Source: Candidatus Peregrinibacteria bacterium | Lineage (GTDB): Bacteria; Patescibacteriota; Gracilibacteria; UBA1369; LOWO2-01-FULL-3 | Direction of reading: 5' to 3' | Length of the DNA: 64,000 nt | NCBI GenBank assembly: GCA_030688025.1 | Contig: JAUYJL010000023.1 | Location: forward strand, 2,562-66,561 | Part shown: piece by piece, positions 1-64,000 of the stretch | Layout: each line of letters opens with the position of its first letter | Position numbering within the stretch: position 1 is the stretch's first letter | Made by a program: the position numbers and the translations under genes | The notes under the pieces: model-generated | Told to the model about the DNA's origin: nothing | The model's input: only the letters and a program-made list of their open reading frames with translations | Database searches by the model: none

Positions 1-479
1 TCTTCTCTTGAAAGTGAAATTGACCCTGCTAAAAGTGTCACAAAATATGTTTCATCAAAGCTCATGTCATTCTTTGGCAATTTTATCTTTAATGGTGCTA
101 CAAATTTTGTTCCAAGTGGAAAATTTGCAGGAGTGTTGTCTTCAGGTTCTTGTGGTGGCATTCCTTGTGGTGGAAAACCTTGGCCCATGTCTCCGCCGTA
201 CATTCCTCCTTGTGGTGGATACATTGGTGGCATTCCTCCCTGTGGATAACCTTGTGGTGGGTACATTCCAGGTGGGACTGCTCCTTGTGGATAGCCCTGC
301 GGTGGATACATTTCAGGTGGAACTGCACCTTGTGGCTGTGCTTGTCCTGCGCCTTGTGGTGGATTGGCTTGTTGTGGTGGATTGGCTTGTTGTGGTGGTT
401 GTTGTTGAGTTTGCCCTTGTCCTTGCGGGTTTTGCCCTGCAGGCTGAGCACCTTGTCCTTGAGTATTTTGTGAATCCAT
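1..479 (-). CDS. Pro/Gln/Gly/Tyr-rich repeat protein, N-terminal part only (gene runs off the window start)
   Basis: Hand translation of the minus strand from ATG (complement of 477-479) stays open to base 1: MDSQNTQGQGAQPAGQNPQGQGQTQQQPPQQANPPQQANPPQGAGQAQPQGAVPPEMYPPQGYPQGAVPPGMYPPQGYPQGGMPPMYPPQGGMYGGDMGQGFPPQGMPPQEPEDNTPANFPLGTKFVAPLKIKL... It is missing from the ORF track only because there is no stop inside the window. Listed ORFs 8..493(+) and 98..451(-) are other frames of the same repeats. Confidence 0.6.
   Translation of the reverse strand, partial: MDSQNTQGQGAQPAGQNPQGQGQTQQQPPQQANPPQQANPPQGAGQAQPQGAVPPEMYPPQGYPQGAVPPGMYPPQGYPQGGMPPMYPPQGGMYGGDMGQGFPPQGMPPQEPEDNTPANFPLGTKFVAPLKIKLPKNDMSFDETYFVTLLAGSISLSRE
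354..398. repeat. 18-bp tandem repeat (ttgtggtggattggcttg), about 2.5 copies, inside the P/Q-rich gene
   Basis: Units at 354-371 and 372-389 are identical, and a partial third copy follows. On the minus strand it encodes the repeated PPQQAN motif. Confidence 0.85.
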
Positions 480-573
480 ATAATTTAGTTTAAATTTCTC
501 CGAGATTATACCTTAATCCAGTTTATTTGGCTAGACAACTTTAAAAATGATGTATAGAATCAAGTGCGTTTAT

Positions 574-649
574 GGGCGGTTAGCTCAGTTGGTAGAGCGT
601 CTCGTTGACGTCGAGAAGGTCAGAGGTTCGAATCCTCTACCGCCCACCA
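574..649 (+). tRNA. tRNA-Val (anticodon GAC), CCA encoded
   Basis: The 76 nt fold by hand into a cloverleaf: acceptor GGGCGGT/ACCGCCC, D arm GCTC-AGTTGGTA-GAGC, anticodon arm TCTCG-TTGACGT-CGAGA, T arm AGAGG-TTCGAAT-CCTCT, discriminator A, then CCA. Confidence 0.93.
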
Positions 650-660
650 CGAAAAAATGG

Positions 661-688
661 CTCTGTCGTAGACAGAGATATTTTTTTG
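661..688 (+). terminator. Rho-independent terminator after tRNA-Val
   Basis: A 7-bp stem ctctgtc/gacagag with loop gta is followed by a T run (atattttttt). Confidence 0.7.
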
Positions 689-783
689 TTGCGGTGAGTG
701 ATGAGAAGTTTATAACCACCTGTTACTTCGCAGAGCAGTCATCTTTTCAAGATGAGCTCTGCTGGGCGTGCCCCGGAGGGGTA

Positions 784-802
784 AATCCTCTACCGCCCAC
801 CA
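784..802 (+). repeat. Direct repeat of the last 19 nt of tRNA-Val (att-like tRNA 3'-end duplicate)
   Basis: aatcctctaccgcccacca at 784-802 is identical to 631-649. The preceding bases (ggaggggta) still form a degenerate T-arm. No matching 5' acceptor strand lies upstream, so this is not a second tRNA. Confidence 0.8.
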
Positions 803-810
803 GAAATGTT

Positions 811-1055
811 TTATTTCCCAAGCCATTCTTTTCTTGAGATGTCGGTTTGTTTTGCTATGGTCAGCATCTCTCTGGCCGAGTATGATTTTCTCCCCATATC
901 AATTTCTGTGTATTTTTCCGTTGATTTGTTGAAAAGGCAGGTGTGGTCGCCCTTACTTCTTTTCTTTTCTTTTTCTTGATTTCTTCAAAGCCTTTCCCCC
1001 GCAAAAAAGAGATTATTTCTTTTGGTTTCCAATTTTTTAAAACAGGGCTACCCAT
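811..1055 (-). pseudogene. HicA-like toxin gene, apparently frameshifted in an A-rich run
   Basis: Listed ORF 861..1055 starts MGSPVLKNWKPKEIISFLRGKGFEEIKKKKRKE (HicA-like N terminus) and then becomes non-homologous. Another frame reads on from the A-rich tract (about 951-985) as ...KRSKGDHTCLFNKSTEKYTEIDMGRKSYSAREMLTIAKQTDISRKEWLGK*, with its stop at 811-813. That looks like the rest of a HicA domain. Confidence 0.5.
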
Positions 1056-1065
1056 TTGAATAAAA

Positions 1066-1428
1066 TTATTGGCATGCCCTTGTGCAATCTTTCGTCAATT
1101 TCTGCGGTAAATTTGGAATTAACAATTCCTTAATATGTTCTGTCCATTTCTCAAATTTCACGTTTTTTTCAATTTTTCTGTAATCGTTGAATTCTTTTTT
1201 GATTTCGTTGGGCAATGATTGATTGAGAAGATGTTCACCAAGCTTATTTTCGCATACATTAATTAAATATGATTTTGCATCTGCCAAAATACTTAACTTA
1301 GTGTATTCAGGATCCTTGCCTTCTCTAACTAAACATAGCTCCTCGCATGCGGCGACATATGTTTTATCCTTAATGGCAGGATAGAAATAGAAGGTTAAAA
1401 TTCCTTTTTTGTAAGTATTTTTATTCAT
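1066..1428 (-). CDS. Hypothetical protein, possible HicB-like antitoxin partner
   Basis: A 120-aa ORF lies 10 bp upstream of the hicA-like gene on the same strand. Its N terminus (LTFYFYPAIKDKTYVAACEELCLVREGKDPEYT...AKSYL) resembles the HicB N-terminal fold pattern. The similarity is weak and judged by eye. Confidence 0.45.
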   Translation of the reverse strand: MNKNTYKKGILTFYFYPAIKDKTYVAACEELCLVREGKDPEYTKLSILADAKSYLINVCENKLGEHLLNQSLPNEIKKEFNDYRKIEKNVKFEKWTEHIKELLIPNLPQKLTKDCTRACQ

Positions 1429-1504
1429 ATTAAGCGATGGATATTACAAAGGTTATTTTATTGTATATTTTTTTAGAAAATTATTCAATTGATGATTTGT
1501 TCTA

Positions 1505-1699
1505 TCATGCTGTTTTGGCATTTAAGAGATCACCTATTTTATCCATTTTCTTTTGTATTTCCGGCGTAACTTCAAGAGTTTCCACTTCCGGTTCGCTAAT
1601 TTGTAGGCCAAAGTTTTTTATACAAGCTCTCTTTCCTTTCTTCGTAGAAACATCAAAAGAAGCCTTAATGTCATCGTCGTCCGATATATGGTAAATCAT
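1505..1699 (-). CDS. Small acidic hypothetical protein (64 aa)
   Basis: Supported only by the ORF track and its position between the hicAB-like pair and the GNAT fragment. No recognisable motif. Confidence 0.3.
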   Translation of the reverse strand: MIYHISDDDDIKASFDVSTKKGKRACIKNFGLQISEPEVETLEVTPEIQKKMDKIGDLLNAKTA

Positions 1700-1728
1700 G
1701 TTTTAAAGATAACTAATTTGTTGATCAG

Positions 1729-1974
1729 TTACAACTGTATATTCTTGTCCCCGATTGGATGTAAGGCTTTTTTAATAACCCTATACCCATGCTTTTTGTA
1801 AAAATCTTTTGCTGTAACCGTAGATTGCAATATTATTTGCTTGCAACCAAGTTTTTCAATGGAATTCTCTGCTAATTTGAGTAAATGTTTTCCAATCCCT
1901 TTACCAACGTAATCTTTATGGACATAAAGTCCCGATAATTCTCCGTCTTGATCATGGTCCACAAAACCGACCAC
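1729..1974 (-). pseudogene. GNAT N-acetyltransferase, C-terminal fragment only
   Basis: The 81 aa contain the acetyl-CoA binding motif region (LSGLYVHKDYVGKGIGKHLLKLAE...FYKKHGY). The frame opens with GTG directly after an in-frame TAG, and a TAA lies 13 codons further up. The N-terminal half of a normal GNAT of about 150 aa is absent. Confidence 0.6.
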
Positions 1975-2040
1975 CTATTTGGGATATACGCAAATGAATG
2001 GTAATGTGGAATCGTCTTAGGGAAAAACATTTAATTTTTA

Positions 2041-3042
2041 ATGACCACTATCAAACAAAATAAGCATATAGAAGTTGTGATTTCTTCATTGTCAGGATTG
2101 AATATAATGAGCGCAAAGTCTTGCGTAGAAATTTGCAACGTACTGAAAAAGCATTTTACCGAAGTAGGAACTACGGTCATAAAAAAAGAATCAGATTTAG
2201 AAGATTTGGTTCGGAAGAAGCCTGATTTGGTGTTTTCCGGTGTTAAATATGTGGGCTTTACCAAAAGTTCAGTGGGCAGAGAATCTCCAGACAAGATTTG
2301 GCTATCAGAATATTTGGAATCAAAAGGAATAAACTATACTGGATCAAAAGTGGCTGCTCTCAAATTGGAATTTGATAAAATTTTGGCGAAAGAAGAAATG
2401 CAAAAAAATGATATAAACACCGCTCCATTTTTCATTGCAGAAGTTGGTCAATATAAAGTGACCGAGAAGCTTCCACTGCCTTTCCCTTTGTTTGTAAAAC
2501 CAATATATGAAGGAAGCGGAAATGGTATTGGCAAAGATTCTGTCATCACAAATTTCAAGGACTTCGAAACAAAAGTTGAATCTATTTATGAGGAATTTGG
2601 AAATCCGTCATTGGTAGAAAAATATTTGAGTGGCCGTGAATTCACAGTCGGGATTATTGATTCAATAGCCAATGAAGAGAAAACCGCAATGCCTGTTGAA
2701 TTAATAGCCGTCGCAGATAATTGTGGCAATAAAATACTGAGCTATGAAGCTAAAAAAGATGATTGTGAACGATTAATTCCATTACAAGACCCCAAAGAGC
2801 ACAAACAGGTTTCCGACTTCGCCAAAAAAGCTTTCACCGCTTTGGGCGCTAGAGATTATGGAAGAATCGACATAAGGATGGATGGGAGCGGAACTTTGTA
2901 TTTTCTTGAAGCAAATTTGTTACCCGGACTTAATCCAATCAAAAGTTATTTCATCAAAACCTGTAAAAAAAATAATCAGTCTAATTATGAAGATGCAATT
3001 TTGAAAATCGCCGAAATTGGACTGAGAAGATCTTTAGATTAA
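2041..3042 (+). CDS. ATP-grasp enzyme of the D-alanine--D-alanine ligase family
   Basis: 333 aa with motifs FVKPIYEGSGNGIGKDSV, EKYLSGREFTVGII and ARDYGRIDIRMDGSGTLYFLEANLLPGL, typical of the Ddl-type ATP-grasp C-terminal domain. Confidence 0.8.
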   Translation: MTTIKQNKHIEVVISSLSGLNIMSAKSCVEICNVLKKHFTEVGTTVIKKESDLEDLVRKKPDLVFSGVKYVGFTKSSVGRESPDKIWLSEYLESKGINYTGSKVAALKLEFDKILAKEEMQKNDINTAPFFIAEVGQYKVTEKLPLPFPLFVKPIYEGSGNGIGKDSVITNFKDFETKVESIYEEFGNPSLVEKYLSGREFTVGIIDSIANEEKTAMPVELIAVADNCGNKILSYEAKKDDCERLIPLQDPKEHKQVSDFAKKAFTALGARDYGRIDIRMDGSGTLYFLEANLLPGLNPIKSYFIKTCKKNNQSNYEDAILKIAEIGLRRSLD

Positions 3043-3058
3043 TAATCCTCTATTTCTT

Positions 3059-4240
3059 ATGAAATTTCCAAAAAGTGTTATGAGATGGGCGTATTATGAT
3101 TTTGCAAATTCGGCTTATTATCTGATCTATCCGTCTTTTTTATTGCCTGTTTTCTTTTCGACTGTTTTATTAACACATGGATATTCATTGAGCGCGTGGG
3201 GATTTGCAAATGCAGTTGCCACACTCATTGGCGTTTTACTTGCAGTTTTTATTGGAAAATTTTCCGATAAAACGAGTAAATTCCATTCTTTTAAATGGTC
3301 AATAATAATATCATTTTTTGGGATGGTGGCACTTTCTTTTGCTGTAAAATATGCGCTTGGATATGTTTATTCCCTCTATATTTTCACACATGCTATTTTT
3401 ATTTTGGCTTTATCCCTTGCCGATTCGATTTTGCCGCATGTATCTACTAAAGAAAATTCTTATGAATATGGCGGATTTGCGTGGGGATTTGGTTATGTTG
3501 GTGGCATATTCGCGCTTATTATCGCGGTAATTTTTCAAAAATTAACAGGCGATGATTATTCCCCTATCGTTTTCTTAAGCACTGCAATTTTTTATATAAT
3601 TTTTTCCGCGTATTCATTGCACGGGCTTAAGGGTGTGCAATTAAACGAGGCACCTCCACTTGTAAAAAAAGTATCTATATCAAAATTTAATAAATTTTTA
3701 TTGTTTTTGGGATATTGGTTCATTAGTGAAGGAGTCACTGTAATCTTTCTATTTATGGGCATATATCTATCCAAAGAATTTGGATTTTCGAATATGAAAA
3801 TTGGGGCGTGCTTGCTTCTTGTCCAACTTATCGGGTTTCCCGCGACTTGGTACGGGGGCTATTTGACGAAGAAATTTAGCGTTATCACATTGCTTGGATG
3901 GACTATTTTGCTATGGGGAATTTCAATTTTTTTCCTCGTTGTGAATGTGGGGATGATTGGCTTGGCTATCCTTATTTTCACCGGTGCGCTAGCGATAGGA
4001 AACAGCCAATCTTATTTACGATCCCAATATTCTAATATCATTGAACCTAGCGAATCAGGATTCCAATTCGGTCTTTTTTCAATAGTTTCAAAGGCCGCCG
4101 TTTTTATCGGGCCGATCCTTTATGGCTATGGAAGCGATTATTTCAACAGTCAAAAAATTCCGCTGATTATACTGTACATAACAATGGTGATTGGATTTGT
4201 TTTAATTTGGAGGGCAGTCAGGAGAATATCTGTAAAATAA
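3059..4240 (+). CDS. MFS transporter (UMF1/Atg22-like N terminus)
   Basis: 393 aa with many hydrophobic helices. The N-terminal WAYYDFANSAYY motif is characteristic of the UMF1/Atg22-like MFS group. Confidence 0.8.
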   Translation: MKFPKSVMRWAYYDFANSAYYLIYPSFLLPVFFSTVLLTHGYSLSAWGFANAVATLIGVLLAVFIGKFSDKTSKFHSFKWSIIISFFGMVALSFAVKYALGYVYSLYIFTHAIFILALSLADSILPHVSTKENSYEYGGFAWGFGYVGGIFALIIAVIFQKLTGDDYSPIVFLSTAIFYIIFSAYSLHGLKGVQLNEAPPLVKKVSISKFNKFLLFLGYWFISEGVTVIFLFMGIYLSKEFGFSNMKIGACLLLVQLIGFPATWYGGYLTKKFSVITLLGWTILLWGISIFFLVVNVGMIGLAILIFTGALAIGNSQSYLRSQYSNIIEPSESGFQFGLFSIVSKAAVFIGPILYGYGSDYFNSQKIPLIILYITMVIGFVLIWRAVRRISVK

Positions 4241-4242
4241 TT

Positions 4243-5892
4243 TTAATAAACCGCTTCAATATAGCATTTTTCACAGTAGACTTTTTCTTTGCGAGCTTGT
4301 TCGTAGACTGAGGAAATTTCTTTAGCGCATTTACTGCATTTCCTATCAAAAAGTTTTCGTGAAGTGCGTAGTTCCATTCTGTCTAAGTGCCTTTGATCGG
4401 GGTCTTTTCTCGGCAGAGGTAAGCCATTTTTCTTGTAAAAATCAAATTCCTTTTGGATGATTTTGAATAATTTTCCTGTGGACTGTGCTTTTATTGCTTT
4501 GGCTATTCCCGCTCCTTCAATGATGTCAGGTAAATCTTCCGCGTTTATTACATCTGCATTTTCAGCTTTTGAAACTTGTTCCTGTTCTTGCCAGTTGTAT
4601 CCGTGCTTTGACGCCTCTTCTTTGTTCAAAGGAAAATATTCCTGCGCGACCGTTTCGTTGTAGCCAAATGGAGAATATTTCGCTGGCGAGAATTCGCCAA
4701 ATCCCCCATTCTTTTCCAGATGAGCAATAATTTTCGGAACTAATTCTTCGTACTCTTCCTTTGTGTATTGTTTATTTAAAATGCAATATTGTTTGTGATT
4801 CAAGCCGTCGCAGCCAAAAAGATTTTTTGAATTATTGCATTGGTCGCAATAAAAAACTTCATTACAAAAATGGCTGGCCATACTGAACGCACTATTTGTC
4901 ATGCTTAGAGTGCTGATAAGTTCGTATGAAAGTTCAGGTTTATACAACGAATAATTCAAATCCATACAATCTTTCGCGTCCAAAACATCGTATAAATAAG
5001 CGCAATCCTCGCAATTTGTGACATTGAAAGCTTCGTTCACGTGTTTGCAATTTTTCAAATCATTACCGCTTGAGTCTTCGCAACTGACCTGATAGCTATC
5101 TCTAAAAATTGCGTTGTCGACTAAATGTTTTTTCCAAAATTGGCGAACGTTTTGTAAATTTTTGTATGAGCCATTGAAAATTTCTTTCATTTTTTTCGCG
5201 TAGTCTTCTTTTGAAACTTGTTTGTTGAAAATGTAATATTCTTTGTTTCTCAAATTGCTACAACCGATACAATTCTTACAACCAATACAGTCGTAGCAAA
5301 AGGCCAAATCTGAACAATTATTGCAATATTGTGAAAGTTTTACATTGTAGCAATCGTATGAATTTAGAGTTTCATAACAAAGCGTTGAATTATAAACAAA
5401 TGTGCAGTCGATGCAGTCTTTGCTGAATTTTGTAAAAAGATTGTAATAGCAATCTTCGTTTCCCTCGCCGGCAATGTCGAGATAGCAGTTTTTATCGTCA
5501 CCGCAATAATTGCAATATTCGCTGTTTTCACAATTCACTATATCGAGATTCATGCGCGGTACTGCGAGTTGAAGTTCTTTAAATTGTTCAAAAAATGGAC
5601 GATTAAAATCAAAGTCTCTGCCGTAATCCATCGCATCCCATTTATCTCCGTACCATTCTGATTGAGTATAAACTTTGTATGGAGTGTTTTCAGGATAAAG
5701 TGAAATCATTGTTGTTCCGCTTAGTGCCGATTTTGCCTTGTAGAAAGTGCGATCATTGCGCCATGCCATTCTCCTTTTGTTCCTACACGTAGGGCAAAAC
5801 GTCGGAGTCGGAAGATTTGTACGCGTAAAAAAAGCCTTTTGATTATCATCGATTTCAAAATCGTGCCCGCAATTTTTACAACCTTTTGTCAT
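4243..5892 (-). CDS. Cysteine-rich zinc-ribbon repeat protein of unknown function
   Basis: 549 aa with about 34 Cys (hand count). There are CxxC...CxxC ribbons at both ends (CKNCGHDF...CPTCRNKRR, CSKCAKE...CEKCY) and a central array of C-x2-C / C-x(5-12)-C units (CENSEYCNYCGDDKNCY...CYDCIGCKNCIGC). Confidence 0.75.
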   Translation of the reverse strand: MTKGCKNCGHDFEIDDNQKAFFTRTNLPTPTFCPTCRNKRRMAWRNDRTFYKAKSALSGTTMISLYPENTPYKVYTQSEWYGDKWDAMDYGRDFDFNRPFFEQFKELQLAVPRMNLDIVNCENSEYCNYCGDDKNCYLDIAGEGNEDCYYNLFTKFSKDCIDCTFVYNSTLCYETLNSYDCYNVKLSQYCNNCSDLAFCYDCIGCKNCIGCSNLRNKEYYIFNKQVSKEDYAKKMKEIFNGSYKNLQNVRQFWKKHLVDNAIFRDSYQVSCEDSSGNDLKNCKHVNEAFNVTNCEDCAYLYDVLDAKDCMDLNYSLYKPELSYELISTLSMTNSAFSMASHFCNEVFYCDQCNNSKNLFGCDGLNHKQYCILNKQYTKEEYEELVPKIIAHLEKNGGFGEFSPAKYSPFGYNETVAQEYFPLNKEEASKHGYNWQEQEQVSKAENADVINAEDLPDIIEGAGIAKAIKAQSTGKLFKIIQKEFDFYKKNGLPLPRKDPDQRHLDRMELRTSRKLFDRKCSKCAKEISSVYEQARKEKVYCEKCYIEAVY

Positions 5893-5998
5893 TTGGGCTC
5901 ATTCTATCACTTTCCTATGTGGTGACTAGTCAAAATTATTGAATTGCTATTTGGCTCAGTGCTCGTATACTTTTAAAGTATTTTAACCTTTGAATTCT

Positions 5999-6508
5999 AT
6001 GAAAAAAATATTTGTTTGTTCCGTTTTTACTTTAGTTTTGCTTTCTGGGTGTGGTTTTGGTGGAAGTGCGAGTAAGGTTTCAGATGTTGCATCTGAAGAA
6101 ACAGGCAATGAATTGGCCGAAAAGCTCATCGAGGGGAATAGTGGCATTGATATTGAAATAAGCCAAGAAGGTGAAGCAGGAGTTGCATGGCCGGCAGGAA
6201 TTTCGCTTGAGGTTCCGGAATTTAAATATGGAAAACTTGAAGTGACTTTTGACGGATCAAAGACTGAGGCGAATACGCTTATTCAAATAAAGAATGTTGA
6301 AGCAGACGCTTTCTCTAAATATGCAAAAGATTTGAGAGCAAAAGGATGGCAAGTAGAAGACAATGTTCTGAAAGATTATGGCCTTGAAGGAGTCCGTCTT
6401 GAAGCTACAAAAGGAGATCTCACATTATATTTAGACAAAGATCCTGTCGGTGAAAACACCGCATTTTTGAGTATAGAAAAATTTGGACAAATATCTCCAA
6501 TTGAATAA
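5999..6508 (+). CDS. Lipoprotein (signal peptide with lipobox LSGC)
   Basis: MKKIFVCSVFTLVLLSGCGFGG at the ATG 5999. The listed ORF starts 9 nt earlier at a TTG. Confidence 0.75.
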   Translation: MKKIFVCSVFTLVLLSGCGFGGSASKVSDVASEETGNELAEKLIEGNSGIDIEISQEGEAGVAWPAGISLEVPEFKYGKLEVTFDGSKTEANTLIQIKNVEADAFSKYAKDLRAKGWQVEDNVLKDYGLEGVRLEATKGDLTLYLDKDPVGENTAFLSIEKFGQISPIE

Positions 6509-6547
6509 AATTTTAAAATAATTTTAAGAAGATTTTAAGAATTTTTA

Positions 6548-7246
6548 ATGTGGACACTTTATTGTGTCCATATGTTTTTAGATTTTCTGTTTCCAAAAAG
6601 GTGTATCAACTGCGAGAAATTTGAAGATTTCTTGTGTAAGGAATGTAAAAATTCTTTAAAAGTTGTTGGATTTCAGAGGTGTCCTAACTGTAAAAGAAAG
6701 AATTTTTGCGGGAAGTTTTGCGACATGTGTCTCGGAAGTTTTTATTTTGATCAATTAATTTTGTGTTTTCTATACGACAGAAATACCGTTCTACAAAAAT
6801 TAGTTGTGAATTTTAAATACAAATTTTTGAGAGATATAAGTAAATTTTTTATAAATATTCTTGAGAATCAATTTTTAAAATTTTTTAGCGGCGAAAATAT
6901 CGTTGTTGTTCCCGTACCTATGAGCAAAGAAAAAATAAGGCTACGTGGAGACAATCATGCGAAAATTCTTGCTGACAATTTTGCGAAAAAATTAAATCTA
7001 AAATTTTGTGATGCACTTTGGCGAATTCATCGAGAAGATCAGGCGAAATTAAAAAGAAACGATCGACTGATAAACCTCAAAAATTCTATTTTCGTGAAAA
7101 AAGGATATGAAAGCTTTTTGTTTGGAAAAACTGTCATTTTGATCGATGATATTGTAACAACTTGTTCCACTGTGAATGAATGCAGTAAAGCCTTGAAAAC
7201 GGCTAAAGCTAAATATATCTGTGTTTTGGCGCTTGCGAGAGGATAG
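6548..7246 (+). CDS. comFC: ComF family protein (phosphoribosyltransferase domain)
   Basis: N-terminal double CxxC (CINCEKF..CKECK, CPNCKRK..CDMC) and a C-terminal PRPP-binding loop VILIDDIVTTCST. Confidence 0.8.
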   Translation: MWTLYCVHMFLDFLFPKRCINCEKFEDFLCKECKNSLKVVGFQRCPNCKRKNFCGKFCDMCLGSFYFDQLILCFLYDRNTVLQKLVVNFKYKFLRDISKFFINILENQFLKFFSGENIVVVPVPMSKEKIRLRGDNHAKILADNFAKKLNLKFCDALWRIHREDQAKLKRNDRLINLKNSIFVKKGYESFLFGKTVILIDDIVTTCSTVNECSKALKTAKAKYICVLALARG

Positions 7247-7282
7247 GCTTTCTGGTAGAGTTTTTTGGGCTTAAAAAATTAT

Positions 7283-8398
7283 ATGAAAATTGGCATAGAC
7301 GCTTCAAGATATGGGCACGAAAGTTCCACAGGAGTTGAGTGGTATAGTTTCAATATTATAAACTCATTGCTTGATATCGCTGAAAAAGATAATGATGAAA
7401 TTTTTCTTTACTCTAAAGAAAAACTCCCTGTCGCGAACAAAAATTTTATTCACAATATTGTAATCAAATCAAAAAGGCTGTGGACTCTTTTTTGGCTTTC
7501 TTTAGAAATGATGAAAAAGAAAATCGATGTGCTTTTTGTGCCTTCTCATGTTTTGCCTCTAATAAGACCAAAACGAAGTGTCATTACTATTCATGATGTT
7601 GCTTTCAGATATTTAAAAAATGCATATTCTTCTTTTCAATATAATTATCTAAACTGGAGTACAAAGTATGCAGTGAGGCATGCCTCGAAAATTATTGTTC
7701 CAAGTAATGCGACCAAAAATGATCTGATTCATTTTTTCAAATGTTTGGAAGAAAAAATCGTGGTAATCCCCCATGGATTTAGTCCATCAAAAATTGATGA
7801 TACAACTATCGAAAAACAATTTTCGGAATCTGATCTTTTCAAAAATTTTCGCATTAATAAAGAAATGAAATTTATACTTTTTGTCGGACGACTTGAAAGT
7901 AAAAAAAATCTTGAAAGACTTATAGAGGCGTTCAATAAATTCCTCAAGGAGAACGGCGATTTTTACCTTGTTCTTGCGGGGAAAAGAGGAGTTGGGTTTG
8001 ATAAAATTTTGAATACAGTGAAGCACCTTGGAATTGATGACAAAGTTATTATGCCCGGATATGTGACCGAAGAAGAAAAAGCCACTCTTATGAAATATTG
8101 TACTGTTTTCGCATTTCCATCTTTGTATGAAGGCTTTGGTTTTCCCATTCTGGAAGCATTCTCATATCGCAAACCTGTTTTGACTTCTCGAGTCTCTTGT
8201 CTTCCCGAAGTTGGAGGCGATGCATGTCACTATATAGACCCATACGATGTTCAGATTATCGCTGATGGCCTTGATAAATTGGCAAATGACAAAAGATACA
8301 GAGAGGAAATTTCGGTGAAAGGTTTCGAAAGATTGTCTTTGTTTTCTTGGGAAGATTGCGCAAAAAAAACGCTGGATGTTTTGAAAGGTAATGTGTAA
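7283..8398 (+). CDS. Glycosyltransferase family 4 (GT-B)
   Basis: MKIGIDASRYG start and the C-terminal EGFGFPILEAFSYRKPVLTSRVSCLPEVGGDA motif (E-x7-E type). The track ORF begins at an upstream TTG (7265). Confidence 0.85.
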   Translation: MKIGIDASRYGHESSTGVEWYSFNIINSLLDIAEKDNDEIFLYSKEKLPVANKNFIHNIVIKSKRLWTLFWLSLEMMKKKIDVLFVPSHVLPLIRPKRSVITIHDVAFRYLKNAYSSFQYNYLNWSTKYAVRHASKIIVPSNATKNDLIHFFKCLEEKIVVIPHGFSPSKIDDTTIEKQFSESDLFKNFRINKEMKFILFVGRLESKKNLERLIEAFNKFLKENGDFYLVLAGKRGVGFDKILNTVKHLGIDDKVIMPGYVTEEEKATLMKYCTVFAFPSLYEGFGFPILEAFSYRKPVLTSRVSCLPEVGGDACHYIDPYDVQIIADGLDKLANDKRYREEISVKGFERLSLFSWEDCAKKTLDVLKGNV

Positions 8399-8407
8399 AT
8401 TTACCTT

Positions 8408-10138
8408 ATGGATAATAAAAAAATTGCTTCGATATTTGAAGAGATGGCGGATATCTTTGATATTAAAGGAGATAGTGTTTTTAAAATAAATGCTTATAGA
8501 AAGGCTGGGCATGTTATCGCGAATTTCCCATATGATTTACGCGATGTTGTTGCGAAAGATCCGAGGCAACTTGAGAATATTCCCGGTGTGGGAAAAGGAC
8601 TGAAAGATAAGATTATTGAACTCGTGAATACAGGTAAATGTGAAGAACATGATGAGCTCAGGAAAGCCATCCCGAAGGGTTTGCTTGAACTTCTTGAAAT
8701 ACGAGGAATAGGTCCGAAAAAAGTGAAGGCATTGTATTTGCATTTGAAGGTTGCAAGTATCAATGATTTGAAGGAGGCATGCGAAAAACACAAAGTTAAA
8801 GATTTGCCTGGCATGGGAGAAAAAACAGAAAATGAAATTATGAAGGCTATTTCTGAACACGCGTATTTTTCGACAAAAAGACATCTTATTTCCGAGGCGA
8901 TGCAGGAAGCGAAAAGAATTATTTCTTTTATGCAAAAATGTGACGACGTGAAAAAGATTGAATACGCGGGAAGCCTTCGCAGAAGACAAGAAACCATCGG
9001 CGATATTGACATTCTTGTTACCGTTAAAAACCCAAAAAAGAGTAGCGAAACTGTGATGACACATTTCCATTCTTATAGGGAGATTTTGACGATTTTGTCT
9101 AAGGGAGACACTAAATCAAGCGTTGTTTTGCAAAGTGGAATTCAAGTGGATTTACGCGTTATCGATGATGAGAGTTTTGGTGCAGCTTTGCATTATTTTA
9201 CCGGAAGCAAGGATCATAATATAAAAATACGCGATCTTGCAAAGAGGAAAGGGCTTAAAATAAGTGAGTATGGTGTTTTCAAAGGAGAGAAAATGATTGC
9301 CGGAAAAACAGAAGAAGAGGTTTTCAAGAGTGTCGGGCTTCCTTATATCATTCCTGAAAATCGATACAATAATGGCGAAATCGAGTATGGACTGAAAAAT
9401 AAAAAATTCCCTGAATTTATAGAACTGAAAGATATGAAAGGAGATCTTCATAATCACACTACTTATAGCGACGGAAAAGCTAGCATTGAAGAAATGGCAG
9501 AGGCGTTTATCGCGAAGGGATACGAATATTTCGCCGTCACTGATCACTCTTCAGTTATGGCAATTGTAAATGGAATGAGCACTAAAGATATCCAAAGACA
9601 GTGGAAAGAAATTGATGAATTAAACAAAAAACTTAAAGGAAAAATTAAAATTTTGAAAGGTTGTGAGGTGGATATTTTGAAAGATGGATCACTCGATTTC
9701 AATGACGATGTTTTGAAACAGCTTGATATCGTTGTTATTAGTGCGCATATGTATGGCACGCTTCCTTATGACGCACAAACAGAAAGACTTCTCACCGCAA
9801 TCGAAAATCCTTATGCGAAAATTCTTGGACATCCGACCGGACGACTCATAAACAAAAGGGCGCCGATGGAATTTGACATTGAAAAGGTGATAGAAGCTTG
9901 CGTGCAAAATAATGTAGCTATAGAGATAAATTCGAATCCGTCGCGTCTTGATTTACCGGATATATTTATCAAAATTGCGAAAGACAAAGGTGCGAAATTT
10001 GTAATAGATACGGATTCACATAGCGTAGAACAACCTGATTTTATGGAGTATGGAGTTTTCAATGCGAGGCGCGGATGGCTTACAAAAGATGACGTATTAA
10101 ATACGAAAAGTCTTGGAAAATTTGACACCTATTTTTAA
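8408..10138 (+). CDS. polX: DNA polymerase X family protein with C-terminal PHP domain
   Basis: 576 aa. The N terminus (IASIFEEMADIFDIKGDSVFKINAYRKA), the HhH motifs (IPGVGKGL, IRGIGPKK) and GSLRRRQETIGDIDILV are Pol beta-like. The C-terminal HNHTTYSDG...HPTGR...DTDSH is PHP-like. Confidence 0.9.
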   Translation: MDNKKIASIFEEMADIFDIKGDSVFKINAYRKAGHVIANFPYDLRDVVAKDPRQLENIPGVGKGLKDKIIELVNTGKCEEHDELRKAIPKGLLELLEIRGIGPKKVKALYLHLKVASINDLKEACEKHKVKDLPGMGEKTENEIMKAISEHAYFSTKRHLISEAMQEAKRIISFMQKCDDVKKIEYAGSLRRRQETIGDIDILVTVKNPKKSSETVMTHFHSYREILTILSKGDTKSSVVLQSGIQVDLRVIDDESFGAALHYFTGSKDHNIKIRDLAKRKGLKISEYGVFKGEKMIAGKTEEEVFKSVGLPYIIPENRYNNGEIEYGLKNKKFPEFIELKDMKGDLHNHTTYSDGKASIEEMAEAFIAKGYEYFAVTDHSSVMAIVNGMSTKDIQRQWKEIDELNKKLKGKIKILKGCEVDILKDGSLDFNDDVLKQLDIVVISAHMYGTLPYDAQTERLLTAIENPYAKILGHPTGRLINKRAPMEFDIEKVIEACVQNNVAIEINSNPSRLDLPDIFIKIAKDKGAKFVIDTDSHSVEQPDFMEYGVFNARRGWLTKDDVLNTKSLGKFDTYF

Positions 10139-10188
10139 CAATGTATAATTTCTTTTGTAGCCCCCCTTATTCTATAAATTTTATCAAA

Positions 10189-10605
10189 ATGAAAAAAGGT
10201 TTAGCAATTCTTCTTTCAACTGTGCTTTTATTATCATTATCAGGATGCAAACTAACAAACTTCTTTAAAAGTGAAAAAGATCGTTTTATTGGGGCTACTT
10301 CCGAGGCGCTTTGCGTGATTTTCACTTCTGAAAATCCTATGGCTCCTACTCCGGAAACATCCGATAAAGTAAAAGCTATTTATTCAAATTATGGATTTGA
10401 TGCTGAAGATCAGACGGGAATGGAAGCTATCACAAAGAATTACGAAAATGATGAAGAGGTTAAAAATGTTACAGCAAAAGCCTTACAGGAATGTTCAGGA
10501 ATTGACGTAACAAGTCCTGCACCTGCGGAGGTAAGCGCCGATGCCGCACCAACTGACGAAGCCCCTGCAGTTGAGGAAGCACCAGCAGAGCAACCAGTAA
10601 AATAA
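10189..10605 (+). CDS. Lipoprotein with Ala/Pro/Glu-rich C-terminal tail
   Basis: MKKGLAILLSTVLLLSLSGCKL (lipobox) at ATG 10189. The tail reads PAPAEVSADAAPTDEAPAVEEAPAEQPVK. Confidence 0.7.
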   Translation: MKKGLAILLSTVLLLSLSGCKLTNFFKSEKDRFIGATSEALCVIFTSENPMAPTPETSDKVKAIYSNYGFDAEDQTGMEAITKNYENDEEVKNVTAKALQECSGIDVTSPAPAEVSADAAPTDEAPAVEEAPAEQPVK

Positions 10606-11694
10606 ATGAAAATAGCTTTAGTCCATGATTTTTTGCTTAAGCTTGGAGGAGCTGAACGTGTACTTAAAGTACTTTCTGAAATGTTTCCCACGGCTCCTAT
10701 TTTTACTTTGCTTTATGACGAGAAAAAAGTCGGGCATGTTTTTCCAAAGGAAAGAGTCCGTACTTCTTTTTTGCAGAATTATCCAAGTTTTATAAGAAAG
10801 AATTATCGGCTGTTGACTCACAAAATCCCACGTGCGATTGAAGAGCTGAATTTCGAGGGATTTGACTTTGTTATCAGTTCTAGCGGGGCTTATTCTCATG
10901 GAATTATTACGCCTCTTGAAACAAAACATATTTGCTACTGTCACTCCCCTATGCGTTATGCGTGGGATTATTCGAATGAATACCGAGAAGAAAATAATAT
11001 AAAAGGGTTTAAGGCTTTTCTTTATGCGCCTTTGATAAAATATTTACGCGAATGGGATTCTATTGCGGCAGATAGGCCAACAAAATATCTTTCAAATTCA
11101 AGACATGTACAAAAACGTATTAGCAAATATTATAAAATGGATAGCGATATTGTTTATCCGCCTGTTGATACTGAAAAATTTCGAGCCAAGGAGGAAAATT
11201 CTAATTATTTCTTGATTGTTTCCACATTAACTCCGTACAAAAAAATTGATCTAGCTGTGCAACTTTTCAATAAGATAGGCCGAAAACTTATTGTTATTGG
11301 AGATGGCCCGCAGAGAGAATATCTCGAAAGTATTGCCGGTGATAGTATCGATTTTCTTGGATTTAAAGATGATGAAACAGTGAAAGAATATATGGAAAAT
11401 TGTCGCGCACTTATATTCCCTGGGGAAGAAGATTTTGGAATCACTCCTGTCGAAGCGATGGCTTGTGGAAAGCCTGTTTTGGCTTATGGGAAAGGCGGAG
11501 TCACTGAAAGTGTTGTCTCGGGAAAGACCGGAGAATTCTTTTTTGAACAAACTGTTGAGTCCATGGAAGATGGACTCGCAAGGCTTATGTATAACGAAAA
11601 GTTCTATTTGCCACATACTATTCGCCGACATGCGCAAATTTTTTCAAGAGAAATATTCGAAAAAAAGATTAAACACGCTCTAAGAATGTGCTAG
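10606..11694 (+). CDS. Glycosyltransferase family 4
   Basis: MKIALVHDFLLKLGGAERVL N terminus and the C-terminal FPGEEDFGITPVEAMACGKPVLAYGKGG motif. Confidence 0.85.
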   Translation: MKIALVHDFLLKLGGAERVLKVLSEMFPTAPIFTLLYDEKKVGHVFPKERVRTSFLQNYPSFIRKNYRLLTHKIPRAIEELNFEGFDFVISSSGAYSHGIITPLETKHICYCHSPMRYAWDYSNEYREENNIKGFKAFLYAPLIKYLREWDSIAADRPTKYLSNSRHVQKRISKYYKMDSDIVYPPVDTEKFRAKEENSNYFLIVSTLTPYKKIDLAVQLFNKIGRKLIVIGDGPQREYLESIAGDSIDFLGFKDDETVKEYMENCRALIFPGEEDFGITPVEAMACGKPVLAYGKGGVTESVVSGKTGEFFFEQTVESMEDGLARLMYNEKFYLPHTIRRHAQIFSREIFEKKIKHALRMC

Positions 11695-11695
11695 T

Positions 11696-15354
<3,659 letters not shown>

Positions 15355-15376
15355 TTAGAGATTAATTCAATAAAAA

Positions 15377-15751
15377 ATGGATTCACAAACAAATAATCAA
15401 ATAGATCCCGAGACACAAAAGGTACTTAATACCCCTTTGGCCGCACCTGCGGGAAATGATCCGAAAGATGAGGAATTCTTGAATATCGTGCTTGATCTGA
15501 TTTCAAAAGGCACAATTGACCTTTATAAACCTGAAACTTTGATCAATCATGCCGTTTATGATCAACTTCCTGTAGACAAAAAGGGGAAAGCGGATATTGA
15601 AGCATTTAATATTCTCTCAAAAATTAGAGACATAAAAGGGCTTAATGATGCGGGTTTTGCGGGGACTTTCCAGATGCAAAATCTTGTTCATAGCGTAAGG
15701 GACATAAAAGAAAGGCTTGAAATAGAGGGGGGGGATGTATTTATAATCTAG
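15377..15751 (+). CDS. Hypothetical protein (124 aa)
   Basis: ORF track. It is compact, with a 3-nt gap to the next gene. No recognisable motif. Confidence 0.6.
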   Translation: MDSQTNNQIDPETQKVLNTPLAAPAGNDPKDEEFLNIVLDLISKGTIDLYKPETLINHAVYDQLPVDKKGKADIEAFNILSKIRDIKGLNDAGFAGTFQMQNLVHSVRDIKERLEIEGGDVFII

Positions 15752-15754
15752 TAT

Positions 15755-16183
15755 ATGTCACAAGTTTCACAACAAATAGTAGTCGATAAGAATAAAACTG
15801 CCGAGCAATATCTTGTTGAGGCGGAGTCGTTTTATATTGTTCCAAAACTTATTAGAGAAAAATTTCCGGATCTTATAAAGCTTATTTTCGAGACAGAATC
15901 TATGAATACTGAAGAACGCGAATATTGGCTTCAAATCATGCCTATTATGTCTGAAGAGCAAATAACCAAATTCCAAGGCATTCTTTTGAATGAAAAGAAT
16001 CAACTGGCAAAACTTGATCAGGAATATGCTACAGAAACTGAGTCAGCTCCTGCGCAAGCTCCTCAACTTGATGAAGTAAAAATGAAAGAGAAATTGGCTA
16101 ATCTAAGGGAAAAAGAAATCCTAAGCCAAGCGGGAGAGCAGAAAGAAGAGGAAGAATTGCTCAAACATCTTCAAAATTTATAA
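15755..16183 (+). CDS. Hypothetical protein (142 aa, acidic C terminus)
   Basis: ORF track. Likely co-transcribed with 15377..15751. Confidence 0.6.
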   Translation: MSQVSQQIVVDKNKTAEQYLVEAESFYIVPKLIREKFPDLIKLIFETESMNTEEREYWLQIMPIMSEEQITKFQGILLNEKNQLAKLDQEYATETESAPAQAPQLDEVKMKEKLANLREKEILSQAGEQKEEEELLKHLQNL

Positions 16184-16185
16184 GT

Positions 16186-17046
16186 TTATCTTTTTATTTT
16201 CCCATCGTTTGATTGGCCAACATCTTCGACTGGCTTTGCTCTGACGACAAGTCTTTTTAGATTTGTTCCAACCGGAGTACATGTTATCAGAGTCAATGTA
16301 CTGTCAGGAGTTTGTTTCAAGATAGATATGTCGCTCGGAAGAACGATCTTTATTTCGGTTACTTCATATATATATTTTTTGCCTTCCCAATACATGACTA
16401 TTTTGTCGCCTTCCACAACATTATGCAAAAGTGCAAAAACATCTTTAAATCTGCCTGAATCCCATGGGAAATACGAACTGTGTCCAGTAATTGCCATGTT
16501 TCCCAATTCTCCCGGTACACTTGTTCCAGGGTAGTGAACAACTCCTCCTTGCAAAGCATTTTGCATTTCTCTCTCAAGAGCACTCCAATCTCGTCTTATA
16601 AGGGTTTCACTGCTAATTCTGACAACCGGAAGATTTTGATCTATTCGAGGGATTATAAGCCTGTTGTCACTTGGGGCTATTTCTATGTTTAAAGCTGGGA
16701 TATTTTGTGTATTTAGAGTATTTGCCTGCGCTATCTTGGCTGTGTCCGTCGGTTTTGGCGTTTTAGGTGTTTCTATAAGTTTGTTTAAAGGGCTTTCCAC
16801 GTGCGTGCCGGTAAGAGTTTTGAACTCATCTTTCACTATTTCATAGTATGCAGACCAGTTGAGAGCTAAAACACCTATTCCCAAGATAACTGCGCTGGCT
16901 ATAATCTGTCTGGCCCCATCTTTCAATATAGTTTTAAATGTTCTTTGTTCCTCCACCGGAGCTTCTTTTTGAGGAAGAGGCTCATGCGGAATTTGTTCGT
17001 GAGGAAGCTCGTGTGGGTTTATATGTATCTTGAAATATTCTGTCAT
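16186..17046 (-). CDS. Sortase family transpeptidase (membrane anchored)
   Basis: Catalytic motifs ITGHSSY (His) and TLTLITCTP (TLxTC Cys), with an N-terminal TM segment (IIASAVILGIGVLALNW). I use the start at MTEYFK (ATG at 17046). The listed 453-aa ORF extends antisense into the rel gene and is not credible upstream of this. Confidence 0.85.
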   Translation of the reverse strand: MTEYFKIHINPHELPHEQIPHEPLPQKEAPVEEQRTFKTILKDGARQIIASAVILGIGVLALNWSAYYEIVKDEFKTLTGTHVESPLNKLIETPKTPKPTDTAKIAQANTLNTQNIPALNIEIAPSDNRLIIPRIDQNLPVVRISSETLIRRDWSALEREMQNALQGGVVHYPGTSVPGELGNMAITGHSSYFPWDSGRFKDVFALLHNVVEGDKIVMYWEGKKYIYEVTEIKIVLPSDISILKQTPDSTLTLITCTPVGTNLKRLVVRAKPVEDVGQSNDGKIKR

Positions 17047-17187
17047 TTGTTTTTGTTTTTGTTTGAATCTATATATATTACTCTTTTTTAAGCCATTTTT
17101 CAATCTCCATATGAATAAAAAAGTTGACGGAATGATGGTTTTGTGACATGCTTTTTTTATCTTTTCGGACGCTAATTTAACGTTTTT

Positions 17188-19488
17188 ATGGTGAAAAAAG
17201 ATTACAGCAAGTATTTTGATCTTAATTCGTTGATAAAAAGTATAAAAAAATACCTTCCGGATTTTGATGACAAAAAGTTCCGAAAAGCCTTTGAGTTCGC
17301 TGAAAATGCGCATTTTGGGCAACTTAGAAAAGATAATGAAACTCCATATATCGTGCATCCTGTGACGGTTGTCTCTATTTTGACGGAAATACATGCGGGA
17401 CAAGACGTGCTTATAAGCGCGCTTCTTCACGATGTGCCTGAGGACACAAGCCACGATATCCATGAGATAAAGAAACTTTTCGGTGAGAAAGTTGCATTTC
17501 TCGTGGACGGCATTACGAAATTGGCTAAGGTCCATTACCAAAGCCACATGGCGGAGAGAGAGGTCGAGTCACTAAAAAAACTTCTGCTTCATAGCATCAA
17601 AGACCCCCGAGTAATTCTAATCAAACTTGCAGATAGGCTCCACAATATGAGGACTCTTCACTTCATCGATAAACCCGAAAAGCGCTTGAGGATTTCAAAA
17701 GAAACTCTTGAGGTTTATGTTCCAATTGCAAATCTGATAGGAATTCAGGCTTTTAAGTCTGAACTTGAGAATTTGTGTTTTAAATATATTTTTCCAGCTG
17801 AATATGAAAAATTGAGGAAGAGAACTGAAGAAAATGTTGTGAGGCATAAAGATTCTGTTTGTGAGTTTGTAAAAGAGCTTTCTTCAAAGCTGAGGGGAGC
17901 AAAGATTAAAGCTGAAATCCTCGAAAAAGAGAAGAATTCATACAACATATACAAAAAAATTAAACTTGAAGGTAAGACCATAGATGAAATAAAAGATAGA
18001 ATTGCGATAAAAATTGTTGTTGAGGATGTATCTTCTTGCTATCAATCACTTGGAATTATCCATGGACTATATGTTCCAAAAGTCGGAAGATTCAAGGATT
18101 ACATCGCCAGTCCTAAAATGAATGGCTATCAGAGCCTTCATACTACGGTTTTTGGAATTGATGGGATTCTTACGGAGATACAAATACGAACTACCGATAT
18201 GCAAAAACAGGCTAATTATGGACTTATTCCTTCACTTTTAAACAAGAGGAATAAGGAGAATGCTTTTTCTTCTTGGATAAGCGATGTTCTTGAATCGGAC
18301 AATGAACTTTACGGTAGTGAAAATTTTCTTGAACAATTAAAATCCGATGTATTTCAGGATAAAATATTTGTTTTTACCCCGATGGGAAAACGCATCGATT
18401 TGCCAAGTGAAGCATCTGTAATAGATTTTGCTTATGCCGTATCCGATGATTTTGGGAATCATGCTTGCAAAGCTGAAATCAATGGACATATTTACCCTAT
18501 TCTTACGAAATTAAAAACTGGTGATATTGTGGAAATAATAACTTCCGAGAATTCAACTCCTGAAATTTCCTGGCTTTCTTTTACAAAAACAAATCTTGCG
18601 AAATCGAAAATAAGGGAATATCTGGGGGAAATCGCCGATGTATCGAAATTAAAAGAGGGGAAAAAAATACTTCAACAAGAGTTTGATATCGCCGGACTTG
18701 GTCTTATTACGAGTTTTAATTTTAAGAAATTGAAAGGTGGAATTAATTCATATCTTCATAAAGATTTTAATAGTATGCAAAGTGTTTTTATCGCTATCGG
18801 AGAGGGAAATTTGAAGACTATTGATGTCGTAAAATCATTAACGAAGAAAGAGAGTGAGGGAATGAAGGTAACACTAAGAATTGTCGCAAAGAATAGATTT
18901 GGGCTTCTTAGAGACATTTCTGACATCTTGTATAAATATTCTTCGGACATGACTTACCTAAAAGGGTATGGCTCGAATAAACAAGATGAGGCCTATTTTA
19001 GTGTTAAAATAATGGTTGACGGCATAGAGGATCTTGAAAATATTTTCCATGAACTCGAAAAAATGGATGGGTTTAAATATGTGCATAGAGTTTCTTATGT
19101 TGGTATTTATTTTACTTATGCTTTTGCTATTTTTACGATTGTTTTATGGATAATTCATCCTGTCCTTATTTATTTTATAGATGAAATTCCGTTCGCAAAA
19201 AATTCCACTGTTATCTTTAATGCGATTTTGGATGCCGGACTGCTTATTTTATTTTTATGTGTTTTCTATTTAACAAATATCACAAAAAAATATTTCCCTC
19301 TCGTCAGGAATAAGAGAACATTTTTGATTTTCTCTATGGGTGTCCCGATTATTGCCTCTGTACTGCTTTTATTTGAGCTATTTTATTTTGACCTGAAGTT
19401 GAGCTGGACGACTTTGATAATAGAGATAGCCATGATTTATGCCTATCTTGGATTCAGTTTCGTCAATTTTAAAAAATATCTTAGTTAG
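17188..19488 (+). CDS. RelA/SpoT homolog ((p)ppGpp synthetase/hydrolase) with extra C-terminal membrane domain
   Basis: Domains in order: HD (HPVTVVSIL..LLHDVPEDT), synthetase (RFKDYIASPKMNGYQSLHTTV), TGS (VFTPMGKRIDLP...GDIVEIITS), ACT-like (LRIVAKNRFGLLRDISD). The last ~140 aa contain about four hydrophobic helices. Confidence 0.9.
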   Translation: MVKKDYSKYFDLNSLIKSIKKYLPDFDDKKFRKAFEFAENAHFGQLRKDNETPYIVHPVTVVSILTEIHAGQDVLISALLHDVPEDTSHDIHEIKKLFGEKVAFLVDGITKLAKVHYQSHMAEREVESLKKLLLHSIKDPRVILIKLADRLHNMRTLHFIDKPEKRLRISKETLEVYVPIANLIGIQAFKSELENLCFKYIFPAEYEKLRKRTEENVVRHKDSVCEFVKELSSKLRGAKIKAEILEKEKNSYNIYKKIKLEGKTIDEIKDRIAIKIVVEDVSSCYQSLGIIHGLYVPKVGRFKDYIASPKMNGYQSLHTTVFGIDGILTEIQIRTTDMQKQANYGLIPSLLNKRNKENAFSSWISDVLESDNELYGSENFLEQLKSDVFQDKIFVFTPMGKRIDLPSEASVIDFAYAVSDDFGNHACKAEINGHIYPILTKLKTGDIVEIITSENSTPEISWLSFTKTNLAKSKIREYLGEIADVSKLKEGKKILQQEFDIAGLGLITSFNFKKLKGGINSYLHKDFNSMQSVFIAIGEGNLKTIDVVKSLTKKESEGMKVTLRIVAKNRFGLLRDISDILYKYSSDMTYLKGYGSNKQDEAYFSVKIMVDGIEDLENIFHELEKMDGFKYVHRVSYVGIYFTYAFAIFTIVLWIIHPVLIYFIDEIPFAKNSTVIFNAILDAGLLILFLCVFYLTNITKKYFPLVRNKRTFLIFSMGVPIIASVLLLFELFYFDLKLSWTTLIIEIAMIYAYLGFSFVNFKKYLS

Positions 19489-20575
19489 CGAATCTGAAAT
19501 GCACACTGTCTCCGTCTTGCATTACATATTCCTTCCCTTCTATTCTTAAAAGTCCTAATTCTTTCGCTCTTACTTCGCTTCCTGCCTCCAAAAGTTTTTG
19601 CCAATTTATTATTTCCGCTTTTATAAAGCCTTTTTCAAAATCGGTGTGAATTACTCCGGCCGCTTGAGGGGCAAAAATACCTTTTTTAATTGTCCATGCG
19701 TGCGATTCTTTTGGGCCTGTCGTGAAGTATGTTATAAGGCCGAGCGTTTCATATGCTGTGCGAATCAATGCGTTTAAACCCGTTTCTTTCAAGCCAAGCT
19801 CTTTTAAATATTCATATGCTTCTTCTTCATTTAGATCTCCGAGCTCTTCTTCGATTTTTGCACAAACCGGAATAATTTTATTTTCATCTTTTACGTCTAA
19901 TATTTCTGCAAACTTTTTTCTGTCTGCATTCTTTATCTCTTCTTCGCTAAGATTTATTATGTAGAAATTTGGTTTCATGGTCAGCAAATGCAAATCTTTT
20001 ATTTGTTCTTTTTCGTCGTCTGTTAAATCTATGTCTACAGCCATAGTTCCTTTTTGCAAATTCTCTAAAACTTTGTTCACCAACTGCGCATATATTTTTT
20101 TCTCTTTGTCTCCTGATTTTGAGTCTGAAATCGCTTTACCCAAGCGCTTTTCGGCGGTCTGCATGTCGGCGACCAGGAGTTCCGACTCGATAACTTCTTT
20201 GTCTATTTTTGGATCAACAGTTCCGTGAACATGGATAACATTTGAATCACTGAAAACTCTAACTATGTGCGCGATTGCACTACATTCTCTGATGTGTGAA
20301 AGGAATTTATTCCCGAGGCCTTCTCCTGCACTTGCGCCTTTCACAAGCCCTGCAATGTCCACGAATTCTATAGTCGCAGAGATTGTTTTTTCTGATTTTG
20401 AAAATTCCGACAATTTTTTAAGTCTAAAATCCGGAACTTCAACTATTCCTATATTCGGATCGATTGTGCAAAAGGGATAATTTGCCGCCATAGCGCATTT
20501 TGTCCTTGTTAGTGCGTTAAACAGTGTTGATTTTCCTACGTTTGGTAATCCTACAATTCCTATTTTTAGAGACAT
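19481..20575 (-). CDS. ychF: Redox-regulated ATPase YchF
   Basis: MSLKIGIVGLPNVGKSTLFNALT, with the typical 364-aa length and a C-terminal TGS-like domain. Confidence 0.95.
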   Translation of the reverse strand: MSLKIGIVGLPNVGKSTLFNALTRTKCAMAANYPFCTIDPNIGIVEVPDFRLKKLSEFSKSEKTISATIEFVDIAGLVKGASAGEGLGNKFLSHIRECSAIAHIVRVFSDSNVIHVHGTVDPKIDKEVIESELLVADMQTAEKRLGKAISDSKSGDKEKKIYAQLVNKVLENLQKGTMAVDIDLTDDEKEQIKDLHLLTMKPNFYIINLSEEEIKNADRKKFAEILDVKDENKIIPVCAKIEEELGDLNEEEAYEYLKELGLKETGLNALIRTAYETLGLITYFTTGPKESHAWTIKKGIFAPQAAGVIHTDFEKGFIKAEIINWQKLLEAGSEVRAKELGLLRIEGKEYVMQDGDSVHFRFAN

Positions 20576-21189
20576 TTTTTGAGTTCTTTAACTGTTAATT
20601 GGCCTTCCGCTGTAATATCTTTTTTATTCAGCGGTGCGTACATTAAATAATTTCCGAGTAAATGTCCAGCAGTGCGCGAGAATTTGCCTTTCTCTCCCAT
20701 GCAGATACATATCGCTTTTTCTCCTTTTTCTGTGAGATCTGACAAGATTTTTAAAACTCTAAGATTGTCAGAAAAGTCATTTGCGAAGGTGGCCAGCTTA
20801 AAAATATCCGCGTTTTTTGTCTTCATTTTTGCAATTATTTCCCGAAGGTCTGCGTCTTTTGGCGTTTTCTTGAAATCGTGGAAGGAAATTATTATTTTAG
20901 TTTTTGGGCTGATTTTCCTTATTTCTCGAATTATTGATTGTTCCGTTTTTATATCAACATCTATGTATTCTATCTTTTTTCCAAGGACTATTGCTAGATT
21001 ATCGCGATTCCCCTGCCATTTATATATAATTGGGTTTTTCTTATTTTTCATTATTTCCTCCATGTCTTTTGCGGAAAAATTCGAAATCTCATCGAACCAT
21101 ATTTCGCTTATGTCCGCCACTTTTTGAGCAGAGACCATTATTTTGGTGGCTTTTTTACTGCTATTTTGTCTTATCGGCACGCAAATCAT
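20566..21189 (-). CDS. aroD: Type I 3-dehydroquinate dehydratase
   Basis: MICVPI start, ...DIFKLATFAND..., ICICMGEKGKFSRTAG. The 3' end overlaps ychF by 10 nt. The track ORF begins at an upstream TTG (21225). Confidence 0.8.
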   Translation of the reverse strand: MICVPIRQNSSKKATKIMVSAQKVADISEIWFDEISNFSAKDMEEIMKNKKNPIIYKWQGNRDNLAIVLGKKIEYIDVDIKTEQSIIREIRKISPKTKIIISFHDFKKTPKDADLREIIAKMKTKNADIFKLATFANDFSDNLRVLKILSDLTEKGEKAICICMGEKGKFSRTAGHLLGNYLMYAPLNKKDITAEGQLTVKELKKCL

Positions 21190-21235
21190 GGCTCTATTAA
21201 AACCATTTCCTCGCCTCTTTGTCAACTTTAACTCT

Positions 21236-21263
21236 TTTACATTTTTTGGGTTATACGTATAAT
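21236..21263 (+). promoter_or_regulatory. Putative sigma-70 type promoter for the small lipoprotein gene
   Basis: TTTACA (21236-21241), a 16-nt spacer, then TATAAT (21258-21263), about 50 nt upstream of ATG 21315. Confidence 0.35.
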
Positions 21264-21314
21264 TTGTCGCGTTGTGACTATGTCACTCACAAATATATTA
21301 ATTTTTTAACCTAG

Positions 21315-21509
21315 ATGGCTATGAAGAAGATTGTACTATCTCTAGCTTTGGTTGCTATGCTTTCTGGATGTGCTGCTACAACAGCTCCAGTTGCAGAAGA
21401 AACAGCAGCTCCAGCAACAACTGTTGTTGAACCAGAGAAAGCTGTAGAACCTACAGCTGAAGAAGCTGTAGAAACTCCAGCTGAAGAAGCTGTAGAAGTT
21501 GCTAAGTAA
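21315..21509 (+). CDS. Small lipoprotein, Ala/Glu/Pro/Thr-rich (64 aa)
   Basis: MAMKKIVLSLALVAMLSGCAATT (lipobox), followed by a strong terminator. Confidence 0.65.
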   Translation: MAMKKIVLSLALVAMLSGCAATTAPVAEETAAPATTVVEPEKAVEPTAEEAVETPAEEAVEVAK

Positions 21510-21525
21510 TTATAAAATTACTTTC

Positions 21526-21562
21526 AAAAAAAAAGAGCCCCGCAATGCGGGGTTCTTTTTTT
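21526..21562. terminator. Bidirectional Rho-independent terminator
   Basis: A 9-bp stem gagccccgc/gcggggttc with loop aat is flanked by an A run upstream and a T run downstream. It sits between two convergent genes. Confidence 0.8.
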
Positions 21563-21569
21563 GTTTGCC

Positions 21570-21941
21570 TTAAAATAAAACTTCTTCTTTTATTCCAACC
21601 TCCTTTCTTTCCCTTACAGACTTGTGCTTTCGCTCTCTTCTCATTAAAGCGATATGTTTCTTTATCTGAGAAACCAACCTGTCTTTTGCAAGATCCACCG
21701 CTTTCGTTATCATGTGGCTGGCTTCTTTTGCGACAACTTGTTTTGTCGGCATTATTACCGCCAATTCCACCTCATAAGCGTCATGCTTCTCGAATTTCTC
21801 GATGTTTGCTCTCATGAGCGTAGCATTCTCCGGAAACGTCTTCAGAAGATTTTCTATCATCTCCCGTTTTGTTTCCACATATTCAGCGAAAGAGCCTTCT
21901 TCGGCCTTCGTGAGGTTCTTGTGAAAGAAAGTTATTTCCAT
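21570..21941 (-). CDS. hpf: Ribosome hibernation promoting factor / RaiA family
   Basis: 123 aa. MEITFFHKNLTKAEE...YVETK...ANIEKFEKHDAYEVELAVIMPTKQVVAKEAS..ITKAVDLAKDRL matches the short HPF/YfiA pattern. Confidence 0.8.
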   Translation of the reverse strand: MEITFFHKNLTKAEEGSFAEYVETKREMIENLLKTFPENATLMRANIEKFEKHDAYEVELAVIMPTKQVVAKEASHMITKAVDLAKDRLVSQIKKHIALMRRERKHKSVRERKEVGIKEEVLF

Positions 21942-22269
21942 AAAGATTGTTTGTTATGGATTACATTTCTATAATATTCCTTTTTAAAAAAAGCGCTATT
22001 GTATTTTTCCGAAAAATATGTTATTATATATTTGCAATTGGGATATAGAACGTAAGTTTTGTATTTTAATTGCCGCACTGATCCCTTCTTATAACGCAAG
22101 TTATTTAGAAGGACATCAGCTCTCCGGTATTCTTTTGATAGGCTTAAGCGCCCTTCATTAGATACCACCAGAAATTGGATTCTCATTCTTAATAGCCTTG
22201 AGGGTCCTTTTTCTTTTGTTGTCCCAAATATCTTAGTGGAGTATATTTTAGTAAAATAATAAATTCCTT

Positions 22270-22812
22270 ATGCCATCATTAAAAAAACATATGATTAGCA
22301 CTCGTGAGCTTCATCAAAAGTTGGCTAGCGTGCAACGTGACAAGATTGATAGTTTCAAGGCAAAGATGGATGCACGAAGAAGTTTAAGCGATAAAATCGC
22401 TGACGCTTTGACCGATTCTTTTGGGACGGTTTTATTTCTGAGTATTAATGCCTTGTGGTTTGGAGTATGGATTGTCATAAATACCGGACTGATTCCTGGA
22501 ATTGCAGTTTTTGATCCGTTTCCATTTGGTTTACTTACAATGATCGTTTCCTTGGAAGCAATCTTCTTGGCGGTTATCGTTCTTATAAGCCAAAATCGTT
22601 CTGCTCGCATCGATGATTTGCGTGAAGAAATTGACCTTCAAATCAATGTACGAACCGAGGCGGAAGTCACAAAAATACTTATTATTTTAGATAGAATTCA
22701 TGATCATTTGGGGCTACCTTCCGAGGATGATGCCGAGTTGATTATGATGAAACAAAATATCGACCTAGATGCGATTGCGCAAACTTTGACGAAGGAAATG
22801 ATTGAGGAATAA
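22270..22812 (+). CDS. DUF1003 family membrane protein
   Basis: DPFPFGLLTMIVSLEAIFLAVIVLISQNRSARIDDLREEIDLQINVRTEAEV matches the DUF1003 core pattern. Confidence 0.8.
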   Translation: MPSLKKHMISTRELHQKLASVQRDKIDSFKAKMDARRSLSDKIADALTDSFGTVLFLSINALWFGVWIVINTGLIPGIAVFDPFPFGLLTMIVSLEAIFLAVIVLISQNRSARIDDLREEIDLQINVRTEAEVTKILIILDRIHDHLGLPSEDDAELIMMKQNIDLDAIAQTLTKEMIEE

Positions 22813-22874
22813 TTTGAAAATGGTGCGTAGTCGTAGAGGATGTTCGGACTGGGATTGGCGTTGGCGGCTTAGAA

Positions 22875-24284
22875 TTATCTTCTATGTTTAGCCGTCAATG
22901 ATTCTGATGCTCTTATGTACATAATTTCTTGCTGACGTGAAAATCTTTGCCAATTTGCGTTAAATTCTTCAAGTCCATATGGAAGTTTATTTCGTTGATT
23001 TAATGCGCTTTTTTCGTAAAGCTTGAAGACTTCGTTTAGACATAGTGGCACCAGATTTAACATTGCATATGGCATCCACATTCTTTGAGCATCTATTGAT
23101 GGCCTTTCTCCTCTGATTTTTATCAGCTGAACAACCATGTCCAAAATTCTTTGGCTTGCTTCATTGATAGATGTTGCATCTACCTCTTCTTGGAAATATC
23201 CTTTTAACAAGGCCTTAAAAGGATTTAATTTCTCAAATCTTCCTAGATCGTTGATTATCCAATAGGCATTTGAATGAGTGATACTGTGAGTGAATCCGAA
23301 TATTGCACTTTCGATGTCACGCGTCATTGTTAGGGCTTTTGCTTGCGGTGGGAGTGAATCAATTTCAACAGAAGAATCGAGATCGTGCAGTAAAAGATCT
23401 CTTTTGTTTGGCATTAAGCTAAAATTCCCAAGATGAGAGGCGAATCTTGCGACACCAGCTTCGTGCGCTGAACGAAGAAGTCTCCCTATGTTTTTCCCTA
23501 TGTCAGCAGTAATTTTCAACATTGGTTCTCCTAATTTTCTTTGTCTTGTATCAACTACTTCAAAACGTCTTTCTATCAGTGCTTTCATTCCCTTACCAAC
23601 TTCGAATCTACCTGATGATGTATCTGGTTCAAAATATGCACCAAGTCTTTCTGGAACATCACTTGGAATGCCCAAAATAACAAATTCCGTAGGTTCATTT
23701 TGCCATTTTATTTCAGGATAACAACCCCATGCAATTGGAAGACATGCTGAAACTCCTCCTTTGTGCAATTTTGCAGCATTTTGGAATTCACGTTGTCCTC
23801 TTCCGGAAGATAAACCTCCTTCAGGTTTTGGAGGATCAAGGACTGGGTAAAGAGTGCCATTTTCCGCTATTCCCATATGAATAAGAATTACAGGAACTTC
23901 ATCTAGAATATTTCCTCCGCTATCTATTGTTCCAAACATTTGTTGGTAGGAATCGCCTTTTGGTGGAGATATTGTGCGTGTTTTTTGGCTAAAAGTTCCT
24001 ACCCCTTTTAATTTGTATCCGTGTACAGAAGTTTCTCCAACCTTAAGAGGTGATTTTCTCTTCACATAGCCACTCCGACCTGGACTCTCGAATGGCGGAT
24101 TGTTTGCCCAAGAAGCATAATCTGTTAGAGATTCTAATTCATCTGCTGGAATTTGAATTGCACCCGCAGTTGGACCAATCTGTGATTGCAATGGAAGAGA
24201 TGGAGATTGATATCTTGCATTTTGCGCGTCAGAGACTTCAAAATAATCTCTTGGATCCGGACGATTGTTTGATTCTGTACTCAT
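22875..24284 (-). CDS. Hypothetical protein (about 469 aa), possibly an atypical kinase-like fold
   Basis: Long intact ORF. The ATG MSTESNN at 24284 is preferred over the listed GTG at 24293. Weak kinase-like strings are present (HGYKLKGVG; SHLGNFSL...LLLHDLDSS). No confident family assignment. Confidence 0.7.
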   Translation of the reverse strand: MSTESNNRPDPRDYFEVSDAQNARYQSPSLPLQSQIGPTAGAIQIPADELESLTDYASWANNPPFESPGRSGYVKRKSPLKVGETSVHGYKLKGVGTFSQKTRTISPPKGDSYQQMFGTIDSGGNILDEVPVILIHMGIAENGTLYPVLDPPKPEGGLSSGRGQREFQNAAKLHKGGVSACLPIAWGCYPEIKWQNEPTEFVILGIPSDVPERLGAYFEPDTSSGRFEVGKGMKALIERRFEVVDTRQRKLGEPMLKITADIGKNIGRLLRSAHEAGVARFASHLGNFSLMPNKRDLLLHDLDSSVEIDSLPPQAKALTMTRDIESAIFGFTHSITHSNAYWIINDLGRFEKLNPFKALLKGYFQEEVDATSINEASQRILDMVVQLIKIRGERPSIDAQRMWMPYAMLNLVPLCLNEVFKLYEKSALNQRNKLPYGLEEFNANWQRFSRQQEIMYIRASESLTAKHRR

Positions 24285-24348
24285 AAAAAGCACCTTTTAT
24301 ATTATTAGAAGGTAATTTATAGCAATATTTTGCGAACTTGTCAAGAAG

Positions 24349-24423
24349 TGGTGCCGAAGGGCAGAATCGGACTGCCTACACATGGATTTTCAATCCACTG
24401 CTCTACCAATGAGCTACTCCGGC
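24349..24423 (-). tRNA. tRNA-Phe (anticodon GAA), CCA encoded, unusual T-loop
   Basis: The minus strand folds as: acceptor GCCGGAG/CTTCGGC (one G-U), D arm GCTC-ATTGGTA-GAGC, anticodon arm GTGGA-TTGAAAA-TCCAT, variable GTGTA, T arm GGCAG-TCCGATT-CTGCC, then A and CCA. The T-loop has C where the near-universal U55 is expected. Confidence 0.85.
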
Positions 24424-24514
24424 GCAAAAGTTTTACAGGGAGATTCTAAGGGTATAGCTTTGATAAATCAATGTTTTTTGTTATAATTGATTCCTTTTTT
24501 ATATTATACGATGT

Positions 24515-25489
24515 ATGGCAATTCCTGAAGGACACATAAAAGATATGTTTGTAAGATGGGCAGACAGATATGATGCAAGGCCCGTGGACGAGAAACAATT
24601 AGAGCTGACCGATCGCATTTTGGTGCCTGAACTTGGAGCGATTGAGGCGGAACTTTTGGAATTGAGGAAAGCTTTCGATGTTAGGATTCTTCAAGCCTTA
24701 AAGGATGATCCTCCTAAATTCCCTAAAAAACTTTTGAAAGATCCTTCGATAAGAAACCATTTTACTTATCCTGTAGGATATTGTGCGGCGATAAGAGATG
24801 GTATGTTTGAGGATGTTAGTGCCCAGCTTCATTGCCCTTCTACTCCCGGGATTTCTGCGATTTCACGTTTTGTTGGAGAGGGTGGATGTTTAAAAAAAGT
24901 TGGAGGAATTCAACACCGACAGTTTTTTCAAAATGGCATACAGGCCGGAGCGCTATGGCTTGATGCCGCGAATAATACTGTTGATGTGGATTCGCCCCCT
25001 GTAAAAATTTCCGTGCTTGCCAACTCAGGTTTTCAGAATATAGATGATTTTTCTTTGTGTGGAGATGTTATTGAATCGTATTGGAAAAGTGATGTCTATC
25101 CGCAAAGAGTGTTTCCATATTTATCTCCTTTGTTCCCCATTATTTACGTTTCGTCTGGCGGAAGAGTCCATGTTTTACCTATAAATATTAGCGGAATTGC
25201 AAATAATGTATTTTCAGATTTCAAAATGGCCGAAGATTTTATGTTCAGGAGTCGTTTTGCGGGAAAACGTTTGCCTGCGAAACAAATGAATCGTATAAAA
25301 CGGAAATACCCCGGAGCCAATAAAAGCGAAAATCCTTTTGAGCATTTGAATCCTGATGACTCTGTTATTGCTGCCTCGTTTGAGTGTTTCAGAAGTCTTA
25401 ATCCCAATGAATTATTTTCTCGTGTTGAAAAGGCGATAGATCTTACAAAAGGCATTAATGATGCTTTGGAAAACATTCCGAAAATTTAA
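24515..25489 (+). CDS. Hypothetical protein (324 aa)
   Basis: Intact ORF preceded by an extended -10 like tgttataat (about 24478-24487). No recognisable motif. Confidence 0.7.
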   Translation: MAIPEGHIKDMFVRWADRYDARPVDEKQLELTDRILVPELGAIEAELLELRKAFDVRILQALKDDPPKFPKKLLKDPSIRNHFTYPVGYCAAIRDGMFEDVSAQLHCPSTPGISAISRFVGEGGCLKKVGGIQHRQFFQNGIQAGALWLDAANNTVDVDSPPVKISVLANSGFQNIDDFSLCGDVIESYWKSDVYPQRVFPYLSPLFPIIYVSSGGRVHVLPINISGIANNVFSDFKMAEDFMFRSRFAGKRLPAKQMNRIKRKYPGANKSENPFEHLNPDDSVIAASFECFRSLNPNELFSRVEKAIDLTKGINDALENIPKI

Positions 25490-25525
25490 TTATATTTTAC
25501 AATTATTGCGTGGTAGAATGCTCGC

Positions 25526-26620
25526 ATGATTGATAAATATAAACTTAAAAAACTTGCTGATATTGTTGTAAATTATTCGATTTCTTTGAAAAAAGGCGAA
25601 AGGATTTTGCTGAGAGGATACGGATTTGAGAGTTATCCCCTGCTGAAAGAAATTTATGAAGAATGTGTGAAGGCCGGTGCAATTCAAATCGATGTTCGTT
25701 TTTCGAATGATGAACTTAGCAAAATATTTTTCAAACATGCAGACACAAATCAGCTCAAACACTTGAGCGATTTGGATAAACAAGTTGCAGATAGTTATGA
25801 TGCGATGATTCAAATTCTTGCGGATACAAATCCTTATGAGATGAAAGAAGTTGATTTCGCGAAGCTTAATATAAGCCAAGAAGCGCGAAAACCTTTGAGC
25901 GATATTTTGCATAAAAAAAGATGGTGTCTGCTTGCATATCCAAACAACGCATCCGCAATAATGGCTAGCAGAAGCCTAGAAGAGTGGGAAGATTTTATTT
26001 TGGATAGTTGTTTACTTGATTGGGAAAAAGAAGAAAAATTACAGCTAAAATTTGTGGATCTGATGACTAAAGTTAAAAAAATAAGAATCGTAGGAGATGA
26101 AACTGATTTGGAAGTTTCTGTTGCAGGGCAAACATGGGTCACTTGTTGTGGAAAATGTAATCTTCCGGATGGTGAAATTTTCACTTCTCCGATCCGTGAT
26201 TCTGTTAATGGATATATTAAATATAACGTACCTACTCATCATCAATCACATGATTTTAATTGGGTAAAACTTACATTAAAAGATGGAAAAGTTGTCGGAG
26301 AGGAGTCGGATCACAAGATTGCCTTAACAAAACTTCTTGATACAGACAAAGGGTCCAGATATTTCGGGGAATTCGCTTTTGGGCTTAACGATCAAATAAA
26401 AACATGGACGCGTCAAATCCTTTTTGATGAAAAAATGGGCAAGAGTTTGCACATGGCTTTAGGTAAATGTTATGATGAGTGCCCAAATGGAAATGATTCT
26501 AGCGTGCATTGGGATTTGATTTTTAATTTCAAATGGGCGAACGCAGAAATATATTTTGACGGCAAAAAGGTCTACTCAAAGACAAAATGGTGTGATAAAA
26601 AATTTGATTTCTTAAATTAA
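25526..26620 (+). CDS. Aminopeptidase, M29 (AmpS/PepS) family
   Basis: KLADIVVNYSISLKKGERILLRG N terminus, ...GEIFTSP..., and RYFGEFAFGLN, typical of M29 thermophilic-type aminopeptidases. Confidence 0.85.
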   Translation: MIDKYKLKKLADIVVNYSISLKKGERILLRGYGFESYPLLKEIYEECVKAGAIQIDVRFSNDELSKIFFKHADTNQLKHLSDLDKQVADSYDAMIQILADTNPYEMKEVDFAKLNISQEARKPLSDILHKKRWCLLAYPNNASAIMASRSLEEWEDFILDSCLLDWEKEEKLQLKFVDLMTKVKKIRIVGDETDLEVSVAGQTWVTCCGKCNLPDGEIFTSPIRDSVNGYIKYNVPTHHQSHDFNWVKLTLKDGKVVGEESDHKIALTKLLDTDKGSRYFGEFAFGLNDQIKTWTRQILFDEKMGKSLHMALGKCYDECPNGNDSSVHWDLIFNFKWANAEIYFDGKKVYSKTKWCDKKFDFLN

Positions 26621-26635
26621 TTAATTTTAAAAAAT

Positions 26636-27382
26636 ATGAAAAAAAGTTCAAATAAATTACTTCCAGTTTCAATTCTTGTAGCTTCTGTACTTGTTTCCGG
26701 ATCTCTTTCTTTTTTCGGATACGAATATGCGAATAAAATGACTGATGATGTTTTCAACTCGAAAGTTGAAGAAGGAATCAAGGCTTTCATCGCTAAACAA
26801 CAAGCATCAGCTCAGCCTGAAGACAAGACAGGAACTGTAGTTGAAGGTGATTATACTGATGATGATGCCGTTCTTGGGGATAGTGATGCTGTTGTAACAA
26901 TGATTGAATTTTCAGATTATCAATGTCCTGTCTGCCAGAGATTTCATGCAGAAGTTTTTGGAACTCTTAAAGCAAAATATATCGATACTGGAAAAATGAA
27001 ATTTGTTTATCGAGATCTTCCTCTTACTTCAATCCATCCAAATGCTTATCCTGCTGCGCTTGCAGCTGAGTGCGTGAAAGATCAAGGTGGGGACGAGATG
27101 TATTATGTAATGCATGAAAATATTTTTGAGGCCGCACTTTCTGAAGAGATGACTGCAGAAAGCTTGAGAAAATCTGCAGGCAAATCTGGAGCAAATTTAT
27201 CCAAATTTGATTCATGTGTCGCCGCTGATAAATTCAAAGATGAAATCGCAAAGGATACTCAGGATGCCTCAGACATAGGGTTCAGAGGAACTCCTGGATT
27301 CCTTATCAATGGTTATATGATGGATGGGCTATACAGCCTTGAAGCGTATGAGCAAGCTATTGATGAGGCTTTGGCACAATAG
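26636..27382 (+). CDS. DsbA-like thioredoxin-fold protein (membrane anchored)
   Basis: N-terminal TM segment, a CPVC active site in FSDYQCPVCQRFH, and C-terminal GTPGFLING. Confidence 0.85.
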   Translation: MKKSSNKLLPVSILVASVLVSGSLSFFGYEYANKMTDDVFNSKVEEGIKAFIAKQQASAQPEDKTGTVVEGDYTDDDAVLGDSDAVVTMIEFSDYQCPVCQRFHAEVFGTLKAKYIDTGKMKFVYRDLPLTSIHPNAYPAALAAECVKDQGGDEMYYVMHENIFEAALSEEMTAESLRKSAGKSGANLSKFDSCVAADKFKDEIAKDTQDASDIGFRGTPGFLINGYMMDGLYSLEAYEQAIDEALAQ

Positions 27383-27407
27383 GGAAATAATTATACGAGA
27401 GTTATTG

Positions 27408-27450
27408 AAGCCCCGGTTTGTCGGCATTGACAAGTCGGGGCTTTTCTTTT
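27408..27450 (+). terminator. Rho-independent terminator
   Basis: Long hairpin aagccccg...cggggctt with an inner ttgtc/gacaa pairing, followed by ttctttt. Confidence 0.7.
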
Positions 27451-27484
27451 ACTATGTCTGTAGTGATTTCTAATAAATAATTAT

Positions 27485-28264
27485 ATGAAAAAAATATTTG
27501 TTGCTTTTCTGCTTTCGGCCATTGTTTTTTCTGGCTGTACAATTAAATTTGGTGTTACGAATGATACGAATGATACGAATGATACGAATGAAGAAAAGGA
27601 AATAAAAGAAGTAAAAGAAACAACTGAGGTGAAAAAGACAGAAGAAGTTAAAAGTTTTATTGATTTGATTTCTCCTCCAAATGAAACACCATTCGATTCT
27701 TCTCCAATTGTTATTCAAGGAAAAGTTTCGACAAATGCAAAAAAAATAGAGGTTAAGGCTATCGGTGGACAAAAAGGTTATTGCGATGTTCTTTGTGCCC
27801 CATATTATGAGGATATCTATACTTTAGATAGTTTTAAACCTGGGGATCAAACTTTCTCTTATGGAGCTAGATCTGACTGGAATAACCTTGCTCATGGATA
27901 TAATAACTATACTTTTACCGCTTACTTTAATGATGAAAGTACTGCAAGTGATAGCGTCACGTTGTATTATGATCCATCAAAAATTCAATATGGTGATAAC
28001 AGTTATGGGCCTATTGCTGAGGTTTCGGATGCTGTAGCCGCATTTGCTGGAATAACTGATGCTAATGCCTACATCAATGATAATTTTGACAATAAATATA
28101 TAAAAGGTGTTTTACTTAGTGGCGAAACCTCAAGGTTTTGGGCTGTTAAACAGGACTCTAATTGGAAAATTTTGGCGCTAGCAAAACCTAATGAGGAAGT
28201 AAGCTGTACTGTATTTGCACCTTATAATTTTCCTGCAGCGCTGAGCAAGGATTGCCGTAAATAG
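27485..28264 (+). CDS. Lipoprotein with N-terminal TND repeat
   Basis: MKKIFVAFLLSAIVFSGCTIK (lipobox), then (TND)x3-4 and a Lys/Glu-rich linker. Confidence 0.75.
   Translation: MKKIFVAFLLSAIVFSGCTIKFGVTNDTNDTNDTNEEKEIKEVKETTEVKKTEEVKSFIDLISPPNETPFDSSPIVIQGKVSTNAKKIEVKAIGGQKGYCDVLCAPYYEDIYTLDSFKPGDQTFSYGARSDWNNLAHGYNNYTFTAYFNDESTASDSVTLYYDPSKIQYGDNSYGPIAEVSDAVAAFAGITDANAYINDNFDNKYIKGVLLSGETSRFWAVKQDSNWKILALAKPNEEVSCTVFAPYNFPAALSKDCRK
27557..27591. repeat. 9-bp tandem repeat (acgaatgat) x3.9 inside the lipoprotein gene
   Basis: Perfect units at 27557, 27566 and 27575, plus a partial fourth. The repeat is in frame and encodes TND repeats. Confidence 0.9.
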
Positions 28265-28268
28265 TTTT

Positions 28269-28547
28269 CTATTTATACAGCATGAATTTGAATTTCACAC
28301 CATTTTCTTCTTCCTCCTTTATGAGTTGTTTGTTTGAGAATTTGGCTGGGATCTCAGGGAAATACGTGTCACATTCGTAAGAGTTTTCGATGAATGTGAT
28401 GTAAAGTCCTGTGAGATTTGGATTCTCCAATGATTCTTTGAAAAGAGTTGCGCCACCGATTATGAAGATTGTTTCTATGCCGTCCCCTGCTGAATTTATA
28501 GCTTCGTCTAGAGATTGAAAAATTTCGACTCCTTCTATTTTTAGAGA
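28269..28547 (-). pseudogene. Start-less duplicate of the 3' half of folA (dihydrofolate reductase)
   Basis: Aligns without gaps to 32129..32407 at a constant offset of 3860 nt. By hand count there are about 40 mismatches in 279 nt, with a 115-nt perfectly identical core (28309..28423). It translates in frame to ...SLKIEGVEIFQSLDEAINSAGDGIETIFIIGGATLFKESLENPNLTGLYITFIENSYECDTYFPEIPAKFSNKQLIKEEEENGVKFKFMLYK* but has no start codon or N-terminal half. Confidence 0.85.
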
Positions 28548-28551
28548 TGTA

Positions 28552-30540
28552 TTAGGCTAAATCCTTATAGTCTCCTGTGTTGCCGTCTATCTTTATTTTT
28601 GTCCCTATTTTGAGCGTTTCTTTTGTAACCCCTGTCACCACAGGCAATCCTCTTTCTCTTGCGATTATTGACAAGTGAGAAAGAAATCCTCCCTGCTCTG
28701 AGACTATGCCTTTTATTTCATCAAAGTGTTTTACCAATTCAGGAGAAAGTACTCTTGTGAATAAGATTTTATCTTTATTTTTATATTTTTCATCCTTCAG
28801 TTGATCTTCTTCAATCAATATCCCCTCAGCTTTCCCTGGCGAAACTCCTTGAGTTTCTTGTTTCTGAGTAATCTGTTTATTTGTCAGTATTTTTGGCATA
28901 TTAAAGTATGTGTATTTCTCATACTCTAATTTTCTCTCTTCACAAACATTCTGTGAAATTTTTCCACTTACTATTTCTTCCAGTTTTGCGAAATAAATTT
29001 CTTTTTTATTTTTGAAATTATTTTTTCCTGCAAGTTCAAATAAAATTTCCCTGAGTTGATTTATTCTTTTTACAACCAGCCATCTGCTCATCTCCCTGAG
29101 CTTATTATAAACCACTACTTGCTGTATTTTTTTCTTCAACATTGTCTTTTTGATTTCCGATAATTTCCCCCACCATTCTTTCATTTCATCGTTTTTATTC
29201 TCGCCTTGTATGTTTCTGACAAAATTACTTTCATCTGAAATTTCGATAGTGTTGCCTAACAAATTTTTCGAATCGATGTTTAGCTTAAAACTTTCATCAC
29301 CTTGGAATAACTGCCCTCCTTGGCTTAATAGAAGCGATAATGCTATGTCGTTTTTTGTAAGATTTTCTATGTTTTTCATTGAAATTCCGGCAAAAAGATT
29401 TATTTCAAAAACTATCTGATAATCTTTTTCAAAAACTTTTAGAAATTCCTGTACCGTGTTTATTTTTTGTTCATTTTCTATCGCGTTTTTTAGTTCCTGA
29501 AAAATTTTATTATAATCATCAATATTAATTCTATAGATGAAAAATAAATTTTTTATAGTTTTAAAAATTCCCGTGAGCCCGCTTAGTTTCGGCCTTAGAT
29601 CAGAGGATTTTAGATAACTGTACGACGGCATTAAAGTTTTTAATTCTTCTTCTCTATCAACGAAAAGTTCATTTCCTATTATTTTTAAAACATTTATTGA
29701 AGAATAATTTATGTTAAATTTTTTATATGCCAATTGAATCGGTCCATTTTCTTCATACACTTTTTCGAGAATATCTTTTGTTATTTGAGTAGGTCTTGGT
29801 GCTATTTCTGAAATCTCAGTTTTCTCGTAATAGAAATCTTCTTCCGGTAATGATGCATCGAGATATAAAGATTGTTTGTATTCCGTTTCTGATATAGTTG
29901 TAATTGGCCTTGTCTGAAGGAAATACCACTTTTCGTCTTTTATGCACCACTCAACATCTTGTGGAAATTTATAAAACAACTCTATGCTTTTAAAATCCAG
30001 AAAGGCTTTATTTAGGCTTGGCAAAGTACTTTCCGTAGGATTATCAGTCCAGTATAACTTCAGTTTTTCTGGTTTAATATTTCCACTCACAAGATCTTCT
30101 CCTCGCCCTTTGTGATATTCAATAATCAGCTCTCTTCCTCCAACAGGGTTTCTTGTGAACGTCACTCCTGCGATATCTGGTTCTATGTATTCCTGAATAA
30201 GAACTGAGAATTTTTCTATTGATCCACCAAGAAATTTTCGAGCATGATCTGTTATTTCCGCTATTGCTGATGCGAGATTTTGTTCTTCTACATTTATTTT
30301 TGTTTTGAATTGGCCTGCAAAAGATTCTTTTTGGCTATCTTCTATCAATGCGCTTGATCTGACCGCATATTTTTCACAATTCAATTCTTCATGAATTTTT
30401 TTTGCAAGTGGTTCAAAATCTTCTATGTTTTCTTTTAATTCTTTGACATCAATAGCTTTGAATTTCGGGACATTTAAGCCTAGGGATATTAGATCCGATA
30501 GTTTCAATGTTTTTGCACCAATTGTTGGATTATTGTGCAT
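28552..30540 (-). CDS. PEP/pyruvate-binding plus PEP-utilizing mobile-domain protein (PpsA N-terminal / rifampin-phosphotransferase-like architecture)
   Basis: The N terminus has the PPDK_N-type ATP-grasp (GAKTLKLSDL..YAVRSSALIEDSQKESFAGQF...DVEWCIKDEKWYFLQTRPIT). The C terminus has the swivelling phosphohistidine domain (GVSPGKAEG...VSEQGGFLSHLSIIARERGLPVVTG). No TIM-barrel PEP domain is present. Confidence 0.85.
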   Translation of the reverse strand: MHNNPTIGAKTLKLSDLISLGLNVPKFKAIDVKELKENIEDFEPLAKKIHEELNCEKYAVRSSALIEDSQKESFAGQFKTKINVEEQNLASAIAEITDHARKFLGGSIEKFSVLIQEYIEPDIAGVTFTRNPVGGRELIIEYHKGRGEDLVSGNIKPEKLKLYWTDNPTESTLPSLNKAFLDFKSIELFYKFPQDVEWCIKDEKWYFLQTRPITTISETEYKQSLYLDASLPEEDFYYEKTEISEIAPRPTQITKDILEKVYEENGPIQLAYKKFNINYSSINVLKIIGNELFVDREEELKTLMPSYSYLKSSDLRPKLSGLTGIFKTIKNLFFIYRINIDDYNKIFQELKNAIENEQKINTVQEFLKVFEKDYQIVFEINLFAGISMKNIENLTKNDIALSLLLSQGGQLFQGDESFKLNIDSKNLLGNTIEISDESNFVRNIQGENKNDEMKEWWGKLSEIKKTMLKKKIQQVVVYNKLREMSRWLVVKRINQLREILFELAGKNNFKNKKEIYFAKLEEIVSGKISQNVCEERKLEYEKYTYFNMPKILTNKQITQKQETQGVSPGKAEGILIEEDQLKDEKYKNKDKILFTRVLSPELVKHFDEIKGIVSEQGGFLSHLSIIARERGLPVVTGVTKETLKIGTKIKIDGNTGDYKDLA

Positions 30541-32107
30541 ATTCCCATGGCTTATTGTATCTGCCCAAAAATTCGATGCCTCTTTCTTCGAGTTCTACGG
30601 CTGTAATTTTTGCATCGAAACAGTTTACGTAATCGTCACAAATTGTGATTACAGTACTACCTTGAGGAACTTGGGCAAAAGCTTTTTCGATGTCTTTTGT
30701 CGGAGTATACATTATCGGAATATTTACACTTCCTTCAATATGCCAGTTCTCAAATTTCCATGGCTCACGAGAATCCACTAGGATTACACCATTTTCAACC
30801 TTTTCTTTGACTTCGCTTGTCGTAAATATTTTTTTATATTTTTCCCCTGAGTATTTTTCTGCAAATTTTATGTTCCCTATCCATGATCCACCCCACTCTA
30901 CCCATCCATTTGCGCCATTTTCTAAATAAGAAGCTACTATATTTTTTGTTCTCAAAAATTCCGCCACTTCTTTCCCGCGAATTCCGGACCAACATAGCAC
31001 GTATACATATTTATTTTCAGGAAGTTCTATCCATTTCCCGGCTTGCAGGTCAGCAAATCGAACGTGAGTGCTTCCTTGAAGATATCCATTTTCATATTCC
31101 AAATTTTCACGTGCATCAATTACTATATAGTCATTTTTATTACTCTTTAGAATTTTATTAAAATCTGCATTACTGATTGAAAGTGCATTTTTTTGGTTTT
31201 CACTATAAAAATCTGCCGGTTGATCTCCTTTTTCAGCGATTATTTGATCACCTTTCTCGACCAATTTTCCTTCACTTAATGTTCTGACATTTGAGTTAGC
31301 AATTTGTATTGGAGTGTTATCTTGAATTTTTAGTTTCATCAGTACTCCGTAACGAATGTATTTATCGCCTTCATAGAGCGTTAATTCTAATGAAGAGGTT
31401 GAATCGTCAATTCGGACCAAATTGTCCAAAGTAATTTTCGTTGTATTTACATACCAACTTTTGAATGTTGCGAGACTTGTGGATTTTTTGGACATCTCGT
31501 ATGCCTTTTCTAAATCTTGATTTGCAATAGCCTTATAGTAATCCTCTATGAATTTTATACTTGTGTCTTTATCAGGATTTTTGATTGTTGAAACAAATTT
31601 TAGATTTTCTTCTTTTATTTGCCTTGAGATTTTTGGGACATCTCCGATTTTTAATTTATCTATCGCCGTTGTTTCTTCTATTTGGGCTATATTTTCTTCA
31701 GTTTTTTGTCTTGGTATTTTTTTCAAATATTGTTGTTCTTCCGCGGGTAATTGAGTGTATTTTTGGCTTTCTTCCAGCCATTTCTCATACTCAAGATTCT
31801 GTTTATAATTTCCATATAAGTATGCCGAACCTACTGATACTCCTATTATTGCTACTAATGAAATTGATATGAATATTATTTTGTTAGACTGCATTAATGC
31901 CAATTTTGTTTTAATAAATTGGTAAGACACGCTAAAAATTGCCGCCAAAAAAATTGCGGCTATTGATGCAACCTGAGCTATTTGAGATCCAATATTGAAA
32001 ATAAAATCCGGGGGAGGTACCGCGTGAACTGTCTGAGGAAAGGCTATCACGCAAATCAATGCAAAACTTACAAAAGCAAAAAGGTCTTTCGGAGTTTTCT
32101 TGTACAT
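30530..32107 (-). CDS. Membrane protein with two C-terminal rhodanese domains
   Basis: A signal/TM region (AFPQTVHA, two further helices) is followed by a rhodanese domain with an active-site loop (YVYVLCWSGIRGKE). A second rhodanese-like domain (ILVDSREPWKFENWHIEGSVNIP...VITICDDYVNC) follows. It overlaps the next gene by 11 nt. Confidence 0.8.
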   Translation of the reverse strand: MYKKTPKDLFAFVSFALICVIAFPQTVHAVPPPDFIFNIGSQIAQVASIAAIFLAAIFSVSYQFIKTKLALMQSNKIIFISISLVAIIGVSVGSAYLYGNYKQNLEYEKWLEESQKYTQLPAEEQQYLKKIPRQKTEENIAQIEETTAIDKLKIGDVPKISRQIKEENLKFVSTIKNPDKDTSIKFIEDYYKAIANQDLEKAYEMSKKSTSLATFKSWYVNTTKITLDNLVRIDDSTSSLELTLYEGDKYIRYGVLMKLKIQDNTPIQIANSNVRTLSEGKLVEKGDQIIAEKGDQPADFYSENQKNALSISNADFNKILKSNKNDYIVIDARENLEYENGYLQGSTHVRFADLQAGKWIELPENKYVYVLCWSGIRGKEVAEFLRTKNIVASYLENGANGWVEWGGSWIGNIKFAEKYSGEKYKKIFTTSEVKEKVENGVILVDSREPWKFENWHIEGSVNIPIMYTPTKDIEKAFAQVPQGSTVITICDDYVNCFDAKITAVELEERGIEFLGRYNKPWEYAQ

Positions 32108-32128
32108 GGGAATGAATTATATTTTATG

Positions 32129-32647
32129 TTATTTGTATAACATAAATTTAAACTTTATTCCATTTTCCTCTTCCTCCTTTATGAGTTGTTTGTTTGAGAA
32201 TTTGGCTGGGATCTCAGGGAAATACGTGTCACATTCGTAAGAGTTTTCGATGAATGTGATGTAAAGTCCTGTGAGATTTGGATGAGTTAAAGATTCTTTG
32301 AAAAGGGTTGCGCCACCTATGATGAAGATTGTTTCGATATCATCCCCTGCTGAAGCAATCGCATATCCTAGTGATTTATAAACCTCTACGCCTTCGATTT
32401 TTAGAGAGTCATCGCGAGTAAGTACTACATTTTTTCTATCTTTGAGTGGGCGATATTTTTCAGGTAAAGAATACCAAGTGTTTTTGCCCATGATCACCAT
32501 GTTTTTTTTGCTTGGATCTTTCACTGTCGTAGTGATTTCCTTGAAATATTGCGTTTCTTTTTTAAAATGCCAAGGCATCGCATTGTCCTTTCCTATGCCA
32601 TTTTTTGAGTCTACCGCGACTATGATGTAAATTTCTTTGTTGCTCAT
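32129..32647 (-). CDS. folA: Dihydrofolate reductase
   Basis: IVAVDSKNGIGKDNAMPWHFKKETQYFKEIT, GKNTWYSLP, FIIGGATLF. Confidence 0.92.
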   Translation of the reverse strand: MSNKEIYIIVAVDSKNGIGKDNAMPWHFKKETQYFKEITTTVKDPSKKNMVIMGKNTWYSLPEKYRPLKDRKNVVLTRDDSLKIEGVEVYKSLGYAIASAGDDIETIFIIGGATLFKESLTHPNLTGLYITFIENSYECDTYFPEIPAKFSNKQLIKEEEENGIKFKFMLYK

Positions 32648-32654
32648 GGCTTTA

Positions 32655-33470
32655 TTATACAGCCACAGGGAATTTTATAAAGGCCTCGTGTTCATATCCC
32701 TTCAATTCGAAATCTTCAAATGTTAGCTCCCAGAAAGGTTTCTTTGCAATTACTAACTTTGGCAACGCATGTGGTTGTCTTTTAATTTGTTCTTTTATTC
32801 CCTCAAGGTGATTTGAATAAATGTGTGTATCGCCAGTCGTGTGAACGAAATATCTTGGAGTCAAATTACATTCTTGTGCGACCATCATCAAAAGTGTCGC
32901 GTAACTCGCAATATTGTACGGTACGCCAAGCGCAACGTCCGCACTCCTCTGGTAGAGCTGTACGTCCAAATACTGCCCTACAACGTAAAACTGGAAGAAT
33001 GCGTGGCATGGTGGTAAGGCCATTCTATCCAAATCCGCAACGTTCCATGCACTCACAATTATTCTTCGTGAATCCGGATTGTTTTTTATTGTATCTATCG
33101 CGATTTGGATCTGATCGATGTGACTTTTCGTGTATGTAGTTTGGTCTTCGTTCAAAGTAAATTTCTCCCATTTCCTCCATTGGTAGCCATAAATCGGACC
33201 TAGATTTCCGTCTTTGTCGGCCCATGCGTCCCAAATTGGAGTGTGCTCCTTTAGGTCTTCATTGATGTTTGTAGAGCCTTTTAAAAACCAAAGTAGTTCC
33301 CTCAAGATGGCTCCGTAGCTTACTTTTTTCGTTGTAACCATTGGGAATCCTTCGCGTAAATCGTATTTTTTTTGTGTTCCAAAAATCGAAATAGTTCCTG
33401 TTCCTGTTCTATCTTTTTTTTCTACTCCGTCTTTCAAAACTTCTTGGACTAGTTCTAGATATTGTTTCAT
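32655..33470 (-). CDS. thyA: Thymidylate synthase
   Basis: [42 protein letters not shown]. Confidence 0.95.
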
Positions 33471-34015
33471 ATATTTATTTTTACTGTGTCTGTATCTTTG
33501 TGAATTTTACTTCCTGTTGTTTTGTCTTGCCCCTGATATTTTCCATTGTATGGAGTTTTTGCCGGCGCATCCATTCTACAGCAAACCAACTGACAAATTC
33601 TTTTTCCCGCTTGTAATCTTATAGGGAGAGGACTTGCATTGAAAAGCTCTAATGTGATTCTGCCTTCAAATCCCGGGTCAACCCATCCTGCATTTTGGAT
33701 GAAAAGACCAATTCTACCAATCGAGCTTCTGCCCTCTACAAAGGCTGTAATGTCATTTGGCAGTTTTACATATTCTTGCGTCGTTGCGAGCAAAAATGAA
33801 TTTGGCGGAATAACTATATTGTCATTATTTATTTCTCGGTATTTTATTTCCGAATCCAAAGTTATGATCTCCGCTTCATTTTCCTCAATCACGAGAAAGT
33901 GAGCCCCAAGCCTCAAATCGATTGAAGCAGGTTGTATAGATTTTTCATCAATTGGATCAATTACGATAATTTTTTCTTTAATTAAACGCTCTAAAGTTGT
34001 GTCGGAAAGAATCAT
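33467..34015 (-). CDS. dcd: dCTP deaminase
   Basis: [34 protein letters not shown]. There is a 4-nt overlap with thyA. Confidence 0.92.
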
Positions 34016-34042
34016 TTTTGTTTGTTATGTGGCTAGCAATTT

Positions 34043-35131
34043 TTATCTTATTTTCAGCTCTTTGTCTAATATTTCAAAAAATTCTTTTAGCATATTTTTG
34101 CCATTTAAGCTCTTTGTGAGCTTACCTTTGATGTAAACTTGAGCTGTCTGTTTTTCTTGATATCCCGGTAACATTATTGCGATATCTGCTTTCTTGCATT
34201 CGCCCGGACCATTTACGATACATCCCATTATTGCGATATGAAGGTTTTTTGTTTTTTTATATTTCTTGATGTGATCATTTATTTTTTCAACCATTTCTTG
34301 AAAATATTTTTTGTTTGTTCTCCCACATCCAGGGCAACTTGTTATTTTTGGCGTAAATGTGCGAAGATTTAGAGTTTGTAAAATATTTTTGCAAACCTCA
34401 ACTTCTTTTGTTCTACTTTCATTTTTCCCCGGAGTAATAGAAACTCTAATAGTATCTCCGATTCCTTTTTGTAAAAGTATTCCTGTCGCAACTGAACTTG
34501 CAACAATTCCTTGAACGCCAGTTCCCGCTTCTGTAAGCCCTATATGAAGTGCGTAGATTTTTTTATTCTTTTTCATTTCTGCAGCCAGTCTCTCATGATC
34601 TTTTATAAAATCTACTGCATCTGAACTCTTCAAACTTAGTACAATTTGATTTCTTTTTAGTCCGATTTTTTCCGCTTTTTCAGCATATTCCAAAATTGCC
34701 TTCACGATGTCACCATCGAAAGACCCCTTATTTAAGCCAATCCTCACGGTCTTATTATTTTCTGCGGTTATTTTTATAAATTCTTCGAATGATTTTTCGT
34801 TCCCCGGATTTACTCTGAATTTATCTAAAGCTTTTATAAGAAGTGGATATTTGTTTAACAAAATATGCCCGTTGAAATGAAAATCTCCAACAAGTGCGAT
34901 GTCTTTGTATCCCTTCTTATCCAAACTTTTTCTGATTTCTGGGACCGCTTTTGCAGATGCCTCATCGTTTACAGTCATCCTTACTATCTCCGCACCCGCG
35001 TCATAAAGCTCGATACATTGTTTCACCGTTGCACTCACGTCTGAAGTCGGAGTGTCTGTCATGGATTGAATAACAACAGGAAGTCCTCCTCCGATTTTCA
35101 CTTTTCCGATTTTTACGATTTCTGATTTCAT
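34043..35131 (-). CDS. ispG: 4-hydroxy-3-methylbut-2-enyl diphosphate synthase
   Basis: VVIQSMTDTPTSD, ITSCPGCGRT, MGCIVNGPGE. I chose the start at MKSEIVKIGK (35131) because it removes the overlap with mnmA. Confidence 0.9.
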   Translation of the reverse strand: MKSEIVKIGKVKIGGGLPVVIQSMTDTPTSDVSATVKQCIELYDAGAEIVRMTVNDEASAKAVPEIRKSLDKKGYKDIALVGDFHFNGHILLNKYPLLIKALDKFRVNPGNEKSFEEFIKITAENNKTVRIGLNKGSFDGDIVKAILEYAEKAEKIGLKRNQIVLSLKSSDAVDFIKDHERLAAEMKKNKKIYALHIGLTEAGTGVQGIVASSVATGILLQKGIGDTIRVSITPGKNESRTKEVEVCKNILQTLNLRTFTPKITSCPGCGRTNKKYFQEMVEKINDHIKKYKKTKNLHIAIMGCIVNGPGECKKADIAIMLPGYQEKQTAQVYIKGKLTKSLNGKNMLKEFFEILDKELKIR

Positions 35132-35133
35132 AT

Positions 35134-36312
35134 TTAATCTATTACGGCGGAACCCAAGCATAAATCATTTCGATAGAAAACTGCAAACTGTCCTTTTGCG
35201 ATTCCTTGGTCATTTTTATTGATTTTCACTTTTGCTCTTTTTGAATTTATTTTTGTGATTTTTGCTATATACATTTTTTCTCCATGGCGAAGTTTTACTT
35301 TCAGAGATCCATGCAAAAGTCCCATCTTCTGCGTTATCGGCAAATTTTGATCCTCATGTACATGTTTGCACACTGCGGTCAAAATTTGCCTGTCGCCTTG
35401 CATCCGGGACTTCTGCATGGATCTCTTCAAATTTGTACTTGAAGGCAATTTTCCACTAAAGAAATTGTAATCCGTCACCTCGAATTCATTCCTTTTTTTA
35501 GTTTTATCGTGATAGTTTTTTGAAATAAAAACTATATTTTTTTTGAGATCTTTTTCAACGACATACCATGGACCCCCTGCGAGCAAAATGCCTTTCCTCT
35601 GCCCTATTGTATAATAATATGTTCCTTCATGTTCTCCCATTTTTTCACCTGTTTCATATTCCAAAATATCTCCTTTTTTCTCACCCAGATAATGTTTCAA
35701 AAAATCACTGTATTTTAATTTCCCAAGAAAACAAATTCCTTGGCTGTCTTTTCTATTTTTATTTGGAAGATTAAATTTCTCCGCATATTTCCTTACTTGT
35801 TTTTTATTCAAATGACCTATCGGAAACTCCGCACGTGACAGCTGTTTTTGGCTTAATCTGGACAAGAAATAAGTCTGATCTTTTATCTTATCTGGAGATC
35901 TTTTTAAGAAATATTTTCCTGTTTTCTTCACAACTTGGGCGTAGTGTCCTGTCGCAACTTTGTCGAAACTTTTGTCTATTTTGTTTATAAAAAGACCGAA
36001 TTTTATATTGTTGTTACACATAATATCCGGATTCGGAGTTCGTCCTTTTTTCACTTCTTCGATTGTATATTTAACAACAGTATCAAAATATTCCTTTTGC
36101 ATCGGAACTATTTTCAAAGGGATTTTTTCCTTACTGCAAACCTCACGGACATATTTCAAATCTTCTTCCCATGGACACTCCCCCATGGAAGACATCTCGT
36201 CTTCAAGCCAAATCTTTAAGTAAAAGGCCGTGATATCACAGCCTTTTTTTTGAAGTAATTTCAATGCTACTGAACTATCCACTCCTCCAGAAAGGAGCAC
36301 TGCTACTTTCAT
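35134..36312 (-). CDS. mnmA: tRNA 2-thiouridine(34) synthase
   Basis: PP-loop MKVAVLLSGGVDSSVA, ...NPDIMCN..., DSQGICFLG. Confidence 0.92.
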   Translation of the reverse strand: MKVAVLLSGGVDSSVALKLLQKKGCDITAFYLKIWLEDEMSSMGECPWEEDLKYVREVCSKEKIPLKIVPMQKEYFDTVVKYTIEEVKKGRTPNPDIMCNNNIKFGLFINKIDKSFDKVATGHYAQVVKKTGKYFLKRSPDKIKDQTYFLSRLSQKQLSRAEFPIGHLNKKQVRKYAEKFNLPNKNRKDSQGICFLGKLKYSDFLKHYLGEKKGDILEYETGEKMGEHEGTYYYTIGQRKGILLAGGPWYVVEKDLKKNIVFISKNYHDKTKKRNEFEVTDYNFFSGKLPSSTNLKRSMQKSRMQGDRQILTAVCKHVHEDQNLPITQKMGLLHGSLKVKLRHGEKMYIAKITKINSKRAKVKINKNDQGIAKGQFAVFYRNDLCLGSAVID

Positions 36313-36325
36313 AACTTTTCAATAA

Positions 36326-36628
36326 TTATTTTACAACTGCCGGTTCTTGAGTTGCAGGTGCTTGTGTCGCCTGATTAAAACCACATCTGTTTCCCCATAC
36401 ACTTCCTACTTTGCCAAAACTTGCCCCACCCATTTCTGCTGTCAACAATGCTCCGAGTATTCCAAGAGCCAATAACCAAACTGCCCATGAAAACATTTTC
36501 TTCTTATCCAAAACTCTAAAAGCCCAGATTAGGAATAGAACTACTCCAAGGAATGTTATTACTGCGAATAACATGTGAATCTGCATTCCAAACCATGGAT
36601 ATGCGAAGTTTTGTTGCCAAGCCATCAT
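36326..36628 (-). CDS. Small membrane protein (100 aa, two TM helices)
   Basis: ORF track. Hydrophobic segments are MLFAVITFLGVVLFLIWAF and WAVWLLALGILGALL. Confidence 0.6.
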   Translation of the reverse strand: MMAWQQNFAYPWFGMQIHMLFAVITFLGVVLFLIWAFRVLDKKKMFSWAVWLLALGILGALLTAEMGGASFGKVGSVWGNRCGFNQATQAPATQEPAVVK

Positions 36629-36706
36629 AAGAGTTAAGGTTATGTTGTAATTATTATAAGACTATCCTTCCTGCATGGAATGTCAACATTAATTTAGCCT
36701 AAGCCA

Positions 36707-36735
36707 TTGACAGTCTTTTTTTAGCACTCTAAGAT
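36707..36735 (+). promoter_or_regulatory. Putative promoter of htrA (TTGACA-17 nt-TAAGAT)
   Basis: TTGACA at 36707-36712 and TAAGAT at 36730-36735. The spacer and -10 overlap the CIRCE-like element. Confidence 0.4.
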
Positions 36736-36747
36736 GACGGGTGCTAA
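36721..36747. promoter_or_regulatory. CIRCE-like inverted repeat (HrcA operator type)
   Basis: TTAGCACTC-taagatgac-GGGTGCTAA compared with consensus TTAGCACTC-N9-GAGTGCTAA gives one mismatch. It lies 22 nt upstream of the htrA ATG. Confidence 0.7.
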
Positions 36748-36768
36748 TTATTTCTTAATCCACATAAT

Positions 36769-37968
36769 ATGGATAAAAATTATGGGAAAAATGTTCTTAC
36801 CGGAGCGGTTTCCGGTGGAGTCACTGCGCTTGTCATTGTGGGCGCTTTTGTTGGCTTATCTCAGCCCGTTCAGTCCCCTTCTACAAATAACGCCAGTGAT
36901 TCAAAAAATATTGTTCAGGAAGTTACGTCTCAAGAACAACTTGTGATAAATACCGTAAAAAAAGCTAAGGATTCTACGGTTTCTATTGTTATTACCAAGG
37001 ACGTGCCGATTCTTGAGAAATATTTCTCAAATCCTTTCGGGGAGAGCAGTCCTTTTAACGTCCAAATCCCTCAATACAGGCAAAATGGCACCGAGAAGAA
37101 GGAAGTTGGCGGAGGCAGTGGATTTATCGTCTCAGAGGACGGATATATTATCACAAACAGGCATGTAGTTTCAGATGAAACGGCTGAATACACTGTCATT
37201 ATGAATGATGCAGAGACGAAATATGATGCAAAAGTTATTGCGAGGGATTCTTTGAATGATATTGCTGTGATAAAAATCGAAGAGAAAGGTCTTCCATTTT
37301 TGAATTTTGCGGATAGCGATATTTTACAAGCTGGACAGACTGCAATCGCTATAGGAAGCCCTCTTCTCGAATTCAAAAATTCCGTTTCTGTTGGAGTTGT
37401 TTCAGGGCTTTCAAGAAAAATTACTGCCGGAGACGGGCGTGGAATGTCTGAAAAACTTGAAGGCATAATACAAACCGATGCGGCGATAAATCCGGGGAAT
37501 TCCGGTGGACCACTTCTTGATCTTCATGGAAATGTAATTGGAGTGAATGTGGCTGTTGCTAGTGCGGAGAACATCGGTTTTTCACTTCCTGCAAATACCG
37601 TAAAAAGTATTTTTGATTCCGTGCAAAAAACCGGAAAAATATTTCGTCCTTTCCTTGGGATAAGATTTATCCCTATAACAAAGGCTATTAAAGAGGCTAA
37701 CAGTTTGTCTGTTGATTATGGAGTTCTTGTTTTGCGTGGAGAAAAGCCTGAGGAACTTGCGGTCGTACCGGGATCCCCTGCAGATAAGGCTGGTCTTAGC
37801 GAGAACGATATTATTCTTGAAGTGGATGGAGTGAAGCTCGACGACAATGTTTCGTTGCCTAATTTTATCGCAAAAAAGAATATCGGGGATAGCGTAGAAA
37901 TGAAAGTTCTTCACAAAGGAGAAGAGAAAACGATTACTGTAAAACTCGAAGAAAAGTCTGACAAATAA
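36769..37968 (+). CDS. htrA: HtrA/DegP family serine protease with PDZ domain
   Basis: Catalytic triad context: ITNRHVV, NDIAVIKI, TDAAINPGNSGGPLLD. A C-terminal PDZ is present (GSPADKAGLSENDIILEVDG). Confidence 0.9.
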   Translation: MDKNYGKNVLTGAVSGGVTALVIVGAFVGLSQPVQSPSTNNASDSKNIVQEVTSQEQLVINTVKKAKDSTVSIVITKDVPILEKYFSNPFGESSPFNVQIPQYRQNGTEKKEVGGGSGFIVSEDGYIITNRHVVSDETAEYTVIMNDAETKYDAKVIARDSLNDIAVIKIEEKGLPFLNFADSDILQAGQTAIAIGSPLLEFKNSVSVGVVSGLSRKITAGDGRGMSEKLEGIIQTDAAINPGNSGGPLLDLHGNVIGVNVAVASAENIGFSLPANTVKSIFDSVQKTGKIFRPFLGIRFIPITKAIKEANSLSVDYGVLVLRGEKPEELAVVPGSPADKAGLSENDIILEVDGVKLDDNVSLPNFIAKKNIGDSVEMKVLHKGEEKTITVKLEEKSDK

Positions 37969-38647
37969 ACATCAGAGCTAAAATTATCGGGACGTGTATG
38001 AGGTAAATCACGAGAGAGTGGCGTCCCAAAAATAGAATCGGACACAAGAATTTTGGGAATTTCGTATCGATGATTGGGGCATTATCTTTATAGAGATAGT
38101 GCCCTATTTCAAGCCCGAAAAATGGTATCGCCATCCATGGAAATATTGAAAAATAATCGAGAGAAGAAATTGTCGTATTCTTGAATCCGAGGATAAAAAG
38201 AAAAATATTTTCCGAAGATATGTCTTTTATAAAAAGCCAGATTGCGACTGCGGCAAGCCCGAAAATCAGCCCCATGTGTTTTTTGTTTTTTGCTATTGGT
38301 AAAATCAAAACGCTGACTGTTATAAGATGAAGTATTCCGAAAATTATAAAATAATCCGGCACAAAAATGTATGTGACGAGTGTTATTGCAAGTGCGCCTG
38401 CAAATATTTTTAGTGCTCTTTTTATTTGTCCTGTGTAAGTTTTTTTTGAAATTGCCATGGAGATTCCGACAAGTCCCAGAAATGTGAGCTGTACGAATCT
38501 CAAGTATGGAAGCCATGAATCCGAAGAGATATTTGTGTTTATTACATTAAAAAAATTTAGAGAAAAAAGTGCATGATAAATTATCATCCCTATAACGGCG
38601 ATGCCTCTAAACAAATCTATTTCTTGGAATCTTTTTGAGATATTCAT
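37934..38647 (-). CDS. DUF1624 (heparan-alpha-glucosaminide N-acetyltransferase-like) membrane protein
   Basis: RFQEIDLFRGIAVIGMIIYH N terminus and polytopic hydrophobicity. There is a convergent 35-nt overlap with htrA. Confidence 0.75.
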   Translation of the reverse strand: MNISKRFQEIDLFRGIAVIGMIIYHALFSLNFFNVINTNISSDSWLPYLRFVQLTFLGLVGISMAISKKTYTGQIKRALKIFAGALAITLVTYIFVPDYFIIFGILHLITVSVLILPIAKNKKHMGLIFGLAAVAIWLFIKDISSENIFLFILGFKNTTISSLDYFSIFPWMAIPFFGLEIGHYLYKDNAPIIDTKFPKFLCPILFLGRHSLVIYLIHVPIILALMFICQTFLRVLQ

Positions 38648-38664
38648 AAAATCTCTAAGATTTA

Positions 38665-39333
38665 TTATTTTATGGATTTCAAAACTTCTGCAAATTCTTC
38701 CGGCAACTCAGCCCTGAAATGCATTTTTTTGCCTGTGATTGGATGAGTGAAATCCATTTCCGCCGAATGTAGAAAAAAGTGTCTAAACGGCACAATCTTC
38801 TGATATTTCACATATTCAGTTCTCTCCATATAGTCACGATCCATGAGAAGAGCGTGATCCAAAATCCTGAAGTGTTTTCTGATTTGATGATGTTTCCCTG
38901 AAGTAATTCTGGCTTCTATCAACGAAGCTTTTACGGTTCTAAATTCTCGTAAAACTTGGTATGTAGTTTTCGCAGGAATTTTTACTTTTGGATTTTCTCG
39001 TGATGGCAATGGAATCTTGATCTCTCCTTCTTTCTTTTTCAAAATACCCGTAACTATCGCGAGATATGTCTTCTCAATTTTATCCAATCTCTGTTTTTGC
39101 ATGATTGCCATGAAGGCTTCTTTCGTCTTCGCAAAAATCACAAGACCGCTTGTGTCTCGGTCGATTCTGTTTACCGGACGTAGCCTTACCCTTTGCTCTT
39201 CGTACTTACCTTTGAGCTCATCGAGTAGGTTTTTCTGCTTTTTATTGTCCTTTGCGGCAACAGTCAAAAGTCCACGTGGCTTTGACACTACGAGGACCGA
39301 CTTGTCTTCGAAAATGATTGTTTTATCTAGCAT
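38665..39333 (-). CDS. RluA family pseudouridine synthase
   Basis: VVSKPRGLLT and the catalytic-Asp motif PVNRIDRDTSGLVIFAKT. Confidence 0.88.
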   Translation of the reverse strand: MLDKTIIFEDKSVLVVSKPRGLLTVAAKDNKKQKNLLDELKGKYEEQRVRLRPVNRIDRDTSGLVIFAKTKEAFMAIMQKQRLDKIEKTYLAIVTGILKKKEGEIKIPLPSRENPKVKIPAKTTYQVLREFRTVKASLIEARITSGKHHQIRKHFRILDHALLMDRDYMERTEYVKYQKIVPFRHFFLHSAEMDFTHPITGKKMHFRAELPEEFAEVLKSIK

Positions 39334-39372
39334 GTGCGGATATTAGCACATATTTGGAGGTTTGGCGACTGT

Positions 39373-39600
39373 TTAGCTAATTTTAAGTCCAGCTTGGCCT
39401 TGACGTATTCTCATTGCTGCTTCCATAGGGCCGTCTCCAGTTCCTGATACTTTACCTGCGTGCCTCCAATCAGCATCACTTAAACGTTCTGCTATAGCCG
39501 CGCTAGCGGCATCCAAGTCAGGGTAATGCTCTCCTGTTGGAATTGCGCTTAGTCCTGGGGATACTTGAGCCCCTGGATCTTGGTCGTGTGCTTCTGTCAT
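39373..39600 (-). CDS. Small GC-rich hypothetical protein (75 aa)
   Basis: MTEAHDQDPGAQVSPGLSAIPTGEHYPDLDAASAAIAERLSDADWRHAGKVSGTGDGPMEAAMRIRQGQAGLKIS. I use the start at ATG 39600. The listed ORF extends 34 AT-rich codons further upstream, which I do not trust. Confidence 0.5.
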   Translation of the reverse strand: MTEAHDQDPGAQVSPGLSAIPTGEHYPDLDAASAAIAERLSDADWRHAGKVSGTGDGPMEAAMRIRQGQAGLKIS

Positions 39601-39716
39601 ATTTTTATTGTTAAAATTTAAGTTAACGAGAACAGATTTTAACCGAAATACTAAATATGTCAAACTAATTAAGTTTTTCGTTTGGCCATCGACCTTCTTC
39701 AAGATAGAATGCGTCT

Positions 39717-40955
39717 ATGAAAATCGGAATTATAGGTGCAGGAGCGGCAGGAATGATGGCGGCGGCGACGATTGCGGAAAATTCGCAGGGCAATGCCGAT
39801 GTGTTTTTGATAGAAAAAAATGATGGCATTGGAAAAAAAGTCGAAATTACCGGAGGCGGAAGATGTAATGTGACTACCGGCCTTCGTGACATCAAAGAAG
39901 TTTTGAAAAAATATCCGAGAGGTTCGAATTTTTTGAAATTTGCGATGCATAATTTTTCGCCTGAAGATGTTTTCAAGTGGGTCTCTGCTCATGGTGTGCC
40001 TTTGAAAACTGAGGAGGACATGCGTGTTTTTCCAAAATCCAATAACGGCAAAGATATCACAAAACTTTTTAATAATATTTTCGAAGAGAAAAAAGTTAAT
40101 GTTTTACTGAAACATAATGTGGCTGAGGTTGGGATAAGAAATGAAAAATTTTATACTAAATTGTTGGACGGGCAAAATATAGTTTTTGATTTCTTGCTTT
40201 TGACGACAGGAGGGAATGCCTATAGCCATACAGGATCAACTGGAGATGGATACAATTTTGCGAAAGCTTTCGGACATAAAATAACTCAACTATCCCCTAG
40301 TTTGCATGCTTTTACTTTTGCTGAGAAATACGTAAAAGATCTTGCAGGAATTTCTTTCACAAATGCGAATTTAAAAATAAAAGGAGAAAAAACTTATGAG
40401 TTCAATGGTCCGTTTTTGTTTACACATAAAGGAATTACGGGGCCTGGAGTTTTTGCACTTTCGGCGATGGCGGCACATGAAAAATTTAACGATGGTAAAA
40501 CTTTTTTCTTTATAGATTTTTTCCCAGACAAAAAATATGAAGATGTTTTTGAAGGAATAAATCACGATGTTTTAGAAAATCCGAAGAAAGAATTTATAAA
40601 TGTTTTTAAGAATTTTGTTCCAAAGGCACTTGCTGAAATGATGTGTGCACTCGCTGAGGTAGGCAAAAAAAAGTGCTCTGAAATCAGCAAAAAAGATTTG
40701 AATAAACTCACCGAATTATTGAAAAATATGAAATTTAATATTTCTGGAAAAACTCCCAGCGAAGAATTTGTAACGGCAGGAGGAATTGATTTACGAGATA
40801 TAAATTCTAAAACTATGGAATCAAAAATCTGTCCAAATTTATATTTTGCCGGAGAAATTTTAGACATTGATGGATTTACAGGCGGGTTTAATTTGCAATC
40901 GGCGTGGTCTACTGGCAAACTTGCTGGAGAGAGTATTATAAAAAAAATAAAATAA
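39717..40955 (+). CDS. BaiN/HI0933-like NAD(P)/FAD-dependent oxidoreductase
   Basis: MKIGIIGAGAAGMMAA, ITGGGRCNVTT, FTHKGITGP, and YFAGEILDIDGFTGGFNLQSAWSTG. Confidence 0.88.
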   Translation: MKIGIIGAGAAGMMAAATIAENSQGNADVFLIEKNDGIGKKVEITGGGRCNVTTGLRDIKEVLKKYPRGSNFLKFAMHNFSPEDVFKWVSAHGVPLKTEEDMRVFPKSNNGKDITKLFNNIFEEKKVNVLLKHNVAEVGIRNEKFYTKLLDGQNIVFDFLLLTTGGNAYSHTGSTGDGYNFAKAFGHKITQLSPSLHAFTFAEKYVKDLAGISFTNANLKIKGEKTYEFNGPFLFTHKGITGPGVFALSAMAAHEKFNDGKTFFFIDFFPDKKYEDVFEGINHDVLENPKKEFINVFKNFVPKALAEMMCALAEVGKKKCSEISKKDLNKLTELLKNMKFNISGKTPSEEFVTAGGIDLRDINSKTMESKICPNLYFAGEILDIDGFTGGFNLQSAWSTGKLAGESIIKKIK

Positions 40956-40962
40956 ATAATTT

Positions 40963-42162
40963 ATGAAAAACTGGTTTAAAGGGATAACAAGAAATGTCGT
41001 TTTATTGGGATTTGTAAGCCTTTTTACTGACTTGACTAGTCAGATGATTTTCCCGTTGATTCCACTTTATCTTACTTCTGTTTTGGGCGCGAGTGCTGTA
41101 GTTGTCGGAGCTGTTGAAGGTGCCGCTGAGACTACTGCGTCACTTCTAAAAGTAGTTTCAGGATATTGGTCTGATAAAATTCAAAAAAGAAAACCATTTA
41201 TATTTTTGGGATATGGACTTTCTTCTATTACAAAGCCTCTTTTTGCAATCGCCACTTTTTGGCCTTTGGTTCTTGTAATCAGGGTCATAGAAAGAATTGG
41301 AAAAGGGATCAGAGGGGCACCTAGAGATGCAATCGTCACTGATTCATGCGAGCAAAAATATTATGGAAAAGCGTTTGGATTTCAGAGAGCAATGGATGGA
41401 GCTGGAAGCGTAATGGGAGCCATTTTAGCATGGTTGCTTTTACCAATTTTGGGATACAAAAATCTATTCCTAGCTTCTTTTTGGCCGGGACTTATCGTGA
41501 TTTTCTTTATTTATTTGGTTAAAGAAAAGAAACAGGAGAAAATTCCCGAAGCAGAAAAGCAGACTTTAAAATTGAGCATTAGTCTTCTTCCAAAAAATCT
41601 AAAACTTTTTGTTTTCATCTCTGCAATTTTTGCATTGGGACATTTTGGATATGCATTCTTGATTCTGAAAGCTAAATTTCTTGGATTTTCAGATAGTAAT
41701 TCGATTTTGCTTTATGTATTTTTCTATATTATTTATACAATTGTTACTACACCAGCTGGCGCACTTTCCGACAGAATTGGAAGAAAAATAGTTTTATCTA
41801 TAGGATTTCTGCTTTTTGCCCTTACTTCTTTTGGGCTTATCTTCGCGAATACTCTGCCTACACTTTTGCTCGCGTTTGCTGTCTATGGAGTGTTTTTCGC
41901 AATGGTCGATGGTGTTCAAAGAGCGTTTGTTGCTGACGTCGCACCAAAACATTTGAAAGCGACAGCTCTTGGACTTCTTCAAACTGCCATCGCCCTTACA
42001 GCTCTTCCTGGCGGACTTATTGCTGGTCTTCTTTGGGATAAATTTGGGCCTAATGCAACATTTATTTATGGGGGAACACTCGCTATTATTTCTTTCGTGA
42101 TGTTATTGTTCGTAAAAACAAAAAATGTTGAACCAGAAGGCGTTGCTGTTACTGAAATTTAA
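40963..42162 (+). CDS. MFS transporter
   Basis: 399 aa with about 12 hydrophobic helices and the loop motif GYWSDKIQKRKP. Confidence 0.85.
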   Translation: MKNWFKGITRNVVLLGFVSLFTDLTSQMIFPLIPLYLTSVLGASAVVVGAVEGAAETTASLLKVVSGYWSDKIQKRKPFIFLGYGLSSITKPLFAIATFWPLVLVIRVIERIGKGIRGAPRDAIVTDSCEQKYYGKAFGFQRAMDGAGSVMGAILAWLLLPILGYKNLFLASFWPGLIVIFFIYLVKEKKQEKIPEAEKQTLKLSISLLPKNLKLFVFISAIFALGHFGYAFLILKAKFLGFSDSNSILLYVFFYIIYTIVTTPAGALSDRIGRKIVLSIGFLLFALTSFGLIFANTLPTLLLAFAVYGVFFAMVDGVQRAFVADVAPKHLKATALGLLQTAIALTALPGGLIAGLLWDKFGPNATFIYGGTLAIISFVMLLFVKTKNVEPEGVAVTEI

Positions 42163-42637
42163 CAGGCAATTTGAATTCCTCGGCATTTTCTTTTAGTCCT
42201 GATGGATTGCTTTTTTCGAAGATTAAAAATCCTGTTTTTGACAATTTTTTATCAAAAGAAATCTGACCTTTGAATGGTATAAAATCTGCCGTCATCCAAT
42301 TCCCAAGGGCTCGCAGACTGCCATTTCCGAGTTCTGTTCCGTTTTCATCAACGACTTTCACGAAAGATACAGCTTCAAAGAACCATGTGCCTTTTGCGGT
42401 TCCTTCTATAGAAAGTGGACTTGAGATTTCCTCATCTGCTAGAGGTTTCGTGACAGTTATATTTTTATTTTTCGTAAGTGTGTTTTTTACTTCCTCCTCT
42501 TTTTTGGGCTCATCTGTTTTCAGACTATCAATTCCTTTCTCTTCAACTTCTGTTTTGCTTTGCATTGAAATTGCGATCCCCCAAATTATTGCCATACCTA
42601 AAATCAAACCAAGTAGAAAGAATATAAATTTTTTCAT
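42149..42637 (-). CDS. Gmad2 immunoglobulin-like domain protein (membrane anchored)
   Basis: SPLSIEGTAKGTWFFEAVSFVKVVDENGTELGNGSLRALGNWMTADFIPFKGQISF matches the Gmad2 pattern. An N-terminal TM helix is present. Confidence 0.75.
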   Translation of the reverse strand: MKKFIFFLLGLILGMAIIWGIAISMQSKTEVEEKGIDSLKTDEPKKEEEVKNTLTKNKNITVTKPLADEEISSPLSIEGTAKGTWFFEAVSFVKVVDENGTELGNGSLRALGNWMTADFIPFKGQISFDKKLSKTGFLIFEKSNPSGLKENAEEFKLPVKFQ

Positions 42638-42648
42638 AGAATTTGTTA

Positions 42649-43998
42649 TTATTTTGCAAGTTGTGCGGCCTCTTTTCTTAGTTTATCCAGTTGTAGATTT
42701 CCGGCACCTCCTTGATGCTGCGACTCTTTTAGCATTTTTACGATATTGTCTTTATCAATTCTCATTTTGTCTAAATGCAGGCCGACTTCTCTGTATGCGT
42801 CTCTAAAGTTTTTGCCTTTTTTTACCAATGCAAACGCTTTGTGAGTTGCGAAGAGTTCCGGAGTCATGTCTTTGTACAAAGATTTTTCGTTTGGAATTAA
42901 TTTCTTAACAATTATTGAAGCGACCTTCATTGACATTTCCGTGTAGCGTAAGCCCAAAAACAAAGGTCTTTTTATTTCTTGTCCGTCTCTGTGGTAGCCT
43001 GAAACTTTGTTTAAAATATTCATCGTAATTTCATTTCTGCAAGAAATTACAGTCGCTGTTCGTCCTCTTATCAGTTCCGCGACATCAAGATTTTTCTTTT
43101 GTGGCATGATTGAAGAACCTGTTCCTATTTCGTCAGTGATTGTGAAAAATTTAAATTCCTGAGTTGTGAAAAGAAGGAAGTCGCTCGCCATTTTATTTAA
43201 TGAGAGCATTATTTGGCAACATGCTTCCAAGACCATTCCTTCGATTTTTCCGCGTGAGTTGTGGCAATAAATTACATTGCTCTGTGTGCGTGATAATCCC
43301 AAATCTTTTGACAATAAATCTCTGTCAAAGGCGAATGGAGAACCATATCCAGCCCCACTTCCAAGAGGATTTTGATCAACTAAAACATCGCTTATTGCAG
43401 ACATAATTTTGATGTCGTCGAGTAAGCTTTCCGCGAAGGATCCGTACCATGTTCCGAGTGTTGTAGGCATCGCTTTTTGCATGTGTGTAAATCCCGGCAT
43501 TGGGACAAATTCATGCTTTTGTGCCATGTCTAAAAGATCATTCACAAGCACCAAGGCAAGCGACTTCATCTCTTTCATTTTATCTTTTATGAAAAGTCTC
43601 ATCGTCACCAAAATCTGATCATTTCGTGAACGTGCCGTGTGAATTTTTTTACCGATATCTCCATGATGATCTGTCAGATAATTTTCTATTTTTGTATGAC
43701 AATCTTCGTCTTCCACTTTTAGTTGGAATTTTCCTGCTTTATACAGAGCCATTATTTCATCCAATCCTTTTTTCAAGACTATAAGATCCTTGTCTGTCAA
43801 AATTCCATGTCTGTTTAGCATTTTCCCGTAAGCGTATGAACCTTGAACGTCATAAGGAATAAGTTCCTGATCATAAATAACGTCGTCGCCGGAATTATAT
43901 AATTCTATAGTTGGGTTCAGTGTAAAACCTTTTTTCTGCCAAAGTTTTTTCTGGGCAGGCTCTTTTTTTGTTTTTGTCTTCGGGATTTTCTTAGTCAT
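42649..43998 (-). CDS. argH: Argininosuccinate lyase (fumarate lyase superfamily)
   Basis: TARSRNDQ, GFTHMQKAMPTTLG, GSSIMPQKKNLDVAELIRG (signature region). Confidence 0.85.
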   Translation of the reverse strand: MTKKIPKTKTKKEPAQKKLWQKKGFTLNPTIELYNSGDDVIYDQELIPYDVQGSYAYGKMLNRHGILTDKDLIVLKKGLDEIMALYKAGKFQLKVEDEDCHTKIENYLTDHHGDIGKKIHTARSRNDQILVTMRLFIKDKMKEMKSLALVLVNDLLDMAQKHEFVPMPGFTHMQKAMPTTLGTWYGSFAESLLDDIKIMSAISDVLVDQNPLGSGAGYGSPFAFDRDLLSKDLGLSRTQSNVIYCHNSRGKIEGMVLEACCQIMLSLNKMASDFLLFTTQEFKFFTITDEIGTGSSIMPQKKNLDVAELIRGRTATVISCRNEITMNILNKVSGYHRDGQEIKRPLFLGLRYTEMSMKVASIIVKKLIPNEKSLYKDMTPELFATHKAFALVKKGKNFRDAYREVGLHLDKMRIDKDNIVKMLKESQHQGGAGNLQLDKLRKEAAQLAK

Positions 43999-44009
43999 GG
44001 CAAAAAAAA

Positions 44010-45017
44010 TTATTGATTAAGTTTCATTGTTTTAAGTCCGTTTGTTGTGGCCATTTGTGCCAGTTTTTCGATGTCGTAAAATCTCACTGCGCTCGCAAGC
44101 ATGAGCACTTCTTCAAATAAATCTCCGTTGTCTTCAGGGACAAAAATGTCTGAGATATTGTCTGTTCCAAGTGAAACATTGATTCCATGCTCGAGCATTT
44201 CGTCGACCTGTGCAATCGAGTTGTGAAGTGGTGATAATTTATCTTTGTGCTGTTTCATACTGATTGCCGCCTTTGGACAAACTGTTACGTTTACGCCAAG
44301 TTCTGCCATTTTTTTGTATATTCTTTTTCTGTCTGATTCCATTTGTGCAGCAACAGAAATCGCGTGAACAAAAGTCACCCGTCCCTGCATTCCCGATTTT
44401 TCTATTGTGTCTAAAATCCATTCGCTGTCTTTTTCTTCCGGATTGTTTTCCTGATCCACGTGCATATCAATATCTTTGTTGAAATTTTTTGCCATGCTTA
44501 TCAAGAAATCCATATGTTTTTTATCTCCATCCGCTTTATTTCTATCTCTGGATGGAAGTCCTCCGACTACGTCACAAATCGCGCATGCTTTTTCAAATAG
44601 GTCCATTTTTTCTTTGCTAGGAGCCGTTCTGTCCTCATTCAAAAATCCCTCCAATGGATGAGCTACGAGTTGAAGGGTGAATTTTCCTTTATATTTTTCT
44701 CTAACCTCTGCCGCTGTATCTACTACCAGCATTCCCACTATGCTATCGGCATCAACGTGGGTTCTGCAGGCCGTGATTCCCTGCTTGATAAAATCCTCAA
44801 TACAAAATGTGAGTCTTTCTGTCAGCGATTCTTTTGTGTGCTTTCTTTTTATCTCGCGATTTAAAACCCATTTTTCCTCCATCAATGCAGAAGCTTGCTT
44901 CCAAATTTCAGGAGTAAGTGTATATGCCCGATCGAGATGTGCATGGCAATTAGCCATTCCTTTGGCCTTTTTAACCTCTTCAAAAAAAAGTTCTTTGAAC
45001 GGAAATTTCTGTATCAT
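44010..45017 (-). CDS. Amidohydrolase superfamily protein, cytosine deaminase-like
   Basis: Metal ligand pattern: NCHAHLDR, RTHVD, DMHVDQ, TFVHAIS, GTDNISD. Confidence 0.72.
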   Translation of the reverse strand: MIQKFPFKELFFEEVKKAKGMANCHAHLDRAYTLTPEIWKQASALMEEKWVLNREIKRKHTKESLTERLTFCIEDFIKQGITACRTHVDADSIVGMLVVDTAAEVREKYKGKFTLQLVAHPLEGFLNEDRTAPSKEKMDLFEKACAICDVVGGLPSRDRNKADGDKKHMDFLISMAKNFNKDIDMHVDQENNPEEKDSEWILDTIEKSGMQGRVTFVHAISVAAQMESDRKRIYKKMAELGVNVTVCPKAAISMKQHKDKLSPLHNSIAQVDEMLEHGINVSLGTDNISDIFVPEDNGDLFEEVLMLASAVRFYDIEKLAQMATTNGLKTMKLNQ

Positions 45018-45090
45018 GGCAAAATTTTTTACGAAAACTTGGTTTTATTCATTTTCGTTGTATTTGGGGGAAATTGCAAGAGGAGAAGTT

Positions 45091-45330
45091 CTAGAGTTTT
45101 TTGTAAATATCTTTGCGGTGATCTATGTTCACCAAGATATTTTGACCACCTTCTATTTTGTAAACTAAACGTAACGTTCCTGAACGAATACGATAGTAGT
45201 TGCTGAATCCGGCAAGTTTTTTTGGCTTTAACTTGGCAAGATCATTGTTTATGATTTTTTGCCAAATCCCAAAGATTACTGCTCTTCTCTTTGCATTTAA
45301 TTTGTCTAATATTTTTTGCATTTTATCCAT
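45091..45330 (-). CDS. RelE/ParE family toxin
   Basis: The 79 aa end in YYRIRSGTLRLVYKIEGGQNILVNIDHRKDIYKKL. The gene overlaps the upstream antitoxin gene by 8 nt. Confidence 0.75.
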   Translation of the reverse strand: MDKMQKILDKLNAKRRAVIFGIWQKIINNDLAKLKPKKLAGFSNYYRIRSGTLRLVYKIEGGQNILVNIDHRKDIYKKL

Positions 45331-45559
45331 CCATTTTTTTTATAGCTTGCTTGAATTTCTCAAAATCTAGTCCGCTTTCACAATAAATCCCAAAACTTTT
45401 TTCATCTTCATAATAAACTGTTTCGTCCTTAACCAAGGGCTTAATGAGCAATCCATCTTTGGTTTCTTCGGCGATGAACTTGGTTGTCTTGTATTTATTC
45501 CTCCAAACTTTTGGTAAAGTAATTTGTCCTGTATTAAACATAGATAAAGTGTAAATCAT
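45323..45559 (-). CDS. AbrB/MazE (SpoVT-AbrB) type antitoxin
   Basis: MFNTGQITLPKVWRNKYKTTKFIAEETKDGLLIKPL is a swapped-hairpin DNA-binding pattern. Confidence 0.75.
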   Translation of the reverse strand: MIYTLSMFNTGQITLPKVWRNKYKTTKFIAEETKDGLLIKPLVKDETVYYEDEKSFGIYCESGLDFEKFKQAIKKMDG

Positions 45560-45564
45560 AGTAA

Positions 45565-45595
45565 AATTAGTTAATTTGATTAATTTAGTTAATCC
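45565..45595. promoter_or_regulatory. Repeat/palindrome cluster upstream of the toxin-antitoxin operon (possible operator)
   Basis: aattagTTAATttgATTAAtttagttaatcc: TTAGTTAAT occurs twice, around a TTAAT-N3-ATTAA palindrome, 6-36 nt upstream of the antitoxin start. Confidence 0.35.
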
Positions 45596-45730
45596 TACTA
45601 TGGGATTGATAAAAACACAAGCATTGTTGCATATGGATTTAAAATTTTCGTTAAATAATTCTAAAATCCTGAGATTGGAAAAATGGAATCAGTGGACGTT
45701 TTTATATTTTTTGTTATGCCACAGATATCG

Positions 45731-46687
45731 TCAAAGATTAAGTCTTTCCAAAACTACCCAATCAAAATATTTTTGATATTCTTCATCACAATGTTTCTTT
45801 ATAAGTCCGCTGTAGCTTGAGATGTTTGCATGATTTAGCTTTTGCGTAGCACGTTTCAAGCTTCGTTTGTTTAAGATTCTGCCTGCCGGCAAAAGATTTA
45901 TTCCTAAAAACTTTAGCGTGTGCGAAGGTTTTATAATTTTATCGCTTTTTGGATTTACCGTTAATTTTAATTCATTTTTTAAAAAATTTATTGTTTCTAC
46001 TCTAAAAAAATTCAATTTTTCTGCATCATTTTCGAGCAAAATAAAATCATCGCCATAGCGTAAATATTCCTTTGGCTTCAAAGTATGTTTTACAAATCTA
46101 TCGAGCTCGTTCAGATAAATATTTGCAAAAATTTGGCTTGTGAGATTCCCGATCGGCATGCCTATTTTTTCATATTTGATGCTACCGAAGTTTCGAATAA
46201 TTTCACGTATTAAGTTGATAGTTATTTTATCTCTTATTTTCCGATCCAAAATTCCAAGTAGAATTTCCTGATCGACGCTGTCGAAAAACTTCCTTACATC
46301 GCATTTCCAGATATAACTATTCGGATAACACCGTAGAAATGTTTGGGTTCTTTCTATCGCGGCCATCAGCCCTTTTTTAAGCCTGCATGACCACGCATCG
46401 TAAATAAAAGTTTTGTCATATATTTTGTTTAAATAATCGTAAATAAGTCTATGCACCACTCTGTCGCGAATATCAGCCACTGAAATTTCTCTTTTTTTAT
46501 TGTCACAAACGATAAATTTTCGATATCCACCATGCTTATATTTTTCTGAATTCAGGTCGAGGAAAAGCGTATAAAGATTTTTCTCCAAGTTGTATTGGAA
46601 ATATTGTAATTCGGAGGTAGAGTGCTTTCCTTTTCTGAAAACAAACCAGCTTCCCCAAATATTTTTTAAACTTAAATCTATGGACAT
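45731..46687 (-). CDS. Reverse transcriptase, DGR type
   Basis: 318 aa. N-terminal FRKGKHSTSELQYFQYNLEKNLYTLFLDL, RKFIVCDNKKREISVADIRDRVVHRLIY, DAWSCRLKKGLMAAI, motif 4 GMPIGNLTSQIFANIYLNELD ([ILV]GxxxSQ, the DGR hallmark) and the YxDD box LRYGDDFILL. No maturase or endonuclease extension. Confidence 0.85.
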   Translation of the reverse strand: MSIDLSLKNIWGSWFVFRKGKHSTSELQYFQYNLEKNLYTLFLDLNSEKYKHGGYRKFIVCDNKKREISVADIRDRVVHRLIYDYLNKIYDKTFIYDAWSCRLKKGLMAAIERTQTFLRCYPNSYIWKCDVRKFFDSVDQEILLGILDRKIRDKITINLIREIIRNFGSIKYEKIGMPIGNLTSQIFANIYLNELDRFVKHTLKPKEYLRYGDDFILLENDAEKLNFFRVETINFLKNELKLTVNPKSDKIIKPSHTLKFLGINLLPAGRILNKRSLKRATQKLNHANISSYSGLIKKHCDEEYQKYFDWVVLERLNL

Positions 46688-46919
46688 ATTTCCGATAATT
46701 AACAGGTGTTACGAAACGTATAAGCTACTTATAATCTTGAACGGTGGATTAAGCAAAAAGATGAGGTATTCCCTTGGAACATCCGTTGAAAACAACACCC
46801 TTGAGCTCTTGGATTTATTGATATTGGCAAAAAATGCACCGGAGACAAGAAAAGACGCATTTTTTGACCAAACCCATCCGTTCCACCAATTCAGTCGCAA
46901 CCGATTGGTTTTTCTGTGA
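46680..46919 (+). CDS. Avd-like (four-helix-bundle accessory variability determinant) ORF, short and on the opposite strand
   Basis: MDIFPIINRCYETYKLLIILNGGLSKKMRYSLGTSVENNTLELLDLLILAKNAPETRKDAFFDQ... follows the Avd / 23S-IVS four-helix-bundle pattern (..CY..., K..RY.LG..xEN..L.LL..I..A). It is only 79 aa against the usual 110-130. Its ATG overlaps the RT start by 8 nt, divergently. Confidence 0.5.
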   Translation: MDIFPIINRCYETYKLLIILNGGLSKKMRYSLGTSVENNTLELLDLLILAKNAPETRKDAFFDQTHPFHQFSRNRLVFL

Positions 46920-47061
46920 GAATTGAGCTTGGCTCAAACGTGGTGGTTTATGTGCTTTTTATTTGCGGTAGCCTTGCCTATCTTAAGGGCAGGTGTCTAT
47001 TCACCGCGCACCAAAGATTAAAGCAAAAAAGACAAAGAAAAGTCAAATCTCAAAATTCAAT

Positions 47062-48153
47062 TTACCCCACCACCACGGGACGAACACGGGCGTAATCGCA
47101 ACCAACCTCCGGATAGAGCTCACGGAAATTGACCCTAAAGTCACCATACCAAGGGTTGCGGCCATAGGCGCCGGAGACAAGATTGTCATCTCCGATTATT
47201 TTGTGGGAAGCATTTTCTTCAGATAGCATTGTCCATCCATTTAAATCCAATATATCTTTGGCTTGCGCTTGTAGCACAGCATATTCTCTAGGAGTCACTG
47301 TTCTTGTAAGTTTTGCTAAATCGCTTCCTTCCCATGTTTCGACTATATCTCTAAGTTTTCCTTGTCTATTTTGAGGTTCTTGCGTCATTTCCCCTATTCC
47401 AAACTTATACTGCGCAGGTTGTCCTTTTCTTTCCTCTATTAGGGCTTTATCTTGCTCAGAAAATGCTTTTTTCCTGCTATCGCTGGTAAAAACGTCATCC
47501 TGTCTTCGTCTTTTTTTGTTTGCATTCAAAAACCCTACATAAGATTCGAATGACTGCATTTCAGGAGGCAAAACTACAAGTCCCGGAACTTGTATATTTC
47601 TCATCAATGCCTCTATTTGTTCAGGAGTAAAACGATTTGTCATCGTCATTGCTTGCAAAATTTCACTGTCTGTCGGGATTTCAATCCTTGCATTCGCGAA
47701 GGCTTTTCTTACGCTTGGCAGTGCTTGTCCTATTGTTGCTTCAAGATATTTCTTATGCTCAGATGTGTGTGGACTTTTGCTTAGAAGGATTAGCGGACCT
47801 TTGGAAGGTGTAGTTGTGGCTGGGGCAGCCGGAGAAGTTTCTGTAGTGGACGCGTCTGTAGCCTCGACAGCTGGAGATGTTGCTGTGTCTGTTTCGAGAT
47901 TAACGTCTATCGCTCCCCTTAGGGCTTCGTCTAAGGTATCATTGTAGTCTTTTCTGTGAGCTCCAACTATAAGTTTGATCGCCATCAAAATTTGATCGCC
48001 TGATGCATTTTCCACTCCTGACACTTGAAGTGATTCTTTTGCTGTGACAATCAATTGTTCAGTATCGTAAGCTAATTTTGAATCCGAAGAATCAAATTCT
48101 GTTTCGCGTTTTTGTTCTCCCTCAAATCCTTCTGGTAGTTCATTGAATTCCAT
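47062..48153 (-). CDS. Hypothetical protein (363 aa); candidate DGR variable protein
   Basis: An acidic N terminus and a Thr/Ser/Pro/Ala linker are followed by a C terminus ...LNGWTMLSEENASHKIIGDDNLVSGAYGRNPWYGDFRVNFRELYPEVGCDYARVRPVVVG*. That end loosely resembles the end of C-type-lectin-fold DGR targets. The gene ends 375 nt upstream of the RT on the same strand. Confidence 0.65.
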   Translation of the reverse strand: MEFNELPEGFEGEQKRETEFDSSDSKLAYDTEQLIVTAKESLQVSGVENASGDQILMAIKLIVGAHRKDYNDTLDEALRGAIDVNLETDTATSPAVEATDASTTETSPAAPATTTPSKGPLILLSKSPHTSEHKKYLEATIGQALPSVRKAFANARIEIPTDSEILQAMTMTNRFTPEQIEALMRNIQVPGLVVLPPEMQSFESYVGFLNANKKRRRQDDVFTSDSRKKAFSEQDKALIEERKGQPAQYKFGIGEMTQEPQNRQGKLRDIVETWEGSDLAKLTRTVTPREYAVLQAQAKDILDLNGWTMLSEENASHKIIGDDNLVSGAYGRNPWYGDFRVNFRELYPEVGCDYARVRPVVVG

Positions 48154-48191
48154 AATTGTGATTATTATAAACTAGGAGAGTATTAAACACC

Positions 48192-49541
48192 TCAATCGGT
48201 TCTTTTGTCAAGGCTTGAGTGGTGAACAACCACTATATCCCCTACATTTGTCCCCGAAGGACCCGTGTAGATGAGGCAATCGAGGTTTTTTAGTGCCGTG
48301 TATGAATCGTTATTTTGAAGATATTTTTCTATATCGATATTCTTTTCTTTGCAGAGTTTTTTTAAGTTCCGTGTGATTATTGCGCCGGCGACCGGGACTG
48401 GCGCGATACCATCTACTCCGTCTGTCGCAAGAGACATGAGGGCATGATGATTTGTTTGCTCGTGGCTTGAACGGATGCCTGAGATCGATGGGATTTCGTT
48501 TATCGCGCTTAAAGCCAATTCCTGATTTCGTCCGCCAAATCCTTTTCCGATGATTTTCACGACTGTTTCACCGCCGAAAAGATAAATTTTATTTTTTTGT
48601 TTGGATTTCGCAAAAAGTTTTTTTGGCATAAGTTTTGCTTCGCCTTCCAAGAAGTCAGGAAAAATTTCGACTGAATATTTTTTCTTTTCTAAGAATTTTT
48701 GTAAATGTTTTAGTGCGACTGTGTTACTTCCGATTACATAATTTTTTACTTTTTTATCATTTATCGACTTTGGAGTTTCGTTTACTGCAAGCACTTTTTC
48801 GGCTTTTGCGTTTTTTATTCCGTATTTTTTTAAGACATTAAGTGCATCTTTCGAAGTGCTTTTATCTAGAACTGTCGGACCTGATGCAATGATGTCTAAA
48901 TCATCATTTTTCACATCCGAAATGTATAGAGCGATCAAATCTGCCGGCATTATTTTTGCTGCTAAATTTCCACCTTTTATTTCAGACAAATGTTTTCGCA
49001 CTGTATTTATTTCGTGAATTGTCGCAGTCGATTTTAGAAGTTGTTTTGTGATTTCAACTTTGTCTTTTAGGCTTAATGGAGCGATTGGGGCAGGAAGCAT
49101 CGCAGAGCCTCCGCCACTAATTAGGCAAATCACCAAATCATCTTTGCCAGCTTTTTTTGCAATTTTTAAAATTTCTTGTGTACCCTTTAGACCATTTTCA
49201 TCTGGAAATGGATGACCCGCTTTATTAACTTTTATTTTTCCGAGATTTTTTGTTATAGCTTCTGGCACGTTGATAAATCCCTCAGTGATGCGATTTCCTA
49301 GCAGTTTATTTATTTCTTTAGCCATAGAGTAGGTCGCTTTTCCGGCACCGATTACAAAGATTTTTTTGTATTTTTTTAAATCGAATTTCGCTTTTTCAAT
49401 TTGAAGTTTTGATCCCGTTAATTTTACTGAATTTTTTATCAGATTTTCCGGAGACAAAAAATTCAATGCCTCATCGGCGATATCAAGAAAAAGCCTTGAA
49501 TCAGGGAAATTCTTCAGTAACTTTTTCCGATTTTTTATCAT
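48192..49541 (-). CDS. Glycerate kinase, MOFRL/DUF4147 (GckA/TtuD) family
   Basis: VIGAGKATYSMAKE, CLISGGGSAMLP, LFGGETVVKIIGKGFGGRNQELALSA, ATDGVDG. Confidence 0.88.
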   Translation of the reverse strand: MIKNRKKLLKNFPDSRLFLDIADEALNFLSPENLIKNSVKLTGSKLQIEKAKFDLKKYKKIFVIGAGKATYSMAKEINKLLGNRITEGFINVPEAITKNLGKIKVNKAGHPFPDENGLKGTQEILKIAKKAGKDDLVICLISGGGSAMLPAPIAPLSLKDKVEITKQLLKSTATIHEINTVRKHLSEIKGGNLAAKIMPADLIALYISDVKNDDLDIIASGPTVLDKSTSKDALNVLKKYGIKNAKAEKVLAVNETPKSINDKKVKNYVIGSNTVALKHLQKFLEKKKYSVEIFPDFLEGEAKLMPKKLFAKSKQKNKIYLFGGETVVKIIGKGFGGRNQELALSAINEIPSISGIRSSHEQTNHHALMSLATDGVDGIAPVPVAGAIITRNLKKLCKEKNIDIEKYLQNNDSYTALKNLDCLIYTGPSGTNVGDIVVVHHSSLDKRTD

Positions 49542-49616
49542 AGGAGGAAGTTTTCAAATACTATCAAACCAGTTTGTTCACCGAAAATCTTTTTACGTAC
49601 TTTTTTGCGATTTGGT

Positions 49617-50591
49617 TTATTTTGCCAAAACTTCCGGATTCAAAATCGCTACAGGTTTTTCACCTTCAACTAAAACTCCGATTATATTTTTTGCGGCAAT
49701 CTCAGACATTTTGCTTCTTGCTTCCCATGTTGCAGAAGCCGTATGTGGAGTCATTACGACATTTTTGCATTTCTCAAGTCCGCTCAAACGTCTTGGTTCT
49801 TTTTCGAAAACATCCATTCCGGCACCTCTGATTGTACCGTCTTGAAGGGCTTTCAAAAGCGCTTCTTCGTCGACAACAGGTCCACGTGCTGTATTGATCA
49901 AATATGCAGTTTTCTTCATTTGTTTAAGTTCTTTTTCTCCTATAAAATGACGAGTACTGTCATTCAATGGAACATGCACACTGACGATATCTGATTCTCT
50001 CAAAAGCTCATCCATTTCAACTTTTTTTGCATGTTCATGATTTTTTTCGTTGTGATCCATGTAAAGGATTTTGCAATCGAAAGCTTTTTCCATCATTTCT
50101 CCAAGTTTCTGTCCGATTCTTCCATATCCAACGATTCCGACTGTTTTGCCTTCTAGCTCTGTTCCAAGCATATACATTGGGCCCCAACCCGGGAATGAAT
50201 CTTCCCTCATGACCATGTCTCCTTCGTTTGTTCTTTTTGTAACTGACATGATAAGAGCAAGTGCGTGTTCTGCTGTAGATTGAGTCAAAACTTCAGGTGT
50301 ATTCCCAACAGCAATTCCTCTTTTTGTAGCTTCTGGAACTTGAATATTGTCGTATCCTACTGCGAAAGCTGAGATTATTTTAAGGTTTTTTGCTTTATCC
50401 ATTACTTCCGAATCCATTTTGTCCGTCAAAATCGTGATAATTCCATCACAATCTTCTATTTCTTTCATCAATTCTTCTCTTGGGATAGGGCTGTTTTCCC
50501 TTCTTACTTTCAAATCGAAGTGTTGTTCAAGCATTTTTAGCCCAGACTGCGGAATCTCTCTCGTGACGAATACCTTTTTTCTTGTAGACAT
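49617..50591 (-). CDS. D-isomer specific 2-hydroxyacid dehydrogenase (glyoxylate/hydroxypyruvate reductase type)
   Basis: GKTVGIVGYGRIGQKLG, LINTARGPVVDE, and MTPHTASAT. I chose the start at MSTRKK (50591) because the listed N-terminal extension covers a hairpin terminator-like element. Confidence 0.9.
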   Translation of the reverse strand: MSTRKKVFVTREIPQSGLKMLEQHFDLKVRRENSPIPREELMKEIEDCDGIITILTDKMDSEVMDKAKNLKIISAFAVGYDNIQVPEATKRGIAVGNTPEVLTQSTAEHALALIMSVTKRTNEGDMVMREDSFPGWGPMYMLGTELEGKTVGIVGYGRIGQKLGEMMEKAFDCKILYMDHNEKNHEHAKKVEMDELLRESDIVSVHVPLNDSTRHFIGEKELKQMKKTAYLINTARGPVVDEEALLKALQDGTIRGAGMDVFEKEPRRLSGLEKCKNVVMTPHTASATWEARSKMSEIAAKNIIGVLVEGEKPVAILNPEVLAK

Positions 50592-50732
50592 TGTATTGGT
50601 GTTAAGATAAATCAGAGGGTCTTTAACCCCCTCTGTTTGTAATTCAACCATCTTTCGAGAAAAAATGCAATTGGTTTTTAAAATGTCAAATGAGGCTCCG
50701 TGTTGTTATACGAAGCCCCATTGTCTTTTTCT

Positions 50733-51863
50733 CTACTGTTCTTTATCGCCTATAACATCACACATTCCACATGATATACATCCTGCTTTGTCTGAGGACA
50801 TAAGACCTCTTTGTAGCATTTGCTCTCGCGTAAATCTAAAAATTTCCAAGAAATCTTTCCAATTTACGCGAGGATCAAAAGGATAATCCGCGAATTGTTC
50901 GAAGTATCTGCCAGCCAAAGGAGATGGTATCACGTCGAAGTCTACAACCTTTTCTATCCCTTGTTTGAGTGAATCCATCGGTTCCGTCCCTACAACAAAA
51001 CACGTACTTACTTTTCCTTTTCCGAGAATTTTTACTGTAGCTTCAAATGCTTTAAAATATGAATCTTTTGAACAATATTTCGATTTTCCAGGTATAAGTT
51101 TTTGGCGTATTTCATCATCCCATGTTTCTAAATTCATCATTAGACTTTCGCCTCCAGCTTCTGCGTATTGTTCTATAAAGGCTGGATCTTGAGGCGGAGT
51201 TATTTCTACACCTATCGGGATGTTCCCAAGTGCTTCTCTAATTCTTCGCACCAATGGAATCATTGTTTCAAGTCCTCTGCCTTCTGTAAATGTCATCCCT
51301 CCATTTAAACCGATGCCTTGATAAGAACCTCTCGGAATTTTTTCTAAAGCCTTCATAATAAGTTCCGCTTTTCTTGTTATTTTCCTCAATTCCGGCACTT
51401 TTTGACTACGATCTATTACGCAAAACTTGCATTGTTCTCCTGTGTTAAACAAGGAGCACCATTCATAAACCGATCCGACTAATTGATCTCCGTGTTGAGT
51501 AAGAATACTTGTTATCGGGTAGCCTTCGACTTCTTGGCCATACCAATCTGGCGGAGTTATGACTTCCGCTGACCCTATCACTTCATCGTTTTCCAGGATT
51601 ACCAATCCATTTTCTGTTGTTTGCAGCTTTAATGCTGTTGGTATTTTCGAATACAATGGAAAATTGACTTTATATTCTTTCTTTAAATCTTTTCTTCTAA
51701 ACAGTTGGTCTTCTTGTGAAATTATTTTTGCTTTTAAGCCTGAAGAAAGCCCTCCGCGTAAAACCTTTTGAGGATTTTGGTCTGATAAAGCCTCGACCGT
51801 TTCATCATCCATCGCATTTGCTCCTTCACAAAGGAGTCTTGTTTTTAGTTCTAGTGTTTTCAT
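50733..51863 (-). CDS. Radical-SAM-like Fe-S enzyme with non-canonical Cys spacing
   Basis: 376 aa. The candidate cluster is WCSLFNTGEQCKFCVIDRS (C-x8-C-x2-C rather than C-x3-C-x2-C). TIM-barrel-like GLNGGMTF..., a C-terminal CISCGMC and an N-terminal extension of about 130 aa are present. The family is not assigned. Confidence 0.65.
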   Translation of the reverse strand: MKTLELKTRLLCEGANAMDDETVEALSDQNPQKVLRGGLSSGLKAKIISQEDQLFRRKDLKKEYKVNFPLYSKIPTALKLQTTENGLVILENDEVIGSAEVITPPDWYGQEVEGYPITSILTQHGDQLVGSVYEWCSLFNTGEQCKFCVIDRSQKVPELRKITRKAELIMKALEKIPRGSYQGIGLNGGMTFTEGRGLETMIPLVRRIREALGNIPIGVEITPPQDPAFIEQYAEAGGESLMMNLETWDDEIRQKLIPGKSKYCSKDSYFKAFEATVKILGKGKVSTCFVVGTEPMDSLKQGIEKVVDFDVIPSPLAGRYFEQFADYPFDPRVNWKDFLEIFRFTREQMLQRGLMSSDKAGCISCGMCDVIGDKEQ

Positions 51864-51870
51864 ATGACTG

Positions 51871-52344
51871 TTATTTAGGATCTAAAATTGCTATTTCTCC
51901 AATTCTTCGCAATATTAGTTCGACAGCTTCTTGTGGAGTGTCTGCTGATTCCCTCATCCAACATCTTGCTCCGGCGACGTCTGCTATTTGGTTTTCCGGA
52001 TATTCCGTATCCTCTGTGTCTAAGTAAAAGATAACGCTGCTATTTTTTCGCATTTCTGCTTTGTCGGCGTCATAAATAACAGCGATCTCAGATCCTAGTC
52101 TCCATTTTTCTGCTCCCCCTACTATCTTGATCAGTCCATCACACCTTCGGACATCATCCATGCTTGAGATTCCTTCTATTAAAACTACATCATTTTCCCC
52201 CAGACAACGTCTCGTTTCTTCTGCCAATTGTTCTGTTCTTTCGGCATATTTTGTAGCGGATGCCTCCGCAGTCACTCCTATTTGTAATTTTCTGGTTGTT
52301 TTCTTTTGAACAACTCCTTCATCTTGAATATTTTTAGTTTCCAT
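51871..52344 (-). CDS. Hypothetical protein (157 aa), first gene of the radical-SAM-like operon
   Basis: Intact ORF 7 nt upstream of 50733..51863, with its own upstream terminator/promoter region. No recognisable motif. Confidence 0.65.
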   Translation of the reverse strand: METKNIQDEGVVQKKTTRKLQIGVTAEASATKYAERTEQLAEETRRCLGENDVVLIEGISSMDDVRRCDGLIKIVGGAEKWRLGSEIAVIYDADKAEMRKNSSVIFYLDTEDTEYPENQIADVAGARCWMRESADTPQEAVELILRRIGEIAILDPK

Positions 52345-52365
52345 AAATTTTGTAAATTAGATTAA

Positions 52366-52394
52366 TAATAAAAAAACCGCTTTCTTTTGCGGTT
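52366..52394 (-). terminator. Rho-independent terminator of the yerC-like gene
   Basis: On the minus strand: aaccgc-aaaagaaa-gcggtt followed by tttttttattatt. Confidence 0.7.
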
Positions 52395-52417
52395 TTGTGG
52401 ATATAGATTACTGTTGA

Positions 52418-52711
52418 TTATTTTTCGCCGCGGCGGCGATGGAGCAGTAATTTATATCCACCTTTTCCATGATTAAGCCAAGCTGCTACACGCGTAACCG
52501 TTGCAGTGCTTGAAGATGCTTTTTCTGCTATTTCTCTATAAGGGACTTTCTTATCTAATAATCCTGCCACTTGCCATCTTTCAGCCATAGCTTTTATTTC
52601 TGAGATCGTACATAAATCACGCAAAAAGTTTTCGGCTTCTTTAGCATTTTTCAGGCTACTTACAACCGAATATAGTTCCTTAACCTCTTTTGTTTTTAGT
52701 TCTTTTTCCAT
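52418..52711 (-). CDS. yerC: TrpR-related YerC/YecD family protein
   Basis: FLRDLCTISEIKAMAERWQVAGLL...YREIAEKASSSTATVTRVAAWLNHGKGGYK. Confidence 0.85.
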   Translation of the reverse strand: MEKELKTKEVKELYSVVSSLKNAKEAENFLRDLCTISEIKAMAERWQVAGLLDKKVPYREIAEKASSSTATVTRVAAWLNHGKGGYKLLLHRRRGEK

Positions 52712-52844
52712 GCGCTTTTGCGTTTTAACGTGTTAATACGTTGACATAATAACTGAAGTCAATTTGCGTGTCAAGAGTTTTCATTTCACCTTGTGTAAAA
52801 GCTATTTCAGTGTAGAATAGTTTGGCTTTATCATCAAAAACATT

Positions 52845-54644
52845 ATGGATATTCGAAATATTGCCATCATAGCGCACGTAGATCACGGAAAAACCACACT
52901 TGTGGATGCTCTGCTAAAGGCCGGAGGCGCTTTCGAAGATTACCAGCATGTTGATAGATGTGTGATGGATTCTTATGATCAAGAAAAGGAAAGAGGAATC
53001 ACGATTTATGCTAAGAATGCCGCTATTTTCTATAAAGATACTAAAATAAATATCGTTGATACTCCCGGGCATGCGGATTTCGGATCTGAGGTTGAACGTA
53101 TGCTGAGGACAGTGGATGCGACTCTTCTGCTTGTGGATGCCTATGAAGGGCCTATGCCACAGACAAAATTCGTACTTAAGAAATCACTTGAGCTTGGACT
53201 AAAAGTTCTTGTTGTTGTAAATAAAATAGACAAGCCTATGGCTCGTCCTGATGCTGTAGTTGATCTGACTTTTGATCTTTTCTCTTCTCTTGGTGCTACT
53301 GATGAACAGCTTGATTTCCCTTATATATACACTATTGCGAGAGAAGGAATCGCTATCAAACAACTTACTGACGTAAAAAAAGATATTGTTCCGCTTTTTG
53401 ATTTCATTCTTGAAAACGTAAAACCTGTTGAAGTAAATTTGGAAAAACCTTTCCGAATGCAGCCTGCGACGCTTGCTTATGATAACTTCATAGGTCGTTT
53501 GGCTATTGGAAAAGTGACTGACGGAAAAGCAATTGAAGGAACAAATATAACTGTTATTGGTTACGATGGTAAAAAAAGAAAAGGAAAACTTACAAAAGTT
53601 TTCACATTTAAGGGACTTAAGAAAGTTGAAACACCTGAAATTGTATCCGGAGACATCGTTGCGATTGCCGGAATTCCTGATATTAGTGTTGGAGAAACTA
53701 TTACTACTGATGAAAATGCTGAGGCTTTACCTGCAATAAGGATCGATCCGCCGGCTATTGCCATCGAATTCGTTGTAAATGACTCCCCTTTTGCCGGGAA
53801 AGAAGGAAAATATGTCACAGGTCGTCATATTCGTGAAAGGCTTGAGAAAGAGCTTGAGACGAACGTCGGACTAAAGATTGAGAATGTGCCAAATTCTGAT
53901 GCTATAAAAGTTTATGGACGTGGAGAAATGCACATCGCTGTTTTGATTGAAACTATGAGACGTGAAGGATTTGAGTTACAAATCTCACAACCTGAGGTTA
54001 TCATGCAGGAAATAGATGGCCAAAAGTGTGAACCTATTGAATATGCTGTTTTGAATGTGCCTGACGATATGAGTGGAAAAGTTATTGAGGCCTTATCTAA
54101 GAGAAAAGGTGAACTTAAGAGTGTAAAATCTGAAAATGGGAATACAGCTCTTGAATTTGAAATCCCTACTCGTGGATTACTTGGATTCCGTTCATTATAT
54201 ATGGTAATGACTCGTGGTGAAGGGACTCTTTACCATTCTTTTGACCATTTCGCGCCTTATAAAGGAGCAATCGATAAACGTGGCGTTGGATCAATGATTT
54301 CCGGCGAGACAGGCAAATCTATGGCTTATTCTCTATGGAAACTTCAAGAAAGAGGTCCACTATTTATCACTCCTACTACTGAGGTTTACGAAGGTATGAT
54401 TATCGGTGAACACAATCAAGGTACTGATATCGTTGTAAATGCCATTAAGAATAAAAATCTTACAAATATTCGTGCATCCGGTTCAGATGATGCAATATCG
54501 CTTACTCCTCCGCTTGAAATGACTTTGGAGAAGGCTATTGAATACGTAAAGGAAGGTGAATATGCTGAGATTACTCCAAAGAATATTCGTCTAAGAAAAA
54601 AGCTTTTGACTGAGAATGACAGGAAGAGAGGAAAGAGGGGGTAA
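52845..54644 (+). CDS. typA: Translational GTPase TypA/BipA
   Basis: IRNIAIIAHVDHGKTTLVD, DTPGHADF, NKIDK. The length and domain order are those of BipA. Confidence 0.95.
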   Translation: MDIRNIAIIAHVDHGKTTLVDALLKAGGAFEDYQHVDRCVMDSYDQEKERGITIYAKNAAIFYKDTKINIVDTPGHADFGSEVERMLRTVDATLLLVDAYEGPMPQTKFVLKKSLELGLKVLVVVNKIDKPMARPDAVVDLTFDLFSSLGATDEQLDFPYIYTIAREGIAIKQLTDVKKDIVPLFDFILENVKPVEVNLEKPFRMQPATLAYDNFIGRLAIGKVTDGKAIEGTNITVIGYDGKKRKGKLTKVFTFKGLKKVETPEIVSGDIVAIAGIPDISVGETITTDENAEALPAIRIDPPAIAIEFVVNDSPFAGKEGKYVTGRHIRERLEKELETNVGLKIENVPNSDAIKVYGRGEMHIAVLIETMRREGFELQISQPEVIMQEIDGQKCEPIEYAVLNVPDDMSGKVIEALSKRKGELKSVKSENGNTALEFEIPTRGLLGFRSLYMVMTRGEGTLYHSFDHFAPYKGAIDKRGVGSMISGETGKSMAYSLWKLQERGPLFITPTTEVYEGMIIGEHNQGTDIVVNAIKNKNLTNIRASGSDDAISLTPPLEMTLEKAIEYVKEGEYAEITPKNIRLRKKLLTENDRKRGKRG

Positions 54645-54647
54645 AAA

Positions 54648-54676
54648 AACACAGACCTTATTGATCTGTGTTTTTG
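54648..54676 (+). terminator. Rho-independent terminator of typA
   Basis: aacacaga-ccttattga-tctgtgtt followed by ttttg. Confidence 0.75.
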
Positions 54677-54694
54677 ATTGATTTGGATTTTGGA

Positions 54695-54943
54695 CTATCT
54701 GACCAATTTGACTGTTGGCGCCGCGCCTCCACCTCCTTGGCCTTCTCCTTCAGGATCACAAGATCCGACTTCTATCGCTCCATTTGCGCCTGTTCCATCT
54801 TTCGGATCTTTTGGGATAACTGCAAGATATTTCGTACCAATTGCTGAGAGGTTGACACAAGCTGCTGCCGTTGTTTTAGCAGTGCAACCGCTATCGAAAC
54901 CTGTAGACTTGCGGCAAGCCGCGGTGGAAAGTGCTCCGCTATT
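54695..54943 (-). pseudogene. Pilin-like gene fragment (C-terminal 82 codons, no start, no N-terminal methylation motif)
   Basis: Hand translation of the minus strand gives NSGALSTAACRKSTGFDSGCTAKTTAAACVNLSAIGTKYLAVIPKDPKDGTGANGAIEVGSCDPEGEGQGGGGAAPTVKLVR*, preceded directly by TAA. The C..L....YLA.IP.DP motif parallels the major pilin at 58169..58618 (CADVVPTYMAAMPFDP). The segment is visibly GC-richer than its flanks. Confidence 0.55.
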
Positions 54944-55014
54944 TTAGGAAAAATTTAAGAAAATTTAATGTTTGGCTGTTAGGCTTTGATTTTAATCTGT
55001 AATTGTAAAATATC

Positions 55015-56247
55015 ATGCCTACCATGCATACGCTTTCTTCAACGCTTTCGCCAGCTCAACCGTCACAGTCACCAGCATTGCCCGCCGCTCTCACGGACAA
55101 AGACCTCTATCGCCTCTGCCAACTCTATGGTGGCAATGCCAAAACATGGTTGCGAAAATTTGCCGGTCTGCTTCCGGAGGTTTTCAAAAGATCCCTTCAT
55201 CTCCGGCACGGTTGCGGTTCAATAGGAGAATTTGCTAAAAAACTCAGCGGAATGAATGAAAGAACGGTAAAGAAAATTTTAAATCTACATGAAAGATTGG
55301 CAGACAAGCCATACCTATTAGCACTTTTTGAATCGGGCGAACAGGGCTGGAGTAAGCTGGAAGCAGTGGCCTTTATCGCTACTCAGGAAAACGAAAAAGA
55401 TTTAAGCAACAAAGTGAAAACTTTGCCTTTTAGAGCGTTGGTTCTTTGCGTGAAAAATATAAGAGAAAAATTGACCGGCGCCGGTCAATTCCAAATACAA
55501 AATAACTCTCAAAATTTGCAAGATCCGCTTAGCTCGGGAGAGTTCCATGATTTGCAAGGCTCGGCAATGCGACTTTTAGATGCGCAACAGACTTTAGAAT
55601 CTACAAATCAAGACACACCAGTCGCCCTGCCTCCAAATCAACAACCTTTCTTGTCCCATACCCTCCAAACCGCCTTATCATCTTCAACCAAATCTTCTGC
55701 GATCACTACTAATATCGCCACTGAGTTCGGACACGACTTCAAATCACAATATGAAACTTTCACCACCTTTTCCTTCCCAATCTCCGCTCATTCCCGACAA
55801 AAACTCAATCTCATAAAGACTACTCTCGAAAAACAGCAGAAGAAAACTCTCACTTGGAATCAGATAATTGCCCTCTGGCCGGCTAGCACACCGACTAATC
55901 CCTCAAGTACATTTCCACCTATACCATTATGCGTCCGATCAAAGATAAAACTTCAGGCTACGCGTCACATTCCGGCTCAGATTCGGCGTTTAATTTTGGC
56001 TACACACGGCCACCTATGCGTCTTTCCAAATTGCAACAATGCCTACGCGGAATTTCATCATGTAAAACCCTATGCGATATATAAAAATCACGACCCCTCC
56101 CATATCTATCCTATCTGTAAAACTCATCACGCACTTTTCCATGCCGGTCTCATCGCCAATCTTGAAAAGTCACCAAAATTTTGGTTTATTCGAACGCATG
56201 CGCGACAAACCTCCATCGACAAAAAAGCCATGAAATTTAAAATATAA
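55015..56247 (+). CDS. HNH endonuclease domain protein (long N-terminal region, DUF222-like layout)
   Basis: C-terminal HGHLCVFPNCNNAYAEFHHVKPYAIYKNHDPSHIYPICKTHHALFHAG. GC content is clearly above the neighbours by eye (about 45-50%). Confidence 0.8.
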   Translation: MPTMHTLSSTLSPAQPSQSPALPAALTDKDLYRLCQLYGGNAKTWLRKFAGLLPEVFKRSLHLRHGCGSIGEFAKKLSGMNERTVKKILNLHERLADKPYLLALFESGEQGWSKLEAVAFIATQENEKDLSNKVKTLPFRALVLCVKNIREKLTGAGQFQIQNNSQNLQDPLSSGEFHDLQGSAMRLLDAQQTLESTNQDTPVALPPNQQPFLSHTLQTALSSSTKSSAITTNIATEFGHDFKSQYETFTTFSFPISAHSRQKLNLIKTTLEKQQKKTLTWNQIIALWPASTPTNPSSTFPPIPLCVRSKIKLQATRHIPAQIRRLILATHGHLCVFPNCNNAYAEFHHVKPYAIYKNHDPSHIYPICKTHHALFHAGLIANLEKSPKFWFIRTHARQTSIDKKAMKFKI

Positions 56248-56255
56248 TCCATTCG

Positions 56256-57812
56256 TCATTTTTTGAAAGTGCCTCGCATTCTTTGCTCTTGTGCTGCTTT
56301 TTTCGTGTCTATTTCTGCGATAACCGCTTGGTCATCATCTACATATACTGAATGAATAAGTCGGACTGCTTCTTTGCATTTTTTCGGATCGATAAGGAAA
56401 GAAAACCTTCTCTTTAGTATTGAGTGTGAAACTAAGTGAATATCTATTCCAGATGCTGTTAATGTTGAATAGATTGAACCTAAAACGCCAGGATTTTTTA
56501 TCAATTCATTCCCTGTTACGGAAACTGTTGCCTTCTCCTTGTGCCAATTGAATTGATCAATTTCATATCTTCCTCCCTTAATGTCTATAGTGTTTAAATC
56601 ATCCTCGATTTTCCTGATTTTTTCTCTACATACTTCCTGATCTGCCTTATCTTTTGGAAGTACTGTCGTGAATGTCATACTTGTTCCGTCTGTTCCAATT
56701 TGGTCGATAGACAAGCCATATTCTCCAAATACTGCCGCTATTGCCGCGGCAAATCCATCCTGATCTGCCATTTTGGAAAGTTTGACAGTTATTGCGTCGA
56801 TACGTGGATTGCTTACAATTGTTTTGAATAAATGGTTCGTTACTGTTTCTCCAGTTGTTACGTTTGTTCCAAAATCCGGATCAAATTTGTTGATGTTTCT
56901 TACGTGCAAAGGAAGTTTGTGTTCTGCCGCAAGAGCAAGCGCGCCAACATTGATCAAACCGCTTCCCGCAGAGGCATTTTCGAGAGCTTCGTCGTTTGAA
57001 ATATCACGATGAAGAATTGGTGTGTTTTTGCCTTCCTCAAGGTCTTTAGGATTTGCGGTATAATATCCATCAACATCTTTCCAAAATCTTGTTGCCGTCA
57101 AATCTTCGCCCATATCTTTCAATGCAAGTGCTGTATCTACAGCCATAATATCACTATATCCACGACCTTGATGAGGAATCAATCCTTCCAGTGTTCCGCC
57201 GACATGTCCTCCCAAAATTCTTATTACATTTTCTCTTGTTTCTGATCTAAGTGCTTTTATTATGCCTTTCTTTTTGGCTTCGTGTAGTCTTTCTCCAGTG
57301 ATTTGGCCTGGTTCTAATATTTCTTCACCCGCTGTGACATTTTCGAAATGTTGAGATGTTTTTCCTTCTTGCTCGAGGTAAATATTCAAAAATGCTGCAG
57401 ACATGTGTTCTCCAAATCCGACAACTTGATCACGAATTGCGAATGAACCTTCTTTTGGCATCAAGACATTTGAAGTTTGTTTATGTGTCATTAGGGACGC
57501 TTTCAAAATTCCAAAGTCTATTTCGTATTTTGCTATTACCGGAATTGCACGTTCTCCTGGGAAGAATTTTGCAATCATTTCGTCGTGCTTTGCCTTTGTT
57601 TGCTCAAAAGCGGTGTCGATATCGGCTTCGGAGTAATCTGTGCCGCTCAAGCGATCCATTGCCTTTGTAAGAGTATCTGTAACTCCTTTAAATGCGGATA
57701 CGACAAGAACCATATTCTCTTTGCGAGATTCAAGTGTGTCGACGAGCTGTTTTACTACGTCCAGCTGCGACATATTTGCACCACCAATTTTATTTACAGT
57801 TGTGGGTTGCAT
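56256..57812 (-). CDS. Aspartate kinase (amino-acid kinase domain plus C-terminal ACT domains)
   Basis: VNKIGGANMS, VLVVSAFKGVTDTL, GRGYSD, WKDVDGYYTANP, and two ACT-like segments at the C terminus. At 518 aa it is longer than typical. Confidence 0.8.
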   Translation of the reverse strand: MQPTTVNKIGGANMSQLDVVKQLVDTLESRKENMVLVVSAFKGVTDTLTKAMDRLSGTDYSEADIDTAFEQTKAKHDEMIAKFFPGERAIPVIAKYEIDFGILKASLMTHKQTSNVLMPKEGSFAIRDQVVGFGEHMSAAFLNIYLEQEGKTSQHFENVTAGEEILEPGQITGERLHEAKKKGIIKALRSETRENVIRILGGHVGGTLEGLIPHQGRGYSDIMAVDTALALKDMGEDLTATRFWKDVDGYYTANPKDLEEGKNTPILHRDISNDEALENASAGSGLINVGALALAAEHKLPLHVRNINKFDPDFGTNVTTGETVTNHLFKTIVSNPRIDAITVKLSKMADQDGFAAAIAAVFGEYGLSIDQIGTDGTSMTFTTVLPKDKADQEVCREKIRKIEDDLNTIDIKGGRYEIDQFNWHKEKATVSVTGNELIKNPGVLGSIYSTLTASGIDIHLVSHSILKRRFSFLIDPKKCKEAVRLIHSVYVDDDQAVIAEIDTKKAAQEQRMRGTFKK

Positions 57813-57821
57813 TTTGAATTG

Positions 57822-58031
57822 CTAACAGCATTGTGCTCCAGGATCCAGTCTATCGCTAATACTTTTGGCTGCAACACCAAGCGCTTCCTCCTTGCTTAGA
57901 GTAGGTCTAACTCCGGCGGCTCTATCTCCAATTTGATCGACAATACCTCCCGTAACGGCTGTATCGACAATTTGTGGATTTGCCTCCGCTTGTCCTCCTT
58001 CTCCCGGTACTTCTGTTTGTACTTCTGGCAT
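57822..58031 (-). CDS. Small GC-rich hypothetical protein (69 aa) ending in Cys-Cys
   Basis: MPEVQTEVPGEGGQAEANPQIVDTAVTGGIVDQIGDRAAGVRPTLSKEEALGVAAKSISDRLDPGAQCC*. It lies 9 nt upstream of the aspartate kinase start. Confidence 0.45.
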   Translation of the reverse strand: MPEVQTEVPGEGGQAEANPQIVDTAVTGGIVDQIGDRAAGVRPTLSKEEALGVAAKSISDRLDPGAQCC

Positions 58032-58113
58032 AGTTTTTTGGATTAAAAGTTTGGATTACAAATTAGCACTAAGAGGGAATTTGTCAATTTTGGATGAGAG
58101 ATTACAGTTGATT

Positions 58114-58148
58114 GTTAAAAAAAAGCCCTTTATCCAAAGGGCTTTTTG
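58114..58148. terminator. Bidirectional Rho-independent terminator after the major pilin gene
   Basis: A 10-bp stem aaagcccttt/aaagggcttt with loop atcc, an A run on one side and a T run on the other. Confidence 0.8.
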
Positions 58149-58168
58149 ATTTTCTCTTAAGAAAAAAA

Positions 58169-58618
58169 TTATCGTGTAACGCTGATAACTTTTTCAAGCT
58201 CAGCTGCAGGAGCTGCTACAGTTACTCTTCCTTCCACTGTCTTTAGGATTGTGTATCCTGTGTTGTAAGCTGTGCAATCTGTGTACGCTGCATCTGTTGC
58301 AGTAGGATCAAAAGGCATTGCGGCCATGTATGTAGGAACAACGTCCGCACAAATATCAATTTGTCCTACTCCGCTACCAACTACTGTAGCTACTGCTGTG
58401 ATTGCCGCTGGAAGTGTTCCACGATTATCAATTGCTGACTGATGAACTGCATTTATAAGAGCTTGAACATCTGAACTTCTCTGAGTGTTATTCGCTTGTG
58501 CGATTTGTCTTGCCGGATTAATGGCAATAATAACGATAGCTGCCAAAATTGCGATAATGACAACTACTAGAAGTACTTCAACTAACGTGAAGCCCTTTCT
58601 GTTGAGGATCTTTTTCAT
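58169..58618 (-). CDS. pilA: Type IV pilin (major pilin candidate)
   Basis: Prepilin leader and methylation motif MKKILNRKGFTLVEVLLVVVIIAILAAIV. It is the last gene of the pilus operon and is followed by a strong terminator. Confidence 0.9.
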   Translation of the reverse strand: MKKILNRKGFTLVEVLLVVVIIAILAAIVIIAINPARQIAQANNTQRSSDVQALINAVHQSAIDNRGTLPAAITAVATVVGSGVGQIDICADVVPTYMAAMPFDPTATDAAYTDCTAYNTGYTILKTVEGRVTVAAPAAELEKVISVTR

Positions 58619-58643
58619 AGGAAAAGATAGGTTATTTATAAAA

Positions 58644-58880
58644 TTATTTTTTGATATCGTCTTCTAGAATACCATTCTCGTATTTTTTTGACAAGATTGA
58701 ATATTGCGACCAGTTCATTACCGGCAATCTAATTTCTATAACTTCTGGAGTTATCTTCTCGTCTGTGTTCCCCCATGACACATATAAAAATGTAAAAAAT
58801 GCAACGGAGGCTATCGTTAATATTCCGCATATAGAAACGGAGATCAAGAGTCCATATTTTTTATATTCATTAATTTGCAT
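58644..58880 (-). CDS. Small membrane protein of the pilus operon (78 aa)
   Basis: A single TM helix (GLLISVSICGILTIASVAFFTFLYV). It overlaps the upstream gene by 11 nt. Confidence 0.55.
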   Translation of the reverse strand: MQINEYKKYGLLISVSICGILTIASVAFFTFLYVSWGNTDEKITPEVIEIRLPVMNWSQYSILSKKYENGILEDDIKK

Positions 58881-59562
58881 TTCGTTTTTTTATGAATAAT
58901 TGAATTTCTATTGATATGTTTGTAAGTTCATTTAATTTCTTATCTTGTGCCCCATCTTTAAGTGATAAATTTTGATATTTTATGTTTGAAATTTTTACGT
59001 AATATGGAATTTTATCAAGTGCTGTGACGAAAGATTGCATATCTTTTATGTCTCCATAAAAATTAATATTATAAGTAATACTGTCGTTCTTTGATTTAGT
59101 TTTATCAGTTGGCTGATCTTTATCATCAATAGTTCTGATATCCAGATTTAGAGAAAGTTCTTTTCCAAGACTCTCCAATGTTGTTATAAAGGTAATAAAT
59201 TCCTCTTCCGTTTGAGGTCGTAATTTCAATAAAAAGTCTATGACTTTTTGAGTATTTCCTGTGTAAAGTAATAGGCTATCTTCAAAGTTTGGACGCATTT
59301 CTTCCGCGACTTTAATAAAAGATTTATTCTCGCTTATGTCGGTTTTTATGCTTAACGAAGACATCCCGATGATTGACGTACCAAAGAAACCAAGGATCAC
59401 GAATATCAGACATAAGTGTATGATTCTTTTTGCTAAGGTTCCGGTTTCGTCGTGAGAGTTGTCCTCCGGTGATGATATTTTCACCGGCTGAGTTGTGGCA
59501 TCTCCGTAATCTTCCGATTCTTCCGGATCGTCTATCCTATTTTGGGATTCCATTCCAAGCAT
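58870..59562 (-). CDS. Bitopic membrane protein of the pilus operon (PilO-like position)
   Basis: An acidic N terminus and one TM helix (IIHLCLIFVILGFFGTSIIGM) are followed by a periplasmic-type domain. The assignment rests on context only. Confidence 0.55.
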   Translation of the reverse strand: MLGMESQNRIDDPEESEDYGDATTQPVKISSPEDNSHDETGTLAKRIIHLCLIFVILGFFGTSIIGMSSLSIKTDISENKSFIKVAEEMRPNFEDSLLLYTGNTQKVIDFLLKLRPQTEEEFITFITTLESLGKELSLNLDIRTIDDKDQPTDKTKSKNDSITYNINFYGDIKDMQSFVTALDKIPYYVKISNIKYQNLSLKDGAQDKKLNELTNISIEIQLFIKKRNAN

Positions 59563-61162
59563 AAGGCTTTAGTTCGTTAAATTTTAATTCTAGTTTTAAT
59601 ATGAATGAGATATTTTCTTTTTCGTCAAAATTCGACAGAGGCGCAATGACTTTTTCTACATACGGTTCTTCTTCTAGTTTTTTTCTTGTATTCAATAGGG
59701 TTTCTCTTGTGTTTGCAATTCCACTGATATTTACCGTCAAATCTTGGTTGTTGAATTCAAGAGAGGATATCGTGGCTCCTTTTGGGATGGAACCGACTAT
59801 GTTTTTTAATAATTCAGGTACTGAGAATAAAGAACTTTGAATCGTAGTTAATGCTGTTACTTCAGAATTAAAATCCGTTATTGCTCTTTTGATTTCTTGA
59901 TATCTTGTTCCGTAAATTAATTGCTGTAGAGAGCTTTTTTCCCCTTCCGAATCAACTCTTTGAAAAGAAAATTCCTGATGTTTCAAAATGACAAGTGTAC
60001 TTAAAACTAAGGAAACTATTGCCAAAGATATTGATATTAAAACCAATAATAATGACAATTTTTTGGAAGCGAAAGAAGCTTTGAGGCGGTCAGGCAATAA
60101 GTTTATGCCTGTGTCCTTTGCGTTTAGCCCTTTTACCGCCAATCCAATGGCTGTCGAGAAGTAGACTGAATACGGGAATGCTCCTTTATTTTTGTCCAAT
60201 GGAGTGAATTTATCTGCGTCCGCTTTTATTCCCAAACGTGGGTCGCCCGGCAAAATTTCTTTATCGGGGAACGCTTTTTTTGCGTTATCATAAAAACCTG
60301 GAAGGTTTAAAAATTCTCCTGTAAGGAATATCGTTTTAACGTCAATATCTTTAATTATTACTTTTGTTTCTTCAAAAATTTTATTTTCAAATTTTTCTAT
60401 TTGAGGAATAAATGAAGGATCAAAATTATTTTTTTCTTTTTGATTAATAATTTCGAATTCCTGCAATTGTGACTCTTCAGCCAATTCTTTCACAAGGCCT
60501 TTTCCGCTTTCCATAGATGTGAAGACATTTTTGAGTTCCGATCTATTGAATACGGAATATGTCGTTGCAAGATATCCTATGTCTATTACCAACGATGAAG
60601 GGATTCTTTCAATCTGATTTTTAAGTGCATTTTCCACGCATTCCGCATGGATTGTGAAAGCATAAGGATTTAGTCCCGCTGAAGTGAGTAATTTTACATA
60701 GCTATCGGCCACTTGTTTTTGGACACTTGCGAATAAAACATACTGTGAAGCATGCGGTGTTTTTGGCGGATCCTTGTGCAAAATTCTAAAATCCCAATAA
60801 ATATCTTTAACAAGAAAAGGGATTACATTTTCAGCTTCAAACGGTAGTGCTTTTTCAATTTCTTTTGGGTTTAGTTCTACCGGAAATTTAAAAATATGTG
60901 TAAAAACTTTTCTTTCGGGAAAACTGCAAATCACGTTTTTTACTTTTATTGCTTTTGGATTTGCTGTTTCAAGAAGCGTGGTAATGATATTTTTTAATTC
61001 TTCTTGATTAACAATTTCTCCGTCTCTGATTACTTGAGGTGGAATTACGACTCTATTAAAAGCCAATAATGAATTTACATTTCCCGATAATTCCATTTCC
61101 ACCACTTGAGCGTAGTAGTCATGGAAGTCTAATCCTATAATTTTTTTTGAGAAAAGTGACAT
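59537..61162 (-). CDS. pilM: Type IV pilus assembly protein PilM fused to a PilN-like membrane segment
   Basis: An actin-like ATPase N terminus (IIGLDFHDYYAQVVEMEL...VIDIGYLATTYSVF). This is followed by LLPDRLKASFASKKLSLLLVLISISLAIVSLVL (PilN-type TM) and a C-terminal domain. Confidence 0.82.
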   Translation of the reverse strand: MSLFSKKIIGLDFHDYYAQVVEMELSGNVNSLLAFNRVVIPPQVIRDGEIVNQEELKNIITTLLETANPKAIKVKNVICSFPERKVFTHIFKFPVELNPKEIEKALPFEAENVIPFLVKDIYWDFRILHKDPPKTPHASQYVLFASVQKQVADSYVKLLTSAGLNPYAFTIHAECVENALKNQIERIPSSLVIDIGYLATTYSVFNRSELKNVFTSMESGKGLVKELAEESQLQEFEIINQKEKNNFDPSFIPQIEKFENKIFEETKVIIKDIDVKTIFLTGEFLNLPGFYDNAKKAFPDKEILPGDPRLGIKADADKFTPLDKNKGAFPYSVYFSTAIGLAVKGLNAKDTGINLLPDRLKASFASKKLSLLLVLISISLAIVSLVLSTLVILKHQEFSFQRVDSEGEKSSLQQLIYGTRYQEIKRAITDFNSEVTALTTIQSSLFSVPELLKNIVGSIPKGATISSLEFNNQDLTVNISGIANTRETLLNTRKKLEEEPYVEKVIAPLSNFDEKENISFILKLELKFNELKPYAWNGIPK

Positions 61163-61176
61163 CGGTTTTTATTATA

Positions 61177-61575
61177 TTAGATTTCGGTCCAAGTAGAAAG
61201 GGTTGCATTTAGAGCATGCCCTACTTGAGTAATATCTACAGTTCCTCTAAACGTCTGAGAATAATCCAAGTAATTTAATGTGACGTCTATTGTTTTTGGG
61301 TTTGTTCCGGCTACGCTGATTATACAATTTCCGTCTGTGAAATTGAACGTGTATCCGCTAAAAGCGGAGTCTTGTTCAATCCTGTGAATCGCCTCTTCAA
61401 AACATCCCTCAGCGTAATTTGACGAAATGCTATCCATCGAATTGTTTACGTATTGATATCCTGTGGAGATGCTATTTTCCGCCATTCCTACCGCTAAAAG
61501 CAAAACGAATGAGGCTATTACCAGCATGCTTATAAGTGCGATTGACCCTTTTGTGTTTTTCAAGAAATTTTTCAT
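61177..61575 (-). CDS. PilX-like minor pilin / pseudopilin
   Basis: KGSIALISMLVIASFVLLLAV N terminus (PilX_N-like). There is a 4-nt overlap with the upstream gene. Confidence 0.6.
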   Translation of the reverse strand: MKNFLKNTKGSIALISMLVIASFVLLLAVGMAENSISTGYQYVNNSMDSISSNYAEGCFEEAIHRIEQDSAFSGYTFNFTDGNCIISVAGTNPKTIDVTLNYLDYSQTFRGTVDITQVGHALNATLSTWTEI

Positions 61576-62072
61576 TTTCGTAATGATACTGATAAGTGAA
61601 ATGGATAAGTGTGTGCCAAATTCGATGTGGCAGACATTGCCGTCAATTCTCCGTCTATCACTATTTGATCCGGCGTTTTTGTGGCAATGATTCTATGGAA
61701 TCTTAACTTGGTCACATCTGTTGCATTGGCATTTAATTTTACCGGATTTTCGGCGCCTTCTTTCATGTATATATTTTCATTTTCCAAATAGAGCAATACG
61801 TTTGGAGCTCCATTTAAAGCCAATTTTCCAGTGTCGTTGTCTAAGATGCTGTTTCCCGTGTCCACGCTCGAAGCACCATGGATTTTTTCAATAAATTTGT
61901 CCACCAAAAAAGTATCGCTGTATTGAATTTCGTTTATGTTTTCAGAAAGTCTGAATGTATCAATGACTTGTAGAGAAAACACTGAGATTGCAAATAAAAA
62001 CATGCTTGTGATTGCAAAATAAGCCACTATTTCTATCAACGTGAATCCTGATTGTGAAGTTATTTTTCTCAT
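61572..62072 (-). CDS. Minor pilin with prepilin-type N-terminal methylation motif
   Basis: MRKITSQSGFTLIEIVAYFAITSMFLFAI. Confidence 0.8.
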   Translation of the reverse strand: MRKITSQSGFTLIEIVAYFAITSMFLFAISVFSLQVIDTFRLSENINEIQYSDTFLVDKFIEKIHGASSVDTGNSILDNDTGKLALNGAPNVLLYLENENIYMKEGAENPVKLNANATDVTKLRFHRIIATKTPDQIVIDGELTAMSATSNLAHTYPFHLSVSLRK

Positions 62073-63907
62073 GGATTGTAATTGATTGTTACTGACTCTA
62101 TCAATGGCGTGTGTACTCCGTCCGATGTGATTTGTATTTTAAACTGAATATATCTTGTTCCCGATGCGCTTGGTGAAACGACGATTTGCATTCCGGAATT
62201 TTCATAGTATGTTCCCGCTGTTCCGTCGCTACCGACCCACATAGCGTCAGCTAAACCGACCTCTGTGTCCGCGGTTCTTATTTGTAATTTTACTGTGGAT
62301 CCTATGGTTGCTTCCGCCACCCATTTCAAATAATTATATCTTGGATCTGAACTTCCGGTGTCAAAAGGAGTGGAGACATAATCCCCTGCGTCCGCTGTTT
62401 CAAGAACCGTGGTTCCGTTTATTACCAAGCCTTTGTTGTTTACTATGATTGTTTCGTAAATGTAGTTTGCATCGCTTGTTATTCCGCTACCTTTTCCTCC
62501 TAAATCTTTTGTATAAACTACGTATGGGTTTGCGGGTGTCGATATGTTTATCGCTGATAAATTTTGACTATTGGTATTCATTGCCACGTAGGCGTAATCT
62601 CCTTGAATTGTGATGTCCTGAATTTCCGCGGCTGTGGTTATTTTTTTTGTTACTGACGGTAAGGCCGGATTTGAAACATCTATTACATAAAAAGAATTTG
62701 CTTCTGTTCCCAAAAATGCGTAAGGACCTTGGACTTTCACCACATTAACTTCTTCGTTTAATCCAAGATTTGAAACAACTGTCGGAGAGGCGGGATTTGA
62801 AATATTGTAAATTCTAAAGCCCTGCCAATCATAATCCATTCCGACATATGCGTATCCTCCTGCGATATCTATGCCATAGATTTCCCCCGGAGAGGCTGAA
62901 GATGACGACACGGTCGGGCTTGCCGGATTTGAAACATCTAATACAACAAATTTTGGACTACTTCCGTCTATTCCCATGTATAAATAATTACCACTGGAGG
63001 CTATGGATATGCCCTCTCCTCCAATGTCTTTTGTTGTTAGTAATGTTGCGCTGGCTGGCAGAGTTGCGTTTATTACAGCCAATCCTTTTGAGCTTTTTCC
63101 TGTTCCCACATATACGTAATTTCCAATCTTTGTAACGGAATTACCTTTTTCTCCAATGTCGATTGTCTGCACTACTACAGGGGCTTGTCTGTTTGTAATA
63201 TCCACTACCGCAAGACCTCCATTTGTTTTTTCAGTCGATACATATGCGTAATTTCCATCGACTACTACGTCATTTCCATGTTCTCCTACATCCGCCGAAA
63301 CCAAAAATTCGCTTTGAGATTCTTCAAGTAAAAGTTTGATGGCGCAATTGTCTTCTGGTGGAGCGAGAGTTGAAATAGTTTCCGTATCCGTCAGTGTTCC
63401 ACTATTAAATTCCGTGCAATCTGTTTGAATAATGTCATTTCCCCTCCAATCCGCGAGATATGTCGTTAACTCCAAAGATCTTGGAAGGAGGCCTCTGTAT
63501 AGCCATTCTATTTTGGAAGTAACTTCCTTTATGTCCGAATCCAATGTTCCTGCGTCCGAGATGTTTCCATTTTCGTCTCTAAAAACGTCACTGATGAAAA
63601 TTGTTCTGTTGTAGTAGCCGTCTATGTCTTCCGGCGCTTGGATAAATGACCATGTGTCGTTTGTCATATCAAGTCCGTGGTCTCCCGGTTCGAGTAATAA
63701 ATAATTTCTATCTCGCATTTGTCTTGTCGCTTCTATTCCTTCCTGTGCGTATAAAATCGCTTTGTTGTTTTCTTCAATTTTTTCGGAACCTTGCAAGGAA
63801 TCTATCGACAAATAGAAAATAGAAGTCGAAAATATTGCGAAAATTCCAGCTGCGAGGACCACTTCGACGATCGAGATTCCTGCTTTTTTAATATTGGATA
63901 GAGCCAA
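62069..63907 (-). CDS. Large pilin-like protein with LVIVD-type beta-propeller repeats (candidate tip adhesin)
   Basis: Prepilin-like N terminus (KKAGISIVEVVLAAGIFAIF). At least 6-7 repeats of the type GNYAYVSTEKTNGGLAVVDITNRQAPVVV / GNYVYVGTGKSSKGLAVINAT / GNYLYMGIDGSSPKFVVLDVSNPASPTV / GGYAYVGMDYDWQGFRIYNISNPASPTVV follow. TTG start. Confidence 0.8.
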   Translation of the reverse strand: MALSNIKKAGISIVEVVLAAGIFAIFSTSIFYLSIDSLQGSEKIEENNKAILYAQEGIEATRQMRDRNYLLLEPGDHGLDMTNDTWSFIQAPEDIDGYYNRTIFISDVFRDENGNISDAGTLDSDIKEVTSKIEWLYRGLLPRSLELTTYLADWRGNDIIQTDCTEFNSGTLTDTETISTLAPPEDNCAIKLLLEESQSEFLVSADVGEHGNDVVVDGNYAYVSTEKTNGGLAVVDITNRQAPVVVQTIDIGEKGNSVTKIGNYVYVGTGKSSKGLAVINATLPASATLLTTKDIGGEGISIASSGNYLYMGIDGSSPKFVVLDVSNPASPTVSSSSASPGEIYGIDIAGGYAYVGMDYDWQGFRIYNISNPASPTVVSNLGLNEEVNVVKVQGPYAFLGTEANSFYVIDVSNPALPSVTKKITTAAEIQDITIQGDYAYVAMNTNSQNLSAINISTPANPYVVYTKDLGGKGSGITSDANYIYETIIVNNKGLVINGTTVLETADAGDYVSTPFDTGSSDPRYNYLKWVAEATIGSTVKLQIRTADTEVGLADAMWVGSDGTAGTYYENSGMQIVVSPSASGTRYIQFKIQITSDGVHTPLIESVTINYNP

Positions 63908-64000
63908 TGTTTGTGATTGTTATTGGTATAGATTTGTTGTTTTGCGAAGAGAAAAACAAGAATGTTCCGTAATTGCTTGTCGCCCCTTTTGGGGATAGAA
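63888..64000 (-). CDS. C-terminal end of a further pilus-operon gene (5' part outside the window)
   Basis: The hand-translated frame ...LSPKGATSNYGTFLFFSSQNNKSIPITITNIGSIQY* has its stop at 63888-63890 and overlaps the next gene start by 20 nt. The other two frames look less protein-like. Confidence 0.45.
   Translation of the reverse strand, partial: LSPKGATSNYGTFLFFSSQNNKSIPITITNIGSIQY

Follow-up and report, generated by a model that had tools for sequence, protein, structure and literature searches.

A two-gene module inserted behind folA between two direct copies of the folA 3' end in a Candidatus Peregrinibacteria genome

How did two genes come to lie between two copies of the end of folA in a Candidatus Peregrinibacteria genome, at a site that carries no recombinase gene? 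The locus lies within a stretch of 64,000 nucleotides, the whole of which is referred to here as the window. Genes at the locus are read from the minus strand throughout, in the order dcd-thyA-folA, a membrane rhodanese gene, an RPH-like PEP-utilising phosphotransferase gene and a fragment of folA, with a lipoprotein gene convergent upon them. The dcd gene (dCTP deaminase, 33467-34015; Pfam DCD, E=1.3e-50) comes first in its block and is followed by thyA (thymidylate synthase, 32655-33470; Pfam Thymidylat_synt, E=3.3e-112), which shares 91-97% amino acid identity with its relatives, and by an intact folA (dihydrofolate reductase, 172 aa, 32129-32647; Pfam DHFR_1, E=2.7e-39), which aligns without gaps and over its full length with the folA of relatives. 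This block order is kept in all close relatives. On the plus strand lie the convergent lipoprotein gene (259 aa, 27485-28264) and a dsbA-like thioredoxin gene (26636-27382; Pfam Thioredoxin_4/DSBA). Rfam and tRNA scans returned two tRNAs only, neither of them located at the insertion site, while promoter and terminator predictions gave counts at chance level, with no minus-strand terminator in the region.

By repeat search, one repeat family was found (28249-28547 and 32109-32407, gapless, spacing 3860), and no further repeat of at least 45 nt was detected across the whole 64-kb window, the folA pair being the only one. This bore out the constant 3,860-nt offset without gaps that the initial annotation had reported for two copies of the folA 3' end, one of which is indeed the end of the intact gene in the dcd-thyA-folA block (32129-32407, minus strand). 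The full homologous extent of each repeat is 284 nt (folA nt 236-519), of which 279 nt are gapless as first reported. Copy 1, the 3' end of the intact gene, occupies 32129-32412 and consists of flank A (32284-32412), a core (32169-32283) and tail X (32129-32168), whereas copy 2, the start-less fragment, occupies 28269-28552 and consists of flank B (28424-28552), a core (28309-28423) and tail Y (28269-28308), all on the minus strand. An exact count between 28269-28547 and 32129-32407 gave 40 mismatches in 279 nt, in agreement with an earlier hand count of about 40, and the perfect core of 115 nt was recovered at the same coordinates as the longest identical stretch between the copies. When the 40 mismatches were placed at random, a 115-nt run arose in 0 of 200,000 trials, and in orthologue pairs from related species the longest identical run across these 279 nt spans only 14-36 nt.

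The two genes are an insertion. An empty site, which the initial annotation had suggested seeking in related genomes, was present in eight related loci from separate assemblies (approximately 85-89% folA protein identity), each with a single folA and with neither the module nor the fragment. The gene opposite folA differs among them: folA faces dsbA directly in L004, L005/L089, L007/L090 and L008/L088, by synteny; it is convergent with an orthologue of the lipoprotein gene (70-74% amino acid identity) in L006 and L091, where this gene is thus a native folA neighbour; and it lies opposite an SLH gene in L173. The case marks the folA-dsbA gap as a hotspot of gene-content change in the clade. No strain-level empty site was found in genome, metagenome, folA protein and exact-protein searches, in which the closest relative had 89% folA identity. 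These sequence comparisons support an insertion that is lineage-specific.

Both junctions of the insertion exist physically. In the Logan k=31 assembly of SRR13727534, three contigs match the window exactly over their whole length, and one of them runs in the order core-X-rhodanese-phosphotransferase-B-core. An assembly chimera was accordingly rejected, as this independent assembly reproduces both junctions exactly.

The fragment at 28269-28547 is in frame, stop-free and start-less, as described previously; two smaller measurements around it had to be corrected. The 4-nt spacer that had been placed after the phosphotransferase stop is not real, since comparison with relatives extends the homology to 28552, a position that serves both as folA nt 236 and as the final A of the TAA stop of the phosphotransferase gene. 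The distance from the fragment stop to the lipoprotein stop is 4 nt (28265-28268) rather than 5 nt. At this right junction, between the TAA stop and folA nt 236, microhomology amounts to at most 1 nt; the junction could equally have been pre-formed on a circle. Tail Y is native: together with the sequence beyond it, it aligns collinearly with the original folA/lipoprotein junction as seen in L091. Queried against proteins, the 92-aa fragment gave six candidates and one match, which was uninformative on the native allele, and scans of 185,579 species genomes and of a metagenome collection revealed no other folA fragment. Two other accounts of the fragment were discarded: a fusion or frameshift product with the phosphotransferase, because the frames differ and a TAG at 28557-28559 closes the fragment frame, and pseudogene decay in place, which is ruled out by a dN/dS of 0.06 between the copies. 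The fragment is most probably a dead duplicate, the displaced old end of folA beside its original lipoprotein neighbour.

Exactly two genes lie between the repeats, as the initial annotation had stated. The first (30530-32107, minus strand, 525 aa) encodes an N-terminal hydrophobic segment and two rhodanese domains (Pfam Rhodanese, E=6.2e-22, in two stretches; PDB match 6mxv, a rhodanese-like protein). It overlaps by 11 nt with the second (28552-30540, minus strand, 662 aa), which by Pfam and NCBIfam combines PPDK_N with a C-terminal PEP-utilizers swivel domain, a domain order similar to that of RPH. All NCBIfam matches of the second gene, including rifamycin phosphotransferase, were far under cut-off, with 124.8 bits against NF041857 (RPH), for which the equivalog cut-off is 999, and its best PDB matches (5fbs/5hv1 family) cover residues 514-656 only. 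Its product is therefore best described as a predicted His-swivel phosphotransferase, RPH-like and below the RPH family cut-off. At the left edge of the inserted DNA, a spacer of 21 nt (32108-32128, minus strand) separates the folA stop from the start of the rhodanese gene. Upstream spacers of homologous modules elsewhere measure 13-68 nt and three of them carry a TGTATAAT motif, which is absent at that distance in the present spacer.

In related CPR genomes the two genes recur as a conserved pair, every time at a site other than this one. Pairing of the phosphotransferase with the rhodanese gene is kept in L084, L086, L168 and L172, and the closest homologues show 71-72% amino acid identity. 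No module was found in viral contigs or plasmids, and genome and metagenome scans, a folA protein search and exact-protein look-ups returned no donor genome in which folA adjoins the module. The GC content of the cassette is 1-2 sd low and its codon usage is typical of the genome, a composition that is not diagnostic of foreign origin. Domain searches confirmed that neither the cassette nor the genes within approximately 10 kb include an integrase or transposase. Nor is the insert an integron gene cassette: it has no integrase and no attC-type inverted repeat at its ends, one of which coincides with a stop codon, and the single inverted repeat nearby spans the folA stop, its halves being 70% complementary.

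Divergence between the two copies shows that one of them is foreign. Outside the core, pS is 0.69, pN 0.107 and dN/dS 0.06, and the corresponding ranges for orthologue pairs of different species are 0.37-0.88 for pS and 0.04-0.26 for dN/dS. The flanks, only 73-77% identical between copies, have therefore diverged in the manner of functional orthologues, so one arm evolved as a working gene in another lineage, as had been proposed when the repeats were first described. The core, in contrast, is 100% identical, with a pS of 0 against 0.36-0.74 between species, and would mark a recent tract of exchange or conversion. The event likewise looks recent, which had been put forward as a possibility: there are no stops, no indels and no non-synonymous excess, and the core is identical. 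Gene conversion between dispersed bacterial duplicates is known from tufA/tufB and the rRNA operons. The core resembles those cases in being a sharply bounded, fully identical block inside diverged copies; it differs from them in that the two copies are of different lineage and one is a fragment without function.

Taken together, the sequence comparisons identify the locus as a product of inter-lineage recombination, and its most likely origin, which we favour with moderate confidence, is a Campbell-type insertion-duplication by the host's homologous recombination. A Campbell-type single crossover of a non-replicating circle is the basis of insertion-duplication mutagenesis. On this reading, a 3.58-kb promoter-less module would have arrived attached to the terminal 284 nt of a foreign folA allele diverged at the species level, perhaps by DNA uptake, and host homologous recombination would have integrated it into the resident folA, through a single crossover of circularised DNA bearing one homology arm. 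The outcome would be one intact folA followed by the module, which would be read through from the dcd-thyA-folA operon, and the displaced 3' end of folA left beside the lipoprotein gene, with the 115-nt core as a tract of allele exchange or homogenisation, arising by crossover or conversion. Reversal of this recombination, for which the repeats offer 115 identical bases, could in principle remove the module.

Direct repeats of a single folA segment enclose the insert, as such an event requires, with one copy completing the gene and the other truncated, and a dedicated recombinase is unnecessary. Events of this kind arise spontaneously in E. coli, where single crossovers of circles accounted for 56 of 60 one-arm integrations and left target duplications of 109-950 bp (PMC3240628), a range that includes the 284-nt duplication seen here. 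Cultivated CPR bacteria of another phylum have been shown to be naturally competent and to integrate DNA by homology (PMC10633639), and at the present locus dcd, close by, bears signs of mosaic recombination with relatives. The present case differs from the laboratory ones in being natural and in an uncultured CPR bacterium, in that its arm, which reaches the 3' end of the gene so that folA stays intact, derives from an allele that has diverged to 73-77% identity outside the core, and in that, in place of a vector, the putative circle would carry a closely trimmed module of two genes. The crossover of circular DNA advanced in the initial annotation thus holds in so far as the insertion is lineage-specific and the arms stem from different lineages; a simple crossover within the core leaves the identity of the core unexplained. 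With flanks of 73-77% identity, a single crossover needs either an already shared core or an added conversion step. Against this reading, too, the searches turned up no circular form and no donor.

A further point against a crossover in the core is that it predicts one native and one foreign flank in each copy, yet B and Y, both in the fragment, are somewhat closer to relatives than are A and X of the intact gene. Where the copies differ, L005 sides with the fragment against the intact gene by 23:12 and L091 by 24:8; pS to relatives in the 5' flank is 0.31-0.57 for the fragment and 0.52-0.76 for the intact gene; and divergence ratios are 0.86-0.88 for B, 0.71-0.79 for Y, 1.06-1.12 for A and 1.14-1.24 for X. 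These differences fall within noise, as the ratios for thyA scatter over 0.92-1.15. Taken at face value, they would suit one-ended, homology-facilitated illegitimate recombination (HFIR-like), followed by a 115-nt gene conversion of the core, an alternative that we regard as possible although unlikely. A linear molecule ending in donor folA-rhodanese-phosphotransferase might have paired on its left with the resident thyA/folA and been joined illegitimately on its right, exactly at the phosphotransferase stop, to resident folA nt 236; B-core-Y would then be the resident remnant and A-core-X, in the intact gene, would be the donor's. The unusual distance of the module proteins (72% at best) would also fit if A, X and the module all came from one more remote donor, and a junction within one base of a stop codon, with microhomology of at most 1 nt, agrees with illegitimate joining.

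HFIR is known from natural transformation in Acinetobacter, Streptococcus pneumoniae and Pseudomonas stutzeri (PMC3240628), and the present locus shares with it foreign DNA caught beside a homologous anchor and one junction without homology beyond about 1 nt. The classical outcome, however, is deletion of recipient DNA, whereas here there is a duplication, and the core demands an extra conversion. Two events would be required, integration and then conversion of exactly the core, and conversion would be hard to start between arms that are approximately 75-85% identical. In one laboratory study, moreover, true one-ended events were rare in comparison with circle crossovers (4 versus 56 of 60; PMC3240628).

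Duplication in place is improbable. Here, a template switch in replication or repair would have copied the module from another place in the genome and folA nt 236-519 a second time, so that the repeats were at first identical, and later imports from related species would have overwritten flank A upstream and tail Y downstream, leaving the core as residual identity. The sharp edges of the core would then be explained without gene conversion, the codon usage of the module is that of the genome, and imports from relatives do occur nearby: a patch of dcd matches L007 at 19 sites versus 6 for L005, indicating mosaic recombination. No upstream recombination breakpoint could be placed by sliding nucleotide identity, per-gene pS or site-pattern counts, because the clade is near star-like and mosaic. 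At least three events would be needed, however, with two tract ends inside a 284-nt repeat, and DNA imported from a relative whose site is empty would tend to remove the module. This account also predicts that B and X are of one allele, yet B is among the flanks closest to relatives and X the most distant.

We give equally little credence to the idea that the module is unintegrated, or not integrated in all cells, such that a 3,860-nt circle (B-core-X-rhodanese-phosphotransferase) and an empty chromosome (A-core-Y) were joined through the core by the assembler. Logan contig SRR13727534_56571 measures 3,890 nt, that is 3,860 + 30, and begins and ends with the same 30 nt, which is the shape expected of a circle at k=31; in addition, the contig with thyA and the 5' part of folA ends 2 nt before the core and not 30 nt inside it. 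The same contig shape is equally expected for an integrated segment flanked by repeats, however, and the window's own contig (73 kb) resolved the repeat. A 3.86-kb circle without a replication gene would not persist, and its presence would imply earlier integration and excision, altering the state and not the nature of the element.

The least credible is a site-specific element. Integrative elements insert into the 3' ends of tRNA, tmRNA or protein genes and bring a replacement end, and the locus resembles them in its regenerated target, in the displaced native end at the far junction and in an identical core between diverged arms, reminiscent of attL/attR. An integrase would have to be encoded elsewhere, as none lies in the cassette or within approximately 10 kb. 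The insert is of 3.9 kb with only two metabolic-type genes, and homology extends to both sides of the core, including a 129-nt folA-homologous arm 5' of it (B) that such elements do not need. Neither the five other module copies nor the SLH insertion of L173 has flanking repeats, so that the module copies give no recurrence of an att core, and the folA fragment is the only one in the species genomes and metagenomes scanned. This second origin offered in the initial annotation, an element integrating into the 3' end of a gene, is thus unsupported.

With Campbell-type insertion-duplication as the favoured origin, the locus illustrates cleanly, and in nature, a type of event that is already known; it is neither a new type of element nor a new mechanism. 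A bolder interpretation, to which we attach only a slim chance, would make it a recombinase-free mobile cassette, a 3,860-nt circle whose attachment site is the 3' end of an essential housekeeping gene and which is integrated and excised by host RecA alone and always regenerates its target. Were this so, repeated integration and excision would keep the core identical, the 3,890-nt Logan contig could be the circle, and CPR bacteria would trade operon add-ons via DNA uptake.

CPR bacteria (Patescibacteria) have few classical mobile elements, and their gene acquisition is largely inferred. At this locus the scar is still readable, in a native remnant, a foreign and functionally diverged arm, an exchange tract and empty sites in sister species, and it offers a concrete test case for the dynamics of integration and excision in metagenomic reads. 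It indicates that homologous recombination with diverged DNA can append whole genes behind an essential operon without disrupting it.

Repeat searches of the 64-kb window revealed a single repeat family, at 28249-28547 and 32109-32407, with a gap-free spacing of 3,860 nt and no second repeat of at least 45 nt. Exactly 40 mismatches separate 28269-28547 from 32129-32407, and the alignment contains an identical core of 115 nt (28309-28423 = 32169-32283), a length that never arose when 40 mismatches were placed at random 200,000 times; the longest identical run in orthologous folA pairs of related species is only 14-36 nt. One copy belongs to the intact folA (32129-32647), which is preceded by thyA (32655-33470) and dcd (33467-34015). 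Downstream of folA are genes for a 525-aa rhodanese-domain protein (30530-32107) and a 662-aa PPDK_N/PEP-utilizers phosphotransferase (28552-30540), followed by a start-less, stop-free folA fragment. All of these lie on the minus strand, and a lipoprotein gene (27485-28264) is convergent with the fragment. The initial annotation had described this arrangement, i.e., the offset, mismatches, core, gene order and two intervening genes, and its description holds in every measurable respect. By comparison with relatives, homology of the fragment to folA extends to 28552 (folA nt 236), the final base of the phosphotransferase TAA stop, showing that the inserted DNA was trimmed to within one base of its final stop codon. 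At its other end, the insert begins 21 nt ahead of its first start codon.

Outside the core, the two copies displayed a pS of 0.69, a pN of 0.107 and a dN/dS of 0.06, values indistinguishable from those that orthologues in different species show across these codons (pS 0.37-0.88, dN/dS 0.04-0.26). This divergence built up when each sequence was still a functional gene in its own lineage, and one arm is therefore foreign. In-place decay of a duplicate was rejected, as it would give a large non-synonymous excess. Core pS was 0, compared with 0.36-0.74 between species, and the core edges were abrupt: of the six bases adjoining the 5' edge, five differ. These features are the signature of homologous exchange or a conversion tract. 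Given that no indels, stops or relaxed-selection signal were found between the copies, the insertion is recent, as had been suggested from the first reading.

The window represents a chromosomal segment from a CPR bacterium of Peregrinibacteria/Peribacteria type. The closest species genome to the window, which holds housekeeping genes including ligA, dnaX, polX, bipA and pilM, was PFOM01000009 (locus L005), with ~86-96% nucleotide identity across shared stretches. The initial annotation had proposed a search for empty sites; folA without the module was found in eight related loci from separate assemblies, which keep the ispG-dcd-thyA-folA block (folA proteins ~85-89% identical); module genes or a second folA piece were present in none of the eight. 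In L004, L005/L089, L007/L090 and L008/L088, dsbA directly faces folA, an orthologous lipoprotein gene does so in L006 and L091, and a co-directional SLH-domain gene occupies the site in L173. The folA-dsbA gap (window 27383-28268 and 28553-32128, L173:10520-11790, L006:2698-3076) is clearly a hotspot at which gene content changes in the clade. Four species have no gene in it, L006, L091 and the window have the convergent lipoprotein gene, and the module is confined to the window. The last 40 nt of the fragment (tail Y, 28269-28308) and the sequence that follows are collinear with the native folA/lipoprotein junction of L091, and thus the fragment occupies the gene's original place.

Assembly chimerism, raised in the initial annotation, was addressed with an independent assembly of SRR13727534 (Logan, k=31), in which three contigs are exact substrings of the window. 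One of these has 30 nt of core, then tail X (32129-32168), both module genes, flank B (28424-28552) and the entire core, such that both unusual junctions physically exist. The pairing of arms lies beyond k=31, which is compatible either with flank A (32284-32412) joined to X and B to Y, the integrated form seen in the window, or with A joined to Y and B to X, which would represent a 3,860-nt circle alongside an empty site; these are two states of one element. Another contig, SRR13727534_357556 (thyA and the folA 5' part), stops at 32286, 2 nt short of the core. A simple repeat would place this end 30 nt within the core, and the fragment side passes the whole core; the early stop may be due to a polymorphic position at the edge of the core, or to a conversion tract whose end varies there.

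No integrase or transposase was found in or near the segment, in agreement with the initial annotation, and folA homology is present on both sides of the core, a combination that fits recombination by the host's homologous machinery and not a site-specific element. Of the two origins originally envisaged, an element integrating into the 3' end of a gene is disfavored on these grounds, whereas the footprint fits a Campbell-type event, in which a single crossover of circular DNA carrying the module would have produced an insertion-duplication at folA. We rank this explanation first, with moderate confidence. In one E. coli study, single crossovers of circular molecules accounted for 56/60 one-arm integrations and left duplications of 109-950 bp (PMC3240628). 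Cultivated CPR bacteria from a different phylum have been shown to be naturally competent and to integrate incoming DNA by homology (PMC10633639).

A crossover within the core would leave A and Y as native sequence and B and X as foreign, but the data lean the opposite way, with B and Y both nearer to relatives than are A and X. At differing sites, the fragment is favored 23:12 in agreement with L005 and 24:8 with L091, and divergence ratios were 0.71-0.88 for B and Y vs 1.06-1.24 for A and X. This pattern fits a whole native fragment joined by a donor segment, A-core-X-module, with subsequent conversion of 115 nt; such a product could stem from a far-left crossover or a one-ended event resembling homology-facilitated illegitimate recombination (HFIR). 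However, the B/Y vs A/X differences fall inside the scatter seen along thyA, and every model requires some homogenising step or an already shared core; HFIR followed by conversion is therefore ranked second, as rather unlikely. Lower still are an in-place duplication that was overwritten later, a 3,860-nt circle that is not integrated, and a site-specific element, the last lacking any integrase or transposase in or near the segment.

The rhodanese and phosphotransferase genes form an overlapping pair conserved in related CPR genomes (L084, L086, L087, L168, L172), each time in another neighborhood and without flanking repeats; best protein matches reach 71-72% identity. The phosphotransferase combines an N-terminal ATP-grasp with a C-terminal phosphohistidine swivel domain and fell far under every cut-off in an NCBIfam search. 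Its nearest solved structures are the 5fbs/5hv1 chains, which are Listeria rifampin phosphotransferase deposited as PEP synthase. It is most likely an ATP-driven His-swivel enzyme partnering the membrane-anchored rhodanese protein. A database entry labelled partial "sulfurtransferase" (P0117) matches it over 93% of its length. In three homologous modules (L084:8395-8430, L168:313-348 and L172:640-687), an extended -10-like motif, TGTATAAT, lies 25-35 nt ahead of the rhodanese start. The window module keeps just 21 nt of upstream sequence (32108-32128), and its own promoter region was apparently lost as a result; as no terminator was found between folA and the module, expression by read-through from the dcd-thyA-folA operon is likely.

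Elsewhere in the window, a dcd stretch (33600-33900) shares 19 exclusive sites with L007 vs 6 with L005, the usual closest relative, and the window's dcd protein shares 95.6% identity with that of L007 vs 89.3% with that of L005. This stretch looks like a recombination patch imported from another species, suggesting that imports from relatives do occur here. A variable block (22300-25500) lies beside tRNA-Phe (24349-24423). Its ORF 22875-24293 (472 aa, no Pfam match) is absent from the closest relative, and ORF 24515-25489 (324 aa, no Pfam match) is just 38-46% identical to relatives; L006 contains two matches to it in tandem. Also encoded in the window are a family-X DNA polymerase with PHP domain (8408-10138), an NAD-dependent DNA ligase (13216-15318) and type IV pilus PilM (59537-61162), kinds of function relevant to end joining and DNA uptake.

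Scans of species genomes and metagenomes yielded no further folA fragments, the module was not found on phages or plasmids, and there is no sign of it circulating as an element. A cassette without a recombinase, attaching through the end of a housekeeping gene and cycling through RecA, is in our estimation very unlikely. The structure resembles gene-end-replacing integrative elements but lacks their defining recombinase, and works the same way as laboratory insertion-duplication. The folA insertion is a new, well-preserved natural case of a known event type, in a group where mechanisms of gene gain are rarely visible.

Follow-up and report, generated by a model that had tools for sequence, protein, structure and literature searches.

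The window analysed here, 64 kb of a 73-kb source contig, contains a DGR-type reverse transcriptase (RT) gene that adjoins an Avd-like ORF on the opposite strand and a 363-aa ORF, and for which no pair of template repeat (TR) and variable repeat (VR) had been seen. The locus raises the question whether it represents a variant architecture, a DGR served by repeats located elsewhere, or an element that was rearranged or has decayed. The evidence set out below makes it very probable that a chromosomal DGR of the B3 type, typical of CPR, was inactivated when 290 nt were lost in one deletion between two copies of the microhomology CGGTGC. The features of the locus are collected in Table 1; searches within the genome cover the window.

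Table 1. Features of the DGR locus, given as positions in the window.
Feature	Position	Strand	Details
DGR RT gene	45731..46687	-	318 aa; apparently intact
Truncated avd ORF	46680..46919	+	79 aa from ATG at 46680; overlaps RT start by 8 nt
Deletion junction	46836..46841	-	CGGTGC microhomology; global alignment versus L001
Surviving TR 5' end	46836..46850	-	15 nt, TCTTGTCTCCGGTGC; aligns with first 15 nt of L001 TR
Non-coding leader between VR and TR	46851..47061	-	211 nt; 97-98% identical to L001
VR, 3' end of target gene	47067..47182	-	Compared with L001 TR; template now gone
G-rich IMH-like VR end, GTGGTGGTGGGG	47065..47076	-	
DGR target gene	47062..48153	-	363 aa; ends ...ARVRPVVVG

The coordinates and motifs assigned to the RT, the 363-aa ORF and the Avd-like ORF in the original prediction were all correct on re-examination. 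The RT includes the motifs FRKGK..NLEKNL, GMPIGNLTSQIFANIYL and RYGDDFILL, and gave a Pfam RVT_1 match at E 2e-18. The sequence IGNLTSQ conforms to the [ILV]GxxxSQ pattern of motif 4 used to recognise DGR RTs, and both IGNLTSQ and RYGDD are invariant or nearly so among 121 RT homologues. The best match in the PDB is the Bordetella DGR RT (bRT, 8ub7) with E 5.6e-38, as compared with E 2.5e-21 for the best group II intron RT, and the closest genomic relatives of the window RT belong to cassettes that have a TR/VR pair. As judged by these matches, the RT belongs to the DGR clade, as had been proposed. Retron, group II intron and Abi/UG defence RTs were considered and rejected, the scores with curated models being far under the respective cut-offs (138 bits versus 300 for the group II RT/maturase model and 61 versus 235 for retron St85; well under the cut-off for the Drt2, Drt3 and Drt4 models). 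No intron or retron RNA was found by Rfam in 45500..48300.

The assignment of the locus to a DGR that has the 363-aa gene as its target was also upheld. This gene is an ortholog of the VR-bearing 323-aa gene of L001, the corresponding locus in the closest relative. Thirteen other homologues of the target were found, of which the 11 close ones are from Gracilibacteria, Peregrinibacteria and metagenome contigs. The last ~35 residues are hypervariable in 12 homologues and lie inside a conserved frame, G..W..V.F..P..ARVRPVV, which we take to resemble VRs of the CLec type. The 363-aa product gave no Pfam, NCBIfam or PDB match. A CLec fold had been considered for its C terminus; variable proteins of the Mtd, TvpA and AvpA class display the VR on a CLec or FGE-like fold. 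An AlphaFold2 model built from 12 sequences had a mean pLDDT of 58, with values below 50 at residues 313-363; a Foldseek search of the PDB with this low-pLDDT model returned nothing at E <= 0.001, a profile search of PDB sequences returned nothing meaningful, and neither revealed a detectable similarity to Mtd of Bordetella phage BPP-1.

The Avd-like ORF lies, as described originally, on the strand opposite to that of the RT gene, encodes 79 aa and overlaps the RT start divergently. It gave no match in Pfam and a weak one to the NCBIfam model DivGenRetAVD (E 5e-4; 20 bits versus a cut-off of 80), which extends over profile positions 2-50 of 104. The match supports the proposed identity as an Avd, but only for half of such a protein. 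The avd-derived part comprises 46680..46841 (codons 1-54), and the remainder of the ORF is read-through into the antisense strand of the leader, ending at a TGA codon. Residues 1-54 are the same as in the L001 Avd except for V36I, and the similarity ends at the deletion junction. The L001 Avd has 114 aa and matches PF22296 (bAvd). Left over are 54 of 114 codons for an Avd, an accessory protein that most DGRs have and that is a four-helix bundle of about 110-130 aa.

Reading TGA as Gly, as in genetic code 25, would lengthen the Avd-like ORF to 113 aa, and the closest relative is labelled Gracilibacteria. This code was rejected since window ORFs of 770, 712, 680, 607 and 579 codons contain no in-frame TGA, and 26 of the 116 window ORFs of at least 100 codons end in TGA.

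L001 is syntenic with the window and encodes an RT that is 92% identical to the window RT. Its genes and repeats are in the order target/VR, 211-nt leader, TR, avd (114 aa, reverse strand) and RT. The genes common to the two loci are those for a 2-hydroxyacid dehydrogenase and a glycerate kinase, the target, avd (-) and RT, and further a ParE-like gene and genes for an amidohydrolase and an argininosuccinate lyase. In a global alignment, the window is colinear with L001 save for one gap of 290 nt, corresponding to L001 5557..5846. The sequence CGGTGC is present at both edges of the gap, within avd at one edge and in the 5' end of the TR at the other. The TR was thereby lost from nucleotide 16 onwards, with its IMH*-like 3' end, and so were avd codons 55-114. 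A separately assembled Logan contig from sample SRR13727534 is 100% identical to the window over 4336 nt, junction included; a scan of JGI metagenomes gave no match to the junction.

The absence of a TR/VR pair, reported originally, was borne out for the whole 64 kb: no pair with mismatches confined to adenines was found when the window was scanned against itself for direct and inverted repeats, with either strand as the template (60-nt windows, at most 2 non-A mismatches). The same method readily detects the TR/VR pair in relatives. Looser scans (50-nt windows, at most 3 non-A mismatches) were applied to the first related loci, and the window was searched by the strict scans and a generic repeat finder. 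The latter revealed what had been overlooked, namely a direct repeat, D1, between 46836-46850 and 47168-47182, in which 14 of 15 positions match. As judged by the alignment with L001, the 15-nt copy at 46836-46850 is what remains of the TR at its 5' end.

The TR and VR of L001 are located at about 5546..5667 and 5215..5336, respectively. The scan of this pair showed no non-adenine mismatch in any 50-nt window, and a base-by-base comparison over 116 nt gave 22 mismatches at adenines and one at T. When the window VR was compared with the L001 TR, 25 mismatches were observed over 116 nt, of which 24 are at TR adenines; adenines account for 38 of the 122 L001 TR positions compared. The comparison with the orthologous TR points to an ancestral TR/VR pair at this locus. 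The window VR occupies the last ~39 codons of the target gene, and its G-rich IMH-like end, GTGGTGGTGGGG, differs from the TR end of the relative, GTGATGATGGTT.

Two short-read contigs stop at the 3' boundary of the VR; one belongs to the strain of the window and the other to the relative. Such contig ends could hint at population heterogeneity at this position and are the single, indirect hint of ongoing diversification.

The orientation of avd is not peculiar to the window and L001. All 16 further loci with upstream DNA (L006-L014 and L016-L022) have their Avd match on the reverse strand, directly upstream of the RT gene; a full-length Avd is encoded in 15 of the 16, and in most of them avd is both full length and overlaps the RT start. 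A TR/VR pair without any non-A mismatch is present in 14 of these loci; in L021 the contig ends within the pair, and the upstream DNA of L014 is limited to 480 nt. The arrangement TR-(avd)-RT, with avd on the reverse strand between the TR and the RT gene, is architecture B3, to which 90% of a CPR DGR set is reported to belong (Wu et al. 2018, Nucleic Acids Res 46:11; PMC5758913). The window retains the order and orientations of B3 (target/VR, TR, reverse-strand avd, RT), the avd stump at 46680..46841 (+) lying next to the RT gene with the TR stub beyond it, and the earlier suggestion of a variant architecture finds no support as a novelty. The window copy differs from B3 in that it is without the TR except for 15 nt and without the second part of avd, and by the criteria of Wu et al. 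2018 it would not pass as putatively functional.

The inactivated or partial DGRs recorded in surveys (Wu et al.) likewise have a DGR-clade RT, a truncated accessory gene and no usable TR/VR pair. Unlike in those cases, an intact orthologous locus is at hand for the window and allows the inactivating event to be reconstructed to the base. The prototype DGR of Bordetella phage BPP-1 (mtd-avd-TR-brt) shares with the window clade a homologous RT, an Avd accessory protein, adenine-specific TR-to-VR differences and a VR at the 3' end of the target with a G-rich IMH-like run. It differs in the position of avd, which in the window clade is on the other strand, between the TR and the RT gene. Furthermore, the clade has a structured RNA 5' of the TR, whereas the Bordetella spacer (Sp) is 3' of the TR.

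As the comparisons show, the ancestral cassette consisted of target/VR, a structured leader, TR, reverse-strand avd and RT, and one deletion between the two CGGTGC microhomologies removed the TR, but for its first 15 nt, together with the 3' half of avd. What is left is the RT gene, intact, the leader RNA gene, the TR stub and 54 avd codons that run on into unrelated sequence. The VR keeps a record of past adenine mutagenesis, the target gene being left with its last diversified state, presumably frozen now. A decaying DGR, which was among the explanations offered originally, is hence the one that the 290-nt deletion supports. In the Bordetella DGR, the TR is the sole template and Avd is needed for cDNA synthesis. 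Since both requirements are affected here, the function of the DGR has probably been lost. Given that the RT has not decayed, that the leader is still 97-98% identical to that of L001 and that the avd stump differs from L001 in its 54 codons mostly by synonymous changes (four, and one conservative difference), the deletion appears to be recent relative to the split from the closest relative.

Retained function has to be considered next, as an intact and apparently constrained RT would also fit it. The RT, perhaps with the leader RNA, might be kept for a TR-independent function, either acquired or original. The RT retains 101 of 102 columns of at least 90% conservation, the single exception being found also in the intact relative, its dN/dS versus L001 is 0.13, and the leader is nearly the same as that of the relative (Table 1). 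However, a recent deletion alone predicts the same figures, and purifying selection after the deletion is indistinguishable from such recency. The window RT branch shows neither an excess nor a deficit of changes versus the intact relative (7 lineage-specific changes in the window and 9 in the relative, with no acceleration in the lineage), and the RT gene is apparently free of decay. The pattern of purifying selection in the avd stump must predate the truncation, and the outright decay of the RT in clade members L019, L021 and L022 argues against a general TR-independent role. Repurposing of the RT is regarded as unlikely.

Somewhat less probable still is a DGR that continues to work, either on remote targets or with a TR, and perhaps an Avd as well, supplied from another place in the genome; a TR/VR pair elsewhere with a remote target had also been proposed. 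The intact and conserved RT speaks for it, and a second TR or DGR elsewhere in the genome is conceivable, the MAG of the relative having two DGRs (L005 and L017). However, the TR of the second DGR in that MAG is unrelated and has a different 3' end. Moreover, the TR of the window is missing exactly at its ancestral site, only 54 of the 114 avd codons are left at the locus, and no other TR-like sequence, second RT or target paralogue was found in the 64-kb window.

The 290-nt gap might alternatively be an assembly artefact caused by repeat collapse, the real genome having an intact DGR. The TR and VR are repeats, regions of this kind misassemble easily, and contigs break at the VR edge. Nevertheless, what meets the TR 5' end at the junction is the middle of avd and not the VR, a shared stretch of six nucleotides would not make a de Bruijn or overlap assembly collapse, and the separately assembled Logan contig reads identically across the junction. 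An artefact is considered very improbable. Hardly credible is an inversion of the avd segment 46680..47061 in the window genome followed by its degradation and destruction of the TR, as once suggested by an avd that runs opposite to the RT and target genes and overlaps the RT start, since colinearity with the intact relative holds to either side of the gap, no inversion breakpoints are present, avd is on the reverse strand by the RT start in every related locus with upstream DNA, and the layout is that of the published B3 architecture.

With the deletion from a B3 cassette as the preferred explanation, the locus is most probably an ordinary, recently inactivated DGR copy and not a new architecture. 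The layout that had been called atypical is the standard one of CPR DGRs, and one deletion accounts, to the base, for the missing pair; therefore, the locus should be annotated as an inactivated DGR and not as a new type of retroelement. It provides a clean natural example of DGR death, in which the template and the accessory gene were lost before any decay of the RT.

A by-product of the clade comparison may matter more, namely a conserved structured RNA that precedes the TR and forms pairs with its 3' end; this side observation may be new. The part of the leader aligned across the clade corresponds to 46866..47008 in the window. Its consensus structure includes 27 pairs, 20 of them with compensatory changes, and 95% of the cells are paired, as compared with 37-51% in slid controls. 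Complementarity to the 3' end of the TR, a part that the window has lost, is found in the leader block 46939..46958 (AAAGCACATAAACCACCACG), and in the clade loci this block covaries with that end and with the sequence flanking it. Directly after this block, the leader strand pairs with the sequence just 5' of the TR. In the window itself, the leader is intact, its partner having been lost. No Rfam family matched the leader; Rfam searches, run on the locus, on the entire window and on six related loci, yielded no more than two tRNAs and two low-scoring matches below the gathering score, the latter in two related loci. The conserved leader was detected in the JGI metagenome scan only in an already known contig, and a sigma-70 promoter scan of 46600..47200 found none.

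After the deletion, the leader block could still form 9 bp with the VR end, and self-templating by the VR was considered on this ground. It was judged very unlikely because half of the duplex, its flank, and most of Avd are lost.

In the Bordetella DGR RNA, the cPRT Stop duplex comes after a template:primer TR:Sp duplex (Handa et al., bioRxiv 10.1101/2023.10.23.563531). The clade leader has a primer-like duplex followed by a stop-like duplex in the same order. It differs from the Bordetella Sp in being located 5' of the TR, hence it would be a circular permutation, and the window element further differs in that its TR partner is deleted. The clade leader, as a covarying and strand-specific structured RNA, is tentatively proposed to be an undescribed DGR RNA element, a permuted counterpart of Sp in B3-type CPR DGRs, though we would put this at somewhat below an even chance. 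Priming from the leader is put forward only as a hypothesis by analogy with Sp. If true, most CPR DGRs would be cis-primed from a position upstream of the template. In published work, DGR RNA elements were sought in the 40 nt upstream and the 100 nt downstream of the TR, and, should the leader be a functional Sp counterpart, such searches would miss it in the architecture that dominates in CPR. In L006, L007, L016 and L019, the leader block matches the IMH of the VR better than the TR end, and the leader RNA might also guide the choice of target.

The locus is a real diversity-generating retroelement (DGR) of known architecture, which we infer to have been inactivated by one reconstructed deletion. 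The ORF list agrees with the gene coordinates of the original prediction. The reverse transcriptase (RT) has an RVT_1 domain (Pfam), and its best relative of solved structure is the Bordetella DGR RT (8ub7, E 5.6e-38; group II intron RTs, 2.5e-21). Scores of the RT against retron, group II and DRT models were far under the curated cut-offs. The Avd-like ORF gave no match in the Pfam search and a weak one to the NCBIfam Avd model, confined to positions 2-50 of the 104 in the profile.

Features of the DGR locus in the window
Feature	Coordinates	Strand	Remarks
RT ORF, 318 aa	45731..46687	-	FRKGK..NLEKNL, GMPIGNLTSQIFANIYL, RYGDDFILL
Target ORF, 363 aa	47062..48153	-	C-terminus ...ARVRPVVVG
Avd-like ORF, 79 aa	from ATG at 46680	+	8-nt overlap with RT start codon
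Leader, non-coding	46851..47061; structured part 46866..47008	-	same position in related loci L005-L022, e.g. L010 3293..3553
Leader block AAAGCACATAAACCACCACG	46939..46958	-	just 5' of helix 3; complementary to TR 3' end and 3' flank

The whole 64 kb was compared with itself, in direct and inverted orientation, each strand serving in turn as template and mismatches at its adenines being allowed without limit. These scans returned no pair of template repeat (TR) and variable repeat (VR), which bears out the earlier failure to see one. The window also holds no second RT, TR or target paralogue. A generic repeat finder gave a single 15-nt repeat, 46836-46850 versus 47168-47182, with 14 of 15 positions matching.

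Among thousands of RT homologues, the closest (P0001, 92% identity) is encoded on a 331-kb contig, L001, that is syntenic with the window and carries genes for a 2-hydroxyacid dehydrogenase, glycerate kinase, a 323-aa protein, a 114-aa protein on the reverse strand (Pfam bAvd), the RT, a ParE-like protein, an amidohydrolase and argininosuccinate lyase. The same adenine-tolerant scan located a TR at about 5546..5667 and a VR at about 5215..5336 in L001, with no non-adenine mismatch in any of the 50-nt windows; base by base, the 116-nt homology includes 22 mismatches at adenines and one at T. In a global alignment the window is colinear with L001 except for one 290-nt gap (L001 5557..5846) with CGGTGC at both edges. 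The gap takes out the TR from nucleotide 16 on and the 3' part of avd, and the 15-nt repeat in the window is the TR stub. Hence, the decaying DGR that had been put forward as one explanation takes the form of a single deletion. Across 4336 nt, junction included, a separate Logan contig (SRR13727534) and the window share 100% identity, and the deletion is therefore no artefact of one assembly. A search of JGI metagenome contigs gave no match to the junction.

Compared with L001, five codons are changed in the avd stump (codons 1-54), four of them synonymously and one to give V36I; past the junction the ORF continues into unrelated sequence and ends at a TGA stop. Of 102 RT columns with at least 90% conservation among 121 sequences, 101 are retained in the window, the single exception being common to the intact L001 relative. 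The dN/dS of the RT versus L001 is 0.13, and when changes were placed with outgroups, 7 fell on the window branch and 9 on that of the L001 relative. Between VR and TR, the non-coding leader is 97-98% identical to that of L001. Together, these data fit a deletion that would be recent in comparison with the divergence of the window and L001 lineages. The Bordetella DGR uses the TR as its template and needs Avd and flanking RNA for cDNA synthesis (Handa et al., bioRxiv 10.1101/2023.10.23.563531); by analogy, the DGR in the window would have lost its function. The dS values versus L001 are 0.34 for the RT, 0.39 for the target and 0.9-1.9 for flanking genes (n=4), and the cassette as a whole (45731..48153) is much less diverged than the housekeeping flanks 42649..45017 and 48192..50651. 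The cassette may be under strong constraint, or the lineages may have exchanged it more recently.

A search in which each species was represented by one genome gave 19 loci, comprising the L001 contig again (L005), 17 further relatives (L006-L022) and one distant match; the relatives are labelled Candidatus Gracilibacteria, Peregrinibacteria or Peribacteria. L015, which begins 53 nt before the RT, was left out of the upstream count. Of the further loci, 16 include DNA upstream of the RT, and every one of these has a reverse-strand Avd match directly before the RT; in 15 of the 16 it is full length (109-115 residues), with a start that overlaps or nearly abuts that of the RT. TR/VR pairs whose 50-nt windows are free of non-adenine mismatches, with up to 10-17 adenine mismatches, were found in 14 of the 16 loci; the contig end truncates the pair in L021, and the upstream DNA of L014 extends to only 480 nt. 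In 13 of the 14, the TR end lies a few bases at most from the avd stop; in L007 it falls about 120 nt short. Thus, the layout that the original prediction called atypical is normal for the clade and already published as architecture B3, TR-(avd)-RT (Wu et al. 2018, PMC5758913).

The metagenome-assembled genome of L001/L005 carries a second B3-type DGR (L017, JALNWA010000003.1) with an RT 68% identical to that of the window and an unrelated TR and target; hence, multiple DGRs per genome occur in this lineage. Deletional decay of the cassettes is recurrent in the clade. L019 (4001..4652) has an internal RT deletion of residues 185-286, YGDD among them; in L022 (3862..4183) the RT is reduced to residues 38-98 and Avd to residues 70-113, although a TR/VR pair free of non-adenine mismatches is kept; in L021 (782..1018) only RT residues 2-80 were seen.

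Directly downstream of the RT in the window are genes for a ParE-like toxin (79 aa) and a MazE/AbrB-like antitoxin (78 aa) at 45091..45559 (-). Their counterparts at the matching L001 position (127 aa and 91 aa) share only 30-39% identity with them, against 83-92% for the genes on either side. The module adjoining the DGR looks as if it has been swapped.

In some Gracilibacteria, TGA encodes glycine. This code (code 25) was considered for the window, as the closest relative is labelled Gracilibacteria and a glycine at TGA would make the Avd-like ORF longer. TGA does not occur in frame in the long genes and is the stop codon of a normal share of the ORFs; the organism thus uses the standard bacterial code. 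The only RNA genes found in the window are tRNA-Val (574..649) and tRNA-Phe (24349..24423).

When the L001 TR takes the place of the missing template, the VR of the window shows 25 differences over the 116-nt homology, 24 at TR adenines and one at T, adenines making up 38 of the 122 TR positions compared. At the limit of homology the VR reads GTGGTGGTGGGG and the TR GTGATGATGGTT, which is the usual distinction between IMH and IMH*, the 3' ends of VR and TR. As judged by this mismatch pattern, the window has a real, formerly diversified VR. A search with the target protein gave 13 other homologues, the 11 close ones being from Gracilibacteria, Peregrinibacteria and metagenome contigs. An alignment of 12 sequences shows a scaffold conserved as far as ...GDDNLVSG, after which the last 35 or so residues are hypervariable inside a fixed frame, G..W..V.F..P..ARVRPVV. 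In the predicted model, pLDDT is below 50 across the VR region, and neither a fold search nor a sequence search against solved structures gave a match. The target (363 aa) aligns well with its shorter L001 homologue (323 aa) from about residue 115 on; the N-terminal 110 or so residues (about 47830..48153, -) are indel-rich and unalignable, and no signal peptide was seen there by eye. Two short-read contigs from separate assemblies, L004 (Logan SRR13727534, window strain; end at window 47066) and L002 (JGI 3300037810, from the relative; position 1), terminate at most a few bases from the 3' boundary of the VR, which may reflect population heterogeneity in the VR.

As a finding the DGR is ordinary, and of its elements only the leader RNA might be worth pursuing. 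Conservation of the VR-to-TR spacer extends across the clade; its length is 211 nt in the window and L001, where the middle part is missing, and 270-370 nt in the other loci. The consensus structure from 16 leader sequences (alignment A2) has 27 pairs in five helices, with compensatory changes in 20 of the 27. Paired cells amount to 95.4%, versus 37-51% with partners slid by 1-3 columns, and none of 500 shuffles reached any observed measure. Three G.U pairs, one of them invariant and two nearly invariant (13 of 16 sequences), indicate that the functional strand is the TR/RT sense strand. The leader is a conserved, strongly covarying structured RNA. It matched no Rfam family, and no description was found in the literature searched, a search that did not extend to Paul et al. 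2017.

The leader block co-varies with the TR 3' end and 3' flank across loci; in L001, about 5445..5465 pairs with 5653..5675. Summed over 11 representative loci, the duplex energy is -212.9 kcal/mol for cognate and -146.3 +/- 18 for permuted combinations (p about 5e-5). Unconstrained folds of leader plus TR contain at least 10 long-range pairs between leader and TR 3' end in 14 of 15 loci, and in about 12 of those 14 the partner is the equivalent of the block. Pairing of the block with the TR 3' end is followed in the leader by a strand pairing just 5' of the TR. The order corresponds to that in the Bordetella spacer RNA (Sp), where the cPRT Stop duplex comes after a template:primer duplex (Handa et al., bioRxiv 10.1101/2023.10.23.563531), although the clade element lies upstream of the TR. 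The topology resembles a circularly permuted Sp, and it may be hypothesised by analogy that the element primes cDNA synthesis. In L006, L007, L016 and L019, the block fits the VR/IMH version better than that of the TR.
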